A stretch of 64,000 nucleotides of DNA from Candidatus Bathyarchaeota archaeon (GTDB lineage Archaea; Thermoproteota; Bathyarchaeia; Bathyarchaeales; Bathycorpusculaceae), in assembly GCA_963720565.1 (NCBI GenBank), contig CAVRFW010000009.1, positions 224,001 to 288,000 of the forward strand. The letters are read 5' to 3'. Shown piece after piece: positions 1-64,000 of the stretch. The position numbers and the translations under genes were made by a program. Each line of letters opens with the position of its first letter. The first letter of the stretch is position 1. The notes beneath the pieces were generated by a model, which was not told the origin of the DNA, did not search any database, and was given only the letters and a program-made list of their open reading frames with translations.

Positions 1-268
1 TTCGCTTCAACCTGTGTGGTTGATGCACTTCAAACACAAACACTATATCCGTCAAAGTGGTTTGCCTTGCAAATCATTATCAATAAAAACGTTTATTTCT
101 AGTTTGTCATCCTGAACTGTGCCAACTCGGTATGTGCATTGGAATTAAGACTGAAGAATTCCTTTGCATAATTCAGACTACATTTCTCCAAGATCTATGT
201 TGATTTTCGGTCGGAAAATTAATTAAGTCAGAGATGCTGATACACTCGAAAAACATAGGTGATTCTGA

Positions 269-1288
<1,020 letters not shown>

Positions 1289-1361
1289 AAACAAGCAACT
1301 AAAAACTTAAAAACAATTCCCAACTTTTCTTTTTTTCAACTTAACATGAGAGTGAGATAGC

Positions 1362-2594
1362 ATGGTGAAGTATCTAACCTTAGACGATGTCCAAGTAAAG
1401 AATAAAGTTGTCCTAGTAAGAGTTGACTTAAACTCAGAAATCGATCCAGAAACAAAAAAAGTAAACAGCGATGTGCGCATACGTGCACACGCAGAGACCA
1501 CGATTAAAGAACTAGCAGAAAAAGGCGCCAAAGTAGTTATCCTAGCACATCAAGGCCGAAAAGGCGACGCTGATTACACACCACTTAAACAACACGCTGA
1601 TATCCTAGGCAAAATCCTAAATTGCAAAGTCAAATACGTTGACGACGTCTACGGCGAAAAAGCAAAAAAAGCAATCAAGAAACTGCAGGGCGGCGAAATC
1701 CTCGTGTTAGAAAACGTGCGCTCATTCGATGGAGAAACAAAAAACGGCACCCCCGAACAGCAAGCTAAAACTGAACTTGTACAGAACCTTGCACCATTGG
1801 CTGATTTGTTTGTCAACGATGCTTTCGCTGCAGCCCATAGAGGTCACGCATCTATGGTGGGATTCACCGCCTTGCTGCCGAGCGTTGCCGGACGAATCAT
1901 GGAAAGTGAGCTCAAATCGCTAAGTAAAGCGTTAGAGAAGCCTGAGAAGCCTTGCGTTTATGTGATGGGCGGAGCTAAAGCAGATGACAGCCTTGAAATC
2001 AGCAAGTACGTGCTAAGCAATGGAATAGCAGACTATGTTATTGTCGGCGGCGTAACTGCACAACTATTCCTCGCAGCGAAGGGTATTAACTTAGGCAAGA
2101 GCAACATGGCCTTCCTAGCGAAGAAAGAACTGACTGGGCTGATTCCTGGAATTCAAGCATTGATGAAACAATATCCAGAAAAGGTTGTTGTACCTGTTGA
2201 TTTAGCGCTGGACGTAAATGGCAAGCGAAAAGAAATATCGGTTGCCCAATTCCCTACGGAATACTCTGTTTATGACATAGGAACCAAGACGGTTGAAAAA
2301 TATGCCAAACTCATTTCCAGTGCAAAATCGATAGTAGTTAGCGGTCCCATGGGCGTCTACGAAAACAAGGAGTTCAGTTACGGCACGCGAGGGGTCTTCG
2401 AAGCCATTGCTGCCTCGAAGGGTTTTTCGCTTGCCGGAGGCGGAAACACTATTGCTGCGATTCAGGAATATGGGCTATCAAAGAAGATAGGTTACATAAG
2501 CACGGCTGGTGGCGCACTAATCGAGTTTCTTATGGGTAAAAAATTGCCCGGTGTTGTAGCCCTAGAGAACGCTGTCAAGAACAAGAAAATCTAG
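1362..2594 (+). CDS. pgk: Phosphoglycerate kinase (archaeal type)
   Basis: RVDLN, LAHQGR, LENVR, NDAFAAAHR, GGAKADD, STAGGA motifs; follows gap. Confidence 0.97.
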   Translation: MVKYLTLDDVQVKNKVVLVRVDLNSEIDPETKKVNSDVRIRAHAETTIKELAEKGAKVVILAHQGRKGDADYTPLKQHADILGKILNCKVKYVDDVYGEKAKKAIKKLQGGEILVLENVRSFDGETKNGTPEQQAKTELVQNLAPLADLFVNDAFAAAHRGHASMVGFTALLPSVAGRIMESELKSLSKALEKPEKPCVYVMGGAKADDSLEISKYVLSNGIADYVIVGGVTAQLFLAAKGINLGKSNMAFLAKKELTGLIPGIQALMKQYPEKVVVPVDLALDVNGKRKEISVAQFPTEYSVYDIGTKTVEKYAKLISSAKSIVVSGPMGVYENKEFSYGTRGVFEAIAASKGFSLAGGGNTIAAIQEYGLSKKIGYISTAGGALIEFLMGKKLPGVVALENAVKNKKI

Positions 2595-2749
2595 AGTCTC
2601 CCCCACTCCTTTTTTATTTGTTTAAACGGGAACTATCTGAATTCTGAAAATCCCTTTTTGAGAAAAAAGTATTCTGTCAAATCGCCATAGAAAGAAACAA
2701 GCGGATTCCGATAAATTTTGGTTACGTATGTAAATATGGCTGCAATTGA

Positions 2750-2956
2750 CTAAGAGTGCCTTCTTTCGTTTTCCCTCATCTGCCTGAGCATTTGTCCGGC
2801 GATGCTTGCTAAGAAGATAATGCTAAAAACCAGTGCACCAATGCCTATTTTGTAGGCTAGTTCCATATCGGAATAAAGCACAGCGAAGATTAGCACCATC
2901 ATAAGTGCTATCGTAAAGACTTCTTGGATGCCATAGGTATTCGATTTGAAACTCAC
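2750..2956 (-). CDS. Small hypothetical membrane protein (two predicted TM helices)
   Basis: 68-aa ORF with two hydrophobic segments and a charged C-tail; fills an otherwise non-coding gap. Confidence 0.65.
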   Translation of the reverse strand: MSFKSNTYGIQEVFTIALMMVLIFAVLYSDMELAYKIGIGALVFSIIFLASIAGQMLRQMRENERRHS

Positions 2957-3235
2957 TTCTTATCCAGCCATTTTAGAGATTTTCCACAGCGACACTTATT
3001 AGCGTTCTCTTTTGCTGTTGTGCCAACTATAGATACGCAGCACACTGAAGAAGAGATTTTTGTTTGTTGAAAACCAAAAAGCGTCTGCTGGTGTTGCCTC
3101 GTCAGCGCCCGAGGTGGCGATGTCTTCCCGTTTAAATTCCTTTAGAAAATGGCTTAAGTTAAGCTTTTATAAGAACGCATATGAGTTGTTAGATGAGAAA
3201 AATGGCGTACTTCCTAGGGTGAGGGCGCAAAACTA

Positions 3236-6200
3236 ATGCCCTATATTAAGAAAATCGAACTCAAAGGCTTCAAGTCCTTCGGGCCTCAGACAGTTAAGGT
3301 AGTTCTAGATAGAGGTTTCACGGCAATTACGGGGCCTAACGGGAGCGGGAAAACCAACATAATGGATGCCTGCTTGTTCTCTTTGGGAGAGCTGAGCACG
3401 AGAAGAATGCGCGCTGAAAACGCTGCAAAACTTATCTTCCATGGTTCTGAAAAAGCAGGTCTCGAAAAGGCAAAGATGGCTAAGGTTATCATTCAATTCG
3501 ACAATTCCGATGGGACAATGCCTATTGACACAGTCACTGTGACCGTTTCGCGCGAAGTCTACAGAAACGGCCAAAGTGTTTACAGGTTGAACGGTAGGAG
3601 AATTTCGCGAGGGCATATTCTTGAAATTCTGTCAATGGCAGCAATAAGCAGCGCTAGTCAAAACATAATCCCTCAGGGTACGATAACACGCTTGACCGAC
3701 GTTAATCCTATGGAGCGCAGAAAAATTATTGAAGACTTGGTTGGAATTGCACAGTACGATGCTGAGAAAATTGAGGCAGAAGAAAAACTGCGTGCAGCAG
3801 ACATTTCAATTCGAACAGCTATGGGAAGAATCGACGAAGTGCAAAAAAGGTTGGACGACCTCGAGCGCGAGCGAAACCAACTTCTAAGATACAGTTTCAT
3901 TCAGGACGAAATTAAAAAGTTTGAAGCTGTGAAAATCTCGCATGAAGTCTTCCAACTAAGCAAACAAGTTGAAGAAAAACAGTCTCAAATAGACAAGATT
4001 CGCGGCAAAGTTGAGCGATTCAGAGAGCTTCGCGACGCGCGGCGGTCAAAAAGACGTGAAATTGAAGGCGACTGGCGGCAACTCAGTTCAGAAATCGTTG
4101 AAGGTGGTGGCTCGCAGGTCCTTAAAGTACAGATCAGAATAGGTGAACTGAAATCGAGACTAACGGAGCTAACTACAAAAATAAGCTCTGGGCAAGCAAG
4201 TTCCGAAAGCCTACGTCGCATAGGAGAAAACAACCGAGAACAGCACCAGTCCATCCAAAAAGAGATTCATGAAAATCGCTTGAAAATAAGATCATATAAA
4301 AACGAACACGAAAAGCTCCAAGCTCAAATTAGCACAAAAGAAGCTGAGCATGAAGCTCTCGCGCAGGAAACTGCCCAACTCTGGGGTGGATTGGGAGAAA
4401 ACAGCCACAAAATACGCGCTGTTGAAATGCAAATTGAAAGCCACCTTAAGCGTCTTGCCTTTCTGAGGTCAGAGTACACGAATGACAAGACAGCTCTCCG
4501 ACAAAACTGTGGAAGGCTCAAGAACCTGAATGTCAGAAATGAAAGGTTCAATTCGAATCTGGCTGAGATCGAAACTTCACTTATCGAACTTGACAAAGTA
4601 CAGAAGGATCAAAAAACCCAACTGAAGAATCTGGAATACACCATAGAGAGAAAGACCGGACAGAAAGAAACAGTAGGCAAGGAAATCGCAGACGCGGGAA
4701 GAATCGCCAATTCCGCCAAAGAGGCGGTGATCGAGTTCGCAACTCAAAGAGACTTGGCTGAGACTGTAGCGGCAGAGGAAAAGGCTCTCAGAAGCATAGA
4801 AGAAATGGGTGAGGTCGGCGCAATCTCCGGAGTCTTAGGTCGACTTCGTAACCTTATCAGAATAGACAAGAATTACAAGAAAGCTATTGAAGCTGCTGCC
4901 ATCGGATGGCTTGATGCACTTGTAGTAAAGGACATTGACTCAGCTTTCATGTGTAGCGAAACACTTAAGCGAATGAAACTCGGCAGAATCAAGATCATTC
5001 CTCTCCAAGGAACCAGCACCTCTAAAACCACAAAAATCCCAGACAGGGGGGGTGTGATTGGTCCTCTCTCTGCATTCATGAAGTTTGACAAAAACAATGA
5101 ACCTGCCGTTAACTACGTTTTCGGGGACACCATAGTGGTTTCAGATGACAAAATTGCCTTCTCTCTCTCAAACAGCGGTTACCGTGCAGTTACAATAAGC
5201 GGTGACTTGTACGAACCCGGTGCTTTTGAAAGCGGCTACTACCGTGCGCCTCTTGATTTTTCAACAATAATTCCCAGTGAAACAGCCATAAAAAGCTTGG
5301 ATGAAGCTGTCGGCGCCCTTCAACTGCATCTTTCACAAAGAGGCAACGACATATCGTCTTTTGAAGAAGAAATCGAAAATGCCAAGATTGAGATGACTCG
5401 TCTGTCAGAATCCATCGCTACCCTAGACAGAGAAATCGTGAGGGTGAAGCGAAGCGTCAAACGAACACGATTCAACGTTAGACATGTGGAAAAGACAAGC
5501 GCAAAATTAGACAGAGAGATTGCAGCCTACAAAGGCCGCATGGGAATGTACAAGTCGGAACGAAACTCGATCAAGAAAACGCTGTTGAGATTGCAGACTG
5601 AATTAGCAACTTTGAGGAAGAAAACTGATCTCGCACATATTCAGGAATTGGAGGTAAACCGAGAGAGAATAGCTGAGGAGATTATTTCTCTCAGGCAGAA
5701 CTTGGGTACAGTTCAAACTGAAATTTCCACTCGGCAATCTCAATTTGACAACGTGCTGCGTGTTGGATACCTGAACTCCAAGATTCAGGTTTCAAAGGTT
5801 GAACAGCAGCAAAGAAAATTGGAAAAGGAAGTGGCAGAAGCTCTGCAAGAACGCGAATCTCTCAAACAAGAATTATCCGAGTTAGACAAGAATCGCATTG
5901 AGCTCTCGAATGCAGTTTTCTCTGCAAGAGAAGAAGCCAAAAAATTCACTACGCAAATAGACGCTATTGACACAGAGCTTCGATTGCTAGATGCGGAATA
6001 CGAGCAGGCTGATCTCCTTCTAAATCAGCTTCAACTAGGCGTACAGACTTCTCAATTGCGGCTTCAGCAGCATCAGAATCAACTCCGGCAATCTGGATAT
6101 GAACAACCTCTGGAGACAACTGAGAAGCAAGTCGAGGAGGCTGAAACGTCAATGCGGATGATGCATTTTGAGCTTGAACGCGTTGGCGCAGTAAACCAGC

Positions 6201-6784
6201 TCGCCCTATCGCATTATGCTGAGCAGATTTCAAGGTATAGAGAGTTATCCTTGCGTTTGAATGAACTTGAAAGAGAAAAACAAGCCATAGTTCAGTTTAT
6301 GGACCAAATCGATAGCAAAAAACGCAAAGTCTTTATGAGCGCATTTGAAAAGATTAACGCGAACCTGCAGTCTTATTTCTCAAAGCTGACTGGTGGTGGA
6401 ACTGCATTTCTGCAACTTGAGAACCCGGATGAACCTTTCCAAGGCGGCATCGACATGATTGTACAATTTCCTAACAAGCCCAGCATTGTTGTCAGTGGTG
6501 CGAGCGGTGGGGAGCGGTCAGTTTCGGCGGTTGCTTTCATCTTCGCGTTGAAGGACTTTTCACCTTCCTCATTCTATATACTCGACGAGGTCGACGCCCA
6601 CCTAGATGCTTTTCATGTTTCAAAACTTGCTGAAGTGCTACTTGAAGAGGCTGGAAAAACCCAGTTCATAGTAATTACCTTAAAGCCTGAAATGGTAAAC
6701 AAAGCTCAAAAAGTCTACGGCGTATATGAACGCAATGGCGTTTCAAGTGTTATTTCTGCAAAGTTTCTGGAGGCGGCCAGTTAA
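3236..6784 (+). CDS. smc: Chromosome segregation protein SMC
   Basis: GFKSF, Walker A GPNGSGKTN, long coiled coils, hinge region, signature SGGERS, Walker B/D-loop LDEVDAHLD. Confidence 0.97.
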   Translation: MPYIKKIELKGFKSFGPQTVKVVLDRGFTAITGPNGSGKTNIMDACLFSLGELSTRRMRAENAAKLIFHGSEKAGLEKAKMAKVIIQFDNSDGTMPIDTVTVTVSREVYRNGQSVYRLNGRRISRGHILEILSMAAISSASQNIIPQGTITRLTDVNPMERRKIIEDLVGIAQYDAEKIEAEEKLRAADISIRTAMGRIDEVQKRLDDLERERNQLLRYSFIQDEIKKFEAVKISHEVFQLSKQVEEKQSQIDKIRGKVERFRELRDARRSKRREIEGDWRQLSSEIVEGGGSQVLKVQIRIGELKSRLTELTTKISSGQASSESLRRIGENNREQHQSIQKEIHENRLKIRSYKNEHEKLQAQISTKEAEHEALAQETAQLWGGLGENSHKIRAVEMQIESHLKRLAFLRSEYTNDKTALRQNCGRLKNLNVRNERFNSNLAEIETSLIELDKVQKDQKTQLKNLEYTIERKTGQKETVGKEIADAGRIANSAKEAVIEFATQRDLAETVAAEEKALRSIEEMGEVGAISGVLGRLRNLIRIDKNYKKAIEAAAIGWLDALVVKDIDSAFMCSETLKRMKLGRIKIIPLQGTSTSKTTKIPDRGGVIGPLSAFMKFDKNNEPAVNYVFGDTIVVSDDKIAFSLSNSGYRAVTISGDLYEPGAFESGYYRAPLDFSTIIPSETAIKSLDEAVGALQLHLSQRGNDISSFEEEIENAKIEMTRLSESIATLDREIVRVKRSVKRTRFNVRHVEKTSAKLDREIAAYKGRMGMYKSERNSIKKTLLRLQTELATLRKKTDLAHIQELEVNRERIAEEIISLRQNLGTVQTEISTRQSQFDNVLRVGYLNSKIQVSKVEQQQRKLEKEVAEALQERESLKQELSELDKNRIELSNAVFSAREEAKKFTTQIDAIDTELRLLDAEYEQADLLLNQLQLGVQTSQLRLQQHQNQLRQSGYEQPLETTEKQVEEAETSMRMMHFELERVGAVNQLALSHYAEQISRYRELSLRLNELEREKQAIVQFMDQIDSKKRKVFMSAFEKINANLQSYFSKLTGGGTAFLQLENPDEPFQGGIDMIVQFPNKPSIVVSGASGGERSVSAVAFIFALKDFSPSSFYILDEVDAHLDAFHVSKLAEVLLEEAGKTQFIVITLKPEMVNKAQKVYGVYERNGVSSVISAKFLEAAS

Positions 6785-7483
6785 GTGGCAGCACCAATCA
6801 AGAAGCCTTTCTACTTGCGACCTCCATGGAACATCCTCTTTGAATTGAGCAAACTTGACAAACTCACACCGTGGAACGTCAATATTGCCTACTTGCTCCG
6901 ATCTTTTCTTTCAGAAATGGAAAGAATGGGACAAGTGGATTTCCGAGCTTCAGGCGTAGCTTTGGATTCTTCGGCATTAATCTACCTGATGAAGTCCAAA
7001 TTGCTGCTCACTCTTCAAGAGCCGCCTGTTCAGCCTAAAGCGCCGCAAGATTTTGTTCCCCCGCCTTTGTTTTTACCGCTTAGGCAGGAATTAACCTCGA
7101 CAACTATTCAAAACCTACTAGAAGTGCTGGATGAAGTGTTGAAAGGCGAGCACATGTTACATTTGGATAAGGTGGTTGCCCAACCCGTTCTGCCAGCAGT
7201 GTCCGACATTCTGCCTCAGTTTGAGATGTTCTTGGCTGAGATTGAAATGCAGATGGACAAGCTGTATCAAGTCCTCTGCGACAAAGTTAAAGGCGCTGGA
7301 ATAATCGAGTTTTCAAGCTTGACAAAAGGCATCGCCAAGATAGAAGCAATCCGCACGTTTATCCTGCTCCTTTTTCTAGCCCAGGATGGAAAGGTGGGTT
7401 TGTGGCAGGATGAAGAGACTGAAGAATTATACATAGCTGTGGGGAATTTGAACGTCGTCAAAAATGAAAAACCCGTTAGCTGA
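6785..7483 (+). CDS. scpA: Segregation/condensation protein A (kleisin)
   Basis: PWNVNI and C-terminal TFILLLFLA..G.V.L.Q kleisin winged-helix motif; directly after smc. Confidence 0.9.
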   Translation: MAAPIKKPFYLRPPWNILFELSKLDKLTPWNVNIAYLLRSFLSEMERMGQVDFRASGVALDSSALIYLMKSKLLLTLQEPPVQPKAPQDFVPPPLFLPLRQELTSTTIQNLLEVLDEVLKGEHMLHLDKVVAQPVLPAVSDILPQFEMFLAEIEMQMDKLYQVLCDKVKGAGIIEFSSLTKGIAKIEAIRTFILLLFLAQDGKVGLWQDEETEELYIAVGNLNVVKNEKPVS

Positions 7484-8051
7484 CCCAGGCGCTGAGGTTC
7501 CTCCTACGATTGACGAGAAAACCCAGGGATACCTGAGGCTGTTAGAGGCTGCCTTATACGTTTCGGGTCGTCCCTTGGATCTCAATGAGTTATGTTCAGT
7601 CTTAAGTACTCGGTCTAAGAAGAAAGCAAAGAAACTCACTGACGCGCTCAAACAAGAGTATTCCTCACGAAGCACCGCACTTGAGATACTAGAACTGAAG
7701 GACGAACGCTACGTTCTCCAGCTCAAAGCTGATTTTACACCACTCGTCAGGAAATTCGTCAACAGACCCCTTTTATCTTCTGGCCCATTGAAGACTCTTT
7801 CTTACATCGCTTATAGACAGCCAATTTCGCAAAAAAGAGTGATTGAAGTTCGAGGGCAACACGCATATGGTCACGTGAAACTTCTAAAAGACATGGGGCT
7901 AATAACAGCAGAAAGAAGCGGGCGTTCCATGGCACTTAAAACAACTGACTATTTTGCAGACTACTTCGCGTTAACACATGACACCCCAACCATGAAGAAA
8001 GAGTTGAAGCGCATTTTCGGTGAGGCATTCAAGGAAGACGGCCAAACCTAA
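7464..8051 (+). CDS. scpB: Segregation/condensation protein B
   Basis: LEAALYVSGRPL, LKTLSYIAYRQPI, TT..F..YF motifs; operon with smc/scpA. Confidence 0.95.
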   Translation: MKNPLADPGAEVPPTIDEKTQGYLRLLEAALYVSGRPLDLNELCSVLSTRSKKKAKKLTDALKQEYSSRSTALEILELKDERYVLQLKADFTPLVRKFVNRPLLSSGPLKTLSYIAYRQPISQKRVIEVRGQHAYGHVKLLKDMGLITAERSGRSMALKTTDYFADYFALTHDTPTMKKELKRIFGEAFKEDGQT

Positions 8052-8125
8052 AACGGATATGTTTATATGATGAAATAACGGTTGTAGTGAACACTCGAAC
8101 TAATTGACTAAAAAGGGAAATTGAA

Positions 8126-8524
8126 ATGTCAGTTTGGCACGGCAGCATGCGCAAAAGAAAACTAACGGGCGGCAGAAAAAGAGCTCACAGAGTCAAAAGG
8201 AAATATGAGAAAGGCTCCTTCCCAGCAGAGACAATTCTTGGAGAACCGAAACGGAGAAGTACAAAAGTTCAAGGCGGAAAAACCAAAACAAGGGCATTAA
8301 GCGACAAATATGCGTCTGTCACTGACCCGAAAACAGGCAAAACCGAAAAAACCGAGATTCAGCGTGTCGTCAAAAACAGGGCGAATGTCGACTACAATCG
8401 AAGAGGCGTAATTACCAAGGGAGCGGAAATAGCAACCTCACTTGGACTGGCTCGTGTTACGTCGCGTCCTGGAGGCGACGGCGTCATAAACGCTGTGCTC
8501 ATAGGCAAAGAAGAAAAAAGCTAA
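8126..8524 (+). CDS. rps8e: 30S ribosomal protein S8e
   Basis: RKLTGG, KRKYE, RRGVITKGA, VTSRPG..G..NAVL motifs. Confidence 0.97.
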   Translation: MSVWHGSMRKRKLTGGRKRAHRVKRKYEKGSFPAETILGEPKRRSTKVQGGKTKTRALSDKYASVTDPKTGKTEKTEIQRVVKNRANVDYNRRGVITKGAEIATSLGLARVTSRPGGDGVINAVLIGKEEKS

Positions 8525-8526
8525 CT

Positions 8527-8829
8527 TCAATTCAGTTTTTGAGGCTCGCTTCGCATCTTCAACAACTGCTTGGCAATACTCTTCAATATCTGCTCTTTCG
8601 ACACTTTCTTTTCAACGAGTAGCATTCCCGTCTTAAGCCAAGGATTCTTAGGATAACCAACTTCCAGAACAATTTCGTGTTTTAAGCCAAGCTTTGAAGC
8701 AGCTTCCTGAATTTCCAAACTCTTCGGGGACTGCACCGCCATATTCTTCGATACTCTGCGTCCTTCATTTCTTGTTCTAGCTATGTCAAAGTATGCTGGC
8801 CAGATAATTGCTTTGTCTTGTTTACGCAT
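8527..8829 (-). CDS. srp19: Signal recognition particle 19 kDa protein
   Basis: IIWPAYFD...R.EGRRV...AV..P and YPKNPW motifs. Confidence 0.95.
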   Translation of the reverse strand: MRKQDKAIIWPAYFDIARTRNEGRRVSKNMAVQSPKSLEIQEAASKLGLKHEIVLEVGYPKNPWLKTGMLLVEKKVSKEQILKSIAKQLLKMRSEPQKLN

Positions 8830-8846
8830 GTAAGTTTTTCACCTTG

Positions 8847-10598
8847 CTATTTGTGGGTGTAGTATGCTGTAATTTTCGAGGAGACCTCACTTAGACACAC
8901 AAACCCGAAGCGTTCAAACTGTATTACAGTGTTCGGTTTTAACTTTTTGCAGGCACTCTCGGCAAATCCTTCATTTATTGTCGCATCAGGCATTGTGACT
9001 CGGCAGGGTACTTCTTGTCCTTCTGGGATCCAATGAATGAGTTTGGCTTTGGTTTTTCTTGCTTCTTCATAAGATTCACTAATAAAAACTGCATCTGTTG
9101 ACTTAGCTTTTCTGTTTTCGATTTTCACGTTGAAAAGCTCCATGCACCTAATCACGGTTCCAGCATCGACGTCAGCATCTTTCTTTGCTATCCATAGAGT
9201 AATGGTGTTGTCTTCTCCTTCGGGTGTTATGATGTATTGTCTGAATCCTTTTTCCGGTTTTTCTGGATGCAATGGAAGTTGAGTGTTGAAGGCTCGGCTG
9301 ACATGTTTAACCTTCAGCGCGACAGGGTCTAGGACGAAAAAGTATCTATCACTTGTCGGGTCTAGGATTTTGCGGTTATAAGCATAGAGATTTTCCCAAC
9401 TTAGGGTAACATCTTGCGGTTTGGGTCCAACATCAATTATCATCTTCTTGACAGCTTCAGATGTTATTCCGCGCTTTTTCAGAGCGAGGAAGGTTGCCAG
9501 ACGCGGATCGTCCCATCCTTTGTATAAGCCTTCCTTAATCCCCTGAACAATCTTAGACTTGCTAAGATATGCACCGGTTATTTGTAGTCTGCCGTAATGT
9601 ATAGCTTCGGGATATTTCCAGCCCAAATGCTTGTACATGTATTCCTGTCTGACTTTGTTGGTCAGGTGCTCTTTGCCGCGGATAACATGTGTAATTCCCA
9701 TTAGGTGGTCATCTAAACCAGCAGCCAAATTGTAAAGAGGCCAAACGCGATACTTGCTGCCTGCTCTCGGGTGCGGGAATTTTTCCGTGTCTATAATTCT
9801 CAGGGCTGGCCAGTCTCTCACGGCGGGGTTCGGATGTTCTAAGTCGGTTTTAACTCGGACCACGGCTTCCCCTTCCCCGTAACCCCCGTTAAGCATTTGT
9901 TTCCATCTCCCAATGTGCTCTTCTGGCAACAGATTGCGACAGTTGCATGGTTTGCCGGCTAATGTGCTCTCTCTGAACTCTTCAGAGACGCAGGTACAAA
10001 CATAGGCGTTGCCATCCAGCAAGAGTCGTTCGGTGTACTCGTAGTATATGGGCAACCGGTCACTCTGAATATATTCTTCATCAACTCTACATCCTAGCCA
10101 AGCCAAGTCTTCCCTGATTTTATCGTAAAATTCCAGCACAGGCTTTTTGACTTTGGGATCGGTGTCCTCAAAACGCAGTATGAATTTGCCCTTGTAAATG
10201 CGTGCATATTCGTGACTTAATATTATGGCTCTGGCTGAACCTAGGTGCAGTACGCAGTCCGGGTTTGGAGAAAAACGTGTAACAATCAACTCGTATTTAT
10301 CGGCGTTGGGCAACGGTGGAAGCCGCTTTTCTTCCTCAACCTTGTCCTTCTTTAAAGTTTCAGGCCATTCCTTCTCGACAATGGTTTTTTGTTCTTCGAC
10401 AGAAAGACTATTTACTTCGCAAACTACCTCACTTGTTAGGGTCGAAAGCTCTTTTACCTTAGTTTTTAGCTCCTTTCTTTCACCTATTATTTTTCCGATG
10501 AGTGCGCCAGCCTGAGCCTTTCCACCATGTTGTACTGCATTTAGCAGAGCACTCTTTCTAACAAGTTGCCTAAGTTCACTGTCATTCTCAAGTTTCAA
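8847..10598 (-). CDS. gltX: Glutamate--tRNA ligase (archaeal type)
   Basis: TRFSPNP..LHLG (HIGH-like), RFEDTDP, LSKS (KMSKS-like), WDDPRL, QFERFGF. Confidence 0.97.
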   Translation of the reverse strand: MKLENDSELRQLVRKSALLNAVQHGGKAQAGALIGKIIGERKELKTKVKELSTLTSEVVCEVNSLSVEEQKTIVEKEWPETLKKDKVEEEKRLPPLPNADKYELIVTRFSPNPDCVLHLGSARAIILSHEYARIYKGKFILRFEDTDPKVKKPVLEFYDKIREDLAWLGCRVDEEYIQSDRLPIYYEYTERLLLDGNAYVCTCVSEEFRESTLAGKPCNCRNLLPEEHIGRWKQMLNGGYGEGEAVVRVKTDLEHPNPAVRDWPALRIIDTEKFPHPRAGSKYRVWPLYNLAAGLDDHLMGITHVIRGKEHLTNKVRQEYMYKHLGWKYPEAIHYGRLQITGAYLSKSKIVQGIKEGLYKGWDDPRLATFLALKKRGITSEAVKKMIIDVGPKPQDVTLSWENLYAYNRKILDPTSDRYFFVLDPVALKVKHVSRAFNTQLPLHPEKPEKGFRQYIITPEGEDNTITLWIAKKDADVDAGTVIRCMELFNVKIENRKAKSTDAVFISESYEEARKTKAKLIHWIPEGQEVPCRVTMPDATINEGFAESACKKLKPNTVIQFERFGFVCLSEVSSKITAYYTHK

Positions 10599-10620
10599 GG
10601 GAGTTACGCTCTCTTAATGA

Positions 10621-11691
10621 TTAAGCATTCCTTCTAATCAAGAATTCTGCGAATGCTTTTAGTTTTTCCTTAGCCTGTAGAGTAGGCAGGAGTCTTTCAA
10701 CACTCCTCCAGCTTTCTTCAACCATCTTATCAGCAGTTTTCCTGACATATTCTATTGCACCATATTTTTGCATTATCGCGATTGCCTCATCCCGCAACAC
10801 TTGATCGGGAGTATGCATATTCAGAATCTGAACGAGCCTCTTCCTGTCCACAACGTTTGCCTTTTTCAACGTGTGAATGACCATCAACGTTCGTTTGCCT
10901 TCAGTAATGTCCTGTCCAACACCGCCCTTCTTAGTGGCAAATTCTTTCCCCGTTAAGTCCAATATGTCATCCTGCATCTGAAATGCAACGCCAATACTTT
11001 CGGCGAAACGCCCCAGTCTTTCAACTAAACTGGTGTTTGCACCCGCAAAAACAGCCGCGAGTCTAGCTGCCATCCTTGCTAAAGTTCCCGTTTTGTACGC
11101 ACACATCTGCAAATAGTCTTGTTCCCTTAGTTTGTTTGCATCGGCTAAGCCTTTATGCCATGCAATATCCATAGCTTGACCCATGCTGAGATTTATCATC
11201 TCCTGCACGTAAACTTCATAGATGTCGCGGACCATTTCCGGAGGCATTCGCTCTTTCTTCTCCATAAGGGGCAGGAGAGGTAGGTAGTACATGGCGTTTC
11301 CAGCATTGACTGCCATGTCCAAGCCAAAAAGCTTGTAGGTGCACGGTTTTCCTCTTCGAAGCTGGGACCCGTCCTCTATGTCGTCGATAATCAGTGTGCC
11401 ATTGTGAACAACTTCTGGTATTATAGCAAAATCCACGAAGTCTTCAAAGTTTTTTCCCAGAGCCTCACAGATAATGAGGAAGAGAGCCGGGCGCCATCTT
11501 TTTCCTCCCCGATCTAGAATCTCCCAAATCGGCTCGGCAATCGCCTTGGTCAATGTTTCCACGTTGAAACCGTAATTCGGCGGACTGACTTTGAACAGAA
11601 TGGATTTCTCAGTGAACTCTCTAGGAATATACTTTTCAATGGCTTTGTCTATGAGGGGAGCTTTTTCTTCAAGAAATTCTGCAACATTCAA
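10621..11691 (-). CDS. Polyprenyl (geranylgeranyl) diphosphate synthase
   Basis: GGKRWRP, first Asp-rich motif DDIED..RRG, KTG, second motif QDDILD; probable TTG start at 11691 just after the fni stop. Confidence 0.93.
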   Translation of the reverse strand: MNVAEFLEEKAPLIDKAIEKYIPREFTEKSILFKVSPPNYGFNVETLTKAIAEPIWEILDRGGKRWRPALFLIICEALGKNFEDFVDFAIIPEVVHNGTLIIDDIEDGSQLRRGKPCTYKLFGLDMAVNAGNAMYYLPLLPLMEKKERMPPEMVRDIYEVYVQEMINLSMGQAMDIAWHKGLADANKLREQDYLQMCAYKTGTLARMAARLAAVFAGANTSLVERLGRFAESIGVAFQMQDDILDLTGKEFATKKGGVGQDITEGKRTLMVIHTLKKANVVDRKRLVQILNMHTPDQVLRDEAIAIMQKYGAIEYVRKTADKMVEESWRSVERLLPTLQAKEKLKAFAEFLIRRNA

Positions 11692-11695
11692 TCCC

Positions 11696-12800
11696 TTAGC
11701 GCGCTCCCCTTCTAGCGCATTTGTCAACATTGAAGCCTCTTGTTCTCAACCACTCGGCTGTCTTGCCCATTACCACCATGGGTGTCTCTGGCAGGTTTTT
11801 CACTTTTTCTGCTCCCACCAAGAACATGGTGTTCCTCAATTCTTCAATCATTGACGACAGCAATCGTTCGACATCTTTCGGTCCCTTAATTGCTGCTTCA
11901 AGCACTGGCTGAGTAACGCTAGCTGAACAGGCATTAAGCGCCAAAGCTTTAGCTACGTCCGTTCCAGCAGCGTATTCCACCAGACGCGATTACCGGAATC
12001 TTGACTGTTTGTGTTGTTTCAATAAGGCTCACTGCGGTTGGGATCCCCCAATCCCAAAAGGCCTCTCCCGCAACACGTTGGTTGTTGTTGCCTTCTCCTT
12101 TTGCACGGTAGTATTCAACCGCTGCAAAGCTTGTGCCCCCCGTCCCTCCAACATCTAAGCCCTTAACACCTGCTGCTTCCAATCTTGCCGCTTCTTCTGC
12201 AGAAATGCCTGCACCGGTCTCTTTCACAATAACTGGTTTATCTAGGTTTTCCGAGATTTCGCTAATCCTCGCGAGGATTCCTTTGAAGTCAGTCTGTCCT
12301 TCAGGTTGAACAGTCTCTTGCAACGCATTTAAGTGCACTGCGACTGCGTCAGCATCAATCATTTCTACGATCCTTTTTACCTCTTTTAGACCGTATCCAT
12401 GGACGAGTTGCACCCCGCCTATGTTTGCGACTAAGAAAGCTTTAGGTGCTTTCTTCCTAGCTATGGAGAATGTTTCCTCCATTTCTTTGTCTTCAATGGC
12501 TGCTCTTTGGCTCCCCACTCCCATCCCTAAACCTAGTTTCTCTACGGTTTCAGCTATTGCAGCGTTTATGCGTGTGGCTTCGGCCGTTCCCCCTGTCATT
12601 GCACCCACCAGCAGCGGTGCGGAGAATTTGTGACCCAAAAAAGTCGTAGTTAAGTCGATTTTCTGTTTGCTGACTTCGGGAAGAGCTCGGTGCACAAACT
12701 GAATATCTTCGAATCCTGAGGTAGCTTTTCTAGCTTGAGCTTTCTGATCTAGACAAATCTTGATGTGGTCTGCCTTGCGTTTCTTAGTTTCTTCAGCCAA
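11696..12800 (-). CDS. fni: Type 2 isopentenyl-diphosphate delta-isomerase, split by one extra base at ~11966-11969
   Basis: RKADHI, HRALPE, MTGG, GVGSQR, QPEG, KETGAG, GGTSFA, ASGGIR; C-terminus (GTDVAKALAL...ELRNTMFLVGA) continues in another frame. Confidence 0.92.
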
Positions 12801-12802
12801 TC

Positions 12803-13603
12803 CTATTCTCTCTCAATAACCGTGCCTTCCACTTTTTCACCGATAAGAGCTTTATAAACACGGTTAGGCTTTGAAGCATTCACGATGATAACTTGGATTT
12901 TCTGTTCTATGGCTGGAACAAGCTCGCTTATTTTGCCGAGCATACCGCCTGTGACGTCGGTAGAGACTGATTTGCCCAGTTTGTTTTTAATTTGCCCGAG
13001 TTCCTCCAAGCTCAGGTGCGTGAATAATTTGGCGTTTCTGTTTACCTTGGGATCTGCATCATACAACCCGTCAGTATCTACTCCAATCACTATTCTTCTG
13101 GCCCCGAGTTTTCTTGCCAGATGGGAAACAAGTTGGTCGCCTGAAACCACCGTAAACCCCAACTTGTCATCCAGAGTAGCGTCTCCATAGAGAACAGGTG
13201 CAAAACCCATGTTTAGGTAGGTTTTCAAGATGGCTTCATCAAAAATTTTTATTCTGCCGTTTTCCGTTGTCACGCAGCATGAAGGTGCAACACTAATCGC
13301 TGGGATGTTGTGCCAGACGAGGGAATCCATTACTAAACCGTTGAGAACGGTCATCACGTGGTGTGTCTCTGCAAAACCCATTTTTTGGGCTTCTTCTCGC
13401 AAGCCTTCCTTTATGCCGTATTTTTGTGCAGTGGGATGTCCGAAGCTTCCTCCGCCGTGTACTATTACAAGTCTTTTCAACTGTGTTTTCTCGATTTCCT
13501 CTGAAAGACGGTTTATTGCTTGAGTTCGGGCAACAAGCTCGCTACTCTTATCCGTTATCACTGAACCGCCGATCTTCAAGACTGTAGCTTCCATTCCGTT
13601 CAT
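12803..13603 (-). CDS. Isopentenyl phosphate kinase
   Basis: LKIGGSVITDK, VHGGGSFGH, SGDQ, DVTGGM..K amino-acid-kinase-family motifs in a mevalonate operon; true start likely 13603 or 13594. Confidence 0.93.
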   Translation of the reverse strand: MNGMEATVLKIGGSVITDKSSELVARTQAINRLSEEIEKTQLKRLVIVHGGGSFGHPTAQKYGIKEGLREEAQKMGFAETHHVMTVLNGLVMDSLVWHNIPAISVAPSCCVTTENGRIKIFDEAILKTYLNMGFAPVLYGDATLDDKLGFTVVSGDQLVSHLARKLGARRIVIGVDTDGLYDADPKVNRNAKLFTHLSLEELGQIKNKLGKSVSTDVTGGMLGKISELVPAIEQKIQVIIVNASKPNRVYKALIGEKVEGTVIERE

Positions 13604-13641
13604 TCCTTCAATCCTCAATCCGTTTACGAGGTACTTGCAGA

Positions 13642-14031
13642 TTAATCTTGCACTATGATAACGACGTCGTTCTCTATTCGAATAGTGTCTCCCATCTTGA
13701 TCTGTGAAATGTCGATTTTGTCCACGCATGGTATTTCTGATATTATTGCGCCCACAGCGACTACGGTCTCGCATTCCTTGTTGATAATACCTGCGGGGCC
13801 AGTGCCGTTTTTCTTCATCCTATACAGCGTATAAGAGCCAACGGTCGATCCTTTCCCATTTGGAAAAACGAGTATTTTGTCCTTCACAGTTTTTCCATAG
13901 AGTTCATGTCCCTTTTCGATGACCTCTCCCGTGTTGGGATCTACTCCGCCGTAGAACGATATGGGCTGTACCGTCGTTAAGGCTTTTCCTTCTCCTTTGC
14001 CTTTTGATATGATTCTTCCTTTTAGCTCCAT
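13642..14031 (-). CDS. Aconitase X swivel subunit / phosphomevalonate dehydratase small subunit (DUF126)
   Basis: ISFYGGVDP.TG, FP.GKGSTVGSY motifs; start MELKGR at 14031. Confidence 0.92.
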   Translation of the reverse strand: MELKGRIISKGKGEGKALTTVQPISFYGGVDPNTGEVIEKGHELYGKTVKDKILVFPNGKGSTVGSYTLYRMKKNGTGPAGIINKECETVVAVGAIISEIPCVDKIDISQIKMGDTIRIENDVVIIVQD

Positions 14032-15218
14032 TTTCCCGTAACCGCCGCTTCTATGCATTCTTCTATGCTTCCCATTTTTGTTTTCATGTCGTTTTGCCTT
14101 GAGTAGAAGCATCCTTTTGCCGAAGTTGTAGCCAAAGCTTTGAATCTGCCCTTCAACGGAGCAACTGCCATACACGTGTCGCAAGCGAATTTTCCGCCAG
14201 CCTTCTCAATTGTTTCGGTGTAACCACGTTTGTCTGCGAGTTGCTTGGCTGTTCTTGATGTGGCAACCCAGAATTCTGTGTTCTCTGAGATTTTTCTGTC
14301 TTTAAGAAGTTCTGCGACTTCGGAGATTTCTTTGATCGAACAATGAGGGCAGCCTACACAGACGAAATCGATGTAGTCGACGTCATCGTTAATGTTGTCG
14401 TAGGCTTCTCTAATGTCGCGTTGCTCAATTGTGACAGTTTCCCTGGGCGTCTGAAGGTTCTCCGTATCTGGCGTTATGCCTTTCATGTAGAAAAGCGGTT
14501 TGGCACCGTATGTTACGACTGAAGCACAGAAAGACTTCAACTCGTCAAGTTCCGCATCTTTTATCCCTGTAATGTATGGTATTTTGTTTTCAGCTTTTCT
14601 GCCGATGGAGTAACCTAGAGCCCCCCAATCAGACAACTTTGTCAAGTTAGCATTTACTTGAATCTTGATGTCGGCGGCTCGGTTCTCGTCTAAATGCAAC
14701 CCGTAGCAGGGTGTCTTACCAACAAATGCAGCCGCCAGAGCTGATGGCCCCCCTTCCCTGTTTGTCCTTGCGCCAATTACCGAATTCGCGAAGGTGACTG
14801 CTGAAGATTCGGACCAAGCGAGGTGTTCTCCATATCTTGGGAGGTTACCTATCAAATAGGGCGTACATGTGCAAGAGATGAGTATGCCCATTCGGCTAAA
14901 CGCATCGATCACTTGGTTTTGCTTCTCGGCGAATTCTTGACTGATGCCAAGTTGTCGCCAGTTCTCTAAGTCCATTCCAGCAGGATTCAAGGTGGTGAGC
15001 ACTTTTACTTGTCCGTCTCTTGCCAACTCGTTTAAGAATTCTAGTCCCGCATCGCCGAGGTTGTGGTACGAAACCCCTGCTACTTGGACGCTGCCAACTT
15101 TGACAAGGCGATCAGCACCATAAATATTGCCGAGAGCGACAAGTATCTCCATGCTTTTCTGGACAGCGTATCCTTCTTCACCGTCGAACATTCGTTGTTC
15201 TTTTTCTGTAAGATACAT
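14022..15218 (-). CDS. Aconitase X catalytic subunit / phosphomevalonate dehydratase large subunit (DUF521)
   Basis: MYLT, GVSY, CTCTPY, WSESSA..FANSV.GARTNRE, GCPHCS, DTCM motifs. Confidence 0.94.
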   Translation of the reverse strand: MYLTEKEQRMFDGEEGYAVQKSMEILVALGNIYGADRLVKVGSVQVAGVSYHNLGDAGLEFLNELARDGQVKVLTTLNPAGMDLENWRQLGISQEFAEKQNQVIDAFSRMGILISCTCTPYLIGNLPRYGEHLAWSESSAVTFANSVIGARTNREGGPSALAAAFVGKTPCYGLHLDENRAADIKIQVNANLTKLSDWGALGYSIGRKAENKIPYITGIKDAELDELKSFCASVVTYGAKPLFYMKGITPDTENLQTPRETVTIEQRDIREAYDNINDDVDYIDFVCVGCPHCSIKEISEVAELLKDRKISENTEFWVATSRTAKQLADKRGYTETIEKAGGKFACDTCMAVAPLKGRFKALATTSAKGCFYSRQNDMKTKMGSIEECIEAAVTGKWS

Positions 15219-15225
15219 GGTGACA

Positions 15226-16536
15226 TCACAGGTAACTGCTTAGGTTAACTTTTTTATATCTTTCTTTGGTGAAGCTCTTGTCTGTTTTTCCGAAAGGAAT
15301 AGTAGCGTCCAAACCCATTTTGCTTGTGGTGGCCTTTTTTCCCTCAGTTAAGTCTCCCGATGGATCCAGAGATGAACCTGGCTGATTTGACATGATGACG
15401 GTATTCTTGTCTGCTTGGTACCTGGTTGCGATAGCCCATTCGACCTCGTTAGGGTTGTAAATGTCGATGTCTTCATCCACTATGACGCAGTGTTTCAGTG
15501 ATTTGTGTCCGTCGAATGTAGCGTAGATTGCTTTTTTTCCGTCGTCCGTATTCTTCTTCTTTATCTGCACGACAGCATGAAGCCAACTGCAACCGCCAGG
15601 AGTTATGAAAACATCTTTACACTCGCAGACTCTGTTAACCTCGCTAAAGATTGTTGGTTCTTTGGGCATTCCCATTAGAAACTGATGTTCTTTTCGTCCT
15701 GGAAGTAATGTTTGGTAAATCGGCATTTCCTTATGAGTGACGCATTTAATTTCTATGATCGGTTGCTGTCTTATCCGGTCGATGGTTCCAGTCGTATCTA
15801 GGAATGGGCCTTCTGCGGTTTTCTGTTTGGTTATTCTTCCTTCAAGGACGATTTCGCACTGTTTTGGAACTTCGAGGTTTATGGTTTTACACTTCACTAA
15901 TTCAGTTTTCTCCAGTGCATTTGCCATTCCCAACTCGTCAACACCCATTGGCAGGGTCGTGGCGGCAGCGAGGAGAACAGCTGTTGAATTGCCTATACAT
16001 ATGGCTATGTCTAGTTCTCCACCGGATTTCTTGAGGGCTGTATCCGTCCCTCGGTTCTCAACGATTCTGGCTACGAAATGGTTCTTGTCAAGCAGCATTA
16101 ACCGGTGAAAACTCATGTTTCTGGCGCCGAACTCGGGGTCACGTACGATAGAGACGGCGGATGCAATGTATTTTCCCCCATCTTTTTCTGTATAGCGCAT
16201 TATTGGTAGCTCTGTTAAATCTACATCTTGTTCGATTATTTCCTGACATTCGCCTTTGTCTGCAATTTCTGGCACAACAGGATTGCTTAGAGCATAGGCT
16301 AACTTGTGCAGCAACTCGTTTCTCCCCATGCCTAAAGCTCGGGCAAACAAGTCCTTTGAAGACAATAACCCTGCAACAGCAGGCATTTCTGTTTCTTTGA
16401 TTTTTTCGAAGATTACAGGTTTTTCACCGAGCGCTTCCACTATGCCTGCCATCTCATACTCAGTTGAGACTTCCTTTCTTATCCGAATTAATTCTCCGCT
16501 TTTGCTTAGCTGTTCCAAGAAAGTTCTAAAATCCAC
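15226..16536 (-). CDS. UbiD-family decarboxylase, probable trans-anhydromevalonate 5-phosphate decarboxylase
   Basis: DGGKYI, N.S.HR, EIVLEG, EGPF, VDEDIDI, VEWAIATR, SSLDPS, KMGLDAT; lies between mvk and acnX. Confidence 0.9.
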   Translation of the reverse strand: MDFRTFLEQLSKSGELIRIRKEVSTEYEMAGIVEALGEKPVIFEKIKETEMPAVAGLLSSKDLFARALGMGRNELLHKLAYALSNPVVPEIADKGECQEIIEQDVDLTELPIMRYTEKDGGKYIASAVSIVRDPEFGARNMSFHRLMLLDKNHFVARIVENRGTDTALKKSGGELDIAICIGNSTAVLLAAATTLPMGVDELGMANALEKTELVKCKTINLEVPKQCEIVLEGRITKQKTAEGPFLDTTGTIDRIRQQPIIEIKCVTHKEMPIYQTLLPGRKEHQFLMGMPKEPTIFSEVNRVCECKDVFITPGGCSWLHAVVQIKKKNTDDGKKAIYATFDGHKSLKHCVIVDEDIDIYNPNEVEWAIATRYQADKNTVIMSNQPGSSLDPSGDLTEGKKATTSKMGLDATIPFGKTDKSFTKERYKKVNLSSYL

Positions 16537-16576
16537 GGTGTATTCGACCTTGCTTTCATAATTATTGCGAATTCAC

Positions 16577-17518
16577 TTATATTTTTTGGAATCCGATTTT
16601 TGTTCGCAGCACTTCAAATCCTTCTTTCTCAATGGCTTTTGCCACTTTCTCCTGCAGTTCTTCTCCAGGAGTCAGCGCGGTCATGCAGCCTCCGCCCCCG
16701 CCACCTGTGAGTTTTGCGCCAAAAGCGCCTTGCGTTCTGGCGACTTCTACAAGGTGGTCAAGCTTTTGGCAGGAAACTTGGATTTCTTGCAGCAACTGAT
16801 GGTTTTCGTTCATTAGTTCACCGACTTTTTTGAGGTTAAATTCTTGGAGGGCTTTTCTCCCTGCGAATGCTACCTCTTCTGCACGCTTGAAAAGGGCGCA
16901 GTATTTTTGTGAGTTTTTCCTCTTCCTCTCTGCAACACCTTCCACCATGGCTTTGGTGTTCGCTACTATTCCGGTGCTGCCTATGACGATTTCAACGGGT
17001 CTTTTTATGGTTAGTCTCTCAAACAAGTCGGGTCCGCCGCTCATGTTTTTCTTGAACCACATTAATCCCCCGTAAGTTGCTGCGGTGTTGTCTATACCAG
17101 AAGGATTTCCAGCGTAAGCCTTCTCTGCTTCGTAAGCGATTTGATTTATCTTTTCATCTGGCAAGCTTCTGCCAAATTCTTGCGCGATTGCCCTAACGAT
17201 GGCGACGCTGCTTGCTGCAGAAGCGCCGAGTCCGCTGAAACCTGGAAGACTTCCCCCTATCCAGATGCTCAATGGCGTTCTGGGGTCAATTTCCATGGTT
17301 TTGAGCACTCTTTCTATTGATTCCAATTGCTGAAGACGTTTTTCTTCACTGTAGCCTTTCGCCGTTCTTCTTTCATCCTTTATCTTGATTCTTTTTCCAG
17401 TTTTTTTCACTTCTGCGTCATTGGTTGAATCAATGGCAGAAACGATTCCAGGCACGCCGTGGACGACGAAGTGTTCGCCGAACAAAATCACCTTTCCGAA
17501 CCCTGACCCTTTACCCAT
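16577..17518 (-). CDS. mvk: Mevalonate kinase
   Basis: GKVILFGEHFVVHG, GLGASAA, PSGIDN, GAKLTGGGGGG GHMP kinase motifs. Confidence 0.95.
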   Translation of the reverse strand: MGKGSGFGKVILFGEHFVVHGVPGIVSAIDSTNDAEVKKTGKRIKIKDERRTAKGYSEEKRLQQLESIERVLKTMEIDPRTPLSIWIGGSLPGFSGLGASAASSVAIVRAIAQEFGRSLPDEKINQIAYEAEKAYAGNPSGIDNTAATYGGLMWFKKNMSGGPDLFERLTIKRPVEIVIGSTGIVANTKAMVEGVAERKRKNSQKYCALFKRAEEVAFAGRKALQEFNLKKVGELMNENHQLLQEIQVSCQKLDHLVEVARTQGAFGAKLTGGGGGGCMTALTPGEELQEKVAKAIEKEGFEVLRTKIGFQKI

Positions 17519-17874
17519 CTTGGAGCACCGTGAATGGATAGATATGATTAGAACAGATAAAAATATTCTTTCTATGCGCTGGATTAAGCTCTAGACGCGC
17601 ATAATCTTCTTCTCTTTCTAAGACCAGCTGCGCAGGTTTGATTAGTTTTATGTCTCGGAAAAGGTCTGTGATTCATCCATGCTCTTTGATTCCCGAATTT
17701 TTGCTAAATGAATCTGCTATGTTGTGGAGTTTTCTTTGTTCATTCAAACGCGAAAAAATCTTTCAGATCTTCCTCGTTTCTTTAAAAATAGTTGCAGCAT
17801 AAGTTACACCGCAGGTTAATAGCTTTTCAAGGGCTAACAAAGGTGTCCGACTTGGTGGTTAGCTAACATCATCA

Positions 17875-18405
17875 CTATTCCCTAGCATGCTTAATAATGT
17901 GTGGAGCCTCGGGCGCTATAAGCAATTCGACGGATATTCGAACAGCGTCAGATGAACCCGGTATACAGAATAACACTTTTCCTTTAGTCACTCCAGCCAC
18001 AGCGCGTGACATTACCGCGGCGGAGCCCATCTTGTCATAACTCAAACGCCTAAAAATCTCGCCAAATCCGGGAAGTGTCTTCTCAAAGAAAGGTGAAGTC
18101 GCTTCTATGGTAACATCAGAAGGAGTGATTCCTGTGCCACCGCAGAAAATTGCGGAGTCTATGGCAGGATTATCCAAGACGCTCTTCACTGCATGATTAA
18201 TCATTACCATATCGTCTGAAAGGATTCTCTTAAATAAAACATTGTGACCAGCCTTTTTCAGAAAGAACTCGATGGTGTCACCCGAGACATCAGTTGCTTC
18301 TTCGCCCTTCTGCATGGATAAGTACCGAGATGTGCTGCAAATAAAAACGGCGAAGTTCAGAGTCTTTGGTGCTTGTGCCTTGTGCATTTTAGTGCTTTTG
18401 CTCAC
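17875..18405 (-). CDS. moaB: Molybdenum cofactor biosynthesis protein B (MoaB/Mog family)
   Basis: DVSG, GGTGITPSDVT.EA, LPGFGE.FR.LS, SRA.AG, PGS. Confidence 0.93.
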   Translation of the reverse strand: MSKSTKMHKAQAPKTLNFAVFICSTSRYLSMQKGEEATDVSGDTIEFFLKKAGHNVLFKRILSDDMVMINHAVKSVLDNPAIDSAIFCGGTGITPSDVTIEATSPFFEKTLPGFGEIFRRLSYDKMGSAAVMSRAVAGVTKGKVLFCIPGSSDAVRISVELLIAPEAPHIIKHARE

Positions 18406-18848
18406 GACTGCAGCACCTGCTTCAACTTCTTAACTACATGGATGTTTTCAATCGCAGTCGTTGGGTATTGCCCTTCAGAATTCTTCTCATATTGCTTCAC
18501 CATGTCCCAAACTGTCAGTAAACCCGCTGAAACAGCCGCAAGTGCTTCCATCTCCACGCCAGTTTGAGCATTAGCTTTGACTGTCGCTGACACCTCAACC
18601 CTGGATTTGTCCAAAACCTTGGCTTGCACTTTTACACTTGTCAATGGCAGCGGATGACACAGAGGAATGAGGCTGCTTGTTTTCTTAGCGGCGAGGATTC
18701 CTGCGATTTTTGCTGTATAAAGCGGGTCGCCTTTTGCAGCTTTGCCTTCTTGAACTATTTTCACCGTTTCGACCTTCAACCTAATAGTTCCTTTGGCAGT
18801 TGCTTCCCTGTAAACTTCCGCTTTGCAGGAAACATCAACCATCGTCAT
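18402..18848 (-). CDS. moaC: Cyclic pyranopterin monophosphate synthase MoaC
   Basis: MVDVS.K, KGDPL, LIPLCHP, TGVEMEAL, WDMVK. Confidence 0.96.
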   Translation of the reverse strand: MTMVDVSCKAEVYREATAKGTIRLKVETVKIVQEGKAAKGDPLYTAKIAGILAAKKTSSLIPLCHPLPLTSVKVQAKVLDKSRVEVSATVKANAQTGVEMEALAAVSAGLLTVWDMVKQYEKNSEGQYPTTAIENIHVVKKLKQVLQS

Positions 18849-19148
18849 CTATTTGTCCCCCAGATTTGATGCGTTCGATTGCTTATTTACCTGCTCCCAA
18901 ACCTCTATTAGGTTTTCTACCGCACGCGCTTTGGGTGAAGCTTCGTTGAACTTGTAGATGCGGATTCTTCCATAGACTGTTTGCTGAATTATGCCTTCAG
19001 CCTCCAGCAATATTAGATGTCTGTTTGTTGTTGAGTAATTTAGGCTTATTCTTCGCGCTATCTCGGAAACGTTAACCGCGCCCAACCTGGTGAGAAGCTT
19101 TAGAATTTTCATCCGTGGCTTTGAAGAAAACACGTCTTCCACATGCAT
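18849..19148 (-). CDS. ArsR-like winged-helix DNA-binding protein
   Basis: RMKILKLL..NVSEIARR..NYSTT.RHL..LE..GII HTH pattern; start 19148 or 19157. Confidence 0.85.
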   Translation of the reverse strand: MHVEDVFSSKPRMKILKLLTRLGAVNVSEIARRISLNYSTTNRHLILLEAEGIIQQTVYGRIRIYKFNEASPKARAVENLIEVWEQVNKQSNASNLGDK

Positions 19149-19379
19149 AAGTATCACGTCTTCATCTTTTTCCGGGGGGATGCAGTTAAGTCTTTTTGCT
19201 CCAAAGATGAACCTTGGTTCAAGTTTTGTAGCAACCCGTTCGAGTTACATAGAATAGAAAACGTAAGCATAATATTCTGAGTATTTGCGGAAAAAATTAA
19301 TCTCTAATTCTTCACATTAGAATACTTGCTCTGCACTTTCTTTGTTTCGATACTGTGCACCCCAAAAAACATCATCCAG

Positions 19380-20561
19380 CTATTCATCTCGCTCTAAAGA
19401 AGTCGTTAGTTCTTTTTCCAGTTGGGTTGCTGGAACCGTTGGTAACGAAATACGCGTAGCTCTTCCCCGAGTGCCAATTGAAGCGACTTCGGTTTTTAGT
19501 ATGCCCAACGCAGACAGGAGCTGAACGTAGTTCCAGAGTTGAGTATGACTATTAGGCTTTTCCCCGTATTCTTCACATACGACGGCGTAAGCCTTTTCAA
19601 CATCCGACAAAGATGCATAACCCTTCTGAGCATCCTTAAAAATCCGGACCGCGCCTAGCAAGAACAGTTTTTCATGTCTTCCAAGGGAGGATAACTCGCT
19701 CTTGTGCAAAGTAGGAATTATGCTAGAAACTGCTTCTCTAACGCATTCGGGTTCTACTTCGTCCATGTTCTCTGCATCTGCGTACTTTCCAGCGCGCCAC
19801 AACAACTCAATAGCGAAGCGAGCATTCCCACTCTCTGAAACAGCTAGCTCTGTAACCAGATCAACAACATCCTCTCCTACTACGTTAGGCTCGAAAGCCA
19901 TAGCCACTCTATCGCTCAGGATAGCTTTGAGTTGGGCTTTGTCATATCTTTCTAGGTTAATCACGTTACGTTGCAAAGTGCTTCGTGCACTTGCGTCTAA
20001 CTTCTCGACGGCTCTTAGGTCCCGCAAAATACACAACAGCGAGATGCGTTGTGGTTTTCCGGCTCGCATTTCCTGAAGTCGCGTCAGCGAATAAACAGTC
20101 TCCGAGCCTTCTTTTTCAATAAGTGTGTCAAATTCGTCCAAAGTTAGGATAACAAAAGCGTTTTCCTCATCCAAAATCTGCATTAAGGTTCTTAGAACCT
20201 CTTCAGTTGAGTAGCCCCGGCTAGGGAAAGTCGGGCGAAAGGCAGTTAACGCGTGCTGGAGTACGAAGAAGAGTTTGCCACGGTATTCGCGGCAGTTAAT
20301 ATGAATAAAACGGAATTTCAGGTTTTGCTTATTCGCTTCAAGAGTAATGTCAGCGCCAAATCGTCGGGCGAGTGCTGTTTTTCCGGTGCCTACATCGCCT
20401 GTTATGATTACTCGTTGTGTCATGCGTTCGGGGAAATGCAAGAGGAAATTGAAGAATTCCATGAGTAAGCGGCGCTCTTTCTCCCTGTGGGGCAGGCGGG
20501 GTGGAACGTAGTTTATGTCAAGTTTTGTCTCATCTTTAAATACGCTTTTGTGAAACATCAA
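19380..20561 (-). CDS. cdc6: Orc1/Cdc6 family AAA+ protein (resembles the Orc1-2/Cdc6-2 clade)
   Basis: YVP..LPHRE, Walker A GDVGTGKT, HINC, LDEFD Walker B, GNARFAI sensor-2, C-terminal winged helix with RGRAT.I. Confidence 0.94.
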   Translation of the reverse strand: MMFHKSVFKDETKLDINYVPPRLPHREKERRLLMEFFNFLLHFPERMTQRVIITGDVGTGKTALARRFGADITLEANKQNLKFRFIHINCREYRGKLFFVLQHALTAFRPTFPSRGYSTEEVLRTLMQILDEENAFVILTLDEFDTLIEKEGSETVYSLTRLQEMRAGKPQRISLLCILRDLRAVEKLDASARSTLQRNVINLERYDKAQLKAILSDRVAMAFEPNVVGEDVVDLVTELAVSESGNARFAIELLWRAGKYADAENMDEVEPECVREAVSSIIPTLHKSELSSLGRHEKLFLLGAVRIFKDAQKGYASLSDVEKAYAVVCEEYGEKPNSHTQLWNYVQLLSALGILKTEVASIGTRGRATRISLPTVPATQLEKELTTSLERDE

Positions 20562-21433
20562 GGTTTGTGCCTGACCTTAGCCGTTCGTCATCCGCTTTTT
20601 TCGTTTGGTTGTTAGTGACTGCTAATTTCTGAAACAAACACTAATTTAAATGCATTAGGAGAGTTCTTTCTTTATTGTGGTTTTTTTCGAGGTTAGTGCT
20701 TCATCTTTTTGATAGTTCTTCACCGTTAGGGTCACATACGGACTCAAAGTCTGTATCTGCAATTTCGCAAGCTTCTACTCTCGCTTGACGCTTTTTCAAA
20801 ATAGTCATTGGGAGTTATTGCTTAGTTGTTGATAACCAGCTTTAGGAATCAGTTGTTTATCAACTACTACTATCAAAGTCTTCGATTTTCAGTCAAAAAA
20901 TAGCCTGTATCTACCCTCAGGACGCTATCAAAAGCTATGTAGAGCAAGGCGATCGGAAACTTCGACCGCCTATGTTTCTCTCCAAAATCCCAATCACATG
21001 TGAACGCAGTAATGCGTATTCAATAGCCTCCGTAGTCTCTTCTAACAGCGCATGGAAAAGAAAAGAATTCATTTTCATTTGGCGCAATGCTTGTGTCTTA
21101 CTCGAATCCGTTATTGAAGCAGTTGGTTCTGCTTCAGAGTAGTAGGAGAAGAACAATCATTTTGACGTGCGAATTCAAAGTCCTTCTTCCAAACACTGCG
21201 AGATGTATGCCTATATGGAGGAATTGTTTGTCAACAAATGTTTACTAAGAATATGGAGTGTCAAGCGGGTTTGATATTGCAACGTTGACAAAGAATCTTC
21301 TTCAACTGACAAGTTTAAATCTTCAAAAAAACTGAAGGGTTAGTGCAGCCTATTATTTTTGGTAGGACATTGGAGATTTCTTCATAAAAACCTTTTTAAA
21401 TGAATTATGTGAATTCTATTTCCGATACATCAA

Positions 21434-22009
21434 ATGATACCCAAATATTTCTTTCTAACTAAGGGAGTTGGCAGACATAAAGAACAACTCCAAAGCTTCG
21501 AACTAGCTCTAAGAGACGCTGGCATCCACTATTGCAACCTTGTTAATGTCTCAAGCATAGTGCCGCCTGGCTGCAAATTGGTTTCAAGAGAGCAGGGACT
21601 AAAGATGGTGCAGCCGGGAGAAATAACCTTCGTTGTAATCGCTAGGAATGCCACCAATGAACCGCATAGGCTGCTGGCATCATCTATAGGAGTAGCCATT
21701 CCGTCGCGTAAGAACCAGTATGGCTATCTGTCTGAACATCATTCTTATGGGCAAACTGATGGCAAAGCCGGAGACTACGCAGAGGACCTAGCTGCAACAA
21801 TGCTCGCAACTACCATGGGGATTCAGTTTGACCCTGAAACAGCTTGGGATGAAAGAAAACAGCTTTTCAAAACCAGTGGCATGATAATCAAAACAACCAA
21901 CATAACCCAGACGGCGATAGGAGACAAAACCGGGATGTGGACAACAACAGTGTCTGCAGCAGTTTTTGTTCCCGCGAAGAACGGCAAACTTGGAAAACCT
22001 ACGCAATAA
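21434..22009 (+). CDS. pdaD: Pyruvoyl-dependent arginine decarboxylase
   Basis: [20 protein letters not shown] self-cleavage site, [17 protein letters not shown]. Confidence 0.93.
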
Positions 22010-22155
22010 CACCAAGCACTATTGGAATAGTGTCTTATGCTTAAGAATAATTGATGGAGAAATTGCCAGTTGGCGGGAAGGAGTTAGTCCGCGCCTCAAG
22101 ATGCAAAAGTCTTTAACCCGTTTTTGATTATGAATCGAAAAGAAAGGAATAGTCT

Positions 22156-23076
22156 TTGTTACTAGCACGCATCTTGAATGATTCAAAGAAGAAAGCCGTT
22201 TTAATGACGGTTTTGGCAGGTTTTTTATGGGGGACGTCTTTTCCGGCAATAAAAATCGGCTTGCAGTTCATGGATGCTTATACGTTTGTCTTCTTGAGGT
22301 TTCTAGTTGCTTCGATAGCATTACTAGCTGTGGCATTGCTGACTAAGAACTTAAGTTTCGAATTCGGTAATAAGCGGCTTATTCTGTTTCTGGGCTTATC
22401 CAATGGCATTGCCTACCTACTGCAGTATGTGGGTATGGTTGGCGTTGCTGCATCTGAATCTTCCCTATTTGTCAACCTGAGCGCTGTGTGGGTTGCGTTA
22501 TTGAGTGCTTTGGTTCTGAAAGAGCGTTTAGGTTACAAAAAATGGTTTGGTGTTACCATCAGTTTTATCGGAGTTGTATTGATAACCACCAATTTAGATT
22601 TCGTGGCAATCGGCAAAAGCAACATTATACCTAACTTTCTTGTAATCAGCTCTGGCATACTGTGGGCTGTCTTCACAGTCTACAGCAAGCCGATGGTGAG
22701 AGAAAGTAAGAACATTATTAAGTCGATGACTTGGTTAATGCTCTTCACAATGTTGCCCTTGCTGCCTATTGGGACTTTTTCAGCCGGGACTTTCATTTTA
22801 TTGCCATGGAACGCTTGGCTCGCCATTCTCTACACTGCACTCTTTTGCTGGGTAATTCCTTACTACTTGTGGCTAAGAGGGCTAAAGCATATTTCACCCG
22901 TTACTTCTTCAGTGGTTCTCTTAACTGAGATAGTAGTGGCAGTTTCTATTTCCACGATCTTCCTCGGAGAAGCCTTAACGGTGACTTCCAGCTTTGGCGC
23001 GATCTTCATTACAGTCGCAATGTTGTTGGTTTCGCAAGCAGACCAGAGCGAGAAAAACGCCTCTACAATAGCTTGA
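22156..23076 (+). CDS. EamA/DMT family transporter
   Basis: LWGTSFPAIK, FLRF, LKER duplicated EamA pattern, about 10 hydrophobic segments. Confidence 0.92.
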   Translation: MLLARILNDSKKKAVLMTVLAGFLWGTSFPAIKIGLQFMDAYTFVFLRFLVASIALLAVALLTKNLSFEFGNKRLILFLGLSNGIAYLLQYVGMVGVAASESSLFVNLSAVWVALLSALVLKERLGYKKWFGVTISFIGVVLITTNLDFVAIGKSNIIPNFLVISSGILWAVFTVYSKPMVRESKNIIKSMTWLMLFTMLPLLPIGTFSAGTFILLPWNAWLAILYTALFCWVIPYYLWLRGLKHISPVTSSVVLLTEIVVAVSISTIFLGEALTVTSSFGAIFITVAMLLVSQADQSEKNASTIA

Positions 23077-23266
23077 ATCCAATGTTGATTGAGGTGTCAA
23101 CAGTTTGGCTTGTTCATTTGTTTCAGATTGCTAATGGAGCTTTTCATAATCGCCATTTTCTCAGCCACTGCAACACTTAGACAACGTACGTCAATTCCTC
23201 AAGAAATAATAGTGGCTCCATATAATTAACTGATAAAACAAAGCCATCCTGAGAGGACCATATAGC

Positions 23267-23692
23267 ATGAAATATGCAGGAAGAACGGCCACTGCAATAA
23301 TACCCTGTCCCAAAGGCACAATTCTCCTGATAAAAAGGTCTACACAGCCCTTTGTAGGATATTGGGCTTTGCCCGGTGGCAGAGTCGAGTCTGAAGAGAC
23401 AGTTGAGCAGACAATAGTGAGAGAAGTGAAAGAGGAAACAGGATTGGACACCGAGGTAGTATGCAAGATAGGCGATTATCACGAGCAAGGAACTCAAGAT
23501 GGCGCAGAGTATGACTATTACCCCGCGTGTTTTCTGGTGAAAACAATCGGAGGCTTAATCAGAAAGCAAAAGAGCGAAATTCAAGATATCAAGCTTTTCG
23601 GCATAGGTGAAATTCCCAAATCGTTGGCATTCGAGCATAATCGAATGATTAAGGACTACATCAAGTTGCGCGAAACTGAGAAGCTACACTGA
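23267..23692 (+). CDS. NUDIX hydrolase
   Basis: Nudix box GGRVESEET......REVKEETGL; WALPGG, LAFEH. Confidence 0.93.
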   Translation: MKYAGRTATAIIPCPKGTILLIKRSTQPFVGYWALPGGRVESEETVEQTIVREVKEETGLDTEVVCKIGDYHEQGTQDGAEYDYYPACFLVKTIGGLIRKQKSEIQDIKLFGIGEIPKSLAFEHNRMIKDYIKLRETEKLH

Positions 23693-23762
23693 TTTCCTCT
23701 AAGTGCACACTATTCGGCGGGGCATCAATTTGATGTTTGCTGACAATACTGCAGTTATTTGA

Positions 23763-24521
<759 letters not shown>

Positions 24522-24538
24522 CAGAGAGATAGAAAACC

Positions 24539-25420
24539 ATGAAAGTCGAGGCGGAATGCGCATCTTGTCTACTGGCTAGAGCAACTGCAGAGGCTTACTT
24601 AGCTACAACAAACCCTGCTTTGCGTTTCAGAGCTATTAAAGAAATTGTAAAACTTATAAACAGGGATTTCGGACCAACGACTGTTCCTGCAGACATCGGA
24701 ACCAAGCGGGATCGCATGATAAAACAGCTGACCAGCAACGACGATCCTTACCGCCGAAACAAGAAGATGAGTAACGAGAAAGCCTTGAAGCTGCTACCAA
24801 ACGCGAGAAAACTCGTGGAACAGGGTCACACTCAGCAAGAGCGGTTCAAGAAAGCCTGTTTATGCGCAATAGTGGGCAACATCATGGAATTCGACATTCC
24901 CGGGCACAATTTTGCGTTTAGCGATTTGGCGAAATGCCTTAGGACAGCCGCAAAGCAGCTAGCGGTAGATGATATTGACAAAGCGTACAGCTTAGCTAAG
25001 AAGGGACAGAGAGTTCTTTATTTAGCTGACAATGCTGGCGAAATTGTTTTTGACACGCTATTGGTTGAGCAGTTAAAGAATATGGGGTTAAATGTAACTT
25101 ACGTTGTTAAGGGTGGTCCAATAATCAATGATGCAACCTTGGAGGATGTGGAGTTTTCGGGAATGAACAAGTTAGCCGATTCCATCTTAACGACAGGGAC
25201 TGATGCAGTTGGGTTGCTTGCCAAGGAGGTTTCGGCTGAATTCATGGAGATCTATAACTCTGCAGAGCTTGTTTTTGCAAAAGGAATGGGATACGCTGAA
25301 ACCTTAACTGAGTACAAGCTTACTAAGCCTCATTTTCTCTTGTTCAGAACCAAATGTAATCCTGTAGCTAACTTCTTTTGCGTTCCCCGCGACAGAAATA
25401 TCGCGAAGCTGATGCCCTAA
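24539..25420 (+). CDS. DUF89/ARMT1-like damage-control phosphatase
   Basis: EC..C, DPY..K, GN..EF, YLADNAGE..FD, PIINDAT, KGMGY.ET. Confidence 0.9.
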   Translation: MKVEAECASCLLARATAEAYLATTNPALRFRAIKEIVKLINRDFGPTTVPADIGTKRDRMIKQLTSNDDPYRRNKKMSNEKALKLLPNARKLVEQGHTQQERFKKACLCAIVGNIMEFDIPGHNFAFSDLAKCLRTAAKQLAVDDIDKAYSLAKKGQRVLYLADNAGEIVFDTLLVEQLKNMGLNVTYVVKGGPIINDATLEDVEFSGMNKLADSILTTGTDAVGLLAKEVSAEFMEIYNSAELVFAKGMGYAETLTEYKLTKPHFLLFRTKCNPVANFFCVPRDRNIAKLMP

Positions 25421-27496
25421 ATGAACTTGCCCGCAATAAGAATAGGTCAGAAAGACCTTTCGGTTTTTGATGATGCCATTCACAAAGAATGGTTGGTGAC
25501 AAATGGACTTGGTGGGTACTCTTCTTCCACCATTTTGGGCATAAACACGCGAAAATACCACGGTTTGCTCGTTGCTGCATTGGATCCACCCGGCGACCGC
25601 ACTGTTTGTCTTGCGAAGCTGGATGAAGAAGTTGTACTGGGCAACAGGATTCTGCCAATTGGCGCTAATGAGTTTAGAGACGTGATATATCCTCAGGGTT
25701 ATTTTTTCTTGAAAGAGTTTTCGGTGTCACCGTTTCCTCGGCAAATTTACGAAGTGGAAGATGTCGAGATCGAAAAGACAGTTTTCATGCCAAAAGAGAA
25801 AAACGTTACAGTCGTTGTTTACGACCTTGCTAACAAAAACGACTTCGAAGCGAAGTTTAGGATTTATCCTCTTACGAGTTGCAGGCATATACATTCAGTC
25901 GTAGATCGATGGAGAAATCCTTTGGAATTTTCCCAACAGCAAAATGAAAAAGCAGTTGAGATGGCCTTCAACAATCCGAATGCCAAAATTCAAGTTCGAA
26001 CCACTAATGGTGCTTTCACCGCGAAACAAAACTGGCTTGACCGCCTATACTACCGTGAAGAGAGCAATCGAGGTGAAAGCAGCGTTGACGATTGTTATCA
26101 GCCAGGCTACTTCGAGGTAATGGTTTCACCCGGACGCAAAGAACAATTTGCGGTGGTCGCAAAGGCAGGCAAGAACTATCCGGAATCTCTGGAGAATATT
26201 GATTCTATCGGTAGAACAATGCAGCAAGTCCGCGACTTGATGAAGGAGGCTCTGGACGAGCGTCGTGCTGTGCTTGCTAAGTTTTACAGTTTGCACAAGC
26301 AAGTGCCTGAATGCGATTGGTTAAAGTGGATCATTCTATCTGGAGATTCGTTTGTTGTAAGGAAAGACTGCAGTGAGAACTCCATTGTGGCTGGTTATCA
26401 CTGGTTTGAACCATGGGGTAGAGACACATTCATTTCATTACCTGGTTTGATGCTAACTACTGGAAGGTTTGAGGATGCTAAAAGAATTTTCTCAGATTAT
26501 GTTCATCACTCTTTGCATGGCTTGATTCCAAATTTTGTTCAGGACAGATTCGGAACTCCTTCATACAATACTGTAGATGCCACGTTATGGTTTGTAAATG
26601 CAGTGCTGCAATACATCAAGTATACTGGCGACGTCAGTTTTGTCCAAAGAAAGTTATGGGAAAACCTGAAAGCCATTGTTGCCGATCACAAGGAAGGCAC
26701 CGATTACGGAATTCATCTAGACAATGATGGTTTGCTCAGGCACAACTCTCAACTCACGTGGATGGATGCTACGGTAGACGGTCGCGCAGTGACTCCGCGT
26801 GCTGGAAAAGCCGTTGAAATTCAGGCACTTTGGTATAATGCACTGAGAACGATGCAACTTTTAGCGGAGAGGTTTGAAGAAGCACACCTTATTGAAGAAT
26901 ACACTGACATGGCTGAGAAAACCAGAAAGAGTTTTAACGTGAAGTTTTGGAATAGCGAAAGCAACTGTTTGTTCGATGTATTGCTGGATTCTGGGGCTGA
27001 CCTTTCACTTCGTCCCAATCAGGTTATTGCTGCTTCGATGGATTTTCCAGTTTTGGACAGCAGTAGAGTTGAGTGTGTACTTGACATTGTCCAACGTGAG
27101 CTACTGACACCTTATGGGTTGCGCACTCTTGCGCGGGGTGATCCGAAATACCGAGGTTCGTACACAGGAGACAGAAGAAGCAGAGATCAAGCTTATCATA
27201 ATGGAACGGTATGGCCTTGGCTCATAGGACCTTTCGCAACAGCCTTTCTTAAAGCTAAAGATTGCCTGGACAACCGAACACAAACTGCACTGAAAAACTT
27301 ATTGCTGCCTTTGGTTACTGAGCAAACCTGCCAAGCGGGATTGGGATCTATAAGCGAAGTCTTTGACGGGGAACCTCCTCATTTGCCAAGGGGATGTATT
27401 GCACAAGCATGGAGCGTGGCTGAACCACTGCGCGCTTACATCGAAGACGTTATGCAGGCTAGACCGAGATATGAAAAAGAGTTCGTTCACCCTTAA
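25421..27496 (+). CDS. Amylo-alpha-1,6-glucosidase (glycogen debranching enzyme family)
   Basis: EWLVTNGLGGY, AGYHWF..WGRDTFISLPGL, YNTVDATLW, TWMDA, RPNQ, YHNGTVWPWL, AQAWSVAE. Confidence 0.95.
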   Translation: MNLPAIRIGQKDLSVFDDAIHKEWLVTNGLGGYSSSTILGINTRKYHGLLVAALDPPGDRTVCLAKLDEEVVLGNRILPIGANEFRDVIYPQGYFFLKEFSVSPFPRQIYEVEDVEIEKTVFMPKEKNVTVVVYDLANKNDFEAKFRIYPLTSCRHIHSVVDRWRNPLEFSQQQNEKAVEMAFNNPNAKIQVRTTNGAFTAKQNWLDRLYYREESNRGESSVDDCYQPGYFEVMVSPGRKEQFAVVAKAGKNYPESLENIDSIGRTMQQVRDLMKEALDERRAVLAKFYSLHKQVPECDWLKWIILSGDSFVVRKDCSENSIVAGYHWFEPWGRDTFISLPGLMLTTGRFEDAKRIFSDYVHHSLHGLIPNFVQDRFGTPSYNTVDATLWFVNAVLQYIKYTGDVSFVQRKLWENLKAIVADHKEGTDYGIHLDNDGLLRHNSQLTWMDATVDGRAVTPRAGKAVEIQALWYNALRTMQLLAERFEEAHLIEEYTDMAEKTRKSFNVKFWNSESNCLFDVLLDSGADLSLRPNQVIAASMDFPVLDSSRVECVLDIVQRELLTPYGLRTLARGDPKYRGSYTGDRRSRDQAYHNGTVWPWLIGPFATAFLKAKDCLDNRTQTALKNLLLPLVTEQTCQAGLGSISEVFDGEPPHLPRGCIAQAWSVAEPLRAYIEDVMQARPRYEKEFVHP

Positions 27497-28530
27497 GATT
27501 GCATGATTTTCTTGAGTTCTGCTGCTGCGGTTTCAGGCCTGACAGTGTTTATGTGCATTCCGGTGTTTTTCTCGAATCCTGCCCATATGGACAATTGCGG
27601 GTAAACTTCCAAGTGCCAGTGATAGTATTTCTCGGTGCTTTTCTCTAGAGCAAGGTGGATGCCAAAGTTGTATGGTGGATCGTTTACCAAATCTTTCACT
27701 CCCCTTAAGCTGTTTTTCAAGATTTTAGCGAAGCTTTCAATTTCTGTTTGTGTTAGGTTAAGCAGGTTGGAGCTGTGTTTTTTTGGCATTATCCAAAACT
27801 CCATGGGGTTTACGCTTGCGTAGGGAGTGAAGACCACAAAGTTAGAGTTTTTCTGCACCAGTCGGGGGCTATTAGATTCTTCCTTGAGAACGTTACAGAG
27901 AGCGCATTCCCCGTGTTGGTTCCAGTAGTCCTTACTTGCGGACACTTCTTCTTCGACTATTCGGGGCATGATTGGCGTTGTGACTATCTGGCTATGTGCA
28001 TGTGAAAGCGATGCACCAGCTTCTTTGCCGTAATTTCGAAATATCGAAACATACTTGACATAAGGTTTTACGCTTAAATCACGAAGCCTGTCAATATAGG
28101 CGTTAATCAAGAGCGATAGCTGCGAAAGTTCAGCGTTCTGTGGATGTGCATCATGGATTGGTGATTCGACTAAAACCTCGTGGTGTCCGACGGCATAACC
28201 GTAACTTTTATTTTTCATAATCTGTCCAGGGGTTGTTGTGTCTTTCGGGGGAGCGAAGGCAGGAAAAAGGTTGGGTACGCTGCGAACAAGCCAGTTCTTG
28301 TGGCGCAGGCTTTCTGTGTCTTTGTCTTTCACAATTTCACCGTTAGACTTCAGATAGAGCAAGACTGCTGGGGGGGTAAGATGTTCATTTCCTGCACAGA
28401 GAGGACAGACGGCGTTTTGAGTTACTTCGACTCTGGGTTTGGCAAAGTCTGTGGGTCTTCTGCCGCGTTCCGTGGCAATTACGACCCAGCGATTAAGCAA
28501 GTAATCTTTTCTAAGCTCATTGTAGGCCAT
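27493..28530 (-). CDS. galT: Galactose-1-phosphate uridylyltransferase family protein
   Basis: ELRKD...WVVIA.ER..RP, CPLCAGNE, GASLSHAHSQ active-site motif, YHWHLE; start MAYNE at 28530. Confidence 0.92.
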   Translation of the reverse strand: MAYNELRKDYLLNRWVVIATERGRRPTDFAKPRVEVTQNAVCPLCAGNEHLTPPAVLLYLKSNGEIVKDKDTESLRHKNWLVRSVPNLFPAFAPPKDTTTPGQIMKNKSYGYAVGHHEVLVESPIHDAHPQNAELSQLSLLINAYIDRLRDLSVKPYVKYVSIFRNYGKEAGASLSHAHSQIVTTPIMPRIVEEEVSASKDYWNQHGECALCNVLKEESNSPRLVQKNSNFVVFTPYASVNPMEFWIMPKKHSSNLLNLTQTEIESFAKILKNSLRGVKDLVNDPPYNFGIHLALEKSTEKYYHWHLEVYPQLSIWAGFEKNTGMHINTVRPETAAAELKKIMQS

Positions 28531-28774
28531 TGTAAATAAGTCCCGACACAGAAGAGATAATGTGGCTGACATTTTAGCATTTCCGAAACAAAATAGAGAA
28601 CGCATTTTCGGTTCATGCAAAGAATTAATGTATTAAATATCCAATCACCGGGGCGAATTGCAGCATATGTGAAGCCGTTTCGTGTTTGATGAGCGTATTG
28701 GTTTGAAACTGGGGAAAGTATTTATTAGACGTGTGAAACTTACTTCGAACCGTCAACCAAAAGGATGATTCGAA

Positions 28775-29530
28775 ATGACCCTGCAAAAAGGAGACTTCAT
28801 ACTGATTGATTACACGGCTAAGGTGAAAGAAACAAACGAGGTTTTCGACACCACTCTCGAGGAGATCTCTAAGAAAGAACATCTCCATAAGGAGGGCGAA
28901 TTCTACGAGCCAAAACTTGTTGTTCTTGGCGAGAGTTGGATGCTCAAAGCCCTAGAGGAAAATCTGACATCTATGGAGCCAGGCAAGGCTCAAACGGTAG
29001 AAATTGCCCCCAAAGACGCCTTTGGGCAACGCGACCCAGAAAAAGTTAAACGGGTTCCACTTAAACAGTTGACAGCAAAAGGAACAAACCCAGGCATCGG
29101 AATGCGAATAGACTATAATGGTAAGATGGCTGTTGTCCGCTCAATCGGCGCAGGAAGAGTGCTTTTGGACTTTAATCCTCCACTGGCAGGCAAGACTCTG
29201 GTTTATGACGTAACGGTAAACAAAAAGCTGGAGACGAACGAAGAAAAGATCGCGGCCCTAATACACCGTAGAGTACCTCTTGCAGAAGAATCAAAGTTCA
29301 ATTTCCTAATCAAAGAAAAGACTCTGAATATCGATATGCCTGAAGACACGTTTTATATAGAAGGCATACAGATTGCAAAACGTGGCATAGCTATGGATGT
29401 GCAGCGCTTCCTGCCTGAACTCTTGGAAATCAAGTTCGTTGAAACCTTCAAGAGCGAGCCCAAGCCCGAAACCAAATCAGAACCGAAAATCGAAACAAAG
29501 TCCGAATCAGCACCAGAAACCCAAACCTAA
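28775..29530 (+). CDS. slyD: Long-type FKBP peptidyl-prolyl isomerase (SlyD-like)
   Basis: GDFILIDYT, VFDTT, AFG.RDP, LDFN.PLAGKTL. Confidence 0.93.
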   Translation: MTLQKGDFILIDYTAKVKETNEVFDTTLEEISKKEHLHKEGEFYEPKLVVLGESWMLKALEENLTSMEPGKAQTVEIAPKDAFGQRDPEKVKRVPLKQLTAKGTNPGIGMRIDYNGKMAVVRSIGAGRVLLDFNPPLAGKTLVYDVTVNKKLETNEEKIAALIHRRVPLAEESKFNFLIKEKTLNIDMPEDTFYIEGIQIAKRGIAMDVQRFLPELLEIKFVETFKSEPKPETKSEPKIETKSESAPETQT

Positions 29531-29561
29531 GGGTACGACACAACTATATCCAAAACCAGAC

Positions 29562-30620
29562 TTAATTAATAACACCAGTTGCCTTTGCCACTTTCTCACA
29601 GGCTTCATAGTCTAACTTCAATTTGTGAAGAATAGTATAACGTTCAGGCCTTACGTTTGCAGCAACATCCAAGGCCTTAACAACCTCCTCATCCCTAACG
29701 CCCAATTCGCCAGCTGTTGTGGGTGCACCAATCCGCTTAAGCGTGTCTCGTATCCGTTGCCAATTCGATCTGTGAAGGTACGCCACTAGCACGGATCCCA
29801 CACCACATTGTTCGCCATGCATGCCATGTGGACAATTTCCCATGTCAAGAGCATGACTAAACAAGTGTTCTGATCCGCTGCATGGGCGACTGCTTCCTGC
29901 AATGCTCATGGCAACTCCGCAGCTAATCAGAGCTTCAAGCAGAAGTCGCAAGCCTTCATCGTTCCCAAGTTCTACCACTTCAGCGTTCTGGATCAATAGC
30001 TTGGCGCTCATCAGCGCGAGGCTGGCAGCATATTCGCCGTAGTATTCGTTTCTTTCTTCGTGAGCGAGTCGCCAATCCTTTACTGCTGTGAACTTTGAAA
30101 TTACGTCTCCGCAACCGCTTATTACGGAACGCCATGGAGCCTTGGCTATTACATCTGTGTCGGCAATTATCGCCAAGGGCGCCTGCGCCATTATTGAATA
30201 GGGTTTGTCAAATCCCTTAACCGAAGCCAATGGGCTAGCGATGCCATCATGAGACAACGTTGTTGGTATGCTTATGAAAGGGACTCCTTGACGGAAAGAA
30301 CTTATTTTAGCAGCGTCAATCTTGGTTCCTCCACCGACGCCGAGAACAACCCGAGGTCTCCACGATTTTATTCTTTCCTCAACCATCAAAACATCTCTAG
30401 TGGTTGTTGTGTCAACAATCAAAGTGTCAACAACGATGCCTTTTTGTTCTAGCATGTCGCGAACTCGTTTTCCTGCAACCTCGCAACTCTTCAAGCCTCC
30501 GATTATTAAGGCTGACCCGCTGAGGTTGAGCCTCTGCATCACTTCTGTAACGCGTGATAGAGTCCCATTCCCAACAATTACTTCACGAGGAAGCTGCATA
30601 TAATGGTAAGGCGAAGACAA
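29562..30620 (-). CDS. egsA: NAD(P)-dependent glycerol-1-phosphate dehydrogenase
   Basis: GVGGG..ID.AK, PT..SHDGIASP, GSSRPCSGSEH.FSHALD, HGEQCG, R..RYTIL. Confidence 0.96.
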   Translation of the reverse strand: MSSPYHYMQLPREVIVGNGTLSRVTEVMQRLNLSGSALIIGGLKSCEVAGKRVRDMLEQKGIVVDTLIVDTTTTRDVLMVEERIKSWRPRVVLGVGGGTKIDAAKISSFRQGVPFISIPTTLSHDGIASPLASVKGFDKPYSIMAQAPLAIIADTDVIAKAPWRSVISGCGDVISKFTAVKDWRLAHEERNEYYGEYAASLALMSAKLLIQNAEVVELGNDEGLRLLLEALISCGVAMSIAGSSRPCSGSEHLFSHALDMGNCPHGMHGEQCGVGSVLVAYLHRSNWQRIRDTLKRIGAPTTAGELGVRDEEVVKALDVAANVRPERYTILHKLKLDYEACEKVAKATGVIN

Positions 30621-30896
30621 TTCGAATACCTGTTCAAGTCCTTTAGTTTTATTCTCTGCTGAACAGCTTAAAACCTTTTGGAAGTCACCGGGTTGCTATT
30701 ACCAAAAACTACAGAAACACCTGCTTCATAACTACGCAGAGATTTTGGAGGTAACGCACAACCAAAAAACAAATCCCAAGAGCATTCCCTTCGGAATTCC
30801 TAAACCACAATATTAATAAACATCACAAAATGATTAAATGTTGCTTTGCTTCCTAGCGAAGAATTCGCTAAGATCAGTTTTAGGGAGACAAATAAT

Positions 30897-31544
30897 ATGG
30901 TACAGAACGATGCAACTAGCCAATTGGTCCTGAAAGGAACAACAACAATAGGCGTCGTCTGCAAAGATGGCGTAATCTTAGCTTCAGATACACGTGTAAC
31001 GATGGGTTACTATGTAGCACACAAATTTGGAAAAAAAGTCTATAGAATAGACGATCACTTAGGCATGACAATCGCTGGAACAGTTGCAGATGCCCAACGC
31101 GTGGTGGATATTCTAACTGCCAATGCACAACTCTACAGAATAAACATGGATAGACCCATGCCGGTGAGTTCTGCAGCCAGGCTTACAGCTAACCTCTTAT
31201 TCAATAACAGATATGTGCCGCTATCCACTCAAATTCTAATCGGCGGATTAGACGATTCAGGTCCACACGTTTTTAACATAGATCCCTACGGGAGCTTAAC
31301 AGAAGAGAAATTTGTCTCAACAGGATCTGGTTCACCCATAGCCTACGGCGTATTGGAAGACAAGTACAGAGAAAACATGACGATTGCCGAGTTGTTGCCT
31401 ACCATTGTTAGAGCAGTAAACGCGGCGATGAAACGTGACATTGGCAGCGGCAACAGTTACAATATTACAGTAATAGACAAAAACGGGTATCGGGAACTAA
31501 CCGAAGAGGAGAAGCGCAACCTGCTGGAAGATCGAGGAAGTTAA
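30897..31544 (+). CDS. psmB: Proteasome subunit beta
   Basis: Short propeptide then KGTTTIG (catalytic Thr), AGTVADAQ, STGSGSP.AYGVLE. Confidence 0.96.
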   Translation: MVQNDATSQLVLKGTTTIGVVCKDGVILASDTRVTMGYYVAHKFGKKVYRIDDHLGMTIAGTVADAQRVVDILTANAQLYRINMDRPMPVSSAARLTANLLFNNRYVPLSTQILIGGLDDSGPHVFNIDPYGSLTEEKFVSTGSGSPIAYGVLEDKYRENMTIAELLPTIVRAVNAAMKRDIGSGNSYNITVIDKNGYRELTEEEKRNLLEDRGS

Positions 31545-31549
31545 AAGGC

Positions 31550-33475
31550 GTGGCTAGAAGCTCAGAAAAAGAGAAAGACAAGATAGAAATTAGCCACTAC
31601 ATTCTCGAACATGTTCCCAGAGAAGCAGAAGTGACCAGAATAGAATATGAAGGCCCAATGCTTGCTGTCTACACAAAGAAGCCGGAGGTCCTTGTTGAAC
31701 AAGGCAGCATTGTTGCAGAAATTGTTGGAGTAATAAGAAAACGGATAGTCATACGCCCAGACCCTTCAGTGCGGCTGCCAGAAACTGAAGCAGAAAGAAT
31801 AACACGCGAATTGATAGCGGCTGAAGCAGAGATAACAGACATCACCTTTGACCCAAGCCTAGGCGAAATAATAATCGAAACAAAGAAACCTGGCTTGGTG
31901 ATTGGAAGAAACGGGGCTGTCTTGCAGGAGATTATCAAGAAAACCAAATGGCGCCCACACGTTCTGAGAAGTCCTCCGATTAAATCTAAGATAATCACTC
32001 ACATGCGTCATTATCTTCATTCAGAAAGCAAAGAGCGCGAGAGGATTCTGCGCACCGTAGGTGAAAGAATTTTCAGGCCTAAAATGTTTGATGTCGGCGA
32101 TGTCAGGTTGACCGTACTTGGAGGAGCCCAAGAAGTAGGACGCTCAGCTTTTCTAGTGAAAACACGTGAAAGCAGCGTACTCCTGGACTGCGGTATCCAT
32201 CCAGGTTCACAGCGGCCTTTCGAAGGTTTTCCACGGTTTGACTCGCCAGAGTTTCAAATTGATGCTTTGGACGCTGTAGTTATAACCCACGCCCATTTGG
32301 ATCACTGCGGTCTGACACCTTTTCTGTACAAGTATGGTTACGATGGACCAGTATACTGTTCTGCGCCAACTTCAAACTTGATGACGATGTTGCAGTTGGA
32401 TTATCTGGATGTGGCTAACAAACAAGGAATTACAGCGCGTTATGACCAGAAGGATGTTCGCGAGTGCGTCTTGCACACAATTCCACTGCGGTTCGGCGTC
32501 GTTACCGATATCGCGCCGGACATTCGGCTGACGCTTCATAATTCGGGTCATATACTTGGTGGTGCCATGGCACATTTGCACATCGGCGAGGGATTGCACA
32601 ACATAGTCTACACAAGTGACTACAAGTTTGCAAGGACAATGCTATTGGAAGCTGCGACAACAGAGTTCCCGCGAATCGAGACCGTGATCACAGAAAGCAC
32701 TTACGGGGGACCAGATGACTTCACTCCATCCAGAGTTGAGTCTGAAGAACGTCTAACCCATCTTGTGAACGAGACTTTGGAACGGAAAGGTAAGGTTCTC
32801 ATCCCTGTGCCTGCGGTGGGCAGAGCCCAAGAAATAATGCTCATCATTGATGGGTACATGAAACGTGGATTAATGCGGGAAGCACCAGTTTTCATCGAGG
32901 GAATGATCTCTGAGGCGACGGCCATTCACACTGCTTATCCAGAATATCTAGGTAGAGAAGTCAGACACAGCATTCTTCATGAAGAGGTGAATCCGTTTCA
33001 GTCGGACTACTTCACAATAGTGGAGCATCCGAGTGTGAGGCAGAGTATAATGGAAGGTGATCCCTGCATCGTTCTAGCGACCTCTGGGATGCTTGAAGGT
33101 GGACCCGTTATCGAGTACTTCAAAAACTGGGCGAACGATGAGAAAAACACCATAATTTTTGTCAGCTATCAGATTGAAGGTACAATGGGCAAAAGAGTGC
33201 AGAAAGGCGTAAGCGAAGTTACGATGATGGATAATGATGGCAAAATGGGTGCTCTGGCGGTGAGAATGCAGGTTGAATCTATTGAGGGTTTTTCAGGTCA
33301 CTCTGACAGGAGGCAACTCGTCAACTATTTGACCCATCTTAATCCTAAACCCGAAAGAATCTTCGTTTGCCATGGAGAAAAGCAGAAAACGTTGAACCTT
33401 GCGAACTTTCTCGATAAGAAAGCTGGCATAAACACTGTTGTTCCAGCTGTACTGGAAACCTTTAGGCTGCTGTAG
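31550..33475 (+). CDS. fttA: Beta-CASP ribonuclease aCPSF1 / transcription termination factor FttA
   Basis: N-terminal KH domains (EYEGP, KPGLVIG), HAHLDH metallo-beta-lactamase motif, GHILG, ESTYG, FSGHSD; follows psmB. Confidence 0.96.
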   Translation: MARSSEKEKDKIEISHYILEHVPREAEVTRIEYEGPMLAVYTKKPEVLVEQGSIVAEIVGVIRKRIVIRPDPSVRLPETEAERITRELIAAEAEITDITFDPSLGEIIIETKKPGLVIGRNGAVLQEIIKKTKWRPHVLRSPPIKSKIITHMRHYLHSESKERERILRTVGERIFRPKMFDVGDVRLTVLGGAQEVGRSAFLVKTRESSVLLDCGIHPGSQRPFEGFPRFDSPEFQIDALDAVVITHAHLDHCGLTPFLYKYGYDGPVYCSAPTSNLMTMLQLDYLDVANKQGITARYDQKDVRECVLHTIPLRFGVVTDIAPDIRLTLHNSGHILGGAMAHLHIGEGLHNIVYTSDYKFARTMLLEAATTEFPRIETVITESTYGGPDDFTPSRVESEERLTHLVNETLERKGKVLIPVPAVGRAQEIMLIIDGYMKRGLMREAPVFIEGMISEATAIHTAYPEYLGREVRHSILHEEVNPFQSDYFTIVEHPSVRQSIMEGDPCIVLATSGMLEGGPVIEYFKNWANDEKNTIIFVSYQIEGTMGKRVQKGVSEVTMMDNDGKMGALAVRMQVESIEGFSGHSDRRQLVNYLTHLNPKPERIFVCHGEKQKTLNLANFLDKKAGINTVVPAVLETFRLL

Positions 33476-33836
33476 GTAAAGGTTCATTTGAAACTGGCGT
33501 CTTTTCTCGCCATATTCTTACGTTTTGAGGGCAGATGACCACTCTCTCTTCACCCAGACGGGCGATGTCTCCACCTATGGATTCAGCGAATTCGTAGAGC
33601 TGGTTCACGGCGTTTTTCACGTCCTCGATGCTCTTGTTGGCAAGAGGCGTTATCCGCAGAATGAGTATGTTTCCTTTTTTTACTTCGTTCTTAATTCCTT
33701 CCAAATCTGAGAGGTCCCGCAACGGCATAGCCTTGAGATAGGTTTTTTCTTGGCCTTCTTTGTCTTCGGATGGTTGCATTTCCGTTTTTTCATCCTCTTC
33801 TTTCTTTGGTTTTTGGAATACGCCCAGTAAAGGCAT
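33462..33836 (-). CDS. sepF: Cell division protein SepF (archaeal type)
   Basis: IK.EV..GNILI..I.PL, GGDIARLGE.RV...P..V.I. Confidence 0.88.
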   Translation of the reverse strand: MPLLGVFQKPKKEEDEKTEMQPSEDKEGQEKTYLKAMPLRDLSDLEGIKNEVKKGNILILRITPLANKSIEDVKNAVNQLYEFAESIGGDIARLGEERVVICPQNVRIWREKTPVSNEPLPTAA

Positions 33837-34186
33837 TTTTCTCTTCTATAGCTGTGCTATTTAATAGCTCTAAACAGTTAAGCGTTTCTTAATTTAAAGT
33901 CTGAATTTTAGTACAGAATGTGGGCTAAGTTAATAATTATCTTATGAATTCGTGATAAAGATTGCTACTCACACTCTTTGGATGGATGTCGCGATCTTGG
34001 CTTTCTCAGGCAACTGGTAAGCCAGAATTGGTGTTGCATCCACACACCTTTTCATTTTACACTGTTTTGAAATATGTTCGGCATAATATTGCGGTTATTG
34101 AAATATGCAGACTTGCGAAACAGGACTTAAAATACTCTTCTCCGTAACTCAGTTATAGAAAACAGTTCTAAAAGAGGAAAATAGAA

Positions 34187-34519
34187 ATGAACTCGTGGAC
34201 GGCAGAATCATCCAAAAGAAGGGACAAACTTAGCATTGTGGCTGAAATCTTGGAAATTGCTAAGGAAGGAACATTGAAGACCCAGATAATGTATAGGGCA
34301 AACCTGAGCTTTGCACAACTCAATGAATATCTCAAGTTTATGTTGAAAATTCAATTGCTAAACAAATTCATCGATAATGGAAAAGACATTTATGTAGCTA
34401 CGAAGAAGGGAATGGACTTCTTGCAGCGACACTCGGAATTAACTGGATTACTTGTTGAAGAGACCAATGGCAAAAACGGTGCGAAATTTCCGCCTCAGAA
34501 TTTGCTTAGAAAGGTTTAG
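34187..34519 (+). CDS. Winged-helix transcription regulator (RRDKL..I..IL / TQIMY.ANL family)
   Basis: RRDKLSIVAEIL, KTQIMYRANLS, T.KG..FL pattern typical of archaeal wHTH proteins. Confidence 0.88.
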   Translation: MNSWTAESSKRRDKLSIVAEILEIAKEGTLKTQIMYRANLSFAQLNEYLKFMLKIQLLNKFIDNGKDIYVATKKGMDFLQRHSELTGLLVEETNGKNGAKFPPQNLLRKV

Positions 34520-35079
34520 GTCTTGTCCTTATAGCCTGCATCCGATATTGACCAATAATCAAAAAAGGACCTTTCAAGAGTTTTAGTGCGGTTTCCAGGC
34601 TCTGGTTTTTTAGTGCAGAGTTAGTCCATGTTTCTTAGAGTTCCAGGTTTATGGATATGTCTCGTTCGATTCACAAAATGAGTTCTCTATGCTCCTGCTT
34701 CAAATCGTCGATTTAAGTTTTGTAATCGAATTCACTTCCTATATTGCCTTGGTATTTGTCGAAATTGCTGACTTGTGTACATATGTCAAATGAGAATTCT
34801 TCAGTTTCCACAGTCCATGAGTCTTGTCATTTAACGCATGAAAGCCGTTTGAATATTCCTTTGGAAGAGCGCCAGCAACATCAAGACTCAATTTCGTAGC
34901 TGACTTAAAAAAAGATAGATGATTCCGGAAAGCTTATCTTTTAGAACACGAGATGCAAAGGCGCAGTTGAGGTGGCATGCGAAGCTGCTCGTTTTTCAGT
35001 GGACCACGACGAAAATCTCATATAGATTGACAAAATGGTTTTAAGGGTTAACATGCGTATGCATGCTGAGATTAAGGCT

Positions 35080-35814
35080 ATGACGGTAAAAGCTGTGCTC
35101 TTTGACATGTTTGACACTCTGATGATGATTGAGAAGGATCATATGTTCTATAATCCTTCATTGCGGAGCGCCCATAGGTCTCTGGTTAATCATGATGTGG
35201 ACGTGGGGTTCTCGGAGTTTCGGCAGGCGTACGTTAAGGCTCGGGATGCTATTTATGCGGCAGCTGAAGCAACGTTGGATGAACCGCATTTTAATGTTCG
35301 GATTGCGGATACGCTGTTTAGCTTGGGCTACAAATGCACTGTCGACAGTCCGGTTGTGGCTTCGGCAACTCTTGCGTTTTGCGAGGAGTTTATGAAATAT
35401 GTTCGGATAGATGATTGTGCAAAAATAGTTCTGCATGAGCTGCATGGGAGATATAAACTCGGGATCGTGTCTAACTTTGCCATTCCTGAATGTGTACATA
35501 GCCTTCTAGAAAGGCATGGTTTAACAGACCTTTTCGATGTAGTAGTGGTTTCTGGAGCAGTTAACAAGCGTAAGCCAAGCCCTGAAATTTATGTTAAAGC
35601 GCTGGAACTAATGGGCGTAAAGGCATCGGAAACAGTGTTCGTGGGAGACACGGTAGACGCCGATGTTGCGGGGCCAACAAAAGTGGGAATGAAAACAGTT
35701 TTCATAGAACGCCGTTTTCAGAAGGAGATAGAACAGTTCTCTCCAACGGAGACTATAAAGAGTCTGGGCGAGTTGCCAGTGGCGCTTAAACTTTGCCTAA
35801 CAAAGGCAGAATAA
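35080..35814 (+). CDS. HAD-superfamily hydrolase
   Basis: FDMFDTL motif I, IVSN motif II, RKPSP, VFVGD...D motifs III/IV. Confidence 0.93.
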   Translation: MTVKAVLFDMFDTLMMIEKDHMFYNPSLRSAHRSLVNHDVDVGFSEFRQAYVKARDAIYAAAEATLDEPHFNVRIADTLFSLGYKCTVDSPVVASATLAFCEEFMKYVRIDDCAKIVLHELHGRYKLGIVSNFAIPECVHSLLERHGLTDLFDVVVVSGAVNKRKPSPEIYVKALELMGVKASETVFVGDTVDADVAGPTKVGMKTVFIERRFQKEIEQFSPTETIKSLGELPVALKLCLTKAE

Positions 35815-35886
35815 TTATGTTTTGACTACCCATAATAAAATGGTAATATTCGGTTTTGGAGCGCGTGCGAGTACACCTCATCGCCC

Positions 35887-36102
35887 TTAGTTGGGGATTG
35901 CCACGTAAAAACGTCCATCTGTTGTCTTCTTCACGTTAGCGAACAAACCTCCAGCGATGTAATGTATCCAGTTTTGTTCCTGAATGTCCAAGTTTGCTTC
36001 TTGGCTTGTAGCAGCTTTTTCCTTTGAAGTCGCTCCAACAGCTACAAGTTTTGTTCTAATGCTCTCTTCAACGGCGAAGAGAGTCCCTGAGACTACTTCC
36101 AT
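35887..36102 (-). CDS. Small hypothetical protein
   Basis: 71-aa ORF preceded by a GGAGGT RBS; no recognisable family. Confidence 0.65.
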   Translation of the reverse strand: MEVVSGTLFAVEESIRTKLVAVGATSKEKAATSQEANLDIQEQNWIHYIAGGLFANVKKTTDGRFYVAIPN

Positions 36103-36407
36103 ACTCCAACCTCCATCACATTTAGTTCAATATCTGTAATAAAATAGAAAAACCGGATAACAATGGAACTTTCGTCAAGAGAATTCTATCTATTACACTT
36201 AGATAATGGTCAAGCGAATATTTAAGGCTGGTCTCCAAACCGAGACAAATTGGAAGAAACCTGCAAGAATGAGAACATATTAATAACTTCTGGTAACTAC
36301 TAGCCATGGTCGGTATTGATAAGATGCCCCAGTTGTTTCTTCCATAGAGCTGTGTTTGTGCAGACCCAGGACATTAAGCTCTATAGCAACGTTTATTTCG
36401 TGCCGAC

Positions 36408-36422
36408 GAGAAATGTTTATAT
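36408..36422 (+). promoter_or_regulatory. Probable BRE/TATA promoter of the 16S rRNA transcript
   Basis: GAGAAA-TG-TTTATAT about 275 nt upstream of the mature 16S 5' end. Confidence 0.55.
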
Positions 36423-36592
36423 GGGCTGAAACTGCTTCTGAATAGTTTCAGCTACAAGCTAGCCCCGCAATTAACAATATGGCGGCGGCTCAACCCCAAC
36501 CGAAACGGCGATTAGCCTTACAGGGATGCGGGTGTTGGCCTCCAGTTGCGGGGACACATATGTGGACCTGATATTAATATTAGGTCTGAATT

Positions 36593-36624
36593 GGGCTTTG
36601 ACGTTAATGTGGTACATTCCCTCC
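36593..36624 (+). other. 5' arm of the 16S pre-rRNA processing stem (bulge-helix-bulge)
   Basis: GGGCTTTGACGTTAATGT (36593-36610) is the exact reverse complement of 38226-38243; ACA bulge, TTCC helix. Confidence 0.88.
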
Positions 36625-36695
36625 AAATCCAGTTAGGCACAAGAATGCGATTTACCATAAACATCCTGCACGATCACGGAGTGCGCAAGTGCGTA

Positions 36696-38189
<1,494 letters not shown>

Positions 38190-38211
38190 AAGAAAGCAAT
38201 TGCCTTCTGGA

Positions 38212-38243
38212 GGAGCAAGGAAGCGACATTAACGTCAAAGCCC
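38212..38243 (+). other. 3' arm of the 16S pre-rRNA processing stem (bulge-helix-bulge)
   Basis: GGAG-CAA-GGAA-GCG-ACATTAACGTCAAAGCCC pairs with 36593-36624. Confidence 0.88.
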
Positions 38244-38565
38244 TAACAACGGGTTACAAACAAATTTTTATTAGAATAGAAGTATTTAGAGACAACAAGG
38301 TGATTTTCTAATACTGCTTTATGGTTTTGGCAGCTGTTACTGTGGTGTTTTTTGGAGCTCTGCTTTATTGGATAAGCCTTAGTCAACGAGAAGACGAGTG
38401 ATTAGTGCGTAGAAAGGTTCTTAAGTAATTGACCGTTCTTTTAGACGGCAAATAGAGTTGCCTGGTGGAAACGCCTAGGCTTAAGTACTAGCCTTATCCT
38501 TTAAAAGGAAAAGGGCTGATATCAGCAGAAAAAGTTAAAATAGTTGAATGAAGAGGTGAAAAAGT

Positions 38566-38886
38566 ATGGAAAACATTTACGCCGCGATGCTCCTTCACAA
38601 GGCTGGAAAAGAAATCAATGAGGAAGCCGTTACAAACGTTTTGACAGCAGCAGGATTAACTGTTGATGCAGTGAAAGTGAAAGCCCTTGTAGCGTCTCTA
38701 AGTGAGGTCAACATTGACGAAGCAATCAAAGCCGCACCGACAATGATGGCAGCCGCTCCAGCACAAGCAGTTGCCGCGCCAGTCGCAGAACAAAAGCCGA
38801 AGGAAGAAGACAAGAAGAAGAAAGTTGAAGAAGAAAAAGCCAAAGAAGAAGCAGCACTTGAAGGTTTAGGCGCTTTATTCGGGTAA
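38566..38886 (+). CDS. rpl12: 50S ribosomal stalk protein L12 (P1)
   Basis: ME.IYAAMLLH.AGKEI.E, Ala-rich hinge, GLGALFG C-terminus; GAGGTGA RBS. Confidence 0.97.
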   Translation: MENIYAAMLLHKAGKEINEEAVTNVLTAAGLTVDAVKVKALVASLSEVNIDEAIKAAPTMMAAAPAQAVAAPVAEQKPKEEDKKKKVEEEKAKEEAALEGLGALFG

Positions 38887-38923
38887 ACATACCCCAACTT
38901 TTTCTGCGTTAATTTTTCCCTAA

Positions 38924-39958
38924 TTATATTGTTGTTGATTTTTTCTGTCTTTTTTCATTTATTAATTTCCAGGCTACAATGGGCAGCCATCCTAGTAAGA
39001 TTGGAAGTGTTGCTGGGAGAGCGCCGAACTGGGTCGGATTCAGCAGCAGTAGCTCGAAGAATCCGAAGGAAAGGCTCATTGTGGCTACTGATAGCACTGC
39101 GATTTTCTTGTCGAATTTCTTCATTGTTTGAGTTCCAAGAATGCCTGCGAAAAAGAAATCGCCAAGACCCAGCCTCAAGAATGCGATAGCTCCTCCATTA
39201 GTGAATATTAAAGGAATCGTGGGAAAAGCAACTAACACGGGAAGGCCTAGACTGGAAACCGCGTTTGCAGTATCAACCATTGCCCCTGTTACCCATACTA
39301 GTATTATGTCCAATACTGTCAGAGCTATTCCGAAAACAATAGCTGTTTTCCAAGTGAATAGGCTGCTCAAATATAGGACGATTAGAACGGCAAATATCAA
39401 ACCGTAGGCGTCTAGGAGAAATGGAAACCAAATCTGCGTCCCGTTGAAAAAAATGAATAAGAGCAGGAACAATGCTGGCGCCAGGACTGCAGCATACCAC
39501 CTTGGCTTAGATTCTTTCTTATGCCGGGCATAAACCAAGGCGAGAAGAGCCGCTACGGTTAAAATGGCGAAAGCTATGGTCCCATAAGTTCTTAATTCGC
39601 TTGGGAAAAAACCATAAAAACCAAGAGTGCCTGCAACCGTGGCTGCGATAATTGTTGCCGAGCAGAACAGTGTCAATCGCTTTTCAGACATATCTGAGAA
39701 AGCGTATGAAACAGTGAACAGCAGTGTTGAGTAGGAGAAAAGAAAAACAGCCATAATCGCCATCTGAGGAATGAAAACGATAATGGAAACCGACACGCCA
39801 ATCAACGCAATAAGAAGGGCAACATCTCGAGTTCTGAATTCCTTTTCTTCAACGATTGTTTTAAGCTTGGCCTCCGCTTTTTTGCTCAAGAACATGCTTA
39901 CAAGTGTTACTGTGAAAAGAAGCATTGGGAAGAGAATGTCGAATTGCATGCAAAGCAA
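38924..39958 (-). CDS. Multi-pass membrane protein, probable presenilin/signal-peptide-peptidase-like GxGD aspartyl protease
   Basis: TM Asp in LTVLDII, LGLGDFFF (GxGD), LPATLP (PAL-like) in the expected order. Confidence 0.7.
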   Translation of the reverse strand: MLCMQFDILFPMLLFTVTLVSMFLSKKAEAKLKTIVEEKEFRTRDVALLIALIGVSVSIIVFIPQMAIMAVFLFSYSTLLFTVSYAFSDMSEKRLTLFCSATIIAATVAGTLGFYGFFPSELRTYGTIAFAILTVAALLALVYARHKKESKPRWYAAVLAPALFLLLFIFFNGTQIWFPFLLDAYGLIFAVLIVLYLSSLFTWKTAIVFGIALTVLDIILVWVTGAMVDTANAVSSLGLPVLVAFPTIPLIFTNGGAIAFLRLGLGDFFFAGILGTQTMKKFDKKIAVLSVATMSLSFGFFELLLLNPTQFGALPATLPILLGWLPIVAWKLINEKRQKKSTTI

Positions 39959-40046
39959 ATCTGCACACGCAGATTTAATTCTTTAGCTTAGAAACGGCAT
40001 TAACGGGAAAGAATTGCAAGCGAGCATGACAAAACTGGAGCGTGAT

Positions 40047-40898
40047 TCAGCGCTCAAACTGAGTGTTGAGAATCGCCAAAGATGCAAGAACCGCTTCTTC
40101 TGTCCTTACCGTCTCAGTTCCTTGAAACATAATTGTGTTAACCACAAAATCCATTGTGTCGTTGAGGTTTATTCCTTCGTCTCTTGCTATTTCGAACAAT
40201 CCCCGTGCCGGTGAGCCAAAAGCCAAGAGAACGCTCTTGGCTCTTGCCCACCGCGCAGCGATTTTTCCAGCGACATCCGTGAATCTGGAGCCGAATTTGG
40301 AAGTTCCAATTGTCAAGTCGAATCCTCCATTTTTGACGAATGCGCTGAAGGAAGCTTTCTGCGTAGAAACCCTGTATCCCCAGTAAGAGGGAATTTCGTC
40401 CCGGTCCACGCTCTCAACATTAGCCTGGTCCCCTACTTTTACCACCCTTACCGTCAGGCGCCCGCCAACTGCAGCTCTGGTTTCTCTCAAGAGAACGGGC
40501 TTTTCCACTCCAATATCTACAAGCGCGCCATCTCTGGTTCCTGAAAGAACAACGCCCTCGCGGTTTTCACCAACTTTCAAGTTTGCAGCCTTGTTATTCA
40601 GAGGATGGTGCGGCGTGCGCAAAGGAGGAAGTATACCTGCAAATTGTAGCTGTGGTTCGAGTTTGAAAAGCCTCTTCCTCAAGTATTGGGGAGTTTCCAT
40701 GTAGGAAAGCAGAGTGCTGATTAGTTTAAGATCATCACCTTGACTGGTTTTTGGGTTGTCAACATATACTACAATTTCGTTTACTCGAAAAATAGCGGCT
40801 GCCCTTCCAATAAAGCCGATTTTTGAGGTTTTCTCGCGCAGGTGCGGCGTGTCTGAGATAACCGACGCGGGAACTGCAATCGTCAACTTCTTATCCAT
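40047..40898 (-). CDS. SPOUT-class RNA methyltransferase (DUF171/MTH1-like)
   Basis: IAVPAS, RAAAIF.V.EI, ETPQYLRK, GILPPL..PHH, YWGY, QGT.TVRTEEA. Confidence 0.92.
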   Translation of the reverse strand: MDKKLTIAVPASVISDTPHLREKTSKIGFIGRAAAIFRVNEIVVYVDNPKTSQGDDLKLISTLLSYMETPQYLRKRLFKLEPQLQFAGILPPLRTPHHPLNNKAANLKVGENREGVVLSGTRDGALVDIGVEKPVLLRETRAAVGGRLTVRVVKVGDQANVESVDRDEIPSYWGYRVSTQKASFSAFVKNGGFDLTIGTSKFGSRFTDVAGKIAARWARAKSVLLAFGSPARGLFEIARDEGINLNDTMDFVVNTIMFQGTETVRTEEAVLASLAILNTQFER

Positions 40899-40988
40899 AG
40901 TAAATGGCTCTCTCCACATGAAATTACTGATATCTACGTTCAGCTTAAAAGACTAGGACAGAATATAAAAATGCAGGTGACGTGTGAA

Positions 40989-42092
40989 ATGGCGAAGTCC
41001 CTTTTGGAAAATGTTGAAAAAGTCGGGAAAGTTGACAGAAGCAATATGATTTCATACTGCGTGGATGCTTCACGACATTATGTGGAGTCCGCGAGAGCAG
41101 CCCAGAGAATCTCGCTTGAATATCCAAAACCGAAGAACATAATTATCGCCGGTTTGGGTGGCTCCGCAATCGGCGGAGAACTCTTAAAAGACTGGGCGCG
41201 GGAAAAAACGCCGGTGCCAATTGAGGTTAACAGGGAATACAATCTGCCTGGGTATGCAAACAAGAATACCCTTGTCGTCGTCGTGAGTTACTCAGGTGAG
41301 ACTGAAGAGTCTTTGGGCGCGTTCCTCGACGCAGTTAGAAGAAAGTGTATGATTTACTGTGTAAGCTCTGGAGGTAGCTTGTTAGAGTTTGCTGAAAAGC
41401 TTGGAGTGCCACACCTGCGTGTTGCGGCGGGCATGCCTCCCCGTGCAGCCTTGCCTCACATGTTCTTGCCTCTGCTCGTGTGCCTGGAGAAATCGCAGAT
41501 GGTTTCTGGTGTTTCAGAGGAGCTCTCGGAGACAGTGAAACTTCTCGAGAGAATTAGCGCGGGAAATTCTCCTGAGAGATCAAGTGAGGATAATCCTGCA
41601 AAAACTTTGGCTTTGGACATAAATGGCACCGTGCCCGTGGTCTACGGTTTTGGAATTTATCGTGGAGTTGCGCAGCGGTTTAAGCAGCAGTTCAATGAGA
41701 ACAGCAAGATGCCTGCGAAGTGGGAGTATTTCTCGGAGCTCAATCATAACGAGATTGTGGGTTGGGAGGAGAGCGGCAAGTTGGGACCGTGCTTTTCTAC
41801 GATATTTATCCGAGACAAGAATGAGCCGGATGAGATCCGCGCCAGGATTGAAACTACTATGAAGCTGATGCGGCCCATGAAGATGTTTGAAGTATGGAGT
41901 CAAGGTAAAAGTAGTTTAGCTAGAATGCTTTCGACAATTCTGGTTGGAGATTTTGTAAGCGTTTATCTGGCAATTCTACGCGGGGTCGACCCAACTCCTG
42001 TTAAAACGATTAGCCTGTTGAAGGAGACGATGAAGGAGAGCAAAACGAAAGATAGGATAATCGGTGAACTGGAGAGAATAGCTTCGAAATAG
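40989..42092 (+). CDS. Bifunctional phosphoglucose/phosphomannose isomerase
   Basis: GLGGSAIGG, SYSGETEE, PRAALP, RFKQQFNENSK, ELNHNEI, RGVDP.PV; start 40989 or 40971. Confidence 0.93.
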   Translation: MAKSLLENVEKVGKVDRSNMISYCVDASRHYVESARAAQRISLEYPKPKNIIIAGLGGSAIGGELLKDWAREKTPVPIEVNREYNLPGYANKNTLVVVVSYSGETEESLGAFLDAVRRKCMIYCVSSGGSLLEFAEKLGVPHLRVAAGMPPRAALPHMFLPLLVCLEKSQMVSGVSEELSETVKLLERISAGNSPERSSEDNPAKTLALDINGTVPVVYGFGIYRGVAQRFKQQFNENSKMPAKWEYFSELNHNEIVGWEESGKLGPCFSTIFIRDKNEPDEIRARIETTMKLMRPMKMFEVWSQGKSSLARMLSTILVGDFVSVYLAILRGVDPTPVKTISLLKETMKESKTKDRIIGELERIASK

Positions 42093-42093
42093 C

Positions 42094-43152
42094 TCAAGAG
42101 TTTTCGGTTACGAATGTCTTGAACGTTTGTTCAGCTGTTTCGATTGGCATCATCTGTGGTGGTCGTTTGAATGCGTATGCACACACGGGCAGTATTGCTC
42201 CTTTGTGCTTTTTGTTTAGCGCTATTTTTACAGCTCTCACGACGTCAAAGAGTACGCTTCCCGCGTTTGGCGCGTCGACGGTGCTGAATTTAAGGTCTAT
42301 CTGCAATGGTGTGTTGCAGAAGTAGACTCCGCTTATCCAGAAGTAGCTGTCGCGTTTGTTTTGGAGGAAATCAACGTAGTCTGTTGAGCCTGCCACAACC
42401 TCTGCCTTATAGGGCAACGAGTTTTCTACGGATTGTGTTTTGATTATTCGCTTGGTTTCGCGTGTTCGGTCAAGCGTTTCCAGAGATTCCGTTCCTCCAC
42501 CAACGTCCAGCTGGTAAGTCTCGGTTATTTTTACTCCATTCATCGAAAGCAGTTTCAGCAGTGTTTTGTGCAGAGCGGTTGACCCTGCCTGATCCACCAA
42601 GTCGTCGCCGACCAATGGGATTCCCCTCTCTTCAAAACGTTTAGCCCAAGCTGCTTCGCTGGCTATGAAGTTTGGTGTGGCGTTAACGAAAGCACATTTG
42701 GCGGCTAAAGACTGCTCGGCGTACCATCTGGAAGCTTGCGTTGCTCCACTCGGAAGAAGGTTGATAACTATTTCGGCGCCGGAGGCTTTCAGAGTGTTCT
42801 CAACGTTCACGTCAGGTTTAGTGCTTATTTTGAGGATGCTTTCGGTAGATTTGCCGACGCCGTCCAAGAGTGGTCCTTTGTTAACAACTATTCCTGTTGG
42901 AGGAACTTCAACGACCTTCGGCGTGTTGTTTGGTTCCGCGAAAATTGCTTCTGATAGGTCTTTTCCGACTTTTCGCTCGTCTACATCGAAGGCTGCAACA
43001 ACTTCTATGTCGTTGGGCGATAAACCTCCTAATTGCGGGTTTCGCAACCCGACAGAATTCTCTTGATTTAGCTTGCCATAATAGCGCAAGCCTTGGACGA
43101 AGGCTGAAGCGCAATTGCCAACTCCGATTAACGCGACTTTAGCTTTGGGCAT
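42094..43152 (-). CDS. Myo-inositol-1-phosphate synthase
   Basis: IGVGNCAS..VQG, AAFDVD..KVG.D, FVNATP, GDD, TYQLDVGG, D.PNAG. Confidence 0.9.
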   Translation of the reverse strand: MPKAKVALIGVGNCASAFVQGLRYYGKLNQENSVGLRNPQLGGLSPNDIEVVAAFDVDERKVGKDLSEAIFAEPNNTPKVVEVPPTGIVVNKGPLLDGVGKSTESILKISTKPDVNVENTLKASGAEIVINLLPSGATQASRWYAEQSLAAKCAFVNATPNFIASEAAWAKRFEERGIPLVGDDLVDQAGSTALHKTLLKLLSMNGVKITETYQLDVGGGTESLETLDRTRETKRIIKTQSVENSLPYKAEVVAGSTDYVDFLQNKRDSYFWISGVYFCNTPLQIDLKFSTVDAPNAGSVLFDVVRAVKIALNKKHKGAILPVCAYAFKRPPQMMPIETAEQTFKTFVTENS

Positions 43153-43374
43153 TTTCGAACACCTTGTATGAACTTTTCTTATTGACGATTACCTTATAAA
43201 AGGCTACGCTGCTCCAAGGCTTAGAATTATGCTAAGGGCATGAGTACTCGATGGGCGGGAGCCAGTTTGTGAAATATTAGAGTCGTGGTATCTTGTTAGG
43301 TGAATTGGGGTCGAGGCAAGAAGCAACCTTTTAATTTCTATGTAGCTCTTAACCCTGAAAAGGGTTGGATTAGA

Positions 43375-45141
43375 TTGGTTGATGATGCTAAGCTTGACAA
43401 GTTTACTGCGGTTAACGAGTTGGCTCGCCGGAGAGGTTTTTTCTGGCAGTCTTACGAGATTTACGGGGGAGTAGGCGGCTTCGTAACTTATGGTCCCTTG
43501 GGTGCAAGATTGAAACAGAATATCGAGGCTAAACTCAGGGAGTTGTTTGTTACTAAGCTGGGTATTCTTGAAATCGAGTCTGCCGTGATTACTCCTGGGA
43601 AAGTCTTTGAAGCCTCGGGGCACGTGGATCACTTTAAGGAGCCGATGGTGGAGTGCTTGGAATGTCATAAACGTTTCCGAGCCGACCATCTGCTTGAGGA
43701 GTATGCAAAGATAAGCTCAAGCGAAGCTGAAAAACTGTCTCTTGACGAGATAAGTGTAGCGCTTGAGCGTCATGGTGTTAAGTGCCCCGAATGTGGTGGC
43801 TGTTTCAATTCGCCGCAGCGTTTCTTGACTATGTTTGAAACAACTATTGGGCCGTATTCTGGTTCTACGGGGTATGGGCGACCGGAGGCGGCGCAGGGGA
43901 TATTCGTGGAGTTTAATCGGCTTTATGCTGTTGCGCGGGAGAAACTGCCTTTTGGCGTCATCCAGATTGGTCATGCCTTGAGGAACGAGATTTCGCCCAG
44001 GCAGGGTTTGATTAGGCTTCGCGAGTTCACGATTGCGGATTTGGAGTTTTTCTTTGATCCTGAAGAGCCGGCTTGTGGTTTCCTGAAGGAAGTTGAGGAT
44101 GAAACCTTGCCCATTCTCTTGGGGAAGAATAGGCTTGCGAATTCAGAGGAGACAATAACTCTGACTGTTAGAGAGGCGTTAGACAGGAAGGTCGTTTTGT
44201 CTGAGTGGCAAGCGTTCTTTATGGCGATGGCTAAGAAATTGTTGATTGAAATCGGGGTTCCCGAGGAGAAACAGCGTTTTATTGAAAAATTGGCATGGGA
44301 AAAGGCTCATTATTCGCAGCAAAGTTTTGACCAGGAGGTGTACGTTGACCGTTGGGGTTGGGTGGAAGTTTCGGGTCACGCGTACCGTACAGACTACGAT
44401 TTGAGTAGTCACATGAAGGCCAGCGGGGTGGATATGCAGGTCTATAAGGAATACAAGACTCCGGTTGAGAAAGAGGAGCTTATCGTTAAGCCAATCATGG
44501 CAAAGCTTGGGCCTGTCTTCAAGAAGGAGGCTAGTAAGGTTGCGGAGCTTCTTTCCAAGGCGCCGGTGGAAGATGTAATCGCTTCGCTGAAGAAGAATGG
44601 AAGCTACTTGGTCGGGGACTACAGGATTTTGCCTGAGCATGTGGATGTGAGCAATCAGAAGACAGTTGTGCGTGGAGGTCGCTTCATTCCTCATGTTGTT
44701 GAACCCAGTTTTGGCTGTGACAGGCTTTTCTATGTGGCGTTGGAATACGCTTACGGCGTGAAAGAAGACAGAGTAGTCATGAGTTTTCCAAGGAGCATTG
44801 CACCGACACAGGTTAGTGTTTACCCTTTGATGAACAAGGATGGCTTGTTCGAGAAAGCTCGGGAAGTGCAAAAGTTGCTGGTGAATGAGGGGTTCATGGC
44901 CGAGTTTGATGATGCAGGATCGATAGGCAGAAGGTACGCGCGTGCCGACGAGGCTGGTGTTCCGTTGGGTGTGACCGTAGACTATGACACGTTGAGTGAT
45001 GGTTCAGTTACGATTCGGGATCGGGACTCGTGGAGGCAAGTGCGTAGCTCTCTGAAGAATTTGCCGCAGCTCTTGGAGAGGTACTTTCAAGGAAAAATAA
45101 GCTTTGAGGATATGGGCACTTTGGTTCCGGCGAGTAGTTAG
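43375..45141 (+). CDS. glyS: Glycine--tRNA ligase (alpha2 type)
   Basis: RRGFF...EIYGG, ASGHV..F, RPEAAQG.F, RNEISPRQG..R.REF, EPSFG.DR, SIGRRYARADE; TTG start 43375. Confidence 0.97.
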   Translation: MVDDAKLDKFTAVNELARRRGFFWQSYEIYGGVGGFVTYGPLGARLKQNIEAKLRELFVTKLGILEIESAVITPGKVFEASGHVDHFKEPMVECLECHKRFRADHLLEEYAKISSSEAEKLSLDEISVALERHGVKCPECGGCFNSPQRFLTMFETTIGPYSGSTGYGRPEAAQGIFVEFNRLYAVAREKLPFGVIQIGHALRNEISPRQGLIRLREFTIADLEFFFDPEEPACGFLKEVEDETLPILLGKNRLANSEETITLTVREALDRKVVLSEWQAFFMAMAKKLLIEIGVPEEKQRFIEKLAWEKAHYSQQSFDQEVYVDRWGWVEVSGHAYRTDYDLSSHMKASGVDMQVYKEYKTPVEKEELIVKPIMAKLGPVFKKEASKVAELLSKAPVEDVIASLKKNGSYLVGDYRILPEHVDVSNQKTVVRGGRFIPHVVEPSFGCDRLFYVALEYAYGVKEDRVVMSFPRSIAPTQVSVYPLMNKDGLFEKAREVQKLLVNEGFMAEFDDAGSIGRRYARADEAGVPLGVTVDYDTLSDGSVTIRDRDSWRQVRSSLKNLPQLLERYFQGKISFEDMGTLVPASS

Positions 45142-45207
45142 CTTTTTTAATCTACTTGCACAACTACTTGTTGAATAATTGTCGATTACTTTGGGTGGGA
45201 GAAGGTT

Positions 45208-45867
45208 TTGGTACTTCCAGCGGAAACAGAGGAACGTGTGAAACGTAGAGCATTGAACGCCTGTCAGGATAACTTACGTAAGGTTGTGGATTTAACAAGG
45301 AAAATTCCTCAGATGGTTGAGCATTTTGCTAAGGGCGATAAGGATTCTGCTAGGCAGCTTTTTAGTGAAATCAAGCAGGGTGAAGAAGAGGTCATAAAGT
45401 CGAGGCGTATGGTTTCGCAGGAACTCGCTGAGATTGGGGCTATTTTGCTTAGCAGGGAAGATTTTTTGAGGTTTACGAACCAGTCGAGTGAGATTGCTGA
45501 TTTCTCAGAGGGAACGGCTCATTACATTTTGGAGATTATGGAGCATAACTGGAATGTTTCGAGTGACATAAAGAAGGATTTGTTGAAGCTTTCGGAGGCG
45601 GTTCTTGATTCGGTGCTTAAGCTTAGGGAGACGATGATGGTTCTAAGCTATGGGCCGGCTAAGACCTTGGACAAGGCCAAGGACGTTGAGGTTGCGGAAC
45701 GAATCGTTGATGACATTTACAGAGCGCTTTTGATCAGGATTCTCACAGGCAAGTTGGATATTCCTGTGTTGCTGCTGTTGAAGGATGTTCTTCAGCTTCT
45801 TGAGAACTCTGCGGACAAAGCTGAAGATGCTGCTGATACTGCGCGGATGATTTCCTTAATCTTGTAA
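45208..45867 (+). CDS. DUF47/PhoU-like helical protein
   Basis: REDF..F, E...DD.YR, LE..ADKAEDAAD repeated helical motifs. Confidence 0.85.
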   Translation: MVLPAETEERVKRRALNACQDNLRKVVDLTRKIPQMVEHFAKGDKDSARQLFSEIKQGEEEVIKSRRMVSQELAEIGAILLSREDFLRFTNQSSEIADFSEGTAHYILEIMEHNWNVSSDIKKDLLKLSEAVLDSVLKLRETMMVLSYGPAKTLDKAKDVEVAERIVDDIYRALLIRILTGKLDIPVLLLLKDVLQLLENSADKAEDAADTARMISLIL

Positions 45868-45886
45868 TTGAGAGCGACGCGATTCC

Positions 45887-46441
45887 ATGGTCAAGATTGA
45901 AGTAGAGCTGATTGAGAATTTTCTGGTTGTTTGGGATTCCACAAAAGGCTCGGAGCTCTACAAGACGGGGTATTATGGAAAACCGCTTGGTATCGCGAAG
46001 CCCAAGATTCCTGAGTTCACTGTGCCGCTTCTTTTGGATTTGATGGAGGGCGTGTACTTGGCTGAGACTGGGAAAATAGCCGTTCATGAGGGTGAAGACA
46101 AGCAAAGGGTTAGTGTCAAGAAGCTCAAGCAAAAGGCTAAGCTGTTGTATGAGGATTTTGACCCGAAATACGCGGTGTACCGTGATTTGCGGGATAGCGG
46201 GTTGATTGTTACGCCGGGAATAAAGTTTGGTTGCGATTTCGCTGTTTACAAGTATGGTCCGGGTGTGGAGCATGCGCCTTACATGGTTTCGGTTAAGAAG
46301 TCGGGTTCGAGTATTTCGGCTACTGAGATTGTTAAGGCTGGTAGGTTGGCGACGACTGTGAGGAAGCGTTTTATAATTGCTGTTCCGGATTTGGCTGTTG
46401 AGAAAACGCAGTACTTGATTTTTAAGTGGTTTAAGGCTTAG
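45887..46441 (+). CDS. endA: tRNA-intron (BHB) endonuclease
   Basis: L.L.E..YL, VYRDLR..G..V..G.KFG.DF.VY..GP..EHA, GRLA..VRK with catalytic Y/H/K. Confidence 0.95.
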   Translation: MVKIEVELIENFLVVWDSTKGSELYKTGYYGKPLGIAKPKIPEFTVPLLLDLMEGVYLAETGKIAVHEGEDKQRVSVKKLKQKAKLLYEDFDPKYAVYRDLRDSGLIVTPGIKFGCDFAVYKYGPGVEHAPYMVSVKKSGSSISATEIVKAGRLATTVRKRFIIAVPDLAVEKTQYLIFKWFKA

Positions 46442-47733
46442 CTTGGCATGATGGTTTGGTTTTGGAATTCTCCTCGTATGTTCTGGTGAGGATAGATTTT
46501 TGTGGTGGATAGTACGCTGCCTGGATCGATGGTTACGTCGTCTGCGACGACTGATATGGCGTTTATTTTTGTTGGTTTAGTTCGGGTTGAGCGGACGGTG
46601 GTGTGTCTTCCTATGATGCTGTCAAGTACTTCTGCTTCTTCGCCTATTATTGTTCTGTCCATGATTGCGGAGTTTTCTATTACGGCGTTTTTGCCGATTT
46701 TTGTGTAGTTGTCTATGCATGAGTTGACGATTCTTGCGCCGTCGTCTATTTGGCAGTGTCTTCCGATGAGGACGGCTCCTTCGATTTGGATTTTGTGTTG
46801 TTTTATTTTTTGTATGATTTCGTCTCTTCTTTGTTCAGATTCGTTGCTTTCGCCTTGTACCCATATTGGTGTTTTTTCGTTTAGTTGTCCTCCGAAGTCT
46901 GTTATTTTTGTGAAGCTGCCGTGTAGGAGATTTTGCATTGCTTCTAGGTAGTTTTTGGGTGTGCCTACGTCGAACCAGTTGCCTTTGAGGGTGTAGCCGT
47001 AGACTGGGTATCCTGCTTCTATGATGTAGGGGATGAAGTCGTAGCCGAAGTCTAGTCTGTGTTTTTCTTCGGTCATTTGTTTGACTGGTTTTTCTTTGAA
47101 GATTTTTCTTACTTCGGGTGAGATTACGTAGAGGCCGGTGTTTGCGAGGTTGGATGGGGCGTTTTTTGGCATGGGTTTTTCGACGAATCTGCGGATGCGG
47201 TTGTTTTTGTCGATGTCTGCGATGCCTAGGCCTTCGACGTTTTGTACTTCGCGGAGTACTATGGTCATGGCTGCGGCTTTGTCTGTGTGGAAGTTTATGA
47301 GGTCTTTTACGTCTATGTCGAAGATGTTGTCGCCTTGTACTGCGAAGACTGGTTGTTTTATGTCGTAGTATTCCATGTTTATTCTGGCGCTGTCGGCGCT
47401 TCCGTAGTCTTCTACGTTTGGTTGGTATTTTATGTGGATGCGGGGTTTGATGTTGTATCTTACGGAGAAGCCGATGCCTGTTTGGAAGTAGTCGTAGAGG
47501 TCTCTGTAGTTTGTGTAGCCTTTGACTCCGAAGATGTAGTTTTTTATGCCTTGGGTGGCGAGTGAGAAGAGTGAGAATTCGACTAGTGGTCTGTTTAGTA
47601 TTCGGAGGCATGCTTTGCTTGTTTCTGCTGTGAGAGGCAGGAGGCGTGTTGCTCTTCCGCCTACTGGGATTATTGCTCGGATTTTTTCTGGAGTGTACTT
47701 GTCAGCTAATAGGGGAGCGTAGTTGTCGCTCAA
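46438..47733 (-). CDS. NDP-sugar pyrophosphorylase (nucleotidyltransferase + left-handed beta-helix)
   Basis: IPVGGRATRL.PLT...K, QGDN, RFVEKP, ANTGLY, WFDVGTP, C-terminal hexapeptide repeats. Confidence 0.92.
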   Translation of the reverse strand: MSDNYAPLLADKYTPEKIRAIIPVGGRATRLLPLTAETSKACLRILNRPLVEFSLFSLATQGIKNYIFGVKGYTNYRDLYDYFQTGIGFSVRYNIKPRIHIKYQPNVEDYGSADSARINMEYYDIKQPVFAVQGDNIFDIDVKDLINFHTDKAAAMTIVLREVQNVEGLGIADIDKNNRIRRFVEKPMPKNAPSNLANTGLYVISPEVRKIFKEKPVKQMTEEKHRLDFGYDFIPYIIEAGYPVYGYTLKGNWFDVGTPKNYLEAMQNLLHGSFTKITDFGGQLNEKTPIWVQGESNESEQRRDEIIQKIKQHKIQIEGAVLIGRHCQIDDGARIVNSCIDNYTKIGKNAVIENSAIMDRTIIGEEAEVLDSIIGRHTTVRSTRTKPTKINAISVVADDVTIDPGSVLSTTKIYPHQNIRGEFQNQTIMPS

Positions 47734-47879
47734 AACGGATTCCTCATAAACCTTATAGTCTACTTATCAAGTGCGGAGCGTATTAACCTTTTCAACCTGG
47801 TTTTTGCCTGATTAGAAAATGTTTCAGGGTCTTGCGCTTTGCCTTGTGGTGCTGTTGTCTTTTGGGGTTTTGTGTTGTG

Positions 47880-48333
47880 TTATTTTCCTGGTTTTTTGAA
47901 GGTGGGTAGTCTGAGGATGTGTATGCTTACTGCGGCTGCGATGGCAATCATGATAATTTGCATTGGCAAGAGTAGTTGCGGTGGTAGCAGGCGGTTTAGT
48001 AGGAAGACGGTTGAGATGATGATGGTTGTCCATAGGACGGTTAGGGCGGTTATTTTTGTTCTTCAGGGGGAGTCCTTTGCCTTCTTTGTAGTTTTTGATG
48101 TATTCTCCGAAGTATTTGTTGTTTAGTAGCCAGTTGTACATTCTTGGTGAGCTTTTGCAGAAGCATGCTGCTGAGGCTAGGAGGAAGGGGGTGGTTGGGA
48201 GAATGGGTAGTACCATTCCGATGGTGCCTAGGACTAGGCAGATTAGTCCTGCGGTGAGCCACAGTGCCTTCGTGATTGTCCGTGGTTTCTTCTTGTCGCA
48301 TGCTAAAGTTGGTGAAGGGTTTGTTTCGTTCAT
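47880..48333 (-). pseudogene. YbaN/DUF454 membrane protein, one extra base at ~48060 (possibly a sequencing error)
   Basis: LG.IG..LP.LPTTPFLL.SA.CF.KSS.R...WL...YFG.YI..Y motif; the TM tail (KITALTVLW...RLPTFKKPGK*) is in another frame. Confidence 0.8.
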
Positions 48334-48500
48334 GCTTTTTCTCCTTTCTGCCGTGGCGGGTTTTTGGTGTTTTGTTTGTGGGTTTGGTTCTTTTTTGTTC
48401 CTAAAAAGGGTTTGTTGTTGCTAAAAGTTGCTTTTTGTTGTTTTTGAGTATATTTTTATAACTTGGTCGAGGCTAATGTTTGTCTAAGCGGGGTTCATGT

Positions 48501-49356
48501 GTGACGGATAGAGTGCGTAGCTTTGTTCGGTTGATGCGGCCTGTAAACTGTGTGATGATGGGTTTCGCGGTCTTCGTTGGTGCGGTCTTGGCGAGTCCGC
48601 AGTTTGTTGGTGATTGGTGGTTTAGGGTGGTTTATGGTTTTTTAACGGGGTTTTGTTTGACGGCGGCTTCTATGGCTCTTAATGACTATTACGATCGTGC
48701 GATTGACGCTATCAATGAGCCGTCGAGGCCGATCCCGAGTGGCGCCGTCAGTGTGAGGGAAGCATTGGGTGTTGTCGTGGTTTTGGCGGCGTTGGGTTTT
48801 GTGTTTGCTTATCTAGCCAGTTTTGTTTGTTTGGGTGTTGCTGTTTTTGCTTGGATAATTCTTGTTGGTTATGTCACGGTTGGAAAGCGCGCTGGGTTAG
48901 CTGGCAACTTTTTGGTTGCTGCGTGTGTGTCTCTTCCTTTTATTTACGGGAGCGTGGCGGTTACTGATCAGGTGCAGTTGAATGTTTTGCTTTTTTCGTC
49001 TATGGCTTTTCTTAGCAATATCGGAAGGGAAGTGACTAAGGGCATAGTTGATGTTAAGGGTGACAGTGCAGAGGGCGTTAAGACCGTGGCCGTGCGTTAC
49101 GGAGAGAAGAACGCTGCAGTTGTAGCCTCGTTTGTTCTATCTTTCGGCTGTGGCTTTGACGCCGGTTCCGCCGGTTCTTGATTTGGTTTCTTTCTGGTTT
49201 ATTCCCATTGTCTTGATTACGGACGTGGGCTTAATCGTGTGTTCTGTCCTTCTGCTGAAAGACTATTCTAGGGAAAACGCTAGGAGAATCAAGAAGCTGG
49301 TTCTTCTATTGTTCCTGGTTGGTTTGCTGGCGTTCCTAGCTGGAGTCGTCAGGTGA
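48501..49356 (+). CDS. UbiA-family digeranylgeranylglyceryl phosphate synthase, one extra T at ~49131-49133
   Basis: RL.RP.N, NDYYD..ID.IN.P.RPIPSG, RE..KGIVD..GD...G..T motifs; C-terminus continues as ORF 49132..49356. Confidence 0.88.
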
Positions 49357-50084
49357 GGCATGTGCTTAACTCCGAAGCCCTCTTCAACATAGGTTTGCTG
49401 ATAGTGTGTTACGGGTATATTCTGTTTATTATTTTCTTGTCGGAGAAGATGATCAGCGTTTTTCATGTTTCGCGCAAGTCTTCCCGCAAGGTTTTGCACT
49501 CGATGATTGGGAATCTGGTTTTCTTTATTCCCTTCTTTACTTTCAATTCTCTTCCGCTGAATTTTCCTTTCTTTGTTGCCGCCCCGTTTGTTCTTGTAAC
49601 GTTTTTGGCGACTCCCTACTCGCCATTTAAGGGTGTTTCTGAGCGATTGAAGGGCTTGTCGGACATAACCGAGGGTGGACATCAGACCGGTCTGGTTTTC
49701 TACGCCATATCCTACACGGTTTTGGCGTTGCTTTTCTCAGCGAAACCATACGTTATCGCGGCTGGAATTTTGCCTATGGCTTATGGTGATGCTTCTGCAG
49801 CTCTTATCGGAGAGAAATATGGTAAGAGGCGCTATCGCGTCTTCGCCAAGAAAAGTCTTGAGGGATCCCTCACCATGCTTTTGGTTACTTTTGTGGCCTT
49901 CTTTGGAGTTTTAGCGTTTCATTCCAGTTTATACGGTTTTTCAGTTTTCAACTATCTTCTTGCTGCATTTGGCGTAGCCTTAGTGGCGACTTTGGCTGAG
50001 GCGTTTTCCCCCTTAGGCATTGACAACATCACGGTGCCGGCTCTGGGTGCTTTGACTTTTCTGCTTCTAAGCGGAGGCCTATAG
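49353..50084 (+). CDS. Dolichol/phytol/diacylglycerol kinase-like membrane protein
   Basis: SRK..H, YGDASAALIG..YG, KKSLEGS, E..SP.G.DN.TVP. Confidence 0.85.
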   Translation: MRHVLNSEALFNIGLLIVCYGYILFIIFLSEKMISVFHVSRKSSRKVLHSMIGNLVFFIPFFTFNSLPLNFPFFVAAPFVLVTFLATPYSPFKGVSERLKGLSDITEGGHQTGLVFYAISYTVLALLFSAKPYVIAAGILPMAYGDASAALIGEKYGKRRYRVFAKKSLEGSLTMLLVTFVAFFGVLAFHSSLYGFSVFNYLLAAFGVALVATLAEAFSPLGIDNITVPALGALTFLLLSGGL

Positions 50085-50085
50085 A

Positions 50086-50652
50086 GTGCCTTTCATAGTG
50101 ATTGATGGGCTTGACGCTTCTGGAAAGGATACTCAGGCTGTTCGTCTCTTCAACCATCTGAACGCTGCAGGTAACAGGATTTGCCTGCGTTTTCACCCTT
50201 CCCCAGACAATTTTTTCGGAGTTAAGGCAAAGCTGTTTCTGTATTCCAAAGGCAAAAGTGCGCACTTCGCATCCGCTTTGTTCTATATGCTTGATGTTAT
50301 ACGGTCGATTCTTCTTTTTACCAGGCGAGACTACAATTATGTTATTTTTGTTCGCTATTTGATGGGCACGGCTTACTTGCCTTCGCCCCTACACAAGGTT
50401 GCTTACCATTTCTTCGCTCTTGTAGTGCCGAAATCTGATGCGATGTTTTTCCTTGATATTTCTCCTGAAGAGGCTTATCGCAGGATACGGACACGTTCAG
50501 ATCAGGAAAGATTTGAGGCGCTGCCGGAGCTTAGAAAAGTTCGCGGCAAAGCCCTCTCTTTGGCTCTGATTGGGAAATGGATTATTTTGGACGCTGGCAA
50601 ACCCGTGGATGCTGTGGAAAAGGATATCCGAGAATGTATCGGTTCGATCTAG
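50086..50652 (+). CDS. tmk: Thymidylate kinase family protein
   Basis: FIVIDGLDASGKDTQ P-loop, VRY, P.....FLD..PEEA..R. Confidence 0.8.
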   Translation: MPFIVIDGLDASGKDTQAVRLFNHLNAAGNRICLRFHPSPDNFFGVKAKLFLYSKGKSAHFASALFYMLDVIRSILLFTRRDYNYVIFVRYLMGTAYLPSPLHKVAYHFFALVVPKSDAMFFLDISPEEAYRRIRTRSDQERFEALPELRKVRGKALSLALIGKWIILDAGKPVDAVEKDIRECIGSI

Positions 50653-50740
50653 AATCTATGGGCGATTCTGGACTTGCTGGTTTTTGTTTTTGGCGGTAAA
50701 TTGAATAACAAGTCCGAAGTAACATTGGTGGCGATGTTTT

Positions 50741-50965
50741 GTGAACCTTGAGGAGTACACCAAAGAAAGGTTGTGGGATTTGCTTGTGGAGGCAGTCCAC
50801 GCTTCTGTAATGTATCCGAATCATAAAGCTTACACGCGGGACACTGTTCTGCCTGGAAAGGCCGATGTGGCTCCGGTGGAATTGGCGCACCGGCTGAATA
50901 TGCCTCTGGGCGAAGCCATAGTAATTTTAGATGAATTGGCAGCGGAAAAAACGAGCTCGGGCTAG
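50741..50965 (+). CDS. Small hypothetical protein with possible HTH
   Basis: 74-aa ORF filling the gap; ELAHRLNMPLGEA..IL resembles a helix-turn-helix. Confidence 0.65.
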   Translation: MNLEEYTKERLWDLLVEAVHASVMYPNHKAYTRDTVLPGKADVAPVELAHRLNMPLGEAIVILDELAAEKTSSG

Positions 50966-52023
50966 AGGACTTGAACGCTTGAAGCTTTGAAGACTATGAA
51001 GACCTCGTGGCCTAAGTTTAGGCCCATCTCGGTGAAAGACCTCTTGGTTATTTGAACCGTGAAAGGTTTGCCCGCGTCAACTCTGAGCTTCACGAGTGAA
51101 CCCGTGTCGGTAACTTCTGTGATTATGCCTTTGAAAACATTTCTAGCGCTGGACTCGATTGGTTTCTCAGACAAGATTATGTCTTGTGGGTTTATGAAAA
51201 TGCTGGTTTCGCCTTGTCTTTGACTGGTTATCTCGATTTTCACGCCGTTTCCTATGTCTACGATTGTTGATCCTTCTTCTGTTAATGAGGCGGTCCCTCT
51301 GAATGTGTTGCGGAGTGCGGCGAAGCTTGCGATGTTCTTGGATAGTTTTCCGAAAATTTCCGTTGGTTCTCCGATTTCGGTGATTTTTCCCTCGTTGATT
51401 AGTGCGATGCGGTGGGGTAGGGTCTTGGCTTGGAACATGTTATGTGTTGCCATTACGATGGTGAGTTTGTTTTGGCGGTTTGCTGCGTCTATTACTTCTT
51501 CGATAATTTCGGCGTTTTTCGGATCCAAGTTCGCAGTTGGTTCATCCAAGAGCAGAAGTTTGCTCTCGAGGACTAAGGCTCTGGCTATGGCTACTCTCTG
51601 TTGTTCTCCGCCTGAAAGCTTTCTTGCGGGTCGGTTCTCGAAACCTTCCAGTCTCACAAGTTTGAGGACTTTTCTTACTGCTTCGTCTTGAGCTTCTTTT
51701 GGGACTTTTCTGATTTTTAGGCCATAGGCAACATTGCTGTAGACTGATGTGTCGAAAAGGGTTGTTTTCTGAAAAACCAGTGTGGTTTTCAAGCGGGTTT
51801 TCTCTTCTTTTTTTGAGGTGATGGTTTCGCCTTCTAGCTTGACTTCACCACTTGAGGGGTTTTCAAGAAATGCCAGGATTTTCAAGATTGTTGTTTTTCC
51901 TGAGCCGTTAGGTCCCAGAAGTGCTAGTATTTCACCCTGTTGAATTTGTAGGTTCACGTTATCTAATACTGTTTTTTCTCCGTAACTCTTCGTTACGTTC
52001 TTCAATTCAGCTATTGCAGTCAT
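50962..52023 (-). CDS. tupC: Tungstate/molybdate ABC transporter ATPase with TOBE domain
   Basis: GPNGSGKTT, LSGGEQQR, LLDEPT, C-terminal SARN..G TOBE and FKAS. Confidence 0.9.
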   Translation of the reverse strand: MTAIAELKNVTKSYGEKTVLDNVNLQIQQGEILALLGPNGSGKTTILKILAFLENPSSGEVKLEGETITSKKEEKTRLKTTLVFQKTTLFDTSVYSNVAYGLKIRKVPKEAQDEAVRKVLKLVRLEGFENRPARKLSGGEQQRVAIARALVLESKLLLLDEPTANLDPKNAEIIEEVIDAANRQNKLTIVMATHNMFQAKTLPHRIALINEGKITEIGEPTEIFGKLSKNIASFAALRNTFRGTASLTEEGSTIVDIGNGVKIEITSQRQGETSIFINPQDIILSEKPIESSARNVFKGIITEVTDTGSLVKLRVDAGKPFTVQITKRSFTEMGLNLGHEVFIVFKASSVQVL

Positions 52024-52035
52024 CGCTTTTCCTCA

Positions 52036-52755
52036 CTATTGAGGTAATCTCCATATTGTTAGCAGCATTTTTGCCTTCCGAGCTGCGATAATAATCATGT
52101 TTATGGCAAAAACTATTAGCATTAAAAGTATGCCCAGTGCAATTGCCAAGTCTAGGTCTCCTCGTGCTGTGTAACGGGATATGGCTGTTGTGAGAACGTC
52201 GGTTAAGCCTGCAATGTTGCCACCGACGAGCAGAGCCACGCCCAATTCCGCTATAGCTCGGTTGAAGCTGGCTATGTTGGATAAGAGGACTCCGTTTATC
52301 GCTTCCTTTAAGACTGCTATTGAGGCTTGTGATTCTGAAGCGCCTAAGGTTTTGGCCAGCTTCATTATTTCGGGGTCAACAGCTTCGATGGCTGTTGTCA
52401 TAATGCTGACGAGGATGGGAGTCACGAGTATGGCTTCGCCTAGAATTATTGCGCCTGGCGTGTAGAGTAGTCCTAGAAATCCTAATGGGCCTCCTCTGGA
52501 GAATATTAGGAATAGAAATAGGCCCAAAACCACGGTGGGTATGCCTATCAACGTGTTAAACAATCCTTTAACTATGCTTTTGCCTCGGAAGTCTCTTAGT
52601 CCGAGCAGCATGGCTGTTGGGGTTCCCCAGAGCGTTGCTAGGATGACTGCGATACCTGAAAAAAAGAGGGTGCGGGAGACGATTCCATATAGCATGGGAT
52701 CGCCTGTGGCTATCAGCTGGAAAGCTTCTATTATGCCACCGAGTACGTCGACCAA
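52036..52755 (-). CDS. tupB: Tungstate ABC transporter permease
   Basis: F.GK, P.VV.GL, SR.GPLG, A.TLGAS, R.I.E.G....VGGNI, LTTAI. Confidence 0.9.
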   Translation of the reverse strand: MVDVLGGIIEAFQLIATGDPMLYGIVSRTLFFSGIAVILATLWGTPTAMLLGLRDFRGKSIVKGLFNTLIGIPTVVLGLFLFLIFSRGGPLGFLGLLYTPGAIILGEAILVTPILVSIMTTAIEAVDPEIMKLAKTLGASESQASIAVLKEAINGVLLSNIASFNRAIAELGVALLVGGNIAGLTDVLTTAISRYTARGDLDLAIALGILLMLIVFAINMIIIAARKAKMLLTIWRLPQ

Positions 52756-52767
52756 TGCTGTTTTCCT

Positions 52768-53784
52768 CTAGTGATAGAGGTCTGGGTAGCCGACTTCTGT
52801 ATTGCGTGGGGCATTCTGAGCCTTCTATGAAGGCGGCTTTTTCTATCCAGCCGACGACAGGTTGAGGTGCATCGTCTACGAGTGGTTGTACGGCGGGGAA
52901 GAATAGGCTTTGTCCATAGTCGTCTTTGCCGTAGTCTTCTATGAATTGTTGCGTTTCAGTTGAAACTAGGTAGACTATGAAGTCCATTGCGTCCTCGAAG
53001 TTTATCTTCTCATGGATTGTTTGGTTAGCTGCTACTGTCTGGTTGACTGCCATGGCGCTGTAAACGTTAAGTAGCGATTCAGCTTCGTCTATGAGTGCAA
53101 CCTCGGAGGTTATGCCGTCTTTCTCGTACTTCAGGAACGTTCCAATGTCGGATAAGTGTGTAGGCTAATTTCTCGTTTGCCACGTTGAGCGTGTCACCCA
53201 TGCCTGAGCCTGTAATTCCGAACCATGGTTCAGCAGAGATCAGTGTGTAGTTGTAGCCTGCTGATTTCCAGAGGCTTTGTTCTTTGGTGTGAGTGCCGGA
53301 GTTGTCTCCTCTGGAGATCCAGATTTTGGTTGTGCCTGACTGGTCAGTTAGGTTTCCTCCGTAGTTTGCAATGTTTCTTAGGGCTTCGGTTTGTGGTTTT
53401 TCCTTGGGTGTCTGCGGGGTCATTCTCTGGTCCTACTATGGTGAAGAAGTTGTAGGCTATTATTTTCCTGTTGACTCCCCAGCCTTCCTCGAGGAAAGTT
53501 TTTTCTTGCGATGGGGCGTGAACGAGGATTAGGTCTGCGTCACCGTTTTTCGCGTGCTGTATGGCTATTCCTGTTCCAGCGGATATTATGTTGATGTCTA
53601 CGTTTGGGTTTTTGGCTTCGTAGTCTTTTTCAAGTTCGTCTAGTAGTCCTGTGTCGTAGAGGCTTGTGGTTGTGGATATTATGAGTCTTCTTTTTGAGAG
53701 GTAGTTGAAGTAGACTAGTGTGCCTGCGATTACTATTATGGTTGCGAGTGCTGCGACTATGAGTAGTTTTTGCCAAGTTTGCAT
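52768..53784 (-). pseudogene. tupA: Tungstate-binding protein TupA, three extra bases (~53391, ~53154, ~52795; possibly sequencing errors)
   Basis: STTTS..DTGLL, GTG.A, G.AD...VHAP, SRGDNSGTH.KE, G.GMG.TL, YTLSD.GT, N.YS motifs spread over successive frames. Confidence 0.88.
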
Positions 53785-53794
53785 GTTTAAACAC

Positions 53795-53818
53795 CGTTAT
53801 GTTTTGTCATTCATCTCG
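53795..53818. promoter_or_regulatory. Putative ModE operator between the TATA box and the tupA start
   Basis: CGTTATGTT-N6-TTCATCTCG, an imperfect 24-bp dyad resembling the ModE box; adjacent TTTATAAA at 53824-53831. Confidence 0.55.
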
Positions 53819-53858
53819 CTAAATTTATAAACTTTCCCGTAAATATGCTCTAAACAGA

Positions 53859-54416
53859 ATGTCCACCTACAAAAAACATAAGCCCTCGGCAAAGATTTGG
53901 ATAGAACACAAAGGAAAGCCGCTGATAGGACAGGGAGGGGCAGAAATCTTGGAGGCCGTCGCAAAGGAAAATTCGTTGTCTGCTGCTGCAAAAACGCTGC
54001 ATATGTCTTACCGTTACTTGTGGAATTACATCCAGAAAATAGAGAAGACGTTGGGCGACCCCGTAGTCGACACGTACAAAGGCGGCAAAGCTGGAGGCGG
54101 TGGCGCGAAGCTCACAGTGCTTGGTCAAAACTTGCTCAGTGAGTACAAGAGAGTTGAGGGCTGTTTAGATAGGTTTCTTTCTGACCCTGATTATTGGGAG
54201 GTGATAGGTTTGAAAACAAGCGCTAGAAACCAGTTGAAGGGAAAAGTTGTTTCAGTCGAGAAAGATGGAATTATGGCGAAAGTGAAAATTGAAATTAATG
54301 TGCCCGCGGTGATCACTTCGGTCATTACTAAGGAAGCCGTTGAGGACTTGGGCATAAAAGTAGGTGATGAAGTCGTGGCTGTCGTGAAGTCAACAGAAGT
54401 GATGATTGCCAAATAG
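53859..54416 (+). CDS. modE: ModE-like molybdate/tungstate-responsive regulator (wHTH + TOBE)
   Basis: IG.G...LE, SLSAAAK.L.MSYR..W, GGKAGGGA.LT, SARNQL.G, VKST; divergent from tupABC. Confidence 0.93.
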   Translation: MSTYKKHKPSAKIWIEHKGKPLIGQGGAEILEAVAKENSLSAAAKTLHMSYRYLWNYIQKIEKTLGDPVVDTYKGGKAGGGGAKLTVLGQNLLSEYKRVEGCLDRFLSDPDYWEVIGLKTSARNQLKGKVVSVEKDGIMAKVKIEINVPAVITSVITKEAVEDLGIKVGDEVVAVVKSTEVMIAK

Positions 54417-54427
54417 TCTTTCTTTTT

Positions 54428-54982
54428 TTATTCTATGACGTAGCGGTAGGTTATGTAGTATTCGCCTGCCGTCTGGCTGTTTCTTTTCACTCTTAGGATG
54501 TCGCCTGGTTTTGCTCCGATGACTTTGACTGCGGGGTCTGTGGATTGTATTTGCGGCATCTGGTATGGCTGCACTTTGTACTTCGTAAGCAGTTCTTCTC
54601 TTTCTTTCTTTGTGAGGATTTCATGTTTGGGCACTAAAGCATGGTCGAAAATGTCGAAGACCGGGAATGATTTGGGCAGGAGCTCCACGTTCTTTTTCTT
54701 GGCGCCTTGCTTAACCGCGTGTGTGTAGCGTCCTTCGGTGACGACGATGGCGCGTTCCAGCTCTTTTTCTTTCATGACTTTGTAGAGCGTATTCATTGCT
54801 GCAATGCCTACTGTCGCTGAGCCAAGGATGCACCAGACCAGGGCTTTTTCTTTGTCTTCTGGAATGTTTATGGTGTAGCCGATTGCGCCTTCAAAAGTTT
54901 CTTTATTGATAAGCTTGTATTTTCTGAGCTTGATGAGGACTTCTGCCTTTCGCTCTTCGATGGTTTCAACTTTACTGCTCAA
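54428..54982 (-). CDS. rpo5: RNA polymerase subunit Rpo5/RpoH with an extra ~105-aa N-terminal domain (RPB5-like)
   Basis: C-terminal H.LVPKH.IL, P.I...DP, GAKPGD...V.R.S.TAG..YR; extra N-terminal alpha/beta domain. Confidence 0.93.
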
Positions 54983-55198
54983 ACCTTAAACCTCATTGAT
55001 AAACAAGTACGCGAAAAACCTAAACAACGCTTTAGCCCTTAAACTTTTCCCTTAACATTTTGATAGCGCACGCTAATCCATCCCTGTAGAACCGAGAACT
55101 CGGTCAACCCCTTTTCCTTTTTCTGAGCGCACACTTTCGAACAAAAGCAGAATCAAGAACTCATGGTACCACTAGGCAGTGCGTGCTAAGTGCGGAAG

Positions 55199-58100
55199 CT
55201 AGCTTTTTTCAGCTTTAACGTATACTTCAGTATTCACTTGTTTTGCGGGGTGACCAAGAAAATCAGATAGATGACCTTTCCAAACAGGATTTGAATTAGC
55301 CGTGAATCCAACGGTTTGTGAAATTCCACGCCACAGCAAAGCTTTGTCGTAGTCTTTAGCATCCTGAGGCATAAATTCGAAAATCGACCGGCTCGCAACA
55401 ATAACCAGCTTCTTTTTCATCCGCGAAATAGCCACGTTGATTCTCTTCAAATCAAGCAGGAAATCGCTCTCGGTACGCACGTAATCAGGATCACTAACCG
55501 TGGAAGAAATAATAATCAAATCAGCTTCTCCGCCCTGAAAACGCTCAACCGTGTCAATCTTCACCTTATCGGAATAATCAGACAGCATATTCTTCAAGAC
55601 ACCCTTCTGCGCATTATGCGGCGTAATCACACCCACGCTGTCTGATTTCACATCGCGGACCAAAGCATCAACAATCGAAGCCTCAACCAGATTCGACTGA
55701 AAACTCTCCGCTTCATCATGAACAACCAAAACCAAAACATTCTCCGGATCAAGAACAACCCTCAAACCTTCTGTCTTAGGATCCGAATCAGCCAAAGTCG
55801 CCTTTTGATCGGAATGAAAATCAATCTTATCCATCTCATAAACCCACTCTTTCAAAAACTCCGCAACAACCATGTGGCAACGGTGACTCTGACACAAACG
55901 CTCCGCCGGAATATCCGCGCCAGCTACACACTTGATCCTCTCAATCCCAAGATCTTCTTTGCGTAGCAAACGCAGAAAATCCATAGCAGACAAGAAGGAC
56001 GCCATCTCTTCCAACGTCCGACGATCTTCCTTCTCCCAATTATGCGCTTGAATCGGAGGTAGCTGACGATGATCTCCCGCCACAAGAATCTGACTGCTTG
56101 CACACAGAAAAGAACCCGAGAGAATCAGCTCAGGCAAACGCATCATGCTCGCCTCATCAACCACAAGCAAATCAAAAAAGCCCTCACCCCAAGGAGGTTC
56201 AGTCCCCCCAATCTTCTTCATAAGACCATACAACCCTGGAGGAGTAACACACAACACCAAAGGAAAACTGCCCGAAACATCCGAAGTTAACGTCGTCTGA
56301 TTCATTAAACTATCCTTTAGTTCCTTAACCGCCTCTTCATCTTCGTTATAATTAACATAGGTAACTCCCTCAAGAGGTCTAACCGAAGAACTATCGTTGC
56401 TCAGAACCCGGTAGACCCTGAGACTAGCAAGGTCCTCGCCGCCCTTAGCGCAGTATTCTCGCCAGGAATCAGAAAGTTTGCTTACAAACTCGTGAATCGC
56501 CTTGTGAGTGGGGGCAACCATCAACACTCTACACCTAGAACTAGCCCTGTGGGCTGCAACATGGGCTAAAACCGCTAACTGCAAAGTCTCAGTCTTCCCC
56601 GTCCCAGGCGGCCCCTGAAGCATCACAACCTGTGCCTGTCCAAAAACGCGTTCGATGAAGCGACTCTGCTCAGGCTTAGGAGGAAAACGTTTGCCCTCAA
56701 CCCACCGCATAAAAGAATCGGCAGCATCCCTCGACAAAACGGTATGCGCAGATTTGTCTGACCTGCCTGCCAAGAAACTCTCCAACAAACAATACAACAC
56801 ATTACTGTCTGCATAATCAAGACATTTTGCAGCCCTATCCGAAATTATATCATCCGCCAACTCATCCAAAATATAGCATCGCCCAGCCTCAAAAAGCTGG
56901 AGATACCTGCTCTTAGCCTTCTCAGGATCAGAAGTCGGAAGATTATGCCAAGCACTATACTTGCGACCCTTGCCACTTGGCCAACTCACCACCTTCACAG
57001 TCAACTCTAGCTTTCGCACATCAATCTTGTCAACAATAACGCGGGCTGACTTCTCAATCTCAGAAGGCGAACGCTTCTGAACTTCCTCAAACTGTCCCTG
57101 CTCGTTGCGCCGCACCTCAGTCGCAACCATCCAATCACCCGAACTCGAACCGTCAGACCCCTTAATCCTGCAAGCATTGGCCGCACAATCCGCCTTAGGC
57201 AGACCAATGCCCTCATAAACTAGTTTACCGCGAACCACAAACTCCCGCTCGCTTTCCAATACATCAGTGCACTCGAAAATTAAAGACCGCCCCGAAACAA
57301 CACGCTGATACGGTAACAAAGCATAATGCTGATACAACTCTTGACGTTTTGCAAAATATTCCAGATCCAAAAACTCTCTACAACTTCGTTCTAAAGTTAC
57401 AGGACCCAACGAAAACTCCGTTATCTTCGGAACCGCAATCGGCTTCTTGCCCAACCGCCTATTCCGAATCGACAACGACCGCTCAATGTGCTCAAGAACC
57501 AAACAAAGTTTCGCACCCATAAGCGTGAGCTCTTCATCGCTGATTCGCCTAGTCTTGTGCGGATAATCACACCACATGCGCTTCTCCAGGAAGATTCGAG
57601 CATAACCCTTCTCGTCACGGTTTTCTAGGCGACCCTTAGCTCCCCACACGTACTCAATCGGAATTTGATCCCCAAATCGAGCCCGAGCAGGATAATACCC
57701 CTCACTGCGTCTGGATTCATCATATCCAAGAAGAAAAGACATTGAACCGTCGCGATTGTGAACGTAAGGAAGAGAATAACTAAAAAAACCATCGCGAAAA
57801 ACCGAATGCAAATCCACTGTTGATCCGTCTCGGCGCCTAACAATCCACTGATTACGGTCAAAAAGACCGGATTGCTCCAGAACAGGCAAAAGCCCCGAAC
57901 TGTGAAACCTAAGAGCCTTCCGATGCACAACTTCATCTTGAATAATCGAAAACATCGGCTGATCAATCGCTTCCCTAAGACCCAAAAGATCCCTCACCGC
58001 ATGTGCACTCATCAAAGAGGGTTGCCGACGAACCGCATCCATCAGAACGTCCCGTTCACGCCGAGTAAAGAAATAAAGATGAATCGGCGCCTCATCTGGG

Positions 58101-59551
58101 CTTCCCACCTCATTGGCTATCTTTGTCACTGCATTATTAACCTCTTGGAAAAAAGCTTCCAGCAGCTTCCTCTCTTCCTCCAATCCTTCTTCGTGCTCAT
58201 CTGGAAGACTCCCGATTATTCGAGAAACACTCAAAGACTCTCCATGGTAACGAGTGCAACTCACTCTGGCGCTGACCATGGAAATAATATCCAACATGTA
58301 GTCCCATTCAACATAAAGATAAACTCGGATCATGCCGTCAGGCCTAAACGAAAGCGCTGAATTCTCCCCCGGTGACGGGCTATCCTCGGGAAGACTGCCA
58401 AACCCGGTGCCAGTTAGCCACGGCATCCACCTGCCCTTCATCGCAAAAGAACTATTGGGCCGAATTCCTCCCAACATGAACTGAGCCCGCTCAACCAACC
58501 AATCAAGCTTGGAACCCACAACAGGATCAGCAGCCAACAGACTGACTCTGTCAAAATCCACAGCAGGTAGACCCTTGAAATCATACGGCCGCAAGCTACC
58601 CGCATCTGGAACAACCTTCAATCTTCCTAGATCCTCAAGACGTTCAACTCCATGATTCCGAAGCGCATTCTGCTCTCCCCTGCTCAAATTAAGCAGCGAA
58701 ATGCTTTCGCTCTCAATAGCGGTAACTATACAGCACTCATTGAAACCGCAATTGTCACAACGCCAGCAAAGCTGATACTCTACTTCGGATAAAGGGCTCT
58801 GATGGATACGCTGTAGCTCGCCGTTTTTTCCGAGAAGCCGCTCAACATCCTGAACCAAGGGGTTGAGCTTAAACTGCGGAAGAACGCTTGGATCAAGATT
58901 CTCCAAATCCGTCTCCTTATTTATCACTCCACCTTCAAACTCAACCTTCGTAGCAAGGCTTCCCAACCCCTGAGAAAGAAGCAACATGTAAATTGCCACC
59001 TGAATACGATGCGCTGTCTGCTCCTTCCAAGAGGCTTTTAATTCAAAGATCCTTACCTTCACTTTGCCCGCCTTGAAAGGCCAAACGGCAATCAAGTCGG
59101 CAATCCCGACAATATCCCAAACACCGATATGCCCTTTCATAGGCACCTGATAGAGTAAAACAGGCTTACAATCAACATTCTCTACTGCAGAAATCTGATT
59201 CTTGATAGTCTCCTGCAAAACATGCAAAGAGTCTTCCCAAGCTTTTTGCCAACCCACAACTCGAGGATTATAGGCACTGAAATCAACATAACTGGCAGCC
59301 TTCTCTTTCAGCTCACTAACCTTTTTTTCCTCAAGCATTTTTCCCGCGCCATAAAGCAGAGGGCTAATCGGCTTAAACGCCTCAATCCACCTGCGTCTTC
59401 TTTCCTCATGACCCTCATACTTCAGCTTGAAAAAACGCGGACAACAATTGAAGCGAATATACTCCGCTATTCCCGAGGCAGATAATGCGGGCAAACCGTC
59501 AGACCGCATTCCTTCATCCGACAACTCTTCAAAGAAGTCATTTGTACCCAA
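55199..59551 (-). CDS. Large PD-(D/E)XK (RecB/Cas4-like) nuclease - superfamily 1 (Dna2/Upf1-like) helicase fusion
   Basis: SAS...CCPR, G.ADL, ELKAS, Q...Y, C..C..C.....C; helicase motifs QGPPGTGKT, DEAS, GDHRQLPPI, ITPHNAQ, TVERFQG.E, NVAISR. Confidence 0.88.
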   Translation of the reverse strand: MGTNDFFEELSDEGMRSDGLPALSASGIAEYIRFNCCPRFFKLKYEGHEERRRRWIEAFKPISPLLYGAGKMLEEKKVSELKEKAASYVDFSAYNPRVVGWQKAWEDSLHVLQETIKNQISAVENVDCKPVLLYQVPMKGHIGVWDIVGIADLIAVWPFKAGKVKVRIFELKASWKEQTAHRIQVAIYMLLLSQGLGSLATKVEFEGGVINKETDLENLDPSVLPQFKLNPLVQDVERLLGKNGELQRIHQSPLSEVEYQLCWRCDNCGFNECCIVTAIESESISLLNLSRGEQNALRNHGVERLEDLGRLKVVPDAGSLRPYDFKGLPAVDFDRVSLLAADPVVGSKLDWLVERAQFMLGGIRPNSSFAMKGRWMPWLTGTGFGSLPEDSPSPGENSALSFRPDGMIRVYLYVEWDYMLDIISMVSARVSCTRYHGESLSVSRIIGSLPDEHEEGLEEERKLLEAFFQEVNNAVTKIANEVGSPDEAPIHLYFFTRRERDVLMDAVRRQPSLMSAHAVRDLLGLREAIDQPMFSIIQDEVVHRKALRFHSSGLLPVLEQSGLFDRNQWIVRRRDGSTVDLHSVFRDGFFSYSLPYVHNRDGSMSFLLGYDESRRSEGYYPARARFGDQIPIEYVWGAKGRLENRDEKGYARIFLEKRMWCDYPHKTRRISDEELTLMGAKLCLVLEHIERSLSIRNRRLGKKPIAVPKITEFSLGPVTLERSCREFLDLEYFAKRQELYQHYALLPYQRVVSGRSLIFECTDVLESEREFVVRGKLVYEGIGLPKADCAANACRIKGSDGSSSGDWMVATEVRRNEQGQFEEVQKRSPSEIEKSARVIVDKIDVRKLELTVKVVSWPSGKGRKYSAWHNLPTSDPEKAKSRYLQLFEAGRCYILDELADDIISDRAAKCLDYADSNVLYCLLESFLAGRSDKSAHTVLSRDAADSFMRWVEGKRFPPKPEQSRFIERVFGQAQVVMLQGPPGTGKTETLQLAVLAHVAAHRASSRCRVLMVAPTHKAIHEFVSKLSDSWREYCAKGGEDLASLRVYRVLSNDSSSVRPLEGVTYVNYNEDEEAVKELKDSLMNQTTLTSDVSGSFPLVLCVTPPGLYGLMKKIGGTEPPWGEGFFDLLVVDEASMMRLPELILSGSFLCASSQILVAGDHRQLPPIQAHNWEKEDRRTLEEMASFLSAMDFLRLLRKEDLGIERIKCVAGADIPAERLCQSHRCHMVVAEFLKEWVYEMDKIDFHSDQKATLADSDPKTEGLRVVLDPENVLVLVVHDEAESFQSNLVEASIVDALVRDVKSDSVGVITPHNAQKGVLKNMLSDYSDKVKIDTVERFQGGEADLIIISSTVSDPDYVRTESDFLLDLKRINVAISRMKKKLVIVASRSIFEFMPQDAKDYDKALLWRGISQTVGFTANSNPVWKGHLSDFLGHPAKQVNTEVYVKAEKS

Positions 59552-59932
59552 CCAAACGGTCGCCCCTTATCTTCATGTCCTCTCAAATCTTAACCATACG
59601 TACCCACAACCAAACTTAAAGAGGTTCCCAAAAACAAAACGCCCGTCTCCACTTTTCCCAATTCTCAGAAACCTGCTGCTTCCACTATCATCACACCTTT
59701 TCTTGGGAATTAAGCAATTAGTAAAGAGACAGTTTTGTCCTCACACTCTGCAGGCTCGGTGAAAATTAGTCAAGATTAATCATTTTGTGGTTCTATCAAT
59801 CTTTGTTTTGGCAATTGCTAATGGTTGCTTTGCTAGTTTGGTTTGAGTTCTAACTAGAAGCCTAACACTAACATTGTAACCGTTAAATATTGGAAACCAT
59901 AACTGAAGCGCGTCAACAGTAGGGCGAAACAA

Positions 59933-61141
59933 TTGAAGTACATCAGCAACTCCCTGTCGCAGGAATCATCCGTGTTTCTAAACTTGGTCCGGTTTGTCGC
60001 CTGCGAAATGGTTGTTGTCTGCCACTTGTTAACGAAGTATCAACCCGCGATTGGCCAGGCATCATTCAGGCTGGGCAGCACACTGGGCGGAGTAGCGGTG
60101 CTATTGTTTTTCATCCTTTCTGGACTGCTGATCTGCTACTCATTGTTGAACAAACTGGGGAATCCGATGTATCGGTTCAGGAATTTCTTCGTTGACAGGT
60201 TCAGCCGCATATATTCTGGACTGGTTCCAGCACTGCTAATTGGAGCATTTTTTTCTGCCTTAATTTACATCACCAACTACGAGTATTACGTTTACCTGTG
60301 CTCGATGCAGTCTGCGCCTTCCCTGTTGACTTTCTTAATGACCTTGGGCATGTTGCAGCGGTTTCCAGTTGCCTTCTTCAATTCTCTCCTCTCGCCGCTT
60401 AGGCTATCGTTTCCATTGCCCAGCGTCACACCCTTCGGATTTAACGGCATCTTGTGGACGCTAGCCGTTGAATGGTGGATCTACATGGCTTTCGGATGGT
60501 TCGTCATCGGATCACTGGCGTTATTGGGCAAACGCCAAAGAAGCAATGCCTACAAAGTCGTATTCTTTATCGTCGCGGCTGCTCTGAGTCTATTAATTGC
60601 AGGATTTTCTCAGGAATTTGGAAGTTCCATCATCGTCTGGTTTATCGGCGCATTGATGACGCTGGCAATCAGCAGCGAGACCCTCAGATCCAAACTCTCA
60701 GGTCGCCTAGCAACAAGAGTATCGGCTTTGCTTTTCGTTCTGGCTATTGTAGGCGCGACTTTCGGCGCTTACGCAGCGTTTGCCTGGACAAGCCAATACT
60801 ACGATGTTTTCTTAGGATTGGAGTTATCGGCGTTTGTTTTCTTCGGCGTATTACTTCTAAATGGAAAAGGAATCGGACGCGTATCAAAATGCATATTGAA
60901 TAAGCATATCGTCAAATGGGTCACAGTCGGAGCAGGCTTCTCATACACCCTATTCTTGACACATTATCCGATAATCATATTTCTCAACGGTTTGAATCTG
61001 CCAATAGATCGGCTTCTAATGTCGCTGCTATTACTGCTGATTACGAATTTCGCAGCATTCTCAATTGCCTATTTCACTGAAAAAAGACACAAAAATCTAG
61101 CCATAACAATCAAGAGATTATTTCGCATGCAACAGAGCTAG
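59933..61141 (+). CDS. Acyltransferase family 3 (OafA-like) membrane O-acyltransferase
   Basis: LN..R..A...VV..H, V.LFFILSG, F...RF.RIY, LWTL.VEW..Y, SY.L.L.HYP, Y..E. Confidence 0.9.
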   Translation: MKYISNSLSQESSVFLNLVRFVACEMVVVCHLLTKYQPAIGQASFRLGSTLGGVAVLLFFILSGLLICYSLLNKLGNPMYRFRNFFVDRFSRIYSGLVPALLIGAFFSALIYITNYEYYVYLCSMQSAPSLLTFLMTLGMLQRFPVAFFNSLLSPLRLSFPLPSVTPFGFNGILWTLAVEWWIYMAFGWFVIGSLALLGKRQRSNAYKVVFFIVAAALSLLIAGFSQEFGSSIIVWFIGALMTLAISSETLRSKLSGRLATRVSALLFVLAIVGATFGAYAAFAWTSQYYDVFLGLELSAFVFFGVLLLNGKGIGRVSKCILNKHIVKWVTVGAGFSYTLFLTHYPIIIFLNGLNLPIDRLLMSLLLLLITNFAAFSIAYFTEKRHKNLAITIKRLFRMQQS

Positions 61142-61256
61142 GTAAAACATCTAACTCTTCAGCTCTTGGCAAAACTAAATCCGCATGTTTCAAAAACGAT
61201 AGTAAGGCGACTATAGCAACCAAATGATAAGAAATACTTTGTTGCTCAGAGAAAGA

Positions 61257-61754
61257 TTAGTCTGCTTCGGCTAGGTAGACCTTGACGTTGCCGTCCTTGT
61301 CTTTTGCGGCGCGTACGCGAATTTTCCTTGGCGGTTTCTCTATGCCGTGGCTCCAGACTTTCTCGTTAACTTCCTTGCTTAGAACGAGCGTGGGCATTTC
61401 TCCTTCTTCCTCTTCTTCCACACGCATTTCCAATTTCATGTGTTTAGTTATGAAGTCTCTAATCATGTGCATGGCGCGGGGAGCTCTCTTCTTCGGAGGG
61501 CGAATCCAAGCTTTAGCCAACGGGATTGTGTAGATTCGCTCTTCAACAATGTCTTCTTCCTCGCCTTTCTTTTTCTTCTCTGGCTTTTTCGTTTCCTCTT
61601 CTTTCACTGGGGCTTCGGCGTCTTCTGTTTCAGCAGCTTCTTCCGTTGTTTCTTCGTCTAGGAGCTCTTCAACTTCTTGCTCGACATCTTCTTGTTCGGT
61701 CAACCCTGCTTCTTTTTCGTCAGTGATTTCTTCAGGCACTTGTTTGTCTTTCAC
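61257..61754 (-). CDS. rpl31e: 50S ribosomal protein L31e with acidic N-terminal extension
   Basis: ERIYTIPL, KRAPRA, KHMK, VN..VW..GI..PP.KIRV. Confidence 0.95.
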   Translation of the reverse strand: MKDKQVPEEITDEKEAGLTEQEDVEQEVEELLDEETTEEAAETEDAEAPVKEEETKKPEKKKKGEEEDIVEERIYTIPLAKAWIRPPKKRAPRAMHMIRDFITKHMKLEMRVEEEEEGEMPTLVLSKEVNEKVWSHGIEKPPRKIRVRAAKDKDGNVKVYLAEAD

Positions 61755-61767
61755 AGTTCCAATTCTC

Positions 61768-61926
61768 CTATGGCTTTATGCTTCCCCGTCTCCAGTTTCT
61801 CTGTCGCTTAGGGTTTGTCCTGACTTTTCCACCTGTCCGCGCTATTACCCAAGTTGGAACGGACTTCTTCTCCTTGTTAGCTTTAGATAATCTTCGTTTT
61901 TTAGCTGGAGGTTTAACTCTTGCCAT
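61768..61926 (-). CDS. rpl39e: 50S ribosomal protein L39e (52 aa, absent from the ORF track)
   Basis: My translation [52 protein letters not shown]; lies between the PDCD5-like gene and rpl31e. Confidence 0.95.
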
Positions 61927-61928
61927 CT

Positions 61929-62258
61929 CTATATCCTTCTTATCGTTATGTCTCTTTTTCTAGATTGAAGTTGGAGGAGTATCTGTTTCAGCTGAGCATC
62001 TGAAAGAGGTATGGGCAGTTTACCCGCCTGCGCCAACTGTATTAGCTGAAGTTCAATCTGCTCAGTGAATTCCGGCTTAACCATGTTAAGGTTTGTCAGT
62101 CTCTGTCTAGCTTCAGGCGAAAGTATCTGTTTCAGCAAAGCCTGTTTCTGAGCTTCAACCTGTTGCGCTTCCTGAGACTGCCTCTGCTCGTCAGTCGCTC
62201 TTTGCTGATAGGACGACATCTTCCTTTTTCGGATAGCGTCAAGCTCATCATCTGACAT
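61929..62258 (-). CDS. PDCD5-family dsDNA-binding protein
   Basis: DEL..IR, IL.PEAR.RL......KPE....E.QLIQLAQ.G, I.R. Confidence 0.93.
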
Positions 62259-62261
62259 CGC

Positions 62262-62726
62262 TTATTCGCCTTGATACTTCTTGAGCTCAGGAGTCGTCTT
62301 GACCAGTTCTTTATGCAGGTCATCAGCTACTTCCTGCAAAAGTTTCCGCCCTTTCGGAGCCATAATTCTTCCCTTAGTACCTGCTTTTGCGACCAAGCCC
62401 GCTGCTTCAAGCTGCTGCAAACACTTCCGGATGTTGCCTCCACCCGCTTTCGAAGCATGGTTAGGCGTTACTGAGAACCCTTTTCTTCCGCCATAATCAG
62501 ACCGCAGTTTCTCAAGCCCTATGGGACCATGAACGTAAACCTTGCGAAGTATCGACGCAGAGCGCGTATACCACCAATACGGGTTCTGCGGCTGTTTTTC
62601 CACATGAGATCCTGTCTTAGCCACTGACGCCCATGCAGGCGGCTGAACCTCATCCACGTTTTCCTTCAGATACTTGGCTAGTCTATCGATGAATTTGGAT
62701 GCTGGAACATTATGAGGATTCGTCAA
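62262..62726 (-). CDS. rps19e: 30S ribosomal protein S19e
   Basis: P.W...KTG, WWY.R.ASILRK.Y..GP.G, YGG, IR..LQQLE..GLV. Confidence 0.97.
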   Translation of the reverse strand: MTNPHNVPASKFIDRLAKYLKENVDEVQPPAWASVAKTGSHVEKQPQNPYWWYTRSASILRKVYVHGPIGLEKLRSDYGGRKGFSVTPNHASKAGGGNIRKCLQQLEAAGLVAKAGTKGRIMAPKGRKLLQEVADDLHKELVKTTPELKKYQGE

Positions 62727-62898
62727 GATGCCTTGTTCCTTTTGGTTTTCCTTGCAGTAAAATCAATAAGCCTAATATAAATATTCTCTGGAGCGTCCTG
62801 ACACTTCACAAGCCCGTACACCCGCAAACGCGAAACGAAAACGTTAAGGCTAAACGTAATGCTGGCTATCATTCAATGGTGCCGGAGTGGCACTCTTT

Positions 62899-63204
62899 TC
62901 AGGATGTTTCCGGTTGGGGTTTTTTGTGTCGTCGATAGAGAATGAAAACGTGTCCTCTGAGCTCTACCAGCGCCGCGTGAGTCTGCTCAGCCGCCTTCTT
63001 CGCGATGCTTTCGGCGGTATCAGTCTGCAGTGCGCTCGGCAGGATTCTTATCTTAATCATTTTGGTCTTTGAGAGTTGATTCTCAATCTCACCCGATAGT
63101 TGAGGGGTAAAACCTTCTTTTCCAACCCACACGGTGGGCTTTTCGTCTTTCAACACGTGTCTAACGTGGCGTTTCATTCTGGTAGTTATTTTGCTCAATT
63201 CCAA
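62899..63204 (-). CDS. YhbY/CRM-domain RNA-binding protein
   Basis: P.VWVGK.G, EI..QL......K..I, V..RG..F.LY. Confidence 0.88.
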   Translation of the reverse strand: MELSKITTRMKRHVRHVLKDEKPTVWVGKEGFTPQLSGEIENQLSKTKMIKIRILPSALQTDTAESIAKKAAEQTHAALVELRGHVFILYRRHKKPQPETS

Positions 63205-63517
63205 GTTTCTCCTTTTTCTTTCTCAATACTATTCGCGTTTGGCAGCCGCAGTTCAGGCAGGTCGTCACTACATGAGGCTCTCTTCTCTGATTTATCCGCA
63301 CACGGCAATTCTCACCATGAACGAGCAGAGTATTGCAGTTCTTGCAGATTTGACGTCTGTAATCCCGTGGTAAGCGCAATCTCGCGGACATAGCGATTTT
63401 TCTAGCGGTTTCTATGTATCGGCTTGACAACTTAGGATTGGAACCATGGATTTCTCTTGCTTGTTGGAATAAAACTTGTATGCGCTGCCTAGCTATTTGC
63501 CGTATATTATCCTTCAT
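63161..63517 (-). CDS. rnp4: Ribonuclease P protein subunit Rpp21
   Basis: IA.QRI..L, RY...A..I, CKNC...L..G...RVR, C..CG zinc ribbon. Confidence 0.93.
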   Translation of the reverse strand: MKDNIRQIARQRIQVLFQQAREIHGSNPKLSSRYIETARKIAMSARLRLPRDYRRQICKNCNTLLVHGENCRVRINQRREPHVVTTCLNCGCQTRIVLRKKKEKLGIEQNNYQNETPR

Positions 63518-63645
63518 TCTTTAAATCGTGCCTCAAGCATCGGTACCATTTCGCGAACATCATAGTGTAAGGTTTTACTATTCATAATGCTTTTGTTTCC
63601 AATTCACAATTCTCGACTCAACTGTTCCACAAAATCCAAACTGGC

Positions 63646-64000
63646 TTAACCGAAAAGGCCTGTGCTTAGGTATTTGAAGCCATGGTCTCCGAAAACAGTC
63701 ACGATCAATCCTTCATCTATCGTTCTTGCTTTCTGAATGGCGCCCCACATGGCAGACCCTGAAGAAATGCCAACGAAAAGCCCTTCCATAAGTAAAAGAT
63801 TGCGGGCTGTATCGTAGGCATCTTTGTCCTCAACCTTAATCATTTCGTCGAGTTCGTAATGCTTACAGATCTCTGGGCAGAATTCATGCTGATTGACAAG
63901 CCCTTGTTGATTGCTTTCAGCACTGGAAGGTTCAACGCCTATTATCTTGATATCCTTGTTGAAGGTTCTCAGTTTTCTACCTACACCCATTATCGTTCCC
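63646..64000 (-). CDS. Cysteine synthase family PLP enzyme (3' part; runs off the window)
   Basis: GT..GVG..L, GVEP, EGL.VG.SSG, D.G.KYLS. Confidence 0.88.
   Translation of the reverse strand, partial: GTIMGVGRKLRTFNKDIKIIGVEPSSAESNQQGLVNQHEFCPEICKHYELDEMIKVEDKDAYDTARNLLLMEGLFVGISSGSAMWGAIQKARTIDEGLIVTVFGDHGFKYLSTGLFG

Follow-up and report, generated by a model that had tools for sequence, protein, structure and literature searches.

The sole Rpo5 subunit detected in this Bathyarchaeia genome is very probably a two-domain homolog of eukaryotic RPB5: its C-terminal domain would attach it to Rpo1, and its N-terminal domain, of nuclease fold, likely forms a lower jaw facing downstream DNA. An earlier note on the same DNA, a window of 64,000 nucleotides, had described a 184-aa ORF with an RpoH/Rpo5 domain behind an N-terminal extension and had placed it in a non-Asgard archaeon; profile matches, selection on the extension, and the Bathyarchaeia host bear out that description. 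The N-terminal module of RPB5 is held to be eukaryote-specific in papers that treat it (PMC2675907, PMC1802627, PMC2847245, PMC3906176, PMC3424549). No description of an archaeal Rpo5 with two domains came up in a literature search of mainly open-access text, and an earlier mention is possible. The terms Rpb5 and Rpo5 have no match in the supplements of PMC10307638 (Eme 2023), in PMC13734099, or in the main texts of 10.1101/2020.10.19.343400 (Liu 2020) and 10.1101/2024.07.03.601958 (a structure-based Asgard preprint). Asgard and Bathyarchaeia Rpo5 are modeled in PMC13257274, the examined parts of which do not mention a jaw. Review passages do not bear out a jaw in Korarchaeota, a group without identifiable members among the sampled genomes.

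The long rpo5 gene and its coding sequence

Table 1 Features of the long rpo5 locus, numbered from the first letter of the window.
Feature	Position	Strand	Basis
Long rpo5/rpoH gene, two-domain RPB5-like subunit, 184 aa	54428..54982	minus	TTG start; ORF, profile matches, homologs
N-terminal domain, residues about 5-104	54671..54970	minus	Mrr_cat match, hhalign, N-only PDB profile, model, Mrr alignment
Arg20 codon	54923..54925	minus	Aligned to Arg of RPB5 DRGY motif (yeast R26)
C-terminal Rpb5/RpoH assembly domain, residues 109-182	54437..54658	minus	Pfam PF01191, E 1.4e-29; PDB RpoH chains, E 4e-25
Shine-Dalgarno-like GAGGT, 7 nt 5' of TTG	54990..54994	minus	By eye
Candidate BRE and TATA-like element, possible own promoter	55038..55050	minus	By eye against the archaeal promoter consensus

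The C-terminal domain is a typical assembly domain, scoring 102 bits against a cut-off of 23.5 for Pfam RNA_pol_Rpb5_C and 101 bits against a cut-off of 83 for NCBIfam PRK09570 (RpoH). Homologs of the full-length protein number 1356 among 1402 candidates, and the 120 homologs listed share 77-99% identity with it over 97-100% of the query. The protein carries an extra Tyr near its C-terminus (54452-54463), giving 184 aa against 183 in most relatives, which may be a real variant or an assembly slip. Upstream of the start codon, the candidate BRE/TATA-like element was picked out by eye at a distance of ~60 nt; a sigma-70 scan of the region does not cover archaeal promoters.

The N-terminal part is genuine coding sequence under purifying selection. 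Across 24 of the 95 other long Bathyarchaeia loci, chosen for an N-part more than 70% identical, pN of the N-part is 0.07-0.17 versus a pS of 0.53-0.95, and in most of these 24 rows the identity of the N-part (70-86%) is at least as high as that of the C-part (68-79%). An internal start is not conserved, since an in-frame ATG just before the C-domain occurs at only 10 of 96 long Bathyarchaeia loci. The earlier note had allowed for translation from such a start, yielding the short form only; selection on the N-part and the lack of a conserved ATG rule this out. RNA libraries matched only in small shares of words. Contigs of relatives from four runs span the N-domain region, two of them bridging the domain junction, but they cannot show transcription or a start site and are hence not counted.

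As the earlier note had observed, the gene stands alone outside the rpoB operon and converges on a modE-like gene (53859-54416). At 33 of 70 long loci of the Bathyarchaeia type, but at none of seven Asgard loci, a modE-like gene stands in convergent orientation no more than 4 kb away. We dropped the idea of a functional link between rpo5 and modE and take the convergent neighbors as synteny only. Directly upstream of rpo5, on the same strand, lies a gene for a 1450-aa protein (55199-59551) that joins a PD-(D/E)xK nuclease at its N-terminus to a superfamily 1 helicase at its C-terminus and shows no sign of a tie to rpo5.

The N-terminal domain is related in sequence to the RPB5 jaw

Residues 37-102 exceed the cut-off of Pfam Mrr_cat (E 4.9e-7), and the N-part is also matched by Pfam NA-iREase1. 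Pfam RNA_pol_Rpb5_N (PF03871) has no match in the 184-aa protein, nor in the whole genome in a search run without a positive control. None of 33 archaeal-type long forms scanned reaches the PF03871 cut-off, five of the 33 scoring below it with E 0.003-0.04. The PF03871 model covers a eukaryotic insert that is absent from the archaeal forms and that appears as an 18-residue gap, after helix 1, in the alignment of the two kinds of N-domain.

Direct comparison of profiles recovers the relationship. HMM-HMM alignment by hhalign of archaeal with eukaryote-type N-domains gives 98.5% probability, E 2.6e-15 over 86 columns, and 97.5% with other rows. A profile built from the N-domain only (A5) and run against 177,635 PDB sequences places eukaryotic RPB5 at all of ranks 1 to 11 (E 3.8e-6 to 0.11), and among the matches listed no restriction enzyme does better than E 3.9; this test is free of the query-selection bias of the eukaryote-type rows described below. 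The single N-domain sequence finds one PDB match, an RPB5, at E 0.46. In the reverse direction, a profile of eukaryote-type N-domains ranks the long rpo5 ORF best of 24,733 frames in the genome (E 4.5e-7). On the same profile, each of the 12 fused archaeal domains tested receives 15-29 bits, and all 47 free ORFs stay below 12 bits. This free-Mrr control missed 2 of its 61 target ORFs, and two of the 47 free ORFs (L237 and L278) are probably in the wrong frame. The 18 eukaryote-type rows were picked by similarity to the long Rpo5 query, which biases these scores upward and biases the trees below as well. A single profile captures both the Bathyarchaeia and the Asgard N-domains, at 28-113 bits.

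Arg20, at the end of helix 1, is present in 160 of 162 long forms and aligns with the DRGY arginine of RPB5; in yeast RPB5, the R26E mutation at the corresponding position is lethal (PMC1802627). A K/R-G-Y at this position also occurs in some free Mrr proteins, so the motif is not exclusive to RPB5, and one intact Mrr nuclease reaches 39.5 bits on the archaeal N profile, equal to the best eukaryote-type domains. Because of these two observations, the archaeal N-domain is, by its sequence, intermediate between nucleases and the RPB5 N-domain. The profile comparisons nevertheless make it highly probable that the extension is homologous to the RPB5 jaw, as the earlier note had supposed by eye. 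Of the two profile similarities it had named, the one to Mrr-like endonucleases holds for the Pfam model, and that to eukaryote-type N-domains holds for our own HMM-HMM comparison but not at the Pfam Rpb5_N cut-off.

Other proteins carry related domains. The ESM Atlas contains clusters combining Rpb5_C with Mrr from Bathyarchaeota and giant viruses, none of them decisive. Five compact RPB5-like proteins of 173-191 aa (P0174, P0176, P0237, P0247, P0267) pass Pfam Rpb5_N and, like the archaeal long form, lack the eukaryotic insert; for clusters similar to them, the ESM Atlas gives giant viruses as the source.

Structure models and catalytic residues

The predicted model of the whole chain (pLDDT 86.6) folds like RPB5. 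Foldseek returns RPB5 or its homologs at ranks 1 to 34 with TM up to 0.77, and comparison with RPB5 in VIA gives Z 15.2 and an rmsd of 3.4 over 172 of 184 residues, in line with the structural superposition that the earlier note had called for. For the N-terminal part taken by itself this likeness is not specific. The N-only model (pLDDT 93) adopts an Mrr-like PD-(D/E)xK fold with Z of 10.1 to AF1548, 9.4 to NucS, and 8.9 to RPB5, and in Foldseek EndoMS comes first and RPB5 takes ranks 2 to 4. Specificity for RPB5 therefore rests on sequence, because the fold of the N-domain alone ties with other nucleases.

Alignment to four intact Mrr proteins places Gly35 in the column of the catalytic Asp and W50-C51-I52 in the (E/Q)xK columns. 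An (E/Q/D)xK-like motif occurs at the aligned columns in just 1 of 162 long N-domains, and the first catalytic Asp is kept at the aligned column in 27 of 66 Asgard rows. The N-domain of the 184-aa protein is a predicted PD-(D/E)xK fold that lacks the catalytic residues.

A single rpo5 gene away from rpoB

The genome, which is 88.8% complete, contains one Rpb5_C match, the long rpo5. rpoB lies on another contig (C6), in an operon rpoB-rpoA-L30e-nusA; the region before it is assembled and holds no rpo5, nor is there one upstream of a second rpoB on contig C13. Of 29 genomes from the same family, 28 show one Rpb5_C match each, and the N-domain is present in all of them. In a set of 29 long-form genomes, none carries rpo5 at the rpoB locus. 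No genome has been shown to combine a long and a short rpo5, with four multi-match Bathyarchaeia (G073, G113, G158, G161) left aside.

The second rpoB (L007:9862-13234 in genome G000) stands alone, convergent with a CDC48-like gene; it shares 83-87% identity with the operon copy and has a frameshift near codon 345. None of 23 relatives having an rpoB match carries two copies, and the second rpoB is probably a decayed duplicate or binning contamination. The operon rpoA (L006:2938-6772) is divided into 539 + 729 aa at a point that does not clearly correspond to the normal A'/A'' boundary, and further genes in the assembly are broken, for example a tupA-like gene at 52568-53784 of the window; this pattern suggests assembly frameshifts.

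Distribution of the long and short forms

The survey covered Bathyarchaeia, Asgard archaea, other Thermoproteota, and Halobacteriota-type genomes. Rpb5_C is found in 195 of 201 Bathyarchaeia genomes, and the N profile matches at E 1e-9 or better in 120; in two of these (G052 and G074), which are short-form genomes, the match comes from a different fusion, leaving the long form in 118 of 201. Its presence is nearly all-or-none by family and extends to all 56 genomes of the source genome's own order. Among the 125 Asgard genomes with a match, 86 have a frame of at least 170 aa, 35 are short, and 4 are cut; the N-domain was confirmed in 66 Asgard ORFs, and genomes recorded under Heimdall-, Hod-, Hermod-, Thor-, and Jordarchaeal names are among those with the long form. 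The long form is thus the majority state in both the Bathyarchaeia and the Asgard samples. A full-length RPB5-like protein in this archaeon, which the earlier note had proposed, is present and is not peculiar to this genome. No frame of at least 170 aa occurs in 122 genomes of other Thermoproteota classes, and 61 Halobacteriota-type genomes lack the long form, their lone 204-aa frame being a short form. Long open frames in G457, G394, G448, and G494 were set aside as short forms before rpoB with no N-domain.

Gene position separates the two forms. Directly after the gene, rpoB follows none of 155 long rpo5 genes (92 Bathyarchaeia, 63 Asgard) versus 54 of 56 short ones, including 14 of 14 in Asgard; the count draws on 218 rpo5 ORFs in 215 loci, requires 500 bp or more of downstream sequence for a long gene (a further 7 stand at contig ends), reaches a few genomes twice, and includes kin that are not independent.

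Several variants of the arrangement were seen. Nine of 125 Asgard genomes have tandem pairs of long rpo5 genes ~640 bp apart, three of which were verified (L145, L194, L195); the members of such a pair are Rpo5 paralogs in a single archaeal genome. Some Asgard Rpo5 frames of 439-475 aa have two or three tandem N-domains (L174, L175, L176), and others of 279-364 aa have long tails past the C-domain (L177-L181). In several Bathyarchaeia, an Rpo5-type N-domain (49-73 bits) is joined to a Cys-rich C-terminal domain instead of Rpb5_C (L060:6019-6606; L285-L290, L293, L294), two of these loci being in short-form genomes. Because it is also fused to this unrelated domain, the Rpo5-type N-domain appears able to move. 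The best non-self match of the archaeal N profile (E 1.3e-4) is a stand-alone, 119-aa dead Mrr-like protein (L225:3397-3756) encoded between genes that look TtuA-like and adenylate-kinase-like by eye. It has 1810 homologs, mostly labeled 'hypothetical', with Asgard counterparts at L229, L234, L247, and L252, and is possibly a free sister of the jaw domain.

Phylogeny and gene history

The C-domain tree, which is poorly resolved (90 of 236 rows after dereplication, 78 columns), contains five changes between long and short. Uniting all short forms in one clade costs 8 log units (p 0.375) and uniting all Asgard rows costs 50 (p 0.069), neither of which is rejected, and the eukaryotes fall beside a long Bathyarchaeia row (98/90). 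The tree built from both domains (59 of 180 rows) is unrooted and compatible with both transfer and vertical descent; it gathers the Bathyarchaeia into one group with a single Asgard row (94/89) and attaches the eukaryotes among Asgard rows, with a grouping of eukaryotes and Bathyarchaeia not rejected (p 0.21). Neither of these two trees singles out the origin or the donor of long Rpo5. An RpoB tree of 64 rows was built by a quick method, its short rows coming solely from loci where rpoB is the neighbor. In it, the Bathyarchaeia with the long form branch within short-form lineages, with two changes, one change not being excluded, and long and short alternate among Asgard, with eight changes overall. 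The long Rpo5 of one Asgard genome (L132 in G255) groups with a Bathyarchaeia row (97/88), its RpoB is of the Asgard type, and that RpoB (L305) is part of an open frame of 2162 aa; possible explanations are transfer, misbinning, and an rpoB-rpoA fusion or intein.

We infer two gene lineages, an ancestral short gene in the operon and an ectopic full-length gene that displaced it, because it is unlikely that the domain was lost repeatedly and the gene each time went back into the operon. For the Bathyarchaeia, we favor gain of the long form by transfer from an Asgard-type donor with displacement of the operon copy, to which we give an even chance. Inheritance of both forms followed by repeated loss is possible though less probable, and a separate fusion is unlikely. 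This history is the weakest step of the explanation.

Alternative explanations

The most serious rival holds that Bathyarchaeia, Asgard archaea, and eukaryotes each joined a disabled Mrr-type domain to Rpo5 independently, so that the likeness to the RPB5 N-domain reflects superfamily ancestry; the earlier note had itself raised a grouping with Mrr nucleases as such a fusion. The tie between RPB5, AF1548, and NucS in the N-only fold search fits this reading, as do the score of the intact Mrr nuclease on the archaeal N profile, the free dead Mrr-like proteins and the second fusion of the same domain in these genomes, and the eight changes on the RpoB tree. It is nonetheless made improbable by the eukaryote-type N profile, which separates fused from free domains without overlap, by the rank of RPB5 in the PDB search with the N-only profile, by the agreement of domain order and spacing together with the extent of the predicted chain that aligns, and by the range of Bathyarchaeia and Asgard N-domains captured on one profile.

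The long gene might instead encode a second, alternative Rpo5 for a variant polymerase, as the earlier note had suggested, with the short subunit in the unassembled part of the genome. Incomplete assembly, the frameshifted second rpoB, and the nine Asgard genomes with two tandem rpo5 copies lend this some room. It is very improbable given that the region before the operon rpoB is assembled, that the same-family genomes repeat the single match and the N-domain, that long and short forms have been shown together in no genome, both members of the tandem Asgard pairs being long, and that the second rpoB is missing from the 23 relatives with an rpoB match. Slimmer still is the chance that the N-domain is an active nuclease or defense sensor tethered to the polymerase and not a structural jaw. 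The Mrr_cat and NA-iREase1 matches and the first catalytic Asp in many Asgard forms would agree with catalysis; set against them are the substitutions at the Asp and (E/Q)xK columns here, the near absence of an (E/Q/D)xK-like motif among long N-domains, and a single copy with strong conservation, which fit a housekeeping gene.

A proposed archaeal origin of the jaw

Our preferred reading is a polymerase with one two-domain Rpo5. By homology, its C-domain would bind Rpo1 as RpoH does, and its N-domain would sit at the lower jaw facing downstream DNA, as in eukaryotic polymerases, where RPB5 touches the DNA about 15 nt ahead of the bubble (PMC1802627). The lower jaw is the location of Rpo13 in Sulfolobales (PMC2675907), and the archaeal jaw may occupy the same groove, next to the clamp head, as Rpo13. 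The long subunit would be built into the one RNA polymerase, replacing the short operon-encoded form, and a disabled Mrr-type domain would have been fused to Rpo5 once in archaea and then inherited by eukaryotes. We consider it fairly probable that the RPB5 jaw is an archaeal invention in this full sense: a disabled Mrr domain joined once to an ectopic rpo5, which took the place of the short operon gene in most Asgard archaea and in some Bathyarchaeia, gave these archaea a eukaryote-type lower jaw, and passed to eukaryotes, the long and short forms of Rpo5 being mutually exclusive and interchangeable. That the jaw part of the eukaryotic transcription machinery arose in archaea is likely.

If the jaw is present in most Asgard archaea and much of the Bathyarchaeia, one of the last structural differences between the archaeal polymerase and Pol II is gone, and long Rpo5 would be a eukaryotic signature within the core transcription machine. 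A route from nuclease to dead domain to polymerase jaw would then be visible, because many Asgard copies retain one catalytic Asp. Close relatives that differ in having the jaw would allow a direct comparison for open-complex formation, elongation, and passage through histone-bound DNA. Rpo5 calls for caution as a marker gene, given possible hidden paralogy or transfer.

Comparison with known systems

Eukaryotic RPB5/RPABC1 (PF03871 + PF01191; PDB 1dzf, 8uhd_E, 7eu0_E) has the same two-domain order and shares with long Rpo5 an inactive PD-(D/E)xK N-domain, the helix-1 Arg, a VG motif, and the C-domain. Long Rpo5 differs in its archaeal host, in being ~25-30 aa shorter, in the missing insert of ~18 residues after helix 1, in falling below the PF03871 cut-off, and in serving a single polymerase, whereas RPB5 is common to Pol I, II, and III and to plant Pol IV/V. 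Compared with archaeal Rpo5/RpoH (PRK09570; PDB 4qiw_H, 2pmz_H), its C-domain is 43-58% identical with an rmsd of 1.4-1.8, and both are single-copy. A canonical RpoH is one domain of ~75-85 aa encoded just before rpoB; the present protein has 105 additional N-terminal residues, and its gene lies outside the rpoH-rpoB-rpoA operon.

Mrr-type and related nucleases (PF04471; AF1548, 1y88; NucS/EndoMS, 2vld/5gkj; LlaBIII, 4xqk) have the same N-domain fold (Z 8.5-10.1), but the catalytic Asp and (E/Q)xK are absent from long Rpo5, in which the domain is fused to an RNA polymerase subunit. In Sulfolobales, according to PMC2675907, Rpo13 sits where the RPB5 jaw partly lies in eukaryotes, and it may hence be a functional analog; the same paper describes it as a separate helix-turn-helix subunit, a difference from long Rpo5 with no homology implied.
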